A stretch of DNA of 63,704 nt, filler included, from Collodictyon triciliatum (GCA_043381765.1; 36 parts of 36 records of this genome joined end to end with filler, not necessarily neighbours in it); one strand, 5' to 3'; shown: positions 1-63,704, counted from the first letter of the whole stretch. Made by a program: numbers and translations. Notes: a model not told the origin generated them from the sequence alone.

Positions 1-308
1 AGACAGCGTCCACCCCACCCCACCCCTTTACCCTACAGGCAGCGTTCACCCTTCCTCCAAGACAGTATCCATCCCACCCCTTTACCCTTCAGGCAGGTGT
101 TCACCCTTCCTCCGAGACAGCGTCCAGCCCTCCACCAAGACAGCGTCCACCTCACCCCTTTACCCTTCAGGCAACGTTCACCCTTCCTCCGAGACAGCGT
201 CCACCCCACCTCCAAGACAGTGTTCGTCCTCCACCAAGACAGCGTCCATCCCACCCCTAGCCAACCTCCAAGAGAACATCCTCTCTTCCACCAAGACATC
301 CTCCACCT
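1..308. repeat. Degenerate C-rich tandem minisatellite (~57-bp and shorter units)
   Basis: Recurring AGACAGCGTCCACCCCACC / TTTACCCTTCAGGCA / GTTCACCCTTCCTCC blocks. Confidence 0.8.
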
Positions 309-734
309 GTAATGAGAGGTTATCGATTCTCAAAACACTACGATGCTTTTTGTTCTCGCCAGGAGAAAAGGAGAAAGGTAGACACAGCAAGGCGTAGGAG
401 GGTCCTTATTTATGAAAGACGCCTAGGTCTGACTCACGCTTTTGCAATGTCCACACCTCTGTTGGGAGACGGGTGACTTGTTCTCTCGTCATGTTGGCGT
501 GGCGTTCTTCCCCGAAATATCCTGGTGAGCTATATTCCAGACTTGTATAGTCCGCTGTAAAAGGGCGTCTGTTACACCACCCCTCCACCATAACAGCATC
601 CGCCCTTTCTCCAAATAATTGTCCTCTCCTCCTTCAAGACAACGTTGTATAAGGGCACCTACTGGTAACGGAAAGCGACATGAAAGGCCTTCAACACATC
701 GTGTTTATTATTGCTGTAGCAAAATAGTTTAAGC

Positions 735-735
<1 letters not shown>

Positions 736-830
<95 letters not shown>
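736..830. repeat. (AAT)n microsatellite
   Basis: Seen directly. Confidence 0.97.
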
Positions 831-832
<2 letters not shown>

Positions 833-1546
833 TAAAACCCACTCAAAAGATATATAGCAAAAAGTGGTGATTACAAGGTTGTTAGCGGTGTATGCGAACT
901 TATCCAAAGCTATTTAAAATGGGAGTCCAATTCACCAATATTAAGTTCTAATTTATTCCTGAAACATATATGCATCATCGAAATATACCAAAAAATATCT
1001 AGTCAGTTGAATTCGGTTACTTCCCAATTTTGTTTGATTGCTTGTGGTTTCCACTTGTAATTATTATGATATTTGTGCGCCATTAGTGAGACTCTGAGAT
1101 TGTATTTTTTTTTTTGCGACGAATCGGCACTTATATGAACTTTTATTTTTCTATCAGATTATGCTTTTACCATTGTAGGATAAACTGCTGGATAAACCCT
1201 TCAAATAGCGCCAAATCTTATTCAAACTCGAGGACGCCCCTCCTCTCTGTAACAACAGGCGTTGACCTTTCCACTCTGGGTTAGGTAGCTTGATAAAACA
1301 TCACCGAAAGAGTCCTAGATTAGAAAGAGAAACTAACTCGAAAAAAACCCATCAATGTTCTTAATGCATCGAATAAAAGGAAAAAAATGTTCTTAATGCA
1401 TAGTTATACCAATGTGCTCAGTTTTCTCCCACTTCACCATCCATGCATTCATTCCTCATACAAAAGGGGGTGTAGCTGGCTTCGATGTCTGATAGCGCAA
1501 ATTTGAAGTCATCTCTATTGATGGTTTATAATGCATCCCATCCATT

Positions 1547-1662
1547 TACTACCTACCTACCTACCTACCTACCTACCTACCTACCTACCTACCTACCTAC
1601 CTACCTACCTACCTACCTACCTACCTACCTACCTACCTACCTACCTACCTACCTACCTACCC
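1547..1662. repeat. (ACCT)n microsatellite
   Basis: Seen directly. Confidence 0.97.
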
Positions 1663-1677
1663 ACTTACCTGCGCATC

Positions 1678-1777
1678 NNNNNNNNNNNNNNNNNNNNNNN
1701 NNNNNNNNNNNNNNNNNNNNNTTAATTAATTAANNNNNNNNNNNNNNNNNNNNNNNNNNNNNNNNNNNNNNNNNNNN
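1678..1777. other. Artificial contig-joining linker (44 N + TTAATTAATTAA + 44 N); first of 35 such linkers
   Basis: The same 100-bp spacer recurs about every 1.77 kb. TTAATTAATTAA gives stops in all six frames. Contig lengths fall from ~1677 to ~1665 bp along the window. Confidence 0.98.
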
Positions 1778-3554
1778 TTCTTTGAATATTTTCAATAAGA
1801 TATATTGTCTCTCGTTCAATTTTTTCAGTTCTTGTTTACTTTACTGGGCATGCGCATACGTGGTTAACATCTGTGTTCATCATAGACACATTCGCCTCTT
1901 AAAAACACTTTAGAGTACTTCCACCTTTTCATGTTGTTTATGACTGAGTCCGTATTTGATGTGTCAAACTTCCTCAATGTCTAAGGTCATTTTTGCAGAA
2001 TTTGCGGTATCATTACAATACTTCTATATGTGAAGTTTGGCGCTTTTTATCTGGGCAACAAGGCAAGGTCTTATCTTTGTGGTTTAAATTTCGGAAATTC
2101 ACAATCACATTTTACATCTTTTGATCGATATACTCAATTACACTCACAGTCTTATTACGTGCCTTTCCCATTTGATGTTATATTTTCCAACACTCATACT
2201 ACTATTCTCATCCAGTTGATTGCTGACAAGTTTGATGAGACAGTGTAATACTTTGATGCAATGGTTCCACAGAATGGATAAAATTTTGGGCGACAGGCTT
2301 TCTTATAAAAAGCTATCATATTTGTAGTAAAAAAAATTTTTATCTTCGCGATAGTTGATTTAATATTTGCTGATTAATTAATTCTATATCATTAGGTGAT
2401 AAATTAATGCATGGATGAAGTAAACAGTTGAATTGTATCGTAGTCTAGAGGTGTAATATCACTATTAAAAATAAATAAATAGAAACCAGTCAAACAAAAA
2501 ATAAAGTATTAAGAGGATTGTTCTATTGAACAGAGTGTCCTTATTTTCAAGCCAAAAATATAAAATTGATGGCGCTCTGACATTAGAGACAAAGATGCAA
2601 CTAAAAAAATAATTTATTCAAGATCGTGACTCCATCTGAGAATTATTGGATGTAAATAGAGCTAAATCGTCATGAACATCAATCATATGGAATAATATGC
2701 AGAAATTAGCTAAAAATATGCCATATACAGCAGTTCTTGCACAAGCAGATTACCTGGGCAAAGTCTCTGCCTGCAATCATGTATTGAAATGATAATGTTA
2801 AGGAACGCAAATATTATAGTCTCGTAACCACAGATTGTAAATAAGGAGAAAAAAGGAATAAGTAGCACAGAAAGTCAAAAGTGTATCTTATGAGCAGCAT
2901 ATATCAATAAAACAACATTTTATTAATTTTGATGAACGAGGTTGCTCCTGTACAAATAATTAAAACTGGCAAGGATTAAAAGAAGACTTTTGGTACGGTT
3001 CCATTGGTCCTATAACTTTTTAATTTTTTAAAAAGTCAGATACAAATGAATATGTCATATACCAAATTTATTAAGTTGGATGTTCATGGTGATTGAGTGA
3101 GACGCCATTATTTAAGCGGCGCGTAAATCAAGCCTTCGAGAATCACCACGCTACGATTGAATTAATTGCCCATTTTTGGGAAGCTTACTCTGTACAATAA
3201 TTGTACACTTGATGGAAAATTTGATAGAAAAATACTTTGTAATCTAAACAAGTATATATTGTCGACCTTTTGGTGCGTGCACAGTTTGTCATGCGAATAT
3301 TCTCTTTGTTTCCAAAGTAGAGATATTTTCTTACTTTATTCGAATAAAGGAAAGAAAGGGTTTATGGGAGAATTTATTATTGAGGTTTCAATCAATTTTA
3401 AACATACTTTTTTTGTTATTTAATGTATTTTTCATTCATTCAAAATTTTGATTTNNNNNNNNNNNNNNNNNNNNNNNNNNNNNNNNNNNNNNNNNNNNTT
3501 AATTAATTAANNNNNNNNNNNNNNNNNNNNNNNNNNNNNNNNNNNNNNNNNNNN

Positions 3555-5231
3555 GTAAATGTTGGACCCCTACGCTGTTCTTGTTGCGTTTCATCTACAT
3601 ATTCATATTGATACTCCGGTTCATCTAAATCTTGTGGGTCTGCACGTATTATTTGCAAACCTTGAATATAAGGGTCATCTTCATCTTCTTTTTCATAATC
3701 CGTTGCTATTAAAGCTTTTTCATATTCATTTTCAATCATCGGCTCATATTCTAATAATAATAATGGTGGTGATTGAGTTTGTACTGTGGACTGGGTGCTA
3801 CTTGAGGAACCTGGTGGAAGTCGTAATTCATATGGAACCATTTCATTGTAATACTCAGGACCTTTTATAGGTAATCCTTTTTTTTGATATATCTCTATAA
3901 TTTTTTGTGTTGGTGCAATTGAAACATCATATGAGTATTTATGTGTAGTCATTCCTCCTCCTTCTTTTTGAGTTTTGTCCTCAATAACTTCTATAAAGCG
4001 GTTTCGAATCGGCGCAGGTAATTGTTTTTCTATTATATATTCAAATCTAAAATTTAAATCATATTGATCTACTTTTACATCTTTTACACCATCTCTATAA
4101 TTATATGGAGTCATAAAATATTCATTTCTTGGTAATTTTTCTTCTTCTTCCTGTGATATATATATTCTAGGGTTATGTAATTTTTCATAAACAGCAACAC
4201 TACTCATGCAAATTTTATAAAAATCAACAGGCATACCTTTTTTTGCAATATGTAGTTCTTTTAAAAATTCAAGGCGTCGTTCATTTTCTGGTTTTTTAAG
4301 GACTCTATCCATTGATGTCATAAATTGGGGCATTGTTGCAAAAGTTACAGCATTTAAACTGCCAGGACCAAGTTTAAAATCGCTTATTGCTCTTTGGTCT
4401 TTTTCTGAAGGTGTATTCCATACAATCTGAAGATATTTATCCCAAAGTTGATCCACACCATTGACTATCATTCCATGCGGATAATTCCCTGATTTAGCTG
4501 TTGACTTTTGAATTCTTTCTAGAAATGTGGAAAAATCATCATCAAATATAGGTCTCAAATATTTATTATAAAACTGTTCCATAGTTAATTTTTCAGTGGG
4601 AAACAAATTTCGAGCTAGACTTGTTTGGGGTGAGGGTCCAGGTGTTAAAACTGTATCTGGTCGTGACGGAGAAATAGAAATAGGAGTTTTTGCTGGCGTC
4701 CGCAGTTTTGATACAGGTGTTTGAGGAGCAACAAATCGTGATTTACCCTCATGAAATATAAGTTGTATTTCTTCGTTAATAAAACGTTCACCTGTTTCCA
4801 ATTTTTCTTTAGCTCTTTTTTCAATAACTCCTATTTTAGCTGATAAACTAGCGTACTTGTCTAATAATAATAATCTTTCTTGTGATTCAGGTAGCTGTCC
4901 TTTAATATTTTCAACATTACCACGTAATGCTGCTTTAAATTTTCTAATTTCATAATTCAAATCATAAAGTGCTGCATTCTTTTTTACCACATCTATAGTT
5001 TTTACTACATTTTCCCCCAGTTTAGCTATATTTATTAGGTCATTATATAATTTTGCTATATCGTGTTGTTCGTCATTTATAATTGCCTCTCGTTCACTTA
5101 TTGGTGTAATTTCACCTGGTAGTCTTTTGGGTGTTACTGGCTTTTGAGGCAACGCTGGATTTGTTGGATTTACCCGAGTTTCGTCTTCAATCCGAGCCAT
5201 CAATGTATCATTTAATTTAAAAAGCAACTCT
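3555..5231 (-). CDS. Intronless contig-spanning ORF (~558 aa, open at both ends), unknown function, possibly viral
   Basis: Uninterrupted frame across an AT-rich contig, with no introns or microsatellites, unlike host genes here. Many S/T-P motifs and an acidic, Tyr-rich C-terminal part. Confidence 0.75.
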
Positions 5232-5603
5232 NNNNNNNNNNNNNNNNNNNNNNNNNNNNNNNNNNNNNNNNNNNNTTAATTAATTAANNNNNNNNNNNNN
5301 NNNNNNNNNNNNNNNNNNNNNNNNNNNNNNNGAAAAAAAGAAAAGAAAAAAAGAAAAGAAAAAAAGAAAAGAAAAAAAGAAAAGAAAAAAAGAAAAGAAA
5401 AAAAGAAAAGAAAAAAAGAAAAGAAAAAAAGAAAAGAAAAAAAGAAAAAGGAATAAGAAGAGGACAAAAATAAGCAAAAGTAAAAGCTTTTTGCCACATG
5501 ACTCTTTTGTGATTTCATAAATAAATGAATTAAAAATGAAAAAATAGGTTGTAATCAAACGAAAAAACAAAAACAAAGAAGCAGAAGTCAATAAAGTGAA
5601 ACC

Positions 5604-6769
5604 ATGGCCACCGGACGATCGCGCTGGGATTCCCTTCCCGAGTACCTCAGACAATATCGTTTCCCTTCCGAGGCAAAAGAGCAACTTTTAAGGGTTCAGA
5701 CGCGCTACCAAAACCTGCAACCAGAGATCCAACCATATGGTATTTTTCTAAGTTTGCATATGGTTAAATATGACGGCTGATACCGCTGATTCTTGTGACT
5801 CTTTCTTAATTCCCTTTACTTCTTCGTTATTTTTTGAAGTTGACATGCGACATCAACAATAAGAATCAAATATACCATAGCGTTTCGACGTTAACATTTT
5901 ACACTTGTCTTTCTTTCCATTCCTTGTAATTCATTTACTCTGTTGGTTTTTTAAAAAAATGTATTTGAATAGTCCCATGTACCTTCCGTAGAACATATCA
6001 TCCAAAAAACATTTGTCCCATTACCAAACCATAACTTTGTACACTTTGTTAAATATCTTTTTAACGGCGATAGTAAGATGACAATTTATATTCGGTTGGT
6101 AAACTTTCATTTTTTTTAAATGCGGGTCATTTTCTTAGTGATGAAAGGTCAATCGAAGCCCCAGAACCTGATTGCTTTAGTCGGAACTGTTCCTGTCCAT
6201 AATCAAGGTTCGTGTAGTTCAATCGACTTCTTGGATATTTTGATTTTTTTTTAAATTTGTTTGAATATTCAGTTCTGGTCATTTCGGGAAACAACAAGTG
6301 GGTATGAAATCAAAGTTATGGTCAATCTCTTAAGATTTCTACCTGAATACTCTACATAGGAAAACAATATAACATACCTGTGAAGATTTATTTACCGGAT
6401 ATTTTCCCTCGCGCCAGTCCTATTATTTATCTGAACCCTACCCCAGGTTTCCTTCATATTCCCATGCCTTTTCTCTCCCAAATAAATATGTTTGATTTTA
6501 TGCATATGTTTAGTGATGAGCCATTCCGTACCTTTTTTTTTTTTTTTTATACTGCACATCTCTTGTTCATTGTTAATTGATCATCCATTAAGCAAACAAC
6601 ATATATCGCATCATATAGACATGACATTCAACTCTGCGAACCGAATGGTCGCAGCCAACGGAGAGTTTATTTTTCCAGAATTACAAAGTTGGGGTCCCTC
6701 AAAGAAATTTGATATTGTACTCGACAATATTTGCCGTTCATTTGGAGACTTGACTCCTCTCGTTACTAG
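5604..6769 (+). CDS. UEV-domain protein, TSG101/Vps23-like (5' part, 4 exons)
   Basis: Spliced exons read MATGRSRWDSLPEYLRQYRFP..., LIALVGTVPVHNQG, KQYNIPVKIYLPDIFPRASPIIYLNPTP, MVAANGEFIFPELQSW...FGDLTPL. This fits the TSG101 UEV pattern GT(I/V)PV...YNIP(V/I)xxxLxxxxPxxxP. Confidence 0.75.
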
Positions 6770-6910
6770 GTATGTTTTTGCACGTATACCAACTTTATAT
6801 GTCTGTATGTCTTTGTTATTCAGTCTGTATGCTTATTACATTTAGCTTCCTTTTAGCTAGTGTAACTAACATACAACCAATTAGTTGCATGGTTTTCTCC
6901 ATAGCTACCC

Positions 6911-7001
<91 letters not shown>

Positions 7002-7108
7002 CATTATTNNNNNNNNNNNNNNNNNNNNNNNNNNNNNNNNNNNNNNNNNNNNTTAATTAATTAANNNNNNNNNNNNNNNNNNNNNNNNNNNNNNNNNNNN
7101 NNNNNNNN

Positions 7109-8785
7109 CGACAGAACGTTAAAACGCATTAATAATCTATTGGCTTTTGGAGGCCGTAGCCTCCGGTGGTTGGCCCTCTCCGCTGGAGCTGGGTTGCTCA
7201 GAGTGGGATGGTTTACTCGAGTTATCATTCATTTGGCCGGTGTTATGATTGCTCGCGGTTCAGTCAGGATTTTTCGTATGGTATTGGGCTTTTGGCTGCA
7301 CCCCCTTTGTAGCTGGTGTGTTGGGATATGCACTCTGTTGGTCATCAGCAATCATCGATTCCAATTTTTCTCCCTCATCCACGCGGTAGGCAGGGCCAAC
7401 CATGTTACCGCTTTCATTCTGGCTTGCTTTCTGGCTCGCTATATTCGGTGGTGTACTTGACTGATTCACTCTCTTTTCATCGGGTGAGGCTTTATCTTCG
7501 ACTGTTTCGGTCTTTTTTGGCGCTAGTGATTGCAAGATGAGTAACCGGTGTTTTATATTCGTCTACGTTTCTTTTTCTTGGATAGGAAGCCGTTTCTCGC
7601 TGGGGAGTCGCAAGCATTTCGACAGCAGGTCTGGTCCCATAAACAGTACTTGAGGAGTAATTCGTTGTTCCCGAAGCTTCAAGGTGCTCACTTTCTTCTT
7701 CAGCAGAACCTTCTATGGTGACGACAGGTTGGATGGACTGTTGTTCTTCCAATCCCGACTCTGGGACGTTGCTTATGGATTGTGTAGTACTTGCTGAAGA
7801 AAGAGTCTCTTGGGTAGTTCCAGGAGCCATGACATCTAAGGAGGCTGGTGACAGCGGTTTGCTGGGTGCCATTATGCTGTTTCCCGATTCTGTTACCGAG
7901 TTGGCTTGGGCTTCCCTTTCCTCGGCGACCTCTCCATGGTTTAAAGGAGAGCTTGGTGGGCTATCATCGGCTTGGGGAGGTTGGGAATCTTGGAGGCTAG
8001 CGATGTTTCCTCCAATTCTTAGATAGAGCGATTCCATTACTGATATCATTTCTCCGTGTTCATTGGCGAACTTGATGAAGCACTTTCGAACAAACCGCCT
8101 GGTGTTTCGTCCATCATTTCGATATCCATTTCTTGATTTTGGGGCCGTTCTTGAACCTTTGTCTTGATTGAGACTTCGAGCACTTCATGTGCGGGTTTCT
8201 TGTCACGATGTCTCCCTCTGGTGCTAGAAGAAGATGCGCCTTGATTTTGGCCTTGTTTGTGGGCTCTGGGCTTGTTTTGCACAGACGATTCCTGCACGCT
8301 TGGCCAGTATTTAGCGACAAGATCGGCTACTTTTGTGTTGAAGCCCGAGAAGCGAGTGGTGGCGTTTTGTTTATTGGTGGCCGCTTGTTTGGTGGTGATT
8401 GGTTTGGCAGCAGTTTTTTTTTTGTGTTTTGACCTTCTGTATCATTTCCTTCTTTGTTGGGGAGAGTTGATGGGATGTCAGACTTTTTGAGGGCGCGTAT
8501 CTCCACGCGACAGCGTCTGTCATGAATGACGACAAAGGGAGATATTTTCACCACTTTTTCCTGTTATTTGAAAAAAAATAACGAGTGCATCATTCATGCA
8601 TATTCCTCCAGGCTTTGTCAAGTTGACTTTGATTGGGGTGAAGTATTCGCTGCAGGCTTCGAAAATGTCAGTCCAGCTACACCCAGCGGTATGTTAGACA
8701 GGTGCGCAACCTTTGTGACAGTTTTTGCTGGCATGGGAGTGTATTGGTGATTGAGGAGCTTAAACGACCCCTCCTTAATGAAGGC
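7109..8785 (-). pseudogene. Frameshifted intronless ORF, probable non-LTR retrotransposon ORF1 (RRM-like domain plus long disordered tail)
   Basis: Successive overlapping minus-strand frames. The N-terminal part reads KVAHLSNIPLGV/WTDIFEACSEYFTPIKVNL...DALVIF/KISPFVVIHDRRCRVEIR (RRM-like), followed by S/Q/E/P-rich sequence. No introns. Confidence 0.45.
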
Positions 8786-8885
8786 NNNNNNNNNNNNNNN
8801 NNNNNNNNNNNNNNNNNNNNNNNNNNNNNTTAATTAATTAANNNNNNNNNNNNNNNNNNNNNNNNNNNNNNNNNNNNNNNNNNNN

Positions 8886-8995
<110 letters not shown>

Positions 8996-9483
8996 GAGCA
9001 GCAACAGTAGAACTATGACACGCCATCACTTGAGAACTCAGCTCACTCTGGCGGAAGTCCGATTATACCCGGCCCTGCGCTCTTCATTGACGACTCGATT
9101 TGGCGTATCCCGCCCGCACATACCGCTTCGAATGGACTTTGACGGGCCGCATGGCTGCGAGAGAGCCGATTCATTTGCACGGCCCAAGCGTCACACACAT
9201 AGACACACGCAGCTCCAAGCAGGCCTAAGCAACTAAAGAACACGAGTGAGCAAGAAAGAAAAAAGAAAAAAAGGAGCAGTTCTTGCACACCTTAAACCTC
9301 GAATCAATGCGGGCATTCTTTCACCCGACCAGATACCCAGCAAGGCCAGTTGGACAAAAGCCGCATAATGTATACTTAGTCTAGAATAAAAATATCAATT
9401 TGTGTGTTTATGACCAGAAAGAAAGACAAGAAAAGGAGGAACCATCACAAACAAAGAGGAAACCCGGTTGATTTGATTCTCTG

Positions 9484-10347
<864 letters not shown>

Positions 10348-12437
10348 GTTGGGTTAAAATGAACATCTTTGTGATACAATTTTCCACCTCTTCTTCTTTA
10401 TTTCTATGTCTATGTCTATCTCTCTCTCTATATCTATCATTATCTCTATCTCTATCTCTATCTCTATCTCTATCTCTATCTCTATCTCTATCTCTATCTC
10501 TATCTCTATCTCTATCTCTATCTCTATCTCTATCTCTATCTCTATCTCTATCTCTATCTCTNNNNNNNNNNNNNNNNNNNNNNNNNNNNNNNNNNNNNNN
10601 NNNNNTTAATTAATTAANNNNNNNNNNNNNNNNNNNNNNNNNNNNNNNNNNNNNNNNNNNNAAAATTATAAAACTTCATATCTCCCGTGGCGCTGAGGAA
10701 AGACTGCCAGTCCACGACCCGAATAACCCGGAACCTTTCTAATGGAAGAACTGGATTTTATAATATGAAAAGCCATTAGGGGATTTAGACTCTTCGCGAC
10801 CATTTTCTAGCAGGAAAGAAGCTTCTTCTGCAATTCTTTTCAAAGTAACGCATGAAAAAAAGACACGCTTTGGGGGTCAAACAGTATTTATTCGCATTAC
10901 ACAAAAGCGATTTTTCTCATTTTATTCCTATGTAAGTGATTGTGACCTCAATTGGGAAAGAAATTGGTGAATACTGGATGACAAGGACTTAACCTGACTT
11001 AAACATGAGCGAAACCACCCTCAGAGTCAGTGTTGTGTGTTTCTTGCTTGTGATTAATAAATCCATGTTCAGAGTTTTGAAAAATATAAAAGGCAGAGCC
11101 AGTGTTCGCGGCATCAGCTATATACAATTGTGGAATATAACAATTGATGACGAAGTTGATTACGAATGCCCTAATTTGGATACCAATTATGGAATTTATA
11201 ATAAATAATCATAATTAGGCATATTATAGATTACTATTGTTAATGCGTACTAAATTTCAAAATGAAAATGTAAAGTATAGGCGACTTAAGGCTGCAAGCT
11301 CAACACTAACCGTCCTTGTTGTAGCATGTAGTTGGACAGTGATTAGAACAATAAATAATTATAGCATAGAACAAAAGAATCGTTTTCATCTAAATCTTTT
11401 TCCAAAACTCTGAACGACGCCACCACTACAGCATGCATATTGAAAGCAGAGAGAGGAAAACAAGAGTATTACAGTAGGTAATATTAAAAAAGCCATGTGC
11501 GATGCGCATATTTCGGGTGATGGGTCAGTTTATGTCTGATTGAAAGACCAAATCAAAGCATAAGTTGAGACTTGAGGTGTTTTATACTCAACTGTGACTC
11601 TTACTAAAAAGCAGACGCATTTCACTTGGAAGTTCTTGTTGGCATCCGTATTTTGGACCTCGATATTCTTCCTTCTTGTTTCTGGAAGTGGCGGGGGAAG
11701 CCCTCACATGTGTCTATTTTTCGATTTTTATCCGACAGATTTTCAAAATTTCTGTAACATCTTACATCAGTTCCCCTTCTACAAATCGCTGCTTTCTATT
11801 CTTATGCCCTTCCTAATCTCCTGGTTGAAATATTCGAAATCAGCTTCCTTTCATGCATCGTCTGTGAGAGGAGTTAACAATTTCTCATAAAACTAATATG
11901 TAAACAGCCAAAACCGAAAATGTCGCATTTTTTTAATATCGAATGTTCCGCTCAAATGCGACAGTATTTTGTTTTCGTGATTATACCAGATATTACAACC
12001 GCATTTTTTTAAGTGGCTTGATGGGTTAAAATCCTTCATCCTTTTAAACCAACATTGTCTAGTTGCAAATCTCAGCAAATTATACCTCTAAGAATAAGCT
12101 GCACGAATCTATTGTTGGCAAACGGAGATGGGCTCCTTGGTTTCTTGGCCAGAGCCTAAAAGTCTAAAAATAGAAAAGTTCGACGCTACATCTCATAACT
12201 TTTATGCCTTCGCATTTTACTGCACAAGATAATCCTTAGAAACAATAAAACAATAAAACAATAAAACAATAAAACAATAAAACAATAAAACAATAAAACA
12301 ATAAAACAATAAAACAATAAAACAATAAAACAATAAANNNNNNNNNNNNNNNNNNNNNNNNNNNNNNNNNNNNNNNNNNNNTTAATTAATTAANNNNNNN
12401 NNNNNNNNNNNNNNNNNNNNNNNNNNNNNNNNNNNNN

Positions 12438-12552
12438 AATAAACGAATAAACGAATAAACGAATAAACGAATAAACGAATAAACGAATAAACGAATAAAC
12501 GAATAAACGAATAAACGAATAAACGAATAAACGAATAAACGAATAAACGAAT
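12438..12552. repeat. (AATAAACG)n 8-bp tandem repeat
   Basis: Seen directly; lies in the first intron of MLH1. Confidence 0.95.
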
Positions 12553-12708
12553 AAATAAGTAATAAACAAATAAGTAAAAAAACGAATAAATACGTAAACA
12601 GATAAATAACTAATGGATTCTATGACAGAATGGTAAGTTGTGGCAGCAGCCTCGCGGAAATATGTGTGGCTTGCAGAGAAGTTTGCCTGCGGACTGCAAA
12701 AGACAAAC

Positions 12709-12783
12709 CTCGCCCGCTGCAATGCGATTCACCACCGTCGGATCCAACCGCACGATTCTCCTTGGAGGTTCCGCCGCCGCCAT
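12709..12783 (-). CDS. MLH1: DNA mismatch repair protein MLH1, first exon
   Basis: MAAAEPPRRIVRLDPTVVNRIAAGE followed by a GT donor; IxxLDxxVVNRIAAGE is the MLH1 N-terminal signature. Confidence 0.9.
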
Positions 12784-13311
12784 CTCGAGTTGTTCAGGTT
12801 GATGATATGGATATGTTGGTCGCTTACTTCCTGGAGCAATTATCATCTTGCGTGGCACATTTTCTGCCTTTGAGCATCATTTATTTCAGCGCGGCTTCGC
12901 CGAAGGGAATCACTCGCCGAGGCCAAAGGCAGACACACGAACGAAAGGAGACCGCCACCTGCAACTCTTGCGGCAGAGCACGGGCGTCCGAAAACTGCAG
13001 AATAACCCGGGCTTTTCTCGCCTTAGACATGGCGTCCACAAGAGACACACTCCGGGAAAACACAAACGCACACATCCCGATGCAGTCGGGCAGCCGCAGT
13101 CTAATCTTAGCTGCTTCTGCGAGATGCGCGATGTAGACACGAGTCATGTGGGGAAGACACTCATTCATCGAGGCCGGCAGACGGAGGCTCTTTCCCTTCC
13201 CTTTTCATCCCGACACATACGACTGCTGGATGCAAACAAGTTCTCGGCCTCGGCAAGATATCGCCGTCTCTTTTATGAGGCGCTGCTTTGGCCATAAGGC
13301 GTCTGTCCCCC

Positions 13312-13957
13312 TTACAAGTGTGTGTCTTCGGGGTGGTAGCTCTCGGTAAGAAGTCGGTAGATGTAAGACGGATTGAAAGACCCGCTGGCAGACAAAACTA
13401 ATCAGGCAACGAAAAAAGATGGGCAAAGGGATCAAATGGGCACAATGACTTACGCGTTCGTGATAAACAGGTTGATCAAGTTTGGCGGGACGTAGTCATA
13501 TGTGGGGTTGATGACATTGACGCCGTCCAGGTATTCGGCTGCATTTTGCATCAGTCTTCAGCGTGTGGGCGGTGAGACACGGGTCAACACACACGGTACT
13601 TTGGTCGATATTAAAAATAAAAAAAAAAAAAAAGGGAAAAAGGGCAAAAGGAAAGGAATGGATTTTGCCCCTGCATTTTCGAAATACCTCCTTGGAAGCT
13701 TAGGACGGCAGAGGGGTCTCCAAGGTCCCCAAAAGTGTCGTATTCATAGGCATGCAAAGGAGAGAGTTTGTACTGTGGTGATGATTCCCCAAATAAATTC
13801 GCATGAGAAACACATCATACTTGCACGGACTTATGCAACAGTGTGATTTGGGTACGAACCAAGCCAGTAAGGACAATGAAAGGAACAGAATGTTGACTAG
13901 CAGCAAGGGCGATCAAATGGCCTCCAGAGGGAGATATCAGCCCACCATCAGCAACAA
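13312..13957 (-). CDS. EIF2B2: Translation initiation factor eIF2B beta subunit, 3' part (4 exons)
   Basis: VVADGGLISPSGGHLIALAASQHSVPFIVLTGL|YKLSP...; VINPTYDYVPPNLINLFITN; GSFNPSYIYRLLTESYHPEDTHL* matches the eIF2B-beta C-terminus. Confidence 0.9.
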
Positions 13958-14213
13958 CTGGCCCGATGAAACAAACATTTAAATATGCGAGTGTACGCTT
14001 TCGTTCGTCCACGACAAAAAACAAAAACAAAAACAAAAACAAAAACAAAAACAAAAACAAAAACAAAAACAAAAACAAAAACAAAAACAAAAACAAAAAC
14101 AAAAACAAAAACANNNNNNNNNNNNNNNNNNNNNNNNNNNNNNNNNNNNNNNNNNNNTTAATTAATTAANNNNNNNNNNNNNNNNNNNNNNNNNNNNNNN
14201 NNNNNNNNNNNNN

Positions 14214-14312
<99 letters not shown>

Positions 14313-14394
14313 GAAACAAAATGACGACGAAACTGAAATGTTGATGACCCCACCCACATATTTGCGTACTCGTGGTGTGCTGCGAAAATACTAG

Positions 14395-15713
14395 ATTTGT
14401 CATCACTGCCTTCGACCGCCTTTGTTCCTTCCATAACACGCCTTGTGGAGTTACTCGATTATCATGAAAATTTGAATATACTGGTATGCATTTATGTATT
14501 CATAAGGCAATATCTTTCGATTCTCTTTCCTGCTGTTTATAAAAGTGAGGGATTATGTTGGATAATTTACCATGTGTAATTTTTGTGGGTTTTTTCTTTT
14601 CTTTTTTAGTTACGTATTGTTTTGATGGTTTTTTGGAAGCTTTATTTTGAAGAATTCACGAATAATTGGTTTATAATTTTGAAGATTTATCATATTTCCT
14701 TCTTTATTGAATTACAATAAACTAGAAAAGAAATAATAATAAAAAAGGAGGCATCATAACTCTTTTTTATCTTAACATTGATGCATATTTATCAGAGTCA
14801 CCCATATTTACTTTCACTCTGTATTCATTCAATGAACTTTCTTACATGCCTAAATATCCTGAATTTATCCAGAGAGAAGCCGCATGGGCCCTCAGTATAA
14901 TCCTCTCTTCATCCTCAGAGTACACTAGCCTAACAATCGAACTGAACATTATACCCAAAACCATGGTTCTATGTTTTTGTAATGACGAGGATGTCAGAGT
15001 CAAGGTCATCTTTACATTTAACTATCCGATATAGTTGTTTCATTTTTCCTGGTTTCAGAAGCACAGATCTATTAAATGCGCTTGTTTAACTCAGCCCGTT
15101 TTTGTAAAAGAAAAAAATCATAAAGTTTACGTGCGCAGTGATGATGTCAAAATTGACCCATTCTCCAAATAGGCATTAAATATTTTGGGTAATATTGGAG
15201 GAGAAAGTGTTAGAATGAGAGACATTCTCCTCTCGACCGATTGTTTTTCAAGGTTGCTTACCATCTTTGATACGGAAGCTCCACTATCTGTTTGCAGACA
15301 AGCCACTTGGGTGCTTTCCAATCTTTGTCGTGGAAATCCTCGTCCAGTTTTGATTATTGTAAGAAAAAAAAGTTTATTTCACTTTCCAATACAGTCATAT
15401 CTTTTTTTTTTCTCCACTTCCAAAAGAAAAAAACTTTGCGTTGGATATTTGCTTTCATTACCCATAGCAAGACGTTTTTTTTTTTTTTTTGGACTCGTGT
15501 TTAAAAAAACCCCAAAAAATTTTTTTTTTTTTTTTTCTTTTATTACCCATATCAATACTTTTTTTTTTTTTTTTTTTGGACTCGTGTCTAACAAAACCCC
15601 AAAACAACTCTCATGATATTCTCAAAGACACATCTTACATTCCCATCACATTTCCATAGTTGGCACCTGCGGTTCCTGTTTTCGCAAATCTCATTTTTGG
15701 AGCTGATGCACAG
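14395..15713 (+). CDS. Importin-alpha-like armadillo-repeat protein, internal exons
   Basis: PEFIQREAAWALSII, ALNILGNIGGESVRMRDILL and RQATWVLSNLCRGNPRP match importin-alpha ARM2-4 motifs. Confidence 0.85.
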
Positions 15714-15828
15714 GTTGGCTTACAAAAATTACAACTATACATATGTTAGCCGCTTCCATCATATGAATGCCTTCTCTCTCGCCAATTGCATAATCTGGCC
15801 AAAATTTGATGATTCCCGCGAATAATCA

Positions 15829-15889
<61 letters not shown>

Positions 15890-18155
15890 NNNNNNNNNNN
15901 NNNNNNNNNNNNNNNNNNNNNNNNNNNNNNNNNTTAATTAATTAANNNNNNNNNNNNNNNNNNNNNNNNNNNNNNNNNNNNNNNNNNNNACCGACTCAGC
16001 GCGTCTGACATCCTGTTTGGCCCACAATACCAAATGACCCACGACTCTAGAATACTCTGGACAGTCACAAGGGGACATATGCTGTGGTACTTCTGGGGTG
16101 TGCATGCATTCTCTCGCTCCAGTGTCCCGAAAGAACGATAAATCGATGTATCCAGGCTGGAAAACCTCGTGCAATACAGCTTCCTGAACAGCCTGCTGAA
16201 ACACGCCCGCATTCTTCGCTACTCTGACCGCAAGCGAAGAGAGATATGGGAATGTGTCGTGTGATATCTCCCACAGAATATGCAGCCCCTGCTACCCACG
16301 CAACCAACCAACCAGTTGGAACGCCCACCTGACCAACTCGCTATCACTGACTTCTTTCCAGTGCTACCCTCTCCACAATAGTGTCTTCTCTTACTCGCAT
16401 TTGCTCTCTTCCATGTGCACCTACCTTGCCTCTAGTATGGCTTAGCGAGTTCGCACTTTGAATTAAATTACGATGAAAAGTTACCCATATTCAACAATTT
16501 ATTCTCACCTCTTCGATGGCTCGTCACTGACTAAGCATTCTTTCTCTGGCACATCAGGCATATATCTCCAAACGAAAGCCATACCGCGTGCAAGGCGAAA
16601 TCTACCTAAACTCTCGTGCAAGATAAGAGACGGCATCACGCTATGCCCTATAATAACGAATATATCTAAATCTGGAATAATCGGTTCCCAATATTGGCTC
16701 CATATTCCATAAATAGCCAAAGACTAGGCGCGATATATAAAGGGCAGGTGGCCGGAATCTTCTAGTTCCTTCTGGGAATTCCCAACTTTCCACCAGGATT
16801 TTCTTGTATTTCCACATCAGGTACATTTCACCCCATCTTCGCCTTTCCGGTTTAGCCGAAAAAACCAAACGACACACTTTCGCGTGGGGGCGATTGGGTT
16901 TGGACTGAATCGACGCACAAGATTTGTGCGGTGTTTTGTTGGAGGATCTTTTAATGACAAGAGGCGAAAGTAAGTGAGAGACAAAAACAAGAGAAAGAGT
17001 GGGGCAGGATGACGATTTCGCTTGAGTGATGCTGGGCCATGGAATGGGGCTGGTCAAGTTCTTTCTGCTTCGGAGAGCCTTCTTGACAAACTTCAAGTCT
17101 CATTCTGTTCATTTTTTTCTTCTATTTTTTTTTTCTTTTTTTCTCCTGGAAGTTGGTGGGCAATCTGGAGCATTCTGTCACAGCGAAAAGCGAACCACAG
17201 CGTAGAGAACTGTTGGACGGGTGACATGAACCTGTCTAGTAAAACAAAGAGATAGAAAAAAAGCCATGTGCCTGCTTCGCATGTTGGACGCGTCTCTAAT
17301 AAGCGCGCATTCGACCTTGTCAGCCTTTTTTGTGTGTTTTTTTATATGTTTTTTGTGTTTGATTTTTTTTGCTTGGCGTTATCGGATCGTATCGCCCGAT
17401 CACAAAATTTTCTCGTGATTTTTCGTTCCCAAACATGTGGTTATCTTCACCCAAGACCAAACCACGCTATAGGCTGTCTAGCTGTTTTTGATTTGTATTT
17501 GATTTTATAATTCCATGTGTCTGATGCGATGAGCAACTGCTTCGCAATCGCACACCGGCTCTTATCCTTTCTTTTTCTTTTTCTTTTTCTTTTTCTTTTT
17601 CTTTTTCTTTTTCTTTTTCTTTTTCTTTTTCTTTTTCTTTTTCTTTTTCTTTTTCTTTTCTTTTCTTTTCTTTTNNNNNNNNNNNNNNNNNNNNNNNNNN
17701 NNNNNNNNNNNNNNNNNNTTAATTAATTAANNNNNNNNNNNNNNNNNNNNNNNNNNNNNNNNNNNNNNNNNNNNAAAAGAATAAAAAAGAATAAAAAAGA
17801 ATAAAAAAGAATAAAAAAGAATAAAAAAGAATAAAAAAGAATAAAAAAGAATAAAAAGAATAAAAAGAATAAAAAAGAATAAAAAAGAATAAAAAAGAAT
17901 AAAAAAGAATAAAAAAGAATAAAAAGCCACTAAAATCAATCAAAATTGAAAAAAAGAGGAAACACTACTGATTTGTAAACAAAATTGTTCAATCATGCTG
18001 TTGAGAACTCTCTGAGGTTCTTTGTTCAGTCCATATGCAATAGTAATCTAATTATTTAAATTTTATATGACTGGTACACCTCTTTTTGCAAAAAAAAGTT
18101 TTTTGACGTGGGTTTATAAATCTTAATTTTTTAGAGCGTATTGCAATTCCTTTAC

Positions 18156-19338
18156 ATCTGATTTTGATACAGGTGAATAATTAAAGGGCAGAGGATATCT
18201 GTTTCTTGTAGAGCTTGAGCAGGATAGAATGCATATCTATATCGAAATGACAATAAGCAATTGTTAACAATTTTTATCGTCATCCCAATTTCGTATCTTC
18301 TTGAAGGCCAAATGCAAATAAACTATAAAAGGGACCCGTATATGGATTACTACGACATACTTTCTCATAGTCTGTCTTTAAAACCCAATTACAACTTCCC
18401 AGCAAATATCCAGACGCAACAGGCGTGATTGTAAACTTTGACAATATTTTCTACACGGTATACGAGATGTATGAGATGTATGAGATGACAAAATTCATTC
18501 ATGAACACCTAGCCATAATATTTCAGTTTCTTATTATATTTTCTTAAAAGAAGGTGGGTAGGAAAGTATCTGTAAAGCAAATATATTTGCACACACCACT
18601 TCCTCATTATAGCTCAGCGATTGAATTTTGCTAATACACTTTGACACATCTAGGTGCGAGTAGACTTCCCTCCATCCATCATCCACCTTGTCTCTATATA
18701 TATTTTTCTGGTCTATAAAGTTGAGCGACGATCGAAAGGCGATTGAAAGCTAATGATGAATCGGGTGACCTACCTAGATAATGATACAGTTTATACAATG
18801 CATACCTGGAGAAAGGCCGCTTTTCATTCTCTCTCTGACAAGTACGAAATTGATGCACAAGTTCCTCCATGGCCATCCTTTGTTGGCGAGATGCAAAATG
18901 TAAAGGGAATAATATGAAGTAAATGTAAAATAAAATATGATAATAATTCGTACAGTAAAAACATAAGACATAAAAAAAAAACCTTCCGTATTGCAACGTT
19001 GGCTCTGTGGCATAAATCTCCCCACGAAACCCTGAGTACTCGGTCAAGTACGGCAATGCAAGGAGGCTCGACCAATGAGACAGGAATACGGCGCGAATCT
19101 CGGCCGCGTCAATCTTTGAAAAGGCAGGAGCAAGCAAAGCGAGCCGCGACTCGTCATAGGCGCACGCAGAGCCGGCAGACTTTGCAGTCTCCTCCGCACT
19201 TTGACTTGAGGGAAAGTTACAGCCGATTGGAGAGTAGGAGAGTATTTGCGCAAAGTCGACAGGGCAGTCAAACAAGAGCGAGACGCCGCGGAAGTGAGCG
19301 TGAAGCGAAGGACTCTCTTCATTCGAGTTGATGCAGTG
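18156..19338 (-). CDS. INTS9: Integrator complex subunit 9, 5' part (spliced)
   Basis: VSLLFDCPVD, LLALPYLTEYSGFRGEIYATEPTLQYGR|MAMEELV, CISKIQSLSYNE and ITPVASGYLLGSCNWVLKTDYEK are INTS9 motifs. Confidence 0.93.
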
Positions 19339-19550
19339 CTGCGAGAGTAGAAGTTTTTTTTTTTTTTTTTTTTTTTTTTTTGCAAGGGAAAATTTGGGTT
19401 TTTTTTTTTGGGTTTTTTTTTTGTTTTTATTTTTGTTTTATATACTTTTNNNNNNNNNNNNNNNNNNNNNNNNNNNNNNNNNNNNNNNNNNNNTTAATTA
19501 ATTAANNNNNNNNNNNNNNNNNNNNNNNNNNNNNNNNNNNNNNNNNNNNT

Positions 19551-20385
19551 TAATAGGGAAAAAAAAAAAAAAAAAAAGTCGGAGTGGACGCAGGCAAGTT
19601 TAATTTGGTTTACATGGTGGATGAGACAGGTAAGAAGTTACGCTACACGGCACACCAAAGAAGACTTGATAGCGAACCTCTTAAAAATCACAAAATTCTC
19701 TTGCGCGAGAAAAAAGTAAATGTTTCAGGGATATGCATGGCAACAGGTTTACAAAGTGCTGTTTCTTTTGGTTCCATGACTTTTGAAGAGAATCAGCAGT
19801 TTGAGACATTAATACTATCTTTAATCAATTTAGAGACAGAACTGAGTTAAAAATTCATCCACGGTCGATTATGAAAAATTCCGAGAATATGTATCTATGA
19901 AATCAAAATACCAGTAGAATTATCCAGATTTTATGAACGAGTAACTTTCCGAAAGCTGAGATGGAGACACTATGTTAACACAAAAAGAAGTGGACAATTA
20001 TGCGTGGACCGAATCGAAAAGACATTTGGCAAGGATGTTGTACTGGCGTATGGAGGCTGGAGCAGAAAATGTCGGATGAAATATTTTATGGCAACAATCG
20101 GAAGAGGATTACGAAAAATACTATCCAAACGTTTTGATACCAGTAAGTGTAAATGGATTTAGAACCTCCAAGATGTGCTGCAACTGCGAAAAAGAACTGG
20201 AATAAACGAAACCGAAAGGAAATACAAAAAAAAAAGATGGTGTATAGATGTCTCATATGTAAAGAATGCATCGCTCAGAAAGCAAAAAAAGTGTATTCTT
20301 GACAAGGGACTTTAACAGCGCTAATAATATACTCAACAAAGTTCTTTTAATCCTTCAAAATATGTCTTCACCTTCCTCTAAATAA
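19551..20385 (+). pseudogene. Fanzor (eukaryotic TnpB-like RuvC nuclease, Fanzor1-like), C-terminal half, frameshifted
   Basis: Manual translation across ~5 frameshifts gives VGVDAGKFNLVYM (RuvC-I D at 19587), LRYTAHQRR, LETELS/NSSTVDYEKFREY, FYERVTFRKLRWRHYVNTKRS, TFGKDVVLAYGGWS, IGRGLRKILSKRF, VSVNGFRTSKMCCNC (RuvC-II position E>G at 20155, first CxxC), YRCLICKEC (second CxxC) and FLTRDFNSANNIL (RuvC-III D at 20308). Confidence 0.88.
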
Positions 20386-20565
20386 CATGTTGTTGAGTCT
20401 TTCCTGGCAGCCTCCAGCACCACATGACCTTTGTGAAAAAGTGATGAGACCTTGGGTACAAGCGGAACAATCTTTCGACTGGTATGATATTTCAGACGGA
20501 GAGTAAATATGAAAAGCTCAAAAAAAAAAAAATAGCCCGTCGGACTCATACCCTTTCGGCCATAA
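20360..20565 (+). ncRNA. Candidate Fanzor omega-RNA scaffold / element 3' end
   Basis: Position-based inference: non-coding tract right after the Fanzor ORF, with short complementary segments, ending in GC-rich ...GCCCGTCGGACTCATACCCTTTCGGCC before an abrupt switch to AT-rich DNA. Confidence 0.35.
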
Positions 20566-21493
20566 TTATATGATAAATTATGTACTATATATTACATACC
20601 ACATATCGTTATTCAAGCAAAACAAAAATAAGGTTGACAAAAAAACAAAAAAACAAAAAGACAAAAAACCACCAAAAAACCACCAAAAAAATAATAATAT
20701 CATAATGATCGAGCGCAACATCAGCAAAGGCAAAGATTCGCGAGTGGGAAAGGGAAAGAAATGTCAGTCGAGCTGCGAGTGAGCCAAGAGCTTGACTTAC
20801 ACACCCCGGGCCAGCGAAAAACAGACAGGTGAGCGACCCTTTCTAACCTGCCCTTCGATCGCGTTTCTTAGCGAGGATTTTACCTCCAGCTTACTTTCAT
20901 TTCACCTCTCCTATTATTCGGTTGAGAGCTTTTCTTCTTAACATTTTATTTTTTCCCGCCTATGCAAGAATTCACTTGAATTGTGCCCCCACATGGCTTC
21001 GTCCAGCACTTACACACTAAACCAATTGCAGGCTCAGCAAACGCACCATGTACGTTCTATGCAGCTGCATGTATTCAGACCACGCAGTTTTTTTCACTGG
21101 TCTGGCGGACGGGAAGATACTGGGATGGAGGTTCTGGAGTATTCAAAAAACAAAAAACAAAAAACAAAAAACAAAAAACAAAAAACAAAAAACAAAAAAC
21201 AAAAAACAAAAAACAAAAAACAAANNNNNNNNNNNNNNNNNNNNNNNNNNNNNNNNNNNNNNNNNNNNTTAATTAATTAANNNNNNNNNNNNNNNNNNNN
21301 NNNNNNNNNNNNNNNNNNNNNNNNTCACCTCACCTCACCTCACCTCACCTCATCTCATCTCATCTCATCTCATCTCATCTCATCTCATCTCATCTCATCT
21401 CATCTCATCTCATCTCATCTCATCTCATCTCATCTCATCTCATCTCATCTCATCTCATATCATATCATATCATATCATATCATATCATCTCAG

Positions 21494-22959
21494 TTATTGT
21501 CTCCTTCCCGCTCGTGGATGAGCCTGGTGTCGCTCTTCTGGCCTGGACCACAACACCCTGGACCTTGCCGTCTAACCTTGCTCTTTGCGTTAACCCTGAA
21601 TTCGAATATGTCCGACTTACAGGTCTGTGCCAGTACATGTTGAAATATCGTTACGAAGACCACCTTTATTTCTCCAAAAACATTCGACCTCAGCTTTTAA
21701 GTTGTAATTACCTGAGGGTTTCTTCGATTTTTAACATTCTATCTGGTGTGTAGATAACGCAACGAAGGGTACGTACATTCTTGCCCGTCTCCGCTTGGAA
21801 CAGCTTTACAAGTCCGAGAAAGAATACACGGTTAGTTTCATGATACCATTTTACTGGACTACTTATGCCTTATCTATGAAGTGGTTGAAGAAGCTTCTCA
21901 TTAACTTCTAATTGATATGTCGGTACACGACGCTCGTCTCACCCCGATTAATCTTTATATGAATATTTTTGCATGTAGATCATCGCCACTTGCAAGGGCT
22001 CCGATTTGGTGGGGAAGAAGTACACTCCCCTCTTCAACTATTTCTACGAGGTAATTTCGTCCTTTTTTGTTTTTTTAACTCTGCAGATAAATGAAAAATT
22101 GGGGTTTCACTTGCAAACGTAAATATTTTCCTACAACGTTACGGACTCGCCAACATTTGATACTCCTTCATTAAGGAATTGTAATTATACGAAAGGAATA
22201 CTCAATCACTATTACGCTTTCCTGAGCTTCATTCTCAATTCAAACTGTAGGACTACGCTGCTGCTGCATTCAGAGTGATTTCGGATGGCTACGTCACGTC
22301 TGACAGTGGTACTGGTATTGTCCACTGCGCCCCAGCATTTGGTGAGGACGATTACCGCGTTTGCCTTGCCCACAGCATCATTCAAAAGGGAGAGAACGTC
22401 CTGTGCCCGGTCGATGATAACGGAAATTTCACCAATCGTGTCACAGACTTTGTTGGGAAGCACGTCAAGGTGTGTTATTTTAGTGTGCCAATCTGTGTCA
22501 CCAAATAGAGCATTTGTGGCTATATGTCCTTGGACCAAACTCTTGAAGGATTGAAAAAGGAACCGTGGTCTACTTACTTTGTTTTATTTCTTATAACTCC
22601 TTTTGTACGCCTGATTTTCAGGCAGCTGATAAGGAGATTATCAAGATGCTCAAGACAAACAACCGTTTGATTAGCCAAGGCACAATTGTCCATAGTTATC
22701 CATTCTGTTGGAGGTACAATTCATGAAACCTGGATTCCTAACATTTGCCCATGGGAATAGACACGAATTTATCATTTAAATATACATGTTGATATTTTAA
22801 TCAGCGAATGCACTAATTTCTTCGCTTAGCCTGGATCATGCTGATGTTAAGTCTCTACAGGTCAGAAACACCGCTAATCTATCGAGCAGTGCCCAGCTGG
22901 TTTGTTCGAGTTGAGTCCATCAAGGAGCAACTTCTCCACAATAATACCCTTTCCAGATG
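21494..22959 (+). CDS. IARS1: Cytosolic-type isoleucyl-tRNA synthetase, internal exons (editing region)
   Basis: [46 protein letters not shown] and [26 protein letters not shown]. Confidence 0.96.
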
Positions 22960-23206
22960 GTATGTGACTATTTCCCCCCCCCCCCCCCCCCCCCCCCCCN
23001 NNNNNNNNNNNNNNNNNNNNNNNNNNNNNNNNNNNNNNNNNNNTTAATTAATTAANNNNNNNNNNNNNNNNNNNNNNNNNNNNNNNNNNNNNNNNNNNNA
23101 AGAAAAGAAAAGAAAAGAAAAGAAAAGAAAAGAAAAGAAAAGAAAAGAAAAGAAAAGAAAAGAAAAGAAAAGAAAAGAAAAGAAAAGAAAGAAAAAGAAA
23201 GAAAAC

Positions 23207-23417
23207 TCCCATACCCGAAAACAAACAGCCGATCTCGCCTAGCGTATTTACGTGCTGCTGAAGTTAACGACGCCGCTGCAGCCTCGAAGTAAGACTGCTG
23301 CGAGTTTGAAAACTGTGCGTGCGATACGCGTTTATTTGCGCCGATGTTCGCTTTGGCATCCGCTCGCTTCAGCCTCTTTGCAAGGAGCGGGACTCGCTCA
23401 GACTCTTCTTCGTGCAT
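23207..23417 (-). CDS. ChaC/gamma-glutamylcyclotransferase-like protein, first exon
   Basis: The ORF ends in LFVFGYGS, resembling the ChaC WVFGYGSL motif, just before an intronic microsatellite. Confidence 0.5.
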
Positions 23418-24111
23418 GGCAGCCTTCGTTCGAGCAGACTTGAACTACTGCGCTTCCTCTTCTTTACGCGTGCTCCCAACCCGCCTTCCTGAGGTTGTGT
23501 CTCTGATTGTTTGCAGCCTTTGTTTTGTGTCTGAATGGAGCGAAAGGACGTTATCGTCGTACTCTACCGATGAATCAAAGCAGATTGTCATTCATGCGGG
23601 AATATTTATGTGTGTGTATGAATATGTCTTTCTTTCTTTTCTTTTTTTTCACTCGGCTTTGCTTTTGTCTTGATTGGAAGCAGGCTTGGATATCGTATTT
23701 AGGCGCGTGAATGAGAATGAGCGAAGGCAGACAAAGTCCAAGCTGCAGCCACACAATCACACATCTGACAAAAATACAACAATAACTCACAGACATTATA
23801 ATGAAACACTGGTTCCATGCGTGCATCGACGTCTTCAAGATATTAAAAAAAAGAAGAAAAAAGAAGAAAAAAAAACATCCATATATTTCCTGATAATTTT
23901 GAACCTCGTGGCGGGCATAAGAAAAGGAGAACAAGAAGGCGGCTTTGTTTTGTCACGAGCAGCGCAGTAATTCACGAAGATGCGAAGTGCTAAGCAGATA
24001 CCCGGCACTCACACATGAAAAATCACGGAATGTCCTTTCCCAGAGACAGAAATAGGTCCCCACGCCATAAAAGCACGAAGCAAAAAAAGAAGAAAAAAAA
24101 AGAAGGGGGCT

Positions 24112-24677
24112 CTATTTACGCCCAAAGGTCGTTGCCAGAAACCCGATGAAGCCAGGACGCTCGGCGTGGCCATCGGAATTCTGGGTTGCTATTGGGAAGC
24201 CTTGCACATTCCTCACAACAGACGTGGGTGAAACCGGGCCGCTTGAGGGTGTCGATGACGAAGATGTTGTCAAGGCCGCAGCATTCGTTTGTGGCTGTGG
24301 GATAGGACTAACTGAGCCAACCACATTCGTTCCACTGCTTGTAACCCCGGATGGCATCGTCTGCGTAATAAGAATCGGCGACGCAGTAGATGACCGCATT
24401 CGGGGCGGAGGCGCTGGGATTGCTGAGACGGTGTTGAATGATGGAGGGGGAGGAAGTTGGGTGACAGGGACAGAGCTGAGCGTGTGTGGTTTTGCTGTGT
24501 GACTGGGTCCGACTACATAGTTGTAGTTTGCATGCGAGAATTGAGACGGAATCACGCGGCCTCGCGGGATGGGCGATATGACAAGCGTTTGCGAGCGTGT
24601 CTTTACGAAGTTTGGTGGGTGCGGAGAGGACCGGCCTTGCTCGGCGTCTGATTCATCAACAAGTGAGTATGAGGCAT
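24112..24677 (-). CDS. Terminal exon of an unknown S/T/P-rich protein
   Basis: Open GC-rich frame from near a poly-T/poly-A tract to a stop at 24112; low complexity, no domain recognised. Confidence 0.55.
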
Positions 24678-24683
24678 TCTTTT

Positions 24684-24777
<94 letters not shown>

Positions 24778-24903
24778 NNNNNNNNNNNNNNNNNNNNNNN
24801 NNNNNNNNNNNNNNNNNNNNNTTAATTAATTAANNNNNNNNNNNNNNNNNNNNNNNNNNNNNNNNNNNNNNNNNNNNAACCAGTCGTTTTTGGTTCTTCC
24901 AGC

Positions 24904-26358
24904 GTCTATGGCGACTCCATTTACATATTTGGAGGGGCTTATGATGCTGGCACAAGTAAACCGTCCAGTGATATCACCATCGTTGATCTAAGTAATTTAC
25001 TGAGTCCATAAAACATGTCGTCTGTTCAATCCATATGAAAAGGAGTTTAATTATTATGAGTTAAAAGACTCTACTTATGGCATACTTTGGTTACATTAAC
25101 AGCCTTTTTTGCATTAAAATATTTTTTATACAATTTTCTGTATATGTACAGAGACTTATGAAGTTACAGTTATCAACGGAGTGACGCCTTCATATCTCTC
25201 AAATTACCCTATTGTAACTCCGTCTCCTCGACACTATGCATCATCCACATTGGTTGGTAAAAAAATAGTCGTTTCTGGAGCTGCAAGCTACTGTTATCAA
25301 AATGACTTCTGGATTTTCGACATAGGTATCATTCCATAATTCGAGAACTTCATAGATTTTTAATTACTTCTGAAATCAAAATACTTTAACGTAAAAGATT
25401 TAATATAAAAAATAAAATAAATAGGCACAGAGAGTTGGACCAACAGCAGTCTATCGAGATACCCCCTTTCTAGGAGATATGGTCATCTATCAAAAATCTC
25501 AAGTTCTGAGATTCTTCTGTTTGGAGGTCAGGTGTGCTATTCATCCTACCAGCCGATAAATGACATGTGGATTTATCGAACAGGTAGTGCAAATATGTTT
25601 CTAAAAGCCACTAAATATGAATTTTTCATTATTTAATTCACCATCTTTAATTCAACTTATTACAGTCGCCTTAGCCTGATTATTTTAATCACAAATAGAT
25701 TCAAAGAAATGGAACTTGATTCACCGAGAATCGCTTTGTTCTCCAAGCCAGTCAGATTGCTCACCAGCGGTTCTATATGCTGTAACTTATAAGCATTCAA
25801 TAAACCACTTTATCATCAATTAAAATTTTACTCAAAATTAATGAATTTTTCTTAAGGCTTTTGGATATTGGAACACCCGTGCTTATCTTGTTGGTGGATA
25901 TATAAAAGATTACTACGGCCCCACGATGAAACAATTTTCATTCAGTATTATCTTTTGAAAATTTCATCATATGCCTAATCACAAATCTCATTACAAATCT
26001 CATTACAAACTTTACATAAAAAATTTATAGAATCAAAAAAATGGTCACTGTTGATGATGCCTGCTTCAGACCTTTACTATGAGATGGGAACAAGATATAG
26101 GGCGAGCTCCGTAATCAATAACAACAAACTACTGATATGGGGGGGATTGAATGTTGACTCTTCAGCAGTATTGAGTGAAAATATACTCGCTTTTGATATG
26201 GCTGAATCCCTTGGTCTTAAATGGGTTGGCGCGAGAAATTCTCCTCTACTGAGAGCTTATCCCCAAGGGTTCAATGTTCAGAATCAATTCTGTTTCTCCG
26301 ATTATATACTTCAAGTCACAAAAACACCTACTAGAGAAATGTGGTGTTGGGAGGAAGG
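24904..26358 (+). CDS. Kelch-repeat protein, internal exons
   Basis: PSPRHYASSTLVGKKIVVSG...NDFWIFD, RRYGHLSKISSSEILLFGG...NDMWIY and RYRASSVINNNKLLIWGG are kelch blades. Confidence 0.8.
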
Positions 26359-26790
26359 TATTTGAATTATTTTTATCCTAGGTGAGATAACATCAAATAT
26401 ATTGAAATTATTTTTGGATGAAATAAATATTAAAATTATTGCTTTTATTATCAAGGAGAAAATGTTTGGAATTTGGTGGGAAAAGTGCCAGCAAGTGTCT
26501 CTGATTACCCAGTGATTCTTGGATACGACGTTCATTATTTTATTTTTGGAGNNNNNNNNNNNNNNNNNNNNNNNNNNNNNNNNNNNNNNNNNNNNTTAAT
26601 TAATTAANNNNNNNNNNNNNNNNNNNNNNNNNNNNNNNNNNNNNNNNNNNNTTTTCTTTTTCTTTTTCTTTTTCTTTTTCTTTTTCTTTTTCTTTTTCTT
26701 TTTTTTTTTCCTTTTTTTCTTTTTTCTTCCAAATTATAAAAAAAAAATGAGTAACCAGAAGACTAAAGAGCCTTCACTCCCCAACCCCAG

Positions 26791-26904
26791 TCGATCCTTC
26801 TCGCACTCAAGAAGGCGCAGGAAACTATGGCGCTGCTTTCGCAAAACACGTTCGCTGAAGGCGAATTGAAGGCACTGAGCCAAGACTTCTACGAGCACCT
26901 GAAG
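26791..26904 (+). CDS. Short helical exon, weakly Mediator Med11-like
   Basis: AG...GT-bounded exon SILLALKKAQETMALLSQNTFAEGELKALSQDFYEHLK; the family resemblance is weak. Confidence 0.25.
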
Positions 26905-27250
26905 GTACATATCTGCGCGATGCAACGCCACTGCTTATCCACAGACTCACATACACGCACCCGGCTCAAAGACCGCACAGACAAAAGGGCTGGAAACGTC
27001 TGCCTCGCTCAAGGCTCTTCCACGGCTCACTCGCGACAACCTTCCGCCGCGCCAGGTCGGATAGTCCAAACCAATCAGCAAAGCAGCGTTGACTCTGTCT
27101 CATTCACAATACATCCACGTAGCTCATCACCGACGCAGACGACCAAGCGCAGCTGCTGCATCAAAGCCTCTGCGACATCACCCGAATCACGCGCAAATAC
27201 ACCCCGAATTGAGATAGATACTTACAATATTAAAGAAAAAGCAACATCGA

Positions 27251-27290
<40 letters not shown>

Positions 27291-27522
27291 AGTGAGTCAG
27301 TGAGTCAGTGAGTCAGTGAGTCAGTGAGTCCGTGAGTGAGAGAGTGAGTGAGTCAGTGAGTGAGTCAGTGAGTGAGTCAGTGAGTGAGTCAGTGAGTCAG
27401 TGAGTCAGTGAGTGAGCGATTAACTTAATGATGTATTCACGCAGAGATAGCGCAGACAAGAGAGCAGGATAAAGCAGAGTCAGCCAACACACATGCGCTG
27501 AAACGAGTCCTGCCAAAAGTCT

Positions 27523-28080
27523 TTATTGCGGGGCAGACTTCTCACCTGCCGCATCTGCATCACCGTCATCAAAGGACTCTGCACCGTCGAGCGTGTAGTC
27601 AATCGAGTTTACGCGGAGCACCGAGTAGTACTGGCGATGGCCGTGGCGACGCTGGTAGTTTTTCCTGCGCTTTTTTTTGAGCACAAGAAGCGTCTCGCTA
27701 CGGGCCTGCTCCTCCACTGTGAGGACAACACGCGCCGTCGGGATGTACGGCTGCCCAATCAGCGTCTCCGTCTTTGTGCCGACCAGAAGGACTTTGTCCA
27801 CATCGAAGCTGCGGCCGATGTCGTGCGCAACCTTCTCCGTGTGGATGACATCGCCGTTGGTCACTTTGAACTGGTGCGGGCCAAGCTCAATCACTGCAAA
27901 GATGTCCCGTCGCGGAGAGATGGGCAGGTTGGACGGGCGGTACTCCGGGCACACGCGACGCACATACGCTTCTGCTTTGCTCATCCCCTCTGTGTTTTCC
28001 GTGGCTGTGTTTGAATCGTGTGCTGCGCGCGTGGTGGTTAGGCTGCGGCTGGCTCCCCATGAGGTGGCCGTGGCGGGGCT
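27523..28080 (-). CDS. MRPL21: Mitochondrial ribosomal protein bL21m, terminal exon
   Basis: FAVIELGPHQFKVTNGDVI...DKVLLVG...IGQPYI...KKKRRKNYQRRHGHRQYYSVLRV; an A/S/T/R-rich N-terminal extension runs in frame up to an AG acceptor. Confidence 0.93.
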   Translation of the reverse strand, partial: SPATATSWGASRSLTTTRAAHDSNTATENTEGMSKAEAYVRRVCPEYRPSNLPISPRRDIFAVIELGPHQFKVTNGDVIHTEKVAHDIGRSFDVDKVLLVGTKTETLIGQPYIPTARVVLTVEEQARSETLLVLKKKRRKNYQRRHGHRQYYSVLRVNSIDYTLDGAESFDDGDADAAGEKSAPQ

Positions 28081-28588
28081 CTGGAATTGTCATTTTTTAT
28101 TTTACTTGAATATTATCTTAGTTGCTTGTTTCCTTATTTATTTATTTATTATTTATTTATTCATTTATTCATTTATCTATTCATTTATCTATTCATTCAT
28201 TTATTGATTTGTTTATTTATTTGTTTATTTATTTGTTTATTTATTTGTTTATTTATTTGTTTATTTATTTGTTTATTTATTTGTTTATTTATTTGTTTAT
28301 TTATTTGTTTATTTATTTGTTTATTTANNNNNNNNNNNNNNNNNNNNNNNNNNNNNNNNNNNNNNNNNNNNTTAATTAATTAANNNNNNNNNNNNNNNNN
28401 NNNNNNNNNNNNNNNNNNNNNNNNNNNAAAACAAAAAAAACGAAAAAAAAACGAAAAAAAACGAAAAAAAAAAAAACAAAAAACAAAGAACAAAAAACAA
28501 AGAACAAAAAACAAAAAACAAAAAACAAAACACAAAACACAATCAAGCATAAAAATTAGTTAATAAAGCACTCGTTTGCATCCACAAG

Positions 28589-29702
28589 CTCTCTTCGGAC
28601 TTTTGTAATATATGCTGGACTGAGGAATTGGGACAAAGCCCGACCATTAAACTCGAATGTGGTCATTATTTCCACCTATTCTGTATCAAGAAGCGTATAG
28701 AAGAGAAATGGAATAGTAATAACGTTATTCATCGTCTTTGTTTTTTTCTTGTGTTTAATATTACTTACATTTTAACATAACTGCCACCAGCAATATAATG
28801 GATATTATGTGTTCAATTTTCAGATTCCAAAATTCACATCAGGAAGCGTTTTCTCATCATCAAGTTTTATCGCAGGTGCGCGAATCATGTTCCACTATCT
28901 TAACTGCCCTCTCTGCAACCAACGAATTAACCATCCTGCGCTTGTGGACGACTTAAGACCGCATCTTTTATTATATGAGGAAGTCAAGGTTTGTGGCTCG
29001 GCTGAAGTCTGAGCTCCAAAAAAAAAAATTGTGCCATATTGTATGAACTATACTTACATACAATTCTGACACAAGTCCTTTAAAAACCAACTGAATTTCA
29101 CTTATTCTTTCAGCAAAAAGCCTACACACGTCTCCTCTACGAAAATCTGGACAAATCTGTCGATATTCTGGTTGAGGGTGGCCGTTTCTATAATGACCCC
29201 ATAGGATACGCACTCGATCGCTTCTGCTATTATCTCTGCTACATATGCCAGGTTTATTTGCCTTTTTTTTCCACCTTTGAACCTCTTTTTTGGAAAATTT
29301 CATATGCTCTCAATTGAAAATAAATTTGGGGAAGATTAAATGAAATCTTGCTTAAAAATACAAGAAAGATAATATTTAAGGGAAGTACAGTATTAATTGA
29401 AGCTTTATCAATTTCATAAAGAGGGTGTATTTTGGAGGACAGAAGCAGTGCGAACAAGGGAATGATATGGATTTGAACTACGACCCCAGCGAACTGGTTT
29501 GCATATATTCAACACCCATTCGTGCTTATTACAGTAACGTGTCTGATATTTCTTTTTCTTTGTACCTTGAATTTGGCTTCATTCCAACGAATATACACTG
29601 ACCAGAAGCTATTTTGCCTAAATTTTATGTGATTAGGTTTGTGGGGGTTGCTGTCTCCCTGACAATGTACAGCCCTGTAAAGAACACGGAACAGAGTTTA
29701 TG
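28589..29702 (+). CDS. MYCBP2/Highwire-like RING-H2 plus tandem-cysteine (RCR) E3 ligase region, 5 exons
   Basis: DFCNICWTEELGQSPTIKLECGHYFHLFCIKKRIEEKWN|ARIMFHYLNCPLC...|KAYTRLLYENL...RFYNDPIGYALDRFCYYLCYICQ|RVYFGGQKQCEQG...YDPSEL|VCGGC...CKEHGTEF is colinear with the MYCBP2 C-terminus as I recall it. Confidence 0.88.
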
Positions 29703-30204
29703 TATGTGTCGTTCCTTTGCTTACAACATGTATCAAGGCATCGACAGGCCCAAATATTATAAAATAGCATTTCATATTTTTTTTTATGTTATTGAACAAA
29801 CTTGTAAAAAGAAATAAAAGATAACACCGATAGTAGTCTTTTTGCTGAAGAAATTATCTTGTAGGGAATACAAATGTTGCTTCTGCTGCAATATTGCGAC
29901 ATGGTTTTGTTGGGGTTTGCTCTTATCGTCCATCATAATGGCAGAGTTCATTGCTAACAGTCCACACACACCATATATATTATATATTAAAATCTGAAAA
30001 ACATAATCACAAACAAACAAACAAACAAACAAACAAACAAACAAACAAACAAACAAACAAACAAACAAACAAACAAACAAACAAACAAACAAACAAACAA
30101 ACAANNNNNNNNNNNNNNNNNNNNNNNNNNNNNNNNNNNNNNNNNNNNTTAATTAATTAANNNNNNNNNNNNNNNNNNNNNNNNNNNNNNNNNNNNNNNN
30201 NNNN

Positions 30205-30300
<96 letters not shown>

Positions 30301-30807
30301 TGTTTACTGTATCCATGGGTACATGAAGAAATAGAACGGCAGACTACAAGTGATATCATTCCTTCCACATTCACGCTCTTTTTCTCTCTTTACAACTTGA
30401 TACATATCGGAAGTCAATCGATTCTTACCTCCGTAGATTTACACAGAGTTGTCCAGTCATTCTTTCCGTAATGGCCCATGTGACGGAAGGGCAGTAAAGG
30501 AAGAAAAAAATGCCGATCGAAACTTACTGGAATATAAAGAAAGGCATTTCTGTTTCAGGTAACGAGTAATTTTTACTTTTCAAATATTTCATCCGGAATG
30601 AAATGAAAAAGCAAACACACGATCGAATTGAGCAAAACCACATAACAGCACCAACAAGGCCTTGACCAAAAAACATTGGTTGCAAGCGCCGCGTTTCAGC
30701 GAGAAATTTACACTTTATATCCATTTGTGTAAATATATATGTACTTATTAATATTCCATTCAATTATATAACATTATCCAAAAAAGTATAAAATTTAATA
30801 TGAAATA

Positions 30808-30850
30808 TGTGGAATTTGTAACTATATATTATGGAGTTACAAATTCCACA
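30808..30850. repeat. Perfect 16-bp inverted repeat (hairpin, 11-nt loop)
   Basis: TGTGGAATTTGTAACT (30808-30823) and AGTTACAAATTCCACA (30835-30850). Confidence 0.92.
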
Positions 30851-30936
30851 GCGAACCTTGTGAACCTCAAAAGTTCAGGCGTTTATATACTGTCTCGGCC
30901 CTTGACCACAGAACATTACACCCTCAATTAACGCTT

Positions 30937-31009
30937 ACCTTCCATATATATCCATCTTCCGCCCTCGACCACCGAACACCTTCCATATATATCCATCTTC
31001 CGCCCTCGA
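30937..31009. repeat. 32-bp direct repeat, two copies
   Basis: ACCTTCCATATATATCCATCTTCCGCCCTCGA at 30937-30968 and 30978-31009. Confidence 0.92.
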
Positions 31010-31041
31010 TACAATTTGGTACGCAATACTAAATTGTAACA

Positions 31042-31185
31042 TCACACATCATCACTCCCCTTATCAAACTCTATTTCGCTGCCGCAACACTTGCTGCGCT
31101 TCAAATGTTGTACGGTATATTTCCACAGCCGCTCTACCACTAACACAATAGTAAACAACAAACCAATCAAAGTCACAGGCTCCAT
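31042..31185 (-). CDS. Small (47 aa) putative viral membrane protein with KRSKCCG motif
   Basis: MEPVTLIGLLFTIVLVVERLWKYTVQHLKRSKCCGSEIEFDKGSDDV*: an N-terminal hydrophobic helix then a basic-CCG motif; starts 16 nt after the capsid stop. Confidence 0.55.
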   Translation of the reverse strand: MEPVTLIGLLFTIVLVVERLWKYTVQHLKRSKCCGSEIEFDKGSDDV

Positions 31186-31201
31186 ATGCTCACATACATT
31201 T

Positions 31202-31876
31202 TTATTCAACACGGAAGGTTTGCTGGTTGCTCTGGATTTCCAGCACGGCATCGTACAGACTAGCCACGATCACATTATAATTTTTGCCAACTGCGTCAGT
31301 GAATTCCAATCTCAAACTCATCAAGCCCGAGCCTGAAGACTGGATATCCGTTCCCACTATTTCGCCTTCGGCCACGTCCAAAACTTTACGCAAGTTAAAT
31401 GCTAACATGAACTCACAAGGATTCTGTGTAGCCTCGCGCATAAACCTAGTAGCTGCAGCTATTTCAGTGTTTCGAGCTGCATCATTTGCTGCTTGATCAC
31501 CAAGTGCACTGTTGTTTGCACGCAATAGTGGCCCAGCATAAGCATTTGCGCCAAATTTCACACCATTGGCACTATAAGGTTGAAATATTGTAACACCGTT
31601 TCTCACGCGGGCAGTAGGTGCATCAGCAGCAAATCCTGTAACTAAATCAAAAGTACCACCCGTGTATGGTGTGGTAAACTCGTCGCCGTCAAATCCAAAC
31701 GGCCCTGTATATTCACTGCGCACAAATGTAAGACCCATAGCTTTCTGAACTTCCAGAAAAACTTGGCTCGCCCTATTCTGACAGTCCATTGGCTGAAGAG
31801 GGTAGTAGAATGAACCAAGCTGAAGTTGTGCTGTTTTCAAATTAGTCGGGAAATGCTTTCTGTCTCGACCTGGAAT
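31202..31876 (-). CDS. Polinton-like virus (PLV)-type double jelly-roll major capsid protein, C-terminal half
   Basis: Intronless and open to the contig edge. AQLQLGSFYYPLQPM...SQVFLEVQKAMG...FMLAFNL...GTDI...LRLEF...YDAVLEI* follows the PLV/Polinton MCP C-terminal motif order. Confidence 0.78.
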   Translation of the reverse strand: MPGRDRKHFPTNLKTAQLQLGSFYYPLQPMDCQNRASQVFLEVQKAMGLTFVRSEYTGPFGFDGDEFTTPYTGGTFDLVTGFAADAPTARVRNGVTIFQPYSANGVKFGANAYAGPLLRANNSALGDQAANDAARNTEIAAATRFMREATQNPCEFMLAFNLRKVLDVAEGEIVGTDIQSSGSGLMSLRLEFTDAVGKNYNVIVASLYDAVLEIQSNQQTFRVE

Positions 31877-32039
31877 ANNNNNNNNNNNNNNNNNNNNNNN
31901 NNNNNNNNNNNNNNNNNNNNNTTAATTAATTAANNNNNNNNNNNNNNNNNNNNNNNNNNNNNNNNNNNNNNNNNNNNGGAAATAAATGCGGTGCTAATAA
32001 TGTAATAGAATTAAGATCGGCATCTCATCATCTTCATAA

Positions 32040-32140
<101 letters not shown>

Positions 32141-32151
32141 TCATATGTTAA

Positions 32152-33442
32152 CCACTCTCTGATGTATCGAATAAAAGAACCACTCTTCGATGTATATTGC
32201 AAATTTTAGCATAGAAGAAAGAGCGAAATATAGTGGTTGATTACGTATTCTCTCCGGTAGATGAAAAAAGGAGTCGGTCTCTAAATATTGCCTCGGCTTT
32301 GCATCCAGCATGAACAATCTCCAATCAACTATCGGCATATGGTTCTCTCTCATCCAACCAACATCCACATATGTTTCAAGAGGCGATGAGAACTTTCTAT
32401 GATGGTTTACGAATAGTTAATGTAAGCGCACGGAAGAATGCCCAATAGAAGGATAATACTTATGCGCGTGTATGTTTATTTAAAATCCTATAGGATATTT
32501 ACATCACTGTTAGTAGGTATTGTATGATTATTATCACTATCACTATCACTATCACTATCACTATTCACTTGAGTCAAATAAAGGGAAAAAACTATTACTA
32601 TTACTATTGCTATTACTACTATTTATTTTTATTTTAATCATCAAACCTACTCTAATTTCTTGTAAGACGTTGTGCGCACGTTTTCTATGAAGCCTCCGAA
32701 AGCCACTGTGCGGTTAGACATCCTTGCGAGACACACAGCCACCTCCAGAGACATGATTTGGTTGTTGTACTGTCCAACATTTCTATCGTATATAATGTAA
32801 CGACGACCACTCCTTGCTTTAACTCCGTGTGCTTTAACAGGGAGAATGCTACTATGTTAAATCGATTGGATGGCTTTTTTAAGAGTGATATATTATGGAG
32901 TTGATCCACATTTCCTTCTTTTTCATCCTATACTCAAAGCTTCCCAGCAACCCCCGCCCACAAAGCTACGTTTTTTTTTACATTTTTTTCTGGATTGGTG
33001 TTGAATATTTAGGTTTTGAATCTGTTTTTTTTTATTTCAGCTTACCTGTTATATCCTGTAACGCCCCATGTGCCTATGGTCGATGTTTATGATATATAAG
33101 GGTTTATGAGAACATATAATAAATCAAAAAATAAAAATTTGTGAGCATGACTTGCACACAAGCGCGTAGACAAATAAGAAATTCAAAATAAAAACGAAGG
33201 AAAAAGAAAAAAAAAGAAAAGAGGCGGTTTACGTCAGAATACAACTGTAGTTATTACATGTATAATGAGCAAATAAATCAACTAAAGTCCATTACATTAA
33301 TTGAATAACACGAATAGACGACATAACACATATTTGCACTTCCTACATTACCCAAGTCAGTTTGCCGATAAAGTATGTGGAATACAGAGATTGAAACACA
33401 CATCATCACAAAACAAGCATAGAGGGACGATAACTTCGGCAT
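32152..33442 (-). CDS. GDP-fucose O-fucosyltransferase-like type II membrane glycosyltransferase, 5' part
   Basis: Signal-anchor-like exon MPKLSSLYACFVMMCVSISVFHILY, then RYIIYDRNVGQYNNQIMSLEVAVCLARMSNRTVAF (GxxNNQ...A..LA...NRT motif) and PLETYVDV. Confidence 0.7.
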
Positions 33443-34756
33443 GTTCCTGGCTGGCCTATTTGGCGCATGGTCACGATAACGTGAAAAGGTTGCACTGAAA
33501 ATGTACCCATCATCTGGGATGATAGACACATTGCTTTGTGCATAAGCCCTTAGCATGAAGTGAATAGAAGAAGAAGAAGAAGAAGAAGAAGAAGAAGAAG
33601 AAGAAGAAGAAGAAGAAGAAGAAGAAGAAGAAGAAGAAGAAGAAGAAGAANNNNNNNNNNNNNNNNNNNNNNNNNNNNNNNNNNNNNNNNNNNNTTAATT
33701 AATTAANNNNNNNNNNNNNNNNNNNNNNNNNNNNNNNNNNNNNNNNNNNNTTTTTCTTTTTTCTTTTTTCTTTTTTCTTTTTTCTTTTTTCTTTTTTCTT
33801 TTTTCTTTTTTCTTTTTTCTTTTTTCTTTTTTCTTTTTTCTTTTTTCTTTTTCACGTGAATTCAGATATATGCTTGGAATGTCAAACTGCTCGTGCAATA
33901 TTTGACTCTTTTCTCGATAACAGGTGCGCAGATTCCACCGCTTTTGACAGCTGGCCTGGTGGGACGTTGATGTGTGCTTTTGGGTGGAATGGGGATTCGC
34001 TTTGCGTGGGTGAAGATGAGGTTCATACTTGTTCGTCGGGACTGGATAGTAGATGTCATCAGAAACATAGCCGTATGCGCTGCGATAAACATTGAGACTG
34101 ATTTAACTTTGTTGATGGCCTCCTGCTGCTTGGTCGTGACATATCGCCCAGGCTTTAAGCTCTAGTGAATTCAAGATAGTGGAATTTATGATTCTGTGTG
34201 GCGCCGTATCTTATTCTCTATGTTAGCCGAGCAATCTGATTACTGTTCCAATGTTCCTTCCAACCTCTTTCATGTGGTTAGCTGTCTTTCAGCTAATATG
34301 ACGAAAGAAATGTCAGCGATGATGAATATCTGGGCGGTTTACTATTGCAAGATGAAGAAAAAAAGAAAGCTTTGACTTCAAAATGTGTCACTGGCACCAT
34401 TAAGCTATTTTGATTGTGATTCTTTGCCTAGTGGTTAATATTCCTGAAGCCATCCCTTGGTGTTAATGTATTCTGCTATCCTCCTTATTGATGCTACAAA
34501 GTTATAAAGATACCACAAAGAATGATGCAAAACAATAAAGAGGGGGTGTCACACTTATAAGATTTATTTTCCAGGAATGTCTAAGCCTTAGTCTTAAAAG
34601 CGCCGTTATTCATGAATGGAAATCTTCTCTGGTGTAAACGAAAACAAAGAAGAGGAAAGAAAAAACAGGAATCGACAAACCACTTGAGACAACAAGACTA
34701 ACCCCAAAACAAAACAAAGCTGGCTAAAGATAACTGCAACAGGAGAAAAGGTAGCG

Positions 34757-35176
34757 ATGTCCCAATATCCCAGTGACGCCATCGAATTGGAGGCACCAAC
34801 GAAGCCGAGAGGCAAAGCTCTTTCCGAATACTACGACGGCGACTCCGACGGCTCCGAGGCAGAGACCAAAGCGGAAAACAGCTCTTTCGAACTACGTGCG
34901 TCCACTCCCGTCACAGCACATACCAAATCCCGAGAAAGAACACCAGTTGGCTCCCGAACCAGTCTCGATCACGGCTTCGCACCTCCGGCAGGCACTCTCG
35001 GCTCAGACACGAAGCATTCAGCGAATCAGCAAAGTCGAAGTGGAGTATTTCAGGCGAAGGGAATTGTGTCGGAGTCGTTTGCCGTGCCTCCGAACCAGCA
35101 GAAGGTCTCCCCTAAGAAAGTGTTTCCACCCATCACCTCAGCCCTGGAGAAAGGGAATGACCCCTCTCTTCTCACC
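34757..35176 (+). CDS. First exon of an unknown protein with a disordered N-terminus
   Basis: ATG-initiated GC-rich frame ending at a GTAAG donor; the poly-Leu tail in the ORF track is an intronic microsatellite. Confidence 0.6.
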
Positions 35177-35522
35177 GTAAGTTTGCTCCAATTGTTGTTG
35201 ATATTATTATTGTTATTATTGTTATTGTTTCTTTTCAACAGTTTATTGTTATTATTATTATTATTGTTATTATTGTTATTATTGTTATTATTGTTATTAT
35301 TATTATTGTTATTATTGTTATTATTATTATTGTTATTATTGTTATTATTGTTATTATTATTATTGTTATTATTATTATTGTTATTATTATTATTGTTATT
35401 ATTATTATTGTTATTATTATTANNNNNNNNNNNNNNNNNNNNNNNNNNNNNNNNNNNNNNNNNNNNTTAATTAATTAANNNNNNNNNNNNNNNNNNNNNN
35501 NNNNNNNNNNNNNNNNNNNNNN

Positions 35523-35666
<144 letters not shown>

Positions 35667-35728
35667 CATTATCATTATCATTATCATTATCATGATTATC
35701 ACTTCATTAAATATATTTCAATCACAGG

Positions 35729-36951
35729 AGTTCCTGAACACAGTCTATTCTACCCATGAGGAGAGCACTGCTGCAACGGAACGAATGCTCGGAGTAGTTC
35801 AGGGAACCCATGAAACTGGTTTGCCCCATAATCGTATTGCTTCCAAGATTTTTTTTAGTGACCAGATTCTTTAATTATAAAAAGTTGACAAAATATAACC
35901 TCGCATAATCACCACGTTATTTAATTTCAACAGCAGGAACCATTCGTGGAGAACTTAAAATGCAGTCAGGTTTGATATTAATATAGTATAGACGTGAAAA
36001 GTCTAAATCAGAAGACTGGAAAACATTCTTTCATATGCAGAGCAATATATTCCAGTGATATTTTAGTCAACTTAAAACCGCTCGTCGTCGAACTGACAGT
36101 GCATTAACTTACCTTTCCAAAATGATACTTAAGAACAATTGGGACAGATTGAAAGAGATGTATATGGTTAATTACTTATATATTTCTGTCAATTTTCAGT
36201 CATACCTATGATTCAAATAGTTGGTTTATTTAGCGTCGTCTTAATCTGTTTTCTTAAACTCTAATTGAAGATGGAGACTGTGAATGATAATATTGACCAT
36301 TCAAGACCACTTATCCAAAATGCGACATCTCTTCTATCACCCATAAAAAATCTCTTTTCAGGTGAATTTCTTTTAAAGATGAACACTTTCGTTCTATCTT
36401 TCTTCTTTTTTTTTTTTTAATGGTAGACAAATATACATGAAGGTATAGACACAGGTTTTTGGTGTCATGAAACGAATCTTATCAAACCGCCGTGATATTA
36501 GGAAATCATGCGTCCGAAGTGAAGTCAAAACCTTCAGCCGGGACAGGCCAAATCCCTTCTTCCCCTGGTGGTGAGACGCCATCAAGAAAGGGCGTATCTC
36601 CCAATACCGCACCGAAAGATAGAAATAAGACGTCAGCTTCAGCATCATCATCTACTCCAAAGCAAGATTCTGACATTTTTATGAAATCATATGGTTCAAT
36701 GTGATGGTAGTCCGCAAAAAAAAAAAGAAGAAAAATAAGAAAAAACGCGTATTCTTTTCATACATTTGTGTTTCATGAAGAACAAATCTTGTGGTTGTAA
36801 TTGTTATGTTATTTCTGTTATTTCTATTTCTTATTTACCCAGCCGAACTTTCACCGCGGTGCTGGGCCAGAAAGGTACTCGCTTTGACCAGGAAACAGAG
36901 AAACAGGATGCCAACCTCGACCTAATAGGGCGCTATGTCGCCGATTTAAAG
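35729..36951 (+). CDS. SNAP-25-family (Qbc) SNARE, internal exons
   Basis: HEESTAATERMLGVVQGTHET...ELKMQS|QLK (Qb motif), a linker, then EKQDANLDLIGRYVADLK (start of Qc motif). Confidence 0.7.
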
Positions 36952-37294
36952 GTTAGTACTTACTATTTAATACGTACTTATCTATACTATATCTGAATAT
37001 GTATACACCATATTTTTGTTATAGTCTTAATCGATGAAGTATTTGTTGTATTTGTTGTCTTTATTTCTTTTTCTCTTCTTTTTCTTTTCTTTTTCTTTTC
37101 TTTTTCTTTTCTTTTTCTTTTCTTTTTCTTTTCTTTTTCTTTTCTTTTTCTTTTTCTTTTCTTTTTCTTTTCTTTTTCTTTTCTTTTTCTTTTCNNNNNN
37201 NNNNNNNNNNNNNNNNNNNNNNNNNNNNNNNNNNNNNNTTAATTAATTAANNNNNNNNNNNNNNNNNNNNNNNNNNNNNNNNNNNNNNNNNNNN

Positions 37295-38966
37295 TTGGTG
37301 TAGCTCCAGCAAACGATGGTGTAGGATTAAGCCCTGCGCCGCGTTGAGAAGCAGTAAATGATTGTTGTGAACGTGAACCCATATTAGTACCAAGAGGATT
37401 ATTTTGCGGTTGTCTAGGTGTTGTGGCTCCGCTGCCCCCTCTGGGTGTAGCCCCCCCTGCTCTCCTTTCTGCTCTCAGTCTATCTAAATTTGCTTGTAGG
37501 TCAATATTTTCCTGAGCAAGTCTTTGATTTTCTTGTTCTTGTTCTCTAGTTTCTCGGGCTTGGGCTTGAATTGTATTGCCCTGTGCCTGTGTTTGTGCAA
37601 TTAGGGCACGTATGGTCTCAGCATCTGTTTCCCTGTCTGCTTGTAATCTTGCAAGTGCCTCGTCTGATTGACGCACAAGGTCAAGGTTAAATTGTTCTAA
37701 TTGTTCTATCGTTCTCTCATAAGCTATCTTTTGTTGAGCAAGTGCTTTTTCTAATTCTGCTATATCATTTGCACGTCTTTGTAGTCGTTTCCTGTCTGAA
37801 GTTGGAGTACTAGCCTGTCTTTGTCTTTCTTTTTCAAGTTCGTCTTCTGCTTTTTTTCTTTTTCTACCTGCTTCTTCAATCTCTTTTAAAAGTTGTTGGT
37901 TTCTATATTGCTCTTCGTTAGCGCGGTTAATTGCTTGTTTCAGTCTTTTAGGTGTGGCCTTGTGTGCGGCAATAGCTGCTTCTAATTCGGCTTTTATTTT
38001 TTCTTCTTTGGCAACTCCCTCATTAAGTTGAACTTCTTTTTCATTTAGTTGTCTTTGTAGGTTTATTATCTGTTCATTTTGTTGTGCAAGTAAGTCCTGT
38101 TGTCGTTTGAGTTCAGCGGGGTTTGTGCTTGACTGTTGAGCTTGTGCTTGCTGTTGTTGTTTTTTAAGCTCATCCAATTGTTTTTCTAAGTTTGCTTTTT
38201 GTTGAACTAGTTCTAGATTTCTTCTTTCCTGTTCAACTGCTCTTTTAGCTGCTTCCTGGGCTAGCCTACTTGGGGCTTTTCCTTTCAGTGCGTCGATTTG
38301 CTCTTGTCGCTCTTGATCAAGAGACATATAAAATTCCAATTGTTGGAGTCTCATCTTTTCAAGTTTGATTAGGTCGTTGGCTGCTGCATTTAATGCCGCT
38401 GTTAATTTATCGAGCTCCCGATTGCCTTCCTCAGTTAAATTGTCTCGTAATCCAATGAGGGCTACTTGTGTGTTGATTGTTGTACTATGTAAGGCTTTAA
38501 CTCTAGCAGCATCATTACCTTGAAGGGCTAAGAAATTGCTTCTGACTTGCGCAATATTACCCTGCGCTTCAGGCCTGTCTATGTCTCGAATGGCTAATTG
38601 TTGATCATTCAATTGTCCTCTTAATTCTAACAATTCTCTTTTAAGTTGTTCAATGTACAGCTGCTGGGCCCCCAAGAAATCTTCTTGTGTATTCGCTAAT
38701 CTGCCGGGGGACATTCTCTTGGCCATTGCTAGACTTCTGGTTGTTTGAGATATTCTGACTGTCAAGGCTTTTGAATTATCGATAAATTCTTGGGCTGCTG
38801 GACTTTTTTCTTGTGGAAACACACGTCCAGGGGTGGGAGCTAAGGGGGGTCTAGGTGAAAATGGTCGCCGTGTGTCAGCTGTTTGTTCTGATTGGCCTCC
38901 TTCGATTTGTTTTTGGGGTGTTTTGCGTGGTGATATTGCTACCGCGACACCTCGACTTTTCACGGG
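37295..38966 (-). CDS. Intronless contig-spanning coiled-coil ORF (~557 aa, open at both ends), possibly viral
   Basis: Uninterrupted Q/E/K/A-rich heptad-like frame flanked by S/T-P-rich segments; no introns or microsatellites. Confidence 0.75.
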
Positions 38967-40483
38967 NNNNNNNNNNNNNNNNNNNNNNNNNNNNNNNNNN
39001 NNNNNNNNNNTTAATTAATTAANNNNNNNNNNNNNNNNNNNNNNNNNNNNNNNNNNNNNNNNNNNNGAATTACAATTATTTCATTTGTCTGATTATCTCC
39101 CGATTCGGTTCATCGTCCATCCATAAAGCTCATTCTATGAGACGTTTTTCAAGGGGTTTTCATATTGTTGCTCGTTGTGCTTTACGGTCTGTGCTATATT
39201 TTTTTTAAAAAATAAATAAATCATAGTCAAAGGCATCCGATGCAAACATCTGTAGCATTTTTTTTGTCAGAAATGTTATATAGGTTAAGTACACAAAGGT
39301 GTTTGGTTGTTTTAACAAGAAAAAATGGGAGAACCTCCGGGTAATCATCACGGTATATACTCAAATATTGAAAGATTTAGATAATGACTGTTGTTTAAAA
39401 TAAAATATACAAGCTTTATCAAAATAGAAAACAAAAAATTAAATAAAATATAATTACTGCAATTCATCCGTCAACATACAGAATAACAAAGTCAAGCTGT
39501 AGTCTTGTGTTTTATTCAGCGGAGCCATTTCATGGGTCAACACGTTGGAGTCTGCAAGTGGATAATGCAAGAAAGGTTAGCAAAACAGTTATCAATATAA
39601 TCCAGAATTACATATATGAAAATGATTAAGAAAATTGGATTGCAATATCATATAATTCCAACGATTACATAAGATCTAATTTCATGATACCGCAGAGAGA
39701 ATAAATGGATTAAATAAATATGTGCTGCAAGAGAGCCAGATATGGTATTTTGCGTGATTCTACTACCTTTCCCATTCGACGCTGCAATCGCTGCTTTGTC
39801 GCCTCTGTCGAATAAGCAACATTTGAAAAGTTCGATGAGACTTGGTGACTTATATTGTATCGTATAATATAGGAATGATGCAAAAAACAATAAACTGAAC
39901 AAGAATAGTCACGCTTTTCTCAATGCCAAGAGCTGTTGGTGACAGTCGTTTGGTGTATCTGCCTCAACCAAATGGAAGAAGCATTCTCTGCAGACAGCCT
40001 GATTGTTTTTGGTCTCTTGATGGCAACTTTTTCCAGGCATCGATATGTCAGCAAGATATTGGAATGAAGAACAAAAAGATAGAGAGAAATAAAAGAAGAG
40101 AAAAAGTCAATGTATAGATGAAGAGACACGAAGATATTTTCACTTACAGCAAGAGCCTGCGGACATAATCATTGTCTTCTATTCTGTGCCTGAGAGGAGT
40201 CTATTCTTTTTTTTCGTACGCAAATCAAGGATGGCGCTGCAAGCATAATCCTTTCGCTTTCAGTTTATCTAGCGTTTTTTAAGAAAGGAAATTCTATTGA
40301 GCATTCACCTTTTGTTTTCCTTTTCCAATAGTTTTTTGGTTATTATTTTGTTGTATTTTTTGGAATTGTTTTGGCGTCAGTATACACCACCGCACAATAG
40401 GACTCCTTATTGATTTTAAAGATTTGCTTTTTGTTGGGTGAGCAGACTTTTCACAAAATAAAAAACCCGTCTCAGCCAAAGTA

Positions 40484-40710
40484 ATGGTTGACTCCCAAAA
40501 GAGACGCTCTACGGAGGACATCATCCACACGGAATCTGTCCCCAAAGCGATCGGCCCTTAAATGTATTATATCATCCCAATACTTGCTGCACAAGTTCTC
40601 TTTTGACTAAAGTACTTTTGCGCATAACAAAGTCGCATATTATTCCTAGCCAAGCGACAGCAGCAAAGGGCTTCCTCTTCGCCTCTGGGCAAAGCGGAAT
40701 GAATCCCTCG
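40484..40710 (+). pseudogene. RidA/YjgF-family gene with in-frame TAA
   Basis: IIHTESVPKAIGP* (TAA at 40559-40561 where GPYSQA has Tyr), an intron, then QATAAKGFLFASGQSGMNP. Confidence 0.75.
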
Positions 40711-40837
40711 GTGGATACTCCACAACCAAGCACTCCTNNNNNNNNNNNNNNNNNNNNNNNNNNNNNNNNNNNNNNNNNNNNTTAATTAATTAANNNNNNN
40801 NNNNNNNNNNNNNNNNNNNNNNNNNNNNNNNNNNNNN

Positions 40838-40906
<69 letters not shown>

Positions 40907-40978
40907 ACACCCATCTGCTGCTTCTTGAATAGTCTCCAAGTGGTTGTCTTTTTCTACATAAACCTTATTCGTTCCATA

Positions 40979-41421
40979 GCCCTCAATAACAATGAAATCA
41001 CCAGCCTGCCAGATGATATCTCTTGCCTGAAGAAGCTATCGGCATTATATCTATTCAACAACCCGGTAAATGATGAAGATTGTAGAGTACATGCAACGAT
41101 ACGCAACAATATGAAATTTGATTGCACAATTGCATTTTCCTGTATTTACATCTTTGCGATATGAAAATTGATTTCTTAAGTTTACCATCTCAGATCGAGG
41201 AGCTCCCCCAAGGAATCACAAAATTATCAAAGTTGAAAAACCTATACATAGAATCCAATGGGATGATTAGCATCAAAGTCGCTCCGCGAGGGATTTCGAC
41301 TCTCCCATGCTGGAAAAATACAGGGTTTTTGGACAGATTGACATGCAGCACAATGTCTATAGCAGAGTCATTGAAAACCTTGCGGCTATATGACGATGTA
41401 AGAGAATGCCCTGGCTATTGA
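40979..41421 (+). CDS. Leucine-rich-repeat protein fragment
   Basis: LNNNEITSLPDDISCLKKLSALYLFNNP and IEELPQGITKLSKLKNLYIESN. Confidence 0.75.
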
Positions 41422-42125
41422 GTTTATTATCAAAGCCAGGAAAATCAACTTTTTTTTCTTCATAGGCAAGTGAACCGGGCGCCTCAGAAGAAACCTTGGG
41501 AAAATAGCAGCTGGACGAAACTGGTCACACCGAGCACATAAAGTAGGATGACCCCTGCGTTCGTCGTCTTTCAATAAAGAGCTACCACACAGCACAGAAG
41601 AAAAATCAAAAAAAATCAAAAAAAATCAAAAAAAAATCAAAAAAAATCAAAAAAAATCAAAAAAAATCAAAAAAAATCAAAAAAAATCAAAAAAAACCAA
41701 AAAATCAAAAAAATGAACCAAGACATAAGATAGGTATCAAGTAGATATCAAATAGAAAGCAAATAGCACCCTGACTGGAAAACTGGCAGGCACACACAAA
41801 TGTACCCACATGTTGTTTAAATTCGCAACAAAATCACGCCCACATTCAATGTGCGGATGGGACGCTCGAGATTGACGTTTCCATTCATAAAAGAAAGGAT
41901 GTTTCCCTTTGTCCACACGCCTTCACAGCGTCACGCATGTGACTTATAAAACTTGGAGAACGCAAACTCACCACACTTTCTGCCACTCGAGGTTGCTGCT
42001 GTAACTGAAACTTACGCACCGTTGGTTTTCTTGGGAACAAACAGACACAACGAAGCACCGGCATCGCAAGCAAGGAGAAAACCCAAAACAAAAAGGGAGC
42101 AAAACACTCGATCTGTGGGGTGTGT

Positions 42126-42387
42126 ATGGCTTTCTTTGAGGGCTCGCAGCTGGCCGCGATCCGCCTCACTTACTACATCACAAACAGTCTCTCGTTTCTG
42201 GGCAGCTTGTTTGTGGTTGTCTCGCATCTGAGAGGCAAAAGGATCATTGTCTTTTCAATGCGCTTGGCCTATTTTATGGCCATCGCTGACATGGCGCAGT
42301 CCTTTGCGGCCATCTCGCCTTCTTTTTTTCTTAGTTCTTTGGATGCAGACATCGATGAGATCAGCCCGGCCGTGTGCTGGGCACAAG
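42126..42387 (+). CDS. cAMP-receptor-like / GCR1-family GPCR, first exon (TM1-TM2)
   Basis: ITNSLSFLGSLFVVVS...MRLAYFMAIADM...CWAQG matches the CAR/GCR1 pattern SLSxxGS...RLxxYxxxAD...CxxQG. Confidence 0.75.
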
Positions 42388-43872
42388 GTAATGCCAGACA
42401 CTTCACAGATTCATGACCACTCGCCAAGAATAAAAAAAGAATAAAAAAAGAATAAAAAAAGAATAAAAAAAGAATAAAAAAAGAATAAAAAAAGAATAAA
42501 AAAGAANNNNNNNNNNNNNNNNNNNNNNNNNNNNNNNNNNNNNNNNNNNNTTAATTAATTAANNNNNNNNNNNNNNNNNNNNNNNNNNNNNNNNNNNNNN
42601 NNNNNNTGTCTATGTCTATGTCTATGTCTATGTCTATGTCTATGTCTATGTCTATGTCTATGTCTATGTCTATGTCTATGTCTATGTCTATGTCTATGTC
42701 TATGCATGTTTTCGTTTATATGCACAACAGAGTTGATGTTGAGGGAGCCTTTGTTAGAAGATTAATTTAAGCGGGGAATATTGAGAATGATGATTGGATA
42801 AACGTAAAGAAGCTTAGAGATGTAATATATTTTATTGACCCTGCAATATCGTGGAAATAGAGAAGCAGGCAAGAGGCCTGTGTTCGTAATGGGGACCGAC
42901 AGATACTTCCTCCCGTTGTTTCTCAATCACATGATATCTCTACGGAGGCATGGGCGGTAATTACAAGAAGCTCTGATTGTTCCCATATTCTGTACTTCGT
43001 CTTATTTATTTGGTAGATACACATTTTTTTCTTTTGGAAAAACCTTTTATCTAAGTGTGAGCCAATTTTCTTTTAACAATCCATCACTGAAATAAGTTGC
43101 AATTCAAACGCGCATGAATTTGATATCTCAATAATAGATATAATATCCATGTGGAATGTTACGATTCGTATTCATGTGAGTTTCTGGGCAAGATTGGATT
43201 TTCTACGCATCACGATCAAATTTCGGTGGACTCTTCAATCAAATACTATGAAGTGATGAGCTGTCCAAACCATTTTATCCTTGCTGTAAGTATTTCTTTG
43301 TAGACTATAGTCGATGCCATGTAACAATCACCCCTTTCTCGACTTTGGACCCGAAATGCTAAGAGACGAAAAAAAGAAGCAAAAATCGCATGGAAGAAGA
43401 CTGTATTATACTTTATTTTTAAACACAATCATCAGAAAGTCAGGTCATACATCATGTTCACACGCCTAGAAATGTACAAGAGATTACTTGAACAGGTATT
43501 TTATATCTACAAAAGCCGGCATTCACACACATTCAATTGCAAACATTCTTTGTTGGTTGCGGCTTATCTAAACATCAAAGACTTATTCCGCCCAGGTTTT
43601 AATTTTTTGTGTGTGCCTTTTAACGAGATGAAATTCCGGTTACAAATTCTTGCAAAACGATAGAGTCCATCAAATATCTATACAATAAATTTGGACTTTC
43701 CGTTACGAGATGTAAAACGTGAGTTTAATGTGCCAAAAATTTTAACGCTTGGGTGGTACAAAAAAATGTCCACTTACTATTTTAAGCTTCAGAATACCGT
43801 ACAAAACATTCAGAGAGTACACAAAGCACACAAAGCATACGAAGCATACACAAAGCACACAAAGCATCTCAC

Positions 43873-44134
43873 CCGAAAAAAAGAGAATGCGGGCTGTGAG
43901 AAAAGTCGATCTTCGTCCGAAAAAAAGAGAATGCGCGTTGTGAGAAAAGTCGATCTTCGCCCGACAAAATAAGAATGCGGGCTGTGAGAAAAGTCGATCT
44001 TCGCCCAAAAAAAAGAGAATGCGCGTTGTGAGAAAAGTCGATCTTCGTCCGAAAAAAAGAGAATGCGGGTTGTGAGAATAGTCGATCTTCGCCCGAAAAA
44101 AAGAGAATGCGCGTTGTGAGAAAAGTCGTCTTTC
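43873..44134. repeat. 44-bp tandem repeat, 6 copies, alternating variants
   Basis: CCGAAAAAAAGAGAATGCG(GGC/CGT)TGTGAGAAAAGTCGATCTTCG units start at ~43873, 43917, 43961, 44005, 44049 and 44093. Confidence 0.95.
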
Positions 44135-45221
44135 GGTGGTTTATAGGTTGAGCCATAATGATAATTTACCTTTTACACATTTCATTTTGTCAAAGAGGAT
44201 TAGTTAAAGGTAACAAGAGCACCTTTTTTTTTTATTTGCTTTTGTTTTTTCAACATTCATTTCATCAAAACATANNNNNNNNNNNNNNNNNNNNNNNNNN
44301 NNNNNNNNNNNNNNNNNNTTAATTAATTAANNNNNNNNNNNNNNNNNNNNNNNNNNNNNNNNNNNNNNNNNNNNTTTCTTCCTTCTGTTTCCTCCCTATT
44401 TTGCAGGCGATTTATTGGACATGATAAAAAACATTCTACCCAATAGCGACGAGGTTTTCTGAAATACTGCTTACATAGTAAAAATCTGACGCTATTGTTG
44501 TCCGGTAGGAATTAAAACCAATCAACGACCCTTTCTCGCTCAGATGACTATCATACAACCAAGGCTTCACCTTGATAGACGTGGATATCCAGAGGAGTAT
44601 TTTTTGAATCAAGTGAGATGATACATATCTCTGCTCTGGGCATATTTCATACTTGTTCTAAACCATACAAACCTTACTTTAGCTCATTCAAATACCCCGC
44701 ATTAAGCCGCGACTTGAATCACATTTATTCAAAAAGGAGTTCTACGCTGTGTCTTCTGAGCTCAAAACAGTGCGTCTTGTCATCTTATCTCCTCATAATT
44801 GAATATCTGCATTGATTAATTTTCTTTCTTTCTTTTCTTTCTCGTTTTTTTCGTGATGTCTTACTTTGTACAGACATATATTTTCGTATTTGTAAAATTA
44901 TTGATGATAAACAGGACTGCGATCATTTCTGCAGGGCCTGTGAAGAATTTAATTCGAATAGAAAGTTTCACCGGCTGTTGGACGTGCGTTTGTATATGAG
45001 TGTGCTTAAAATTATGGACATACACCCAAAAGCTTCCTTACGTCCAATTTACCACCAAACAGCTTTCTTGAATAAGTGACCGTGCAAAAAAATTATATTG
45101 GATTTTCCAAATACCCTTATTTCCTGACATAGGCTGCTGGTAAATATTTATGTGGAGATGTTGAAGTCTCATTAAATCGAGTTATAAATCTGGATGCTCT
45201 CAATCAAGTATGACATACTAT

Positions 45222-45307
<86 letters not shown>

Positions 45308-46142
45308 CAGTCCAAACTTCTCATTTTCAAAAAATTTCTTGTTGAATTGGTATTTGAAATTCACAATTTAATACCATAACGGATGGTGCCCACCACAAAG
45401 CTCCAGACTCGTGCGATGAGTGTGTCTCATAGATTTGAAAATTACAGAAATGATTATTGATGACTAGATTTTCAATCATATGTTAACAATGTTCTATCTC
45501 AAAATAAATCTAATGCACACCACGAAAAAGGTGACATTATGAAGATTTGTGCTCAATCGCCCTTTAACCTTAAAGTCTCGGATGCTGAATTGGACATCAT
45601 GCAAAAAGCTGCCAACAGTATAAAATTTTAATTAATTATTTGTTTAATTATTTGTGCACGGCTCTTAAATCTCATACTGGAAAAATCTTAATCGTAAATT
45701 GATGTAGCACCACTTTCAAATCTCGAAACGCGATTCTCTTGCTTAAAATCTGGGTTCAGTACGGTATGATGATTATATGTAGCACGATGTACATCCTGTT
45801 TAATTTTCACTGAGCCTATCGTGATGTCGAACCTATCTCGATTATTTCAACCTTTTATGCGAAGATTGAATTTGAGGCGTTAAATGCGGACTCCAGAAAA
45901 GGGGACACCTTCAAAGAATCTATGACAGTATTTATTTTATCTTTATCTTTATCTTTATCTTTATCTTTATCTTTATCTTTATCTTTATCTTTATCTTTAT
46001 CTTTATCTTTATCTTTATCTTTATCTTTATCTTTATCTTTTTNNNNNNNNNNNNNNNNNNNNNNNNNNNNNNNNNNNNNNNNNNNNTTAATTAATTAANN
46101 NNNNNNNNNNNNNNNNNNNNNNNNNNNNNNNNNNNNNNNNNN

Positions 46143-46312
46143 ATAAAACACCATAAAACACCATAAAACACCATAAAACACCATAAAACACCATAAAACA
46201 CCATAAAACACCATAAAACACCATAAAACACCATAAAACACCATAAAACACCATAAAACACCATAAAACACCATAAAACACCATAAAACACCATAAAACA
46301 CCATAAAACACC
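46143..46312. repeat. (ATAAAACACC)n 10-bp tandem repeat
   Basis: Seen directly; abuts the splice acceptor of the kinase exon. Confidence 0.96.
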
Positions 46313-46314
46313 AG

Positions 46315-47298
46315 AGTCAAGTTGGAACCCCCTTTTGGATGGCACCTGAACTCATCCGAGGACACGAATACGACTACAAAGTATTTTATTTTCTCGCTAA
46401 TATCAATATAATCGAGAGTCTGTATTACACTACTAAAAGTTTACTTATCAAACTCATAAATTTTCTCTTCTTTCTTCAAATTCATTTGATGCCAGTAAAC
46501 ATACCGTGTCCAAATTATTTGTAGATAACTACTCTAAACATGAATGCACATATCTGCACTTTAATTTTTAACAAAAGTGCTTGGTAATTAGGTTGATGTT
46601 TGGAGTTTTGGTATTTTGGTTGTGGAAATGATTGATGGCGAGCCTCCGTATATGCAATTACCACCACCACGCGTAACATTCTATGGACCATTCCCACTTC
46701 AACGCCACATTCATCATATTATTCATTCGAATGACTGTTCTACCAATACGCTTTTCACTGGGCCATTCACGTAACATCCTTACAGGCGGTCTTTTTGATT
46801 GCCACCGAAGGATTTCCTGGGCTTCGATGCCCGCAGCGTGCTTCCTCTGACCAGTTAGATTTGCTTCGAAAATGCTTGCAAATGGACCCTTCAAATAGAT
46901 TGCCGCTCTCTGGCTTAATGAATGTTAGTAAATTCTGCACAAGGCAAAGAACACACATGATTAAGAATGACAAGAGCTTTCACTTAAACCACACTCATAC
47001 ACGAGATTATAAGCACATAGTCTGTATCATTTTGTTTAGTTTAAAACGACTTCAGCACCCTGAAATAATGCTTTCTCTTTTTTTTTCATGAACCCAAATA
47101 ATATTTTTTTTTTGTACTAAGAAAACGCAACAACTTATATCTCACATTTTTCTCCTCTTCGTGTCAATTAAGCACCCGTTCTTTGCAAAAAGCTGTGATG
47201 TTTGTGAGATAATCACTCGGCTCAAATCTGTCGCCCAGATGAAGGCGGCCAAGAACAAAGAAAAATTCGGTGACTTTGTTTACATCGATGCAAATTAG
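46315..47298 (+). CDS. PAK/STE20-family Ser/Thr kinase, C-lobe (4 exons)
   Basis: [40 protein letters not shown]...|[11 protein letters not shown]...CLQMDPSNR...|HPFF...*. Confidence 0.92.
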
Positions 47299-47751
47299 AT
47301 AAACTTAACAGAGATATACACCAACCAGAGCTCCAAACAAACTCGACCACCTTTTGCATAGTTTCTCAAAGCTATACCGATAACTCAGCCCGAGTGCTGT
47401 TTGAAGCAGCAGGAGGGATGCGCCTTTTTTTTTCTCCTTTCAATTTGCACAAGTTGGTTGATGCAGGAGAGTTGGGGTAGCACAGCAGAAGTAAATTAAT
47501 CCAAAGGAAACAACAAAACAACAAAACAACAAAACAACAAAACAAAACAAAAGAGATAGTTGAAAACCGGAATACGTCAGCGCGAAACAGCGGTGGCCTT
47601 CTGTGCCTTGACAACCATCCTAACCCAGAATCAAAACATGAACAAAAACTATTCGGGTCAGCCTTCCCAAGAGTCTAAACATAAAATGCACACAACTACT
47701 CGCCCACCAACGCACATGACTCGCTGTGCCCACAGAGCCTGCTCGATTAGA

Positions 47752-47809
<58 letters not shown>

Positions 47810-47909
47810 NNNNNNNNNNNNNNNNNNNNNNNNNNNNNNNNNNNNNNNNNNNNTTAATTAATTAANNNNNNNNNNNNNNNNNNNNNNNNNNNNNNNNNNN
47901 NNNNNNNNN

Positions 47910-48340
47910 ACGTGTTTTCATTCCAATATTACAGGCAAAATGTTCTGCTACGGAGAAGTGGCTATTGATGCTAGAGATGGAGTACAAAGCATAACCGACG
48001 GCAGTGGTTCGTTTGGATATATGCCCTTTACAGAATGTTCGTGGAGGGTATCAAACACAAACAACCTAGTGGTACGTGAACTTTTTTTTTTGAGAAAGTA
48101 CAATATGTGACAGTGAATAATTTAGTATGCAAACGAAGGAGTTGACCGCTCGTAATCATTAGATATCCCAAATGTATATTGATGCATTTTCATCTGTGGA
48201 CATTGAGTCACTGAATAAGTGTGGAGACCAAAGCATATATGTGAATGAAGTCGATAGCGGCGTCGATGTATGTATTTGAAAAAAATTGAAACATTAATTT
48301 ATTCATATCCTTAATCTATTCATCTTTATATTAAAATGCT

Positions 48341-48379
<39 letters not shown>

Positions 48380-49541
48380 TTAATAAGGTAAAACTGTCAT
48401 CTCTGGGTCCTGGTGTGTGGGTCAAGATACCTGGTTCATCGTTTCTCATAACATTCCATACATCAAGGCGTTTGGTCTCAAGAGGAGGATTCTCGCTCAA
48501 CTCTATCTGTATGTGATTCTGATTCGAAGTCTCTTTGAGAGTTATAATAAGCAAATATGGGGTTTTAATTCAACACAAAAGTTCATTTATCAAAAAACAT
48601 TCAATTATTTATAGTCTGTCCAAATGGATTCGATATTGTGAGCCTATCATGCGTCTGTCAAGTAAACAAGTACATCACACCAAGTGGAGAGTGCTTTCCG
48701 TGCGAGGAAGGGTTTTACCAGAACGACATCAATAAGGTTTATTTTAACTTTTCGGATGATTTTCTCGTCATCGGTCATATTTCGTACACATGGACGAGTT
48801 TTTCATATTTCGGAAATGTAGCACTATTGCATCAACAAAACAGAAACGGAGTCACAGATGATGCACATAGGTTTTTATATACATAAACGTATTTAACTCT
48901 AGATATGCTTTACTTTGAATCGTATAAAGGAAAAGTAAATAAAAAGCTTTGACATCATTGCAGTTTCAAAATGAATTGATTGATTATAAATAGCTGTAGA
49001 TGTACCCACAGGAAATTGGGAGAACATTTTGCCATCGCTCCCCAGCTGCCTCTACTCAGCATCGGCATCCACAGGAAGCGATGTTTACATCATGTGTATG
49101 TACAGTACTCCTATAATCGACGAAACGCAGACAGTACCGGTCGTCGTCATCGATGTGAAATCTCCAAGTATGCAACAATTATTTAAATTTCCCTTGCATT
49201 CATACTTGTTTAACATATGTGAAAGACTGGCAATACGTATTTCAAGAGGTAAAGCGACACATTGATTGTTAATCTCCAACTCCTTTTTACAGTATCTCTC
49301 TCATTCGAACTTTTGAGTACAAGCAACCCACCTCCAAGTAGGAAAGGCGCATGCGCAATTTACTATGATGACGAGATTTTCTACATCGGTGGTAGGAGCC
49401 CGTCAAAAACTGACCTTGGCACGTATGTCTTATCCCTGGAAAACAACTCATGGGCGAGGAAAAGTGCCTCCCCGTTCGACTTGTCTGGATTCGCATATGC
49501 AAGGAAAGATTCGATCGTTTATATTCATGGCGGGGAAAATG
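47910..49541 (+). CDS. Multidomain CUB + Cys-rich + Kelch protein, internal exons
   Basis: SITDGSGSFGYMPFTECSWRV...FLITFHTS...GGFS (CUB-like), CVCQVNKY...CFPCEEGFYQN (Cys-rich repeat) and PPSRKGACAIYYDDEIFYIGG...IVYIHGG (kelch). Confidence 0.7.
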
Positions 49542-49676
49542 TAAGGAACCAAAATGACCTCCTTTTTTATAAAAAANNNNNNNNNNNNNNNNNNNNNNNN
49601 NNNNNNNNNNNNNNNNNNNNTTAATTAATTAANNNNNNNNNNNNNNNNNNNNNNNNNNNNNNNNNNNNNNNNNNNN

Positions 49677-49775
49677 TGATTGAAAATCAGGCGCGGGAAG
49701 CTTGATTGAAAATCAGGCGCGGGAAGCTTGATTGAAAATCAGGCGCGGGAAGCTTGATTGAAAATCAGGCGCGGG
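49677..49775. repeat. 26-bp tandem repeat, ~3.8 copies at contig edge
   Basis: TGATTGAAAATCAGGCGCGGGAAGCT repeated exactly. Confidence 0.95.
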
Positions 49776-51290
49776 CTAATGAATTTTTGTATATTGAAAC
49801 TTAGTTATCTTTCATATATTTGTTTACTTTTTTAAGGGTTGGGTTTAATTATTTGGGAATAGTTTATTTTAAAGCATTAGAGTGATATACTTTTATTAAC
49901 AATGGTGGCAATAACACAATTTATAATAGTTTTACCAGTATCCTTTGATTCACGTTAAACTTATGAGCAGCTTTTTGGCACGCTTAAAATACTTTCGAGA
50001 GTTTTTTCTTCCCTTCATATAGCATTAAGTTGTAGATTAGGGTGTATACATATTAGCAGTGTGGATAAATTTTGGTGAATTTTTTAATTGTAGTATTTGG
50101 CACAAGATACATGTATGCTTGAGTGCGTATGGCTCGATAGTATTATGATGGCAAGGTAATATCTTATTGCTATTAAGAATGGGCATTTTATGTTAAGTTA
50201 TGGAAAAAATATAATAATTTTTTTAGGTCTATGTTAAAATGTTCCATGTTTTTTATGTTTTTTTTTTTTACTTGAAGACATAATTTGGTATTTTTGTCTT
50301 GTTTACCTCTCGATTACTGTTTGTTTCATCATAGTATTAATTCGTTTAATTATTAATGTATGATTACAAGGTTAAAAATAACCTGGTTTGCTAGACATAT
50401 TTTTGGTTTTGGGTCAATTTATTTTCCATCGGCCATATTCTAATGCACATACCCGTAACATAACGAATACGTATCGATACTTGAATGATGATGGACATGA
50501 TTAAACTTTAAGAAAGATTTGTTATCGTCTAAGGCATAAAAATAGTCTTACACTTAAGTCGACTATATTGAATGTGAAAATGGAAGTCGTGTACAGTGCT
50601 GCTTGAAAATACCGAACTATTTGGCTAAAACACACTTGCCCAGGTTACCTACCTCAATTTATTTAAACTTGATTATGAGCAGTCATGTTTAGGTTTTTTT
50701 TCTTTATATGTATGTCCTAAATGCCTGGCATATAAACATATGATAATCTTTTCTTTTATTTGTTAAGGTTTAATGACAAGCCTGATGATTTCGTGAGAAG
50801 GTATGCCATAGTCGACCATTCATATGATTACTGGACGTATAGGACAGGTTTCCATCTTGCATCATTTTATGCATAATGTTGTATTGGAATATATTTAACA
50901 ATTAAAGCGTACCACCTTTCCTTTCAATATCATTATTTTTTTGAAATATAGTGTTTAATTGCATATGCTGTTAGTTTTTTTTGAAACATGGAATCATCGT
51001 ATATTTAACTATTTTCTGTTAAAAGTAGAACCGATGAGGGTGAACAGTTTTCTTTACCAACCTTTTTTCAAAACTTTATTACACAAGCTGACAACCTTTT
51101 GTTGGGCAACGAAAAGGACTCACACCCTGTAAAAATTTACTTAATTCATATATAAATTGTGAATGTGTAATTATATTAGAAATGAAAATAAGGACTGAAA
51201 TATTGTGAAAATTATACCTATCCCCATAATCTATCTATCTATCTATCTAACTATCTAACTATCTAACTATCTAACTATCTAACTATCTAA

Positions 51291-51343
<53 letters not shown>

Positions 51344-51443
51344 NNNNNNNNNNNNNNNNNNNNNNNNNNNNNNNNNNNNNNNNNNNNTTAATTAATTAAN
51401 NNNNNNNNNNNNNNNNNNNNNNNNNNNNNNNNNNNNNNNNNNN

Positions 51444-51477
<34 letters not shown>

Positions 51478-51493
51478 CATTTGTTCGTAAGTT

Positions 51494-51527
<34 letters not shown>

Positions 51528-51693
51528 TTTGATCCTAATTTGTATGGCAGAACCTCATTCAAGCGACATTATGATCTCCACACATTCGCTGTATATTTGC
51601 CTTTCATCACTACATTTTTGAAATCAATTTACACAACCAACAATATCAAACAAATGATATTATTAATAAATAATTTTGGGAAAAAACTATCAG

Positions 51694-63704: not shown

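Follow-up and report, generated by a model that had tools for sequence, protein, structure and literature searches.

A Decayed Fanzor1 Gene Fragment on a Short Contig, Probably One Copy of a Multi-Copy Nuclear Family

Introduction

At positions 19569 to 20385 of the DNA analyzed here, the motifs of a split RuvC nuclease follow one another in order and are spread over several reading frames. This raises three questions, namely, from which kind of gene the locus is derived, whether it could still encode an active enzyme, and which genome it belongs to. An initial annotation had proposed a Fanzor remnant, dead by frameshifts and residue losses, and had attributed it to a family carried by the host. 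Fanzor1 genes, decayed copies included, have already been catalogued from eukaryotes as well as from giant viruses (PMC10432273; PMC10530073).

Results

Composition of the Window

The window, i.e., the whole stretch of DNA that was analyzed, comprises 63,704 bases and is not one molecule. It consists of 36 contigs of 1665–1685 bases in roughly descending length, which are separated by 35 artificial linkers of the form N44-TTAATTAATTAA-N44. The contig with the remnant has the following parts:

19550–21224, no strand: contig 12, the carrying contig, 1675 bases, with an N44-TTAATTAATTAA-N44 linker on either side
19559–19577, + strand: poly-A run (19 A) located nine bases inside the contig; site of the assembly break
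19569–20385, + strand: Fanzor1 pseudogene fragment from RuvC-I to RuvC-III including the zinc ribbon, profile positions 360–599 of 650, stop codon TAA at 20383–20385
20386–20465, + strand: untranslated tail, still of the repeated family; by contig depth, the element end is probably near here
20500–21143, no strand: low-copy flank without a match to a protein family
21144–21224, + strand: microsatellite (CAAAAAA)11.6, end of the carrying contig

Of about 650 codons, the remnant comprises about 240, which correspond to the final 37% of the protein. The carrying contig begins only at profile position 360 and lacks positions 1–359, i.e., the N-terminal 55% of the gene, with the large N-terminal REC/WED region of a protein with a full length of about 600–700 aa. 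It is solely the break of the contig at the poly-A run that leaves out this front portion. At 19559–19577, other copies of the sequence, which are described below, have an A-rich, interrupted stretch (loose ends at 19582–19585).

The blastn comparison of the Fanzor1-bearing contig with the other 35 contigs yielded a self-match alone. A Pfam search of the open reading frames (ORFs) in the flank revealed no family and no viral gene, and an Rfam search of the whole window revealed 0 families, also none at the remnant. The setting of the window is eukaryotic, as seen from domains on its other contigs, i.e., Armadillo (Arm), Kelch, RING, and mitochondrial-type L21. For an 85-aa exon-like ORF on contig 13, an Atlas search yielded no informative taxon. 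Many of the contigs have a microsatellite at their end, and the A6C-type repeat at the end of the carrying contig is also present on contigs 8, 17, and 32. A shared contig with a microsatellite had been part of the initial argument for a host origin. This holds for the remnant's own (CAAAAAA)11.6 repeat at 21144–21224, but not for a (TCATC)n array at 21325–21492, which is located on the next contig and not on the Fanzor1-bearing one. The argument thus fails in part because the window had been taken as one contig, which is false.

Family Assignment

All seven motifs that had been reported were found in the sequence at the stated locus, and they are distributed over three frames:

19578–19595, + strand: VGVDAG (RuvC-I), first frame
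19947–19991, + strand: FRKLRWRHYVNTKRS, first frame
20037–20063, + strand: VVLAYGGWS, first frame
20100–20123, + strand: GRGLRKIL, first frame
20149–20187, + strand: VNGFRTSKMCCNC, second frame
20258–20269, + strand: CKEC, third frame
20305–20331, + strand: RDFNSANNI (RuvC-III), second frame
20176–20269, + strand: zinc-ribbon cysteines CCNC (20176–20187) and CLICKEC (20249–20269), all kept, with a variable linker and frameshift 4 between them

The remnant has therefore retained the zinc-ribbon cysteines that precede RuvC-III as well as the Asp of the RuvC-III motif RDxN (CCNC, CLICKEC, RDFNSANNI).

A phmmer search with a 95-aa piece (19875–20162) against 1.84 billion proteins yielded 586 matches at E <= 1e-3, many of them 600–700 aa long, and 43 at E <= 1e-10. 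The listed matches ranged from 59 to 1010 aa, and 50 full-length relatives, picked by their size of 560–800 aa, were aligned (alignment A1) and used for a profile HMM. The window yields 1902 six-frame pieces, all of which were scored with this profile. The top six matches were colinear pieces at this locus, which together span HMM positions 360–599 of 650:

19557–19847, + strand: HMM piece 1, E 4.9e-16
19846–19914, + strand: HMM piece 2, E 1.1e-3
19875–20159, + strand: HMM piece 3, E 2.1e-33
20080–20202, + strand: HMM piece 4, E 8.9e-4
20153–20299, + strand: HMM piece 5, E 0.062
20263–20382, + strand: HMM piece 6, E 1.9e-4

No further credible Fanzor fragment was found among the 1902 pieces; the best match elsewhere (29512–29697, − strand) had an E-value of 0.098 and no Pfam support. 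In agreement with this result, a tblastn search of the 36 contigs with the relative P0004 (634 aa) matched solely the Fanzor1-bearing contig (E 1.3e-41). With E-values of 1e-33 to 1e-41, chance is excluded.

Solved structures were used for the assignment to a family. Among 177,635 distinct solved sequences, the two best matches of the 95-aa piece were the Fanzor1 proteins of Parasitella parasitica (E 4.5e-4) and Spizellomyces punctatus (E 0.29). The profile of the relatives matched the solved Fanzor1 proteins of Parasitella (6.4e-107), Spizellomyces (2.2e-99), and Guillardia (9.5e-87) over nearly their whole length. At E <= 0.01, the only other chains were two LaTranC entries (5.8e-4 and 1.1e-3), and there was no Fanzor2 or TnpB chain. 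These matches support the initial Fanzor proposal, and, as judged from sequence, the family of the remnant is Fanzor1. Other searches were less informative. The only Pfam family found in the relatives was the Cas12f1-like TNB, with 7 of 10 relatives at E <= 0.01 and two of these above the cut-off. Short pieces of the remnant searched alone against the PDB retrieved no Fanzor (chance matches at E ~1 for a 41-aa piece, none for a 40-aa piece, chance matches for a 97-aa piece), and a word-based protein search with the remnant gave 23 candidates, 0 of which were significant.

Frameshifts and an Insert

A frameshift-aware alignment of the remnant to the relatives P0002, P0003, and P0004 required five frame changes, in accordance with the earlier estimate of about five:

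~19845–19851, + strand: frameshift 1; in all 11 covering contigs of four sequencing runs, a letter is added both after 19850 and after 19851
~19914–19917, + strand: frameshift 2; seven contigs from three runs have one more letter after 19914, the rest are like the window
~20138–20143, + strand: frameshift 3, one extra base, which is missing in seven contigs of run X2 (at 20138 or 20141) and in P0156 and P0157
20201–20225, + strand: frameshift 4, somewhere in this interval, beside an A-run
~20269–20272, + strand: frameshift 5; seven contigs from three runs, i.e., roughly half of the copies elsewhere, have one more letter after 20269
19716–19833, + strand: insert of about 40 open codons; the alignment to P0002 is free of stop codons here

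The insert is common to the remnant and P0002 and absent from the giant-virus clade described below; it is therefore a marker of a subfamily. A reading of 19716–19833 as a GT..AG intron (118 nt) was not supported, because the spliced frame meets a TGA at 19843–19845. It is also opposed by P0002, which is coding there, and by other copies, which regain the frame by the two letters at 19850/51; in run X2, no GT..AG ends were found at joints.

Catalytic Residues

The residues of the active site were compared with 50 full-length relatives (numbering according to P0004):

19587–19589, + strand: GAC, Asp of RuvC-I (D372), D in 49/50 relatives, D in the remnant
19590–19592, + strand: GCA, Pro after the RuvC-I Asp (P373), P in 50/50 relatives, A in the remnant
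within VVLAYGGWS, + strand: Gly at the canonical RuvC-II Glu site (G496), G in 50/50 relatives, G in the remnant
within VVLAYGGWS, + strand: position beside G496 (D497), D in 26, N in 20, S in 3, and T in 1 of 50 relatives, G in the remnant
20155–20157, + strand: GGA, relocated RuvC-II Glu (E530), E in 50/50 relatives, G in the remnant
20308–20310, + strand: GAC, Asp of RuvC-III (D581), D in 49/50 relatives, D in the remnant

The zinc-ribbon columns contain C in 34–36 of the 50 relatives, and the R and D of RuvC-III are each present in 49. When the profile was aligned to chain 8gkh_P, its D, E, and D fell on chain residues 777, 935, and 1000, which, with an offset of 394, are D383, E541, and D606 of SpuFz1. 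The magnesium ligands of SpuFz1 are described as E541, D383, N385, and D606 (PMC10432273). In Fanzors, the canonical RuvC-II Glu is reported to be replaced by Pro or Gly, and a conserved Glu further downstream is used instead; the exchange of that downstream Glu for Ala abolished cleavage in ApmFNuc (PMC10530073). The remnant follows this pattern at the canonical position, where the inert residue is the Gly of AYG-G-WS. In the relocated motif (D/N)E(F/Y)xTSK, the Glu is absent and replaced by Gly, and this copy is therefore catalytically dead; the replacement is no argument against a descent from Fanzor1.

The three residue losses that had been proposed are of different weight. The exchange of the catalytic Glu for Gly at 20155 is real, and so is the change from DPG to DAG, in which the Asp of the RuvC-I motif GxDPG is kept and its invariant Pro is lost; DPG has been called a signature motif in a preprint (10.1101/2023.08.09.552727). 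In the change from GDW to GGW, the second Gly is indeed present, but it says little about damage, because this position is variable in the relatives. With five frameshifts and a Gly in place of a glutamate that is invariant in the 50 relatives and aligns with E541 of SpuFz1, this copy cannot encode an active nuclease, as had been proposed.

Other Copies of the Sequence

Datasets that share sampled words with the stretch are freshwater or lake metagenomes and two coded organisms, with best shares of 0.05–0.14. Logan contigs of four of these runs were placed on the stretch at >= 85% likeness. Numbers of 82, 133, 48, and 12 short contigs were placed per run, almost all of them on 19580 to about 20430, with a likeness ranging from under 90% to over 99%. 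No RNA dataset is listed for this locus, and run X2 is RNA by guess only. In X2, up to 12 different contigs overlap one place (19637), and therefore a family of diverged copies exists. The remnant has many single-letter differences from all of the other copies. Summed contig depth, which is not equal to copy number and carries no information for uncovered parts, drops between 20427 and 20480 in runs X1, X2, and X3, with a loose end at 20440. Therefore, the repeated unit probably ends there. The flank (20500–21130) is represented in the same four runs by a few near-identical pieces of low depth (records 8, 16, 24, 31, and 32). No contig among those listed bridges the element and the flank (~20430–20500), and the linkage of the two thus rests on the window's own assembly.

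Three short proteins encoded on NCBI-sourced contigs of about 0.5 kb (P0001, P0156, and P0157) are 67–79% identical to the window piece. P0156 and P0157 have kept the Glu and are in frame across 20141; P0001 has a frameshift of its own. In addition, loose ends at 20137 were read by eye as V-D-E-F-R-T with an intact Glu. Some other copies are thus free of this copy's frameshifts and retain the catalytic Glu. A full-length intact copy of this organism was not seen in the contigs of the four runs and the three database fragments. The proposal that the host carries a Fanzor1-like family is supported by the diverged copies in the four runs and by the three fragments, and not by the evidence originally given for it.

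Intact Relatives and Their Elements

The alignment of the relatives was scanned against metagenome contigs and IMG/VR. Among the matches listed, at least 509 of 598 stretches from metagenome contigs and at least 551 of 598 from IMG/VR were confirmed by tblastn. The best 80 of each scan were kept, and all of these 160 loci have an uninterrupted ORF of 526–699 aa. Many of the kept IMG/VR loci bear giant-virus bin names.

A FastTree phylogeny was calculated from HMM columns 360–599 of 249 sequences, each with at least 170 residues in this region; shorter rows, including P0002, had been dropped. The branch of the remnant is long, and its neighbor, with a support of 0.47, is a clade of 16 members that contains P0004 and viral loci; both are situated within a 20-member clade with a support of 0.815. 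By tree distance, the nearest intact relatives are L001–L004, L081–L086, and P0004, on giant-virus contigs that were assembled from water metagenomes. The remnant is identical to P0004 at 128 of 268 aligned positions (about 48%), and to the partial relative P0002 at 108 of 202 positions.

In four of four nearest loci examined (L002, L003, L083, and L085), terminal inverted repeats of 31–38 nt were found 2.7–3.3 kb apart with the Fanzor1 ORF inside. In L002, the only locus that was scanned with Pfam, a second ORF on the opposite strand encodes DDE_3 (Tc1/mariner/IS630-type; E 1.3e-13) and HTH_28 domains. A homolog of this transposase is present in 44 of the 160 kept loci, including 9 of 9 loci of the closest clade with upstream sequence. 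The association of Fanzor1 with Mariner/Tc1 elements and the occurrence of Fanzor1 in giant viruses have both been published (PMC10530073; PMC10432273).

Corresponding element ends were searched for at the remnant. A transposase was not found in the window by tblastn (best E 3.9). Comparison of the window with the inverted repeats of the relatives revealed no similarity, as the score was reached by 142–493 of 500 shuffles. By the same count, a right-end repeat at 20441–20461, which had been considered because of a likeness to the viral repeats seen by eye, was not significant. A search of the window with the reverse complement of this repeat revealed no second match and hence no second arm, and MAFFT obtained no alignment for the right-end region of the remnant. 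The left end of the element would be situated beyond the contig.

A Structured 3′ RNA in the Relatives

In seven of the nearest loci, a common structure is predicted for the last 160–185 bases, a stretch that begins at the ORF end and includes the right repeat. The alignment of the last 256–261 bases of these loci contains 57 predicted pairs, 20 of which have compensatory changes. A covariance model of this RNA matched 46 of 83 loci at the same position and on the sense strand, with E-values down to 3e-14; 37 of these 46 loci were neither used for the model nor identical to those used. The predicted structure would fit the omega-RNA known for Fanzor1. On the Fanzor1-bearing contig, the two best matches of the model (R1) were on the minus strand, with E-values of 0.2 and 0.74, and the best match on the plus strand (E 2) was at the wrong place. 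The divergence, at about 48% identity, together with decay could hide a 3′ RNA in the remnant.

Discussion

The sequence at 19569–20385 (+ strand) is most probably a decayed, dead 3′ part of a Fanzor1 gene, which stems from a multi-copy nuclear family of a microsatellite-rich, AT-rich freshwater eukaryote; we assign a probability of roughly 0.85 to this reading. The remnant would be one member of a diverged repeat family in the nuclear genome. As members of the Fanzor1 family, its intact ancestors would have cleaved double-stranded DNA under the guidance of an omega-RNA, by means of a single RuvC site composed of Asp, Glu, and Asp; this RNA would have been transcribed from the 3′ end of their own mobile element. 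That the remnant once belonged to such an element is suggested by relatives that are only about 48% identical to it, and the same relatives point to a possible link of its family to giant viruses.

Comparison with the solved Fanzor1 proteins SpuFz1 (8GKH), Parasitella Fz1 (9CF0), and GtFz1 (9CER) reveals the same order of RuvC-I GxDPG, Gly-(D/N)-W, (D/N)E(F/Y)xTSK, Cys pairs, and RDxN. In contrast to these proteins, the remnant comprises only the last 37%, contains five frameshifts, and has Gly at the equivalent of E541 and Ala instead of the Pro of DPG; an omega-RNA and an inverted repeat were not detected in it. The giant-virus elements with DDE_3 transposase and Fanzor1 (L001–L004, L081–L086, and P0004) have the same domain order as the remnant over 268 positions. 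However, they have an intact ORF of about 634 aa, repeats of 31–38 nt (four loci), a divergently oriented transposase homolog, and a structured 3′ RNA, none of which was detected in the window, whereas the 40-codon insert is present in the remnant and not in these elements. TnpB and Fanzor2 share with the remnant a single split RuvC domain and a zinc ribbon before RuvC-III, and an RNA-guided mechanism would be expected for all of them. For TnpB and Fanzor2, a length of about 400–500 aa and a nearby IS607 or IS200/605 TnpA would be expected. In contrast, the remnant's relatives used for the profile are 560–800 aa long, their large N-terminal part is similar to Fanzor1 nearly over the full length, and the linked transposase in relatives is DDE_3.

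The carrying contig might instead be a piece of a giant virus, or an endogenized giant-virus insert with a Fanzor1 element, and not a copy of a host transposon. The nearest intact relatives are indeed found on giant-virus contigs of IMG/VR, some of which exceed 250 kb, the element of L002 adjoins genes for ribonucleotide reductase and DUF5755, and the tree places the remnant beside the clade that holds L081–L086. Nevertheless, the protein identity to this clade is only about 48% (128/268) and the support of the branch is weak (0.47), and the closest relative, P0002, which has the same 40-codon insert, has no close relatives in viral contigs. Many diverged and partly broken copies in one run fit a cellular repeat family better, and the flank has no viral gene and ends in the A6C-type microsatellite that recurs on three other contigs. 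A viral origin of the contig is thus regarded as improbable.

An even lower probability is given to the possibility that the organism possesses an intact gene, and that a poor, highly fragmented assembly has introduced the frameshifts and unusual residues by error. The contigs are indeed only about 1.67 kb long and mostly end in repeats, frameshift 4 adjoins an A-run, and frameshift 1 could be an assembly error because it is reproduced by 0 of the 11 covering contigs of other runs. However, four of the five frameshifts are outside of homopolymers, and independent runs have the window's own state in part of their contig depth at 19914, 20141, and 20269, so that these are real variants common to some copies and not assembly errors. 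Furthermore, two invariant residues (P and E, each 50/50) have also been replaced by point changes, and the many single-letter differences from all other copies are as expected of an old dead copy. Descent from another RuvC family of a contaminant (prokaryotic TnpB or Fanzor2), or a chance pattern, is hardly credible, since the only hint, and the only Pfam match of five remnant pieces, is a sub-threshold OrfB_IS605 match of the first piece (E 0.049, 14.3 bits versus a cut-off of 30.5), whereas the profile is strong for Fanzor1 chains only, the Gly at the canonical RuvC-II position is typical of Fanzors (PMC10530073), and the E-values speak against chance.

A decayed Fanzor1 copy is of a well-described kind, and this copy is a new member that is of little weight alone. 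The value of the decayed Fanzor1 copy is that of a flag, as it points to an organism with a multi-copy Fanzor1 family in which a search for intact members would be worthwhile. The nearest intact relatives of this copy, which are abundant, linked to a transposase, located in giant viruses, and equipped with a conserved 3′ RNA, bear on the movement of such elements between viruses and hosts. A tentative and rather doubtful extension is that the organism may carry a large, partly functional Fanzor1 family, maybe of recent shared ancestry with the giant-virus elements of DDE transposase and Fanzor1 of the same waters. If this were true, giant viruses and their hosts would be exchanging transposons that encode RNA-guided nucleases.

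Composition of the Window and Features of Contigs Without the Fanzor1 Fragment

The window (1-63704) is composed of 36 contigs of 1665-1685 bases each, which are ordered roughly by length and joined by linkers of the form N44-TTAATTAATTAA-N44; adjacent features on different contigs are unlinked. In many contigs, a microsatellite lies at the start or at the end, which shows that repeats interrupted the assembly. Tandem repeats are also present at the following places, in one case after a gap:

57183-58296: gap of 523 N; after it, a 13-base tandem repeat with about 45 copies (57706-58296)
43872-44132: 44-base tandem repeat, six copies, 89% matches

On the minus strand, long ORFs continue through the 44-base repeat. 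Further open frames were found on four contigs:

3557-5230, minus strand: single open frame of 558 aa, spanning the whole contig
37296-38966, minus strand: single open frame of 557 aa, spanning the whole contig
31205-31876, minus strand: open frame of 224 aa, continuing past the contig end
21508-21750 and 22251-22505, plus strand: two exon-sized ORFs on contig 13 of the window

The Pfam search assigned no family to the frames of 558 aa and 557 aa, and it gave no match for the frame of 224 aa. Q, E, A, and L are abundant in the 557-aa frame, which looks like a coiled coil. The contigs with the 558-aa and the 557-aa frame are intron-free over 1.67 kb, whereas stops separate the conserved exon-sized ORFs of contig 13 from each other. 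The latter seem to resemble cytosolic isoleucyl-tRNA synthetase, going by a 10-residue motif of the corresponding type. Pfam returned nothing at E <= 0.01 for either ORF, and in the Atlas search, a cluster of class I tRNA ligases came third among the matches of the ORF at 22251-22505.

A weak match to the Fanzor1 family profile (positions 278-316, E 0.098) was found at 29512-29697 on the minus strand, with a TDG-like motif at its end. Because Pfam support and adjoining profile pieces are absent there, this match is probably due to chance.

Fanzor1 Elements of Giant Viruses and Their Conserved RNA-Like Element

The nearest intact relatives are encoded on giant-virus contigs. Two features were located:

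L002:4637-7952: Fanzor1 element; likewise in L003, L083, and L085
L002:7797-7955: conserved structured RNA-like element; 45 other loci have it at the corresponding place

The four Fanzor1 elements are 2.7-3.3 kb long, and terminal inverted repeats of 31-38 nt flank an intact Fanzor1 gene. The second ORF of the L002 element, divergent to Fanzor1, encodes a transposase with DDE_3 and HTH domains, a homolog of which was detected by tblastn in the other three loci. The L002 element is flanked by DUF5755 and ribonucleotide-reductase genes.

There is overlap of the RNA-like element both with the terminal part of the Fanzor1 ORF and with the inverted repeat on the right side. A wider alignment, starting at L002:7700, has 57 predicted pairs, with compensatory changes in 20 of them. 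The covariance model R1, built from the stretch corresponding to L002:7797-7955, comprises 47 pairs and matches 46 of 83 loci. In this viral lineage of Fanzor1, the RNA-like element is likely to be an omega-RNA scaffold.
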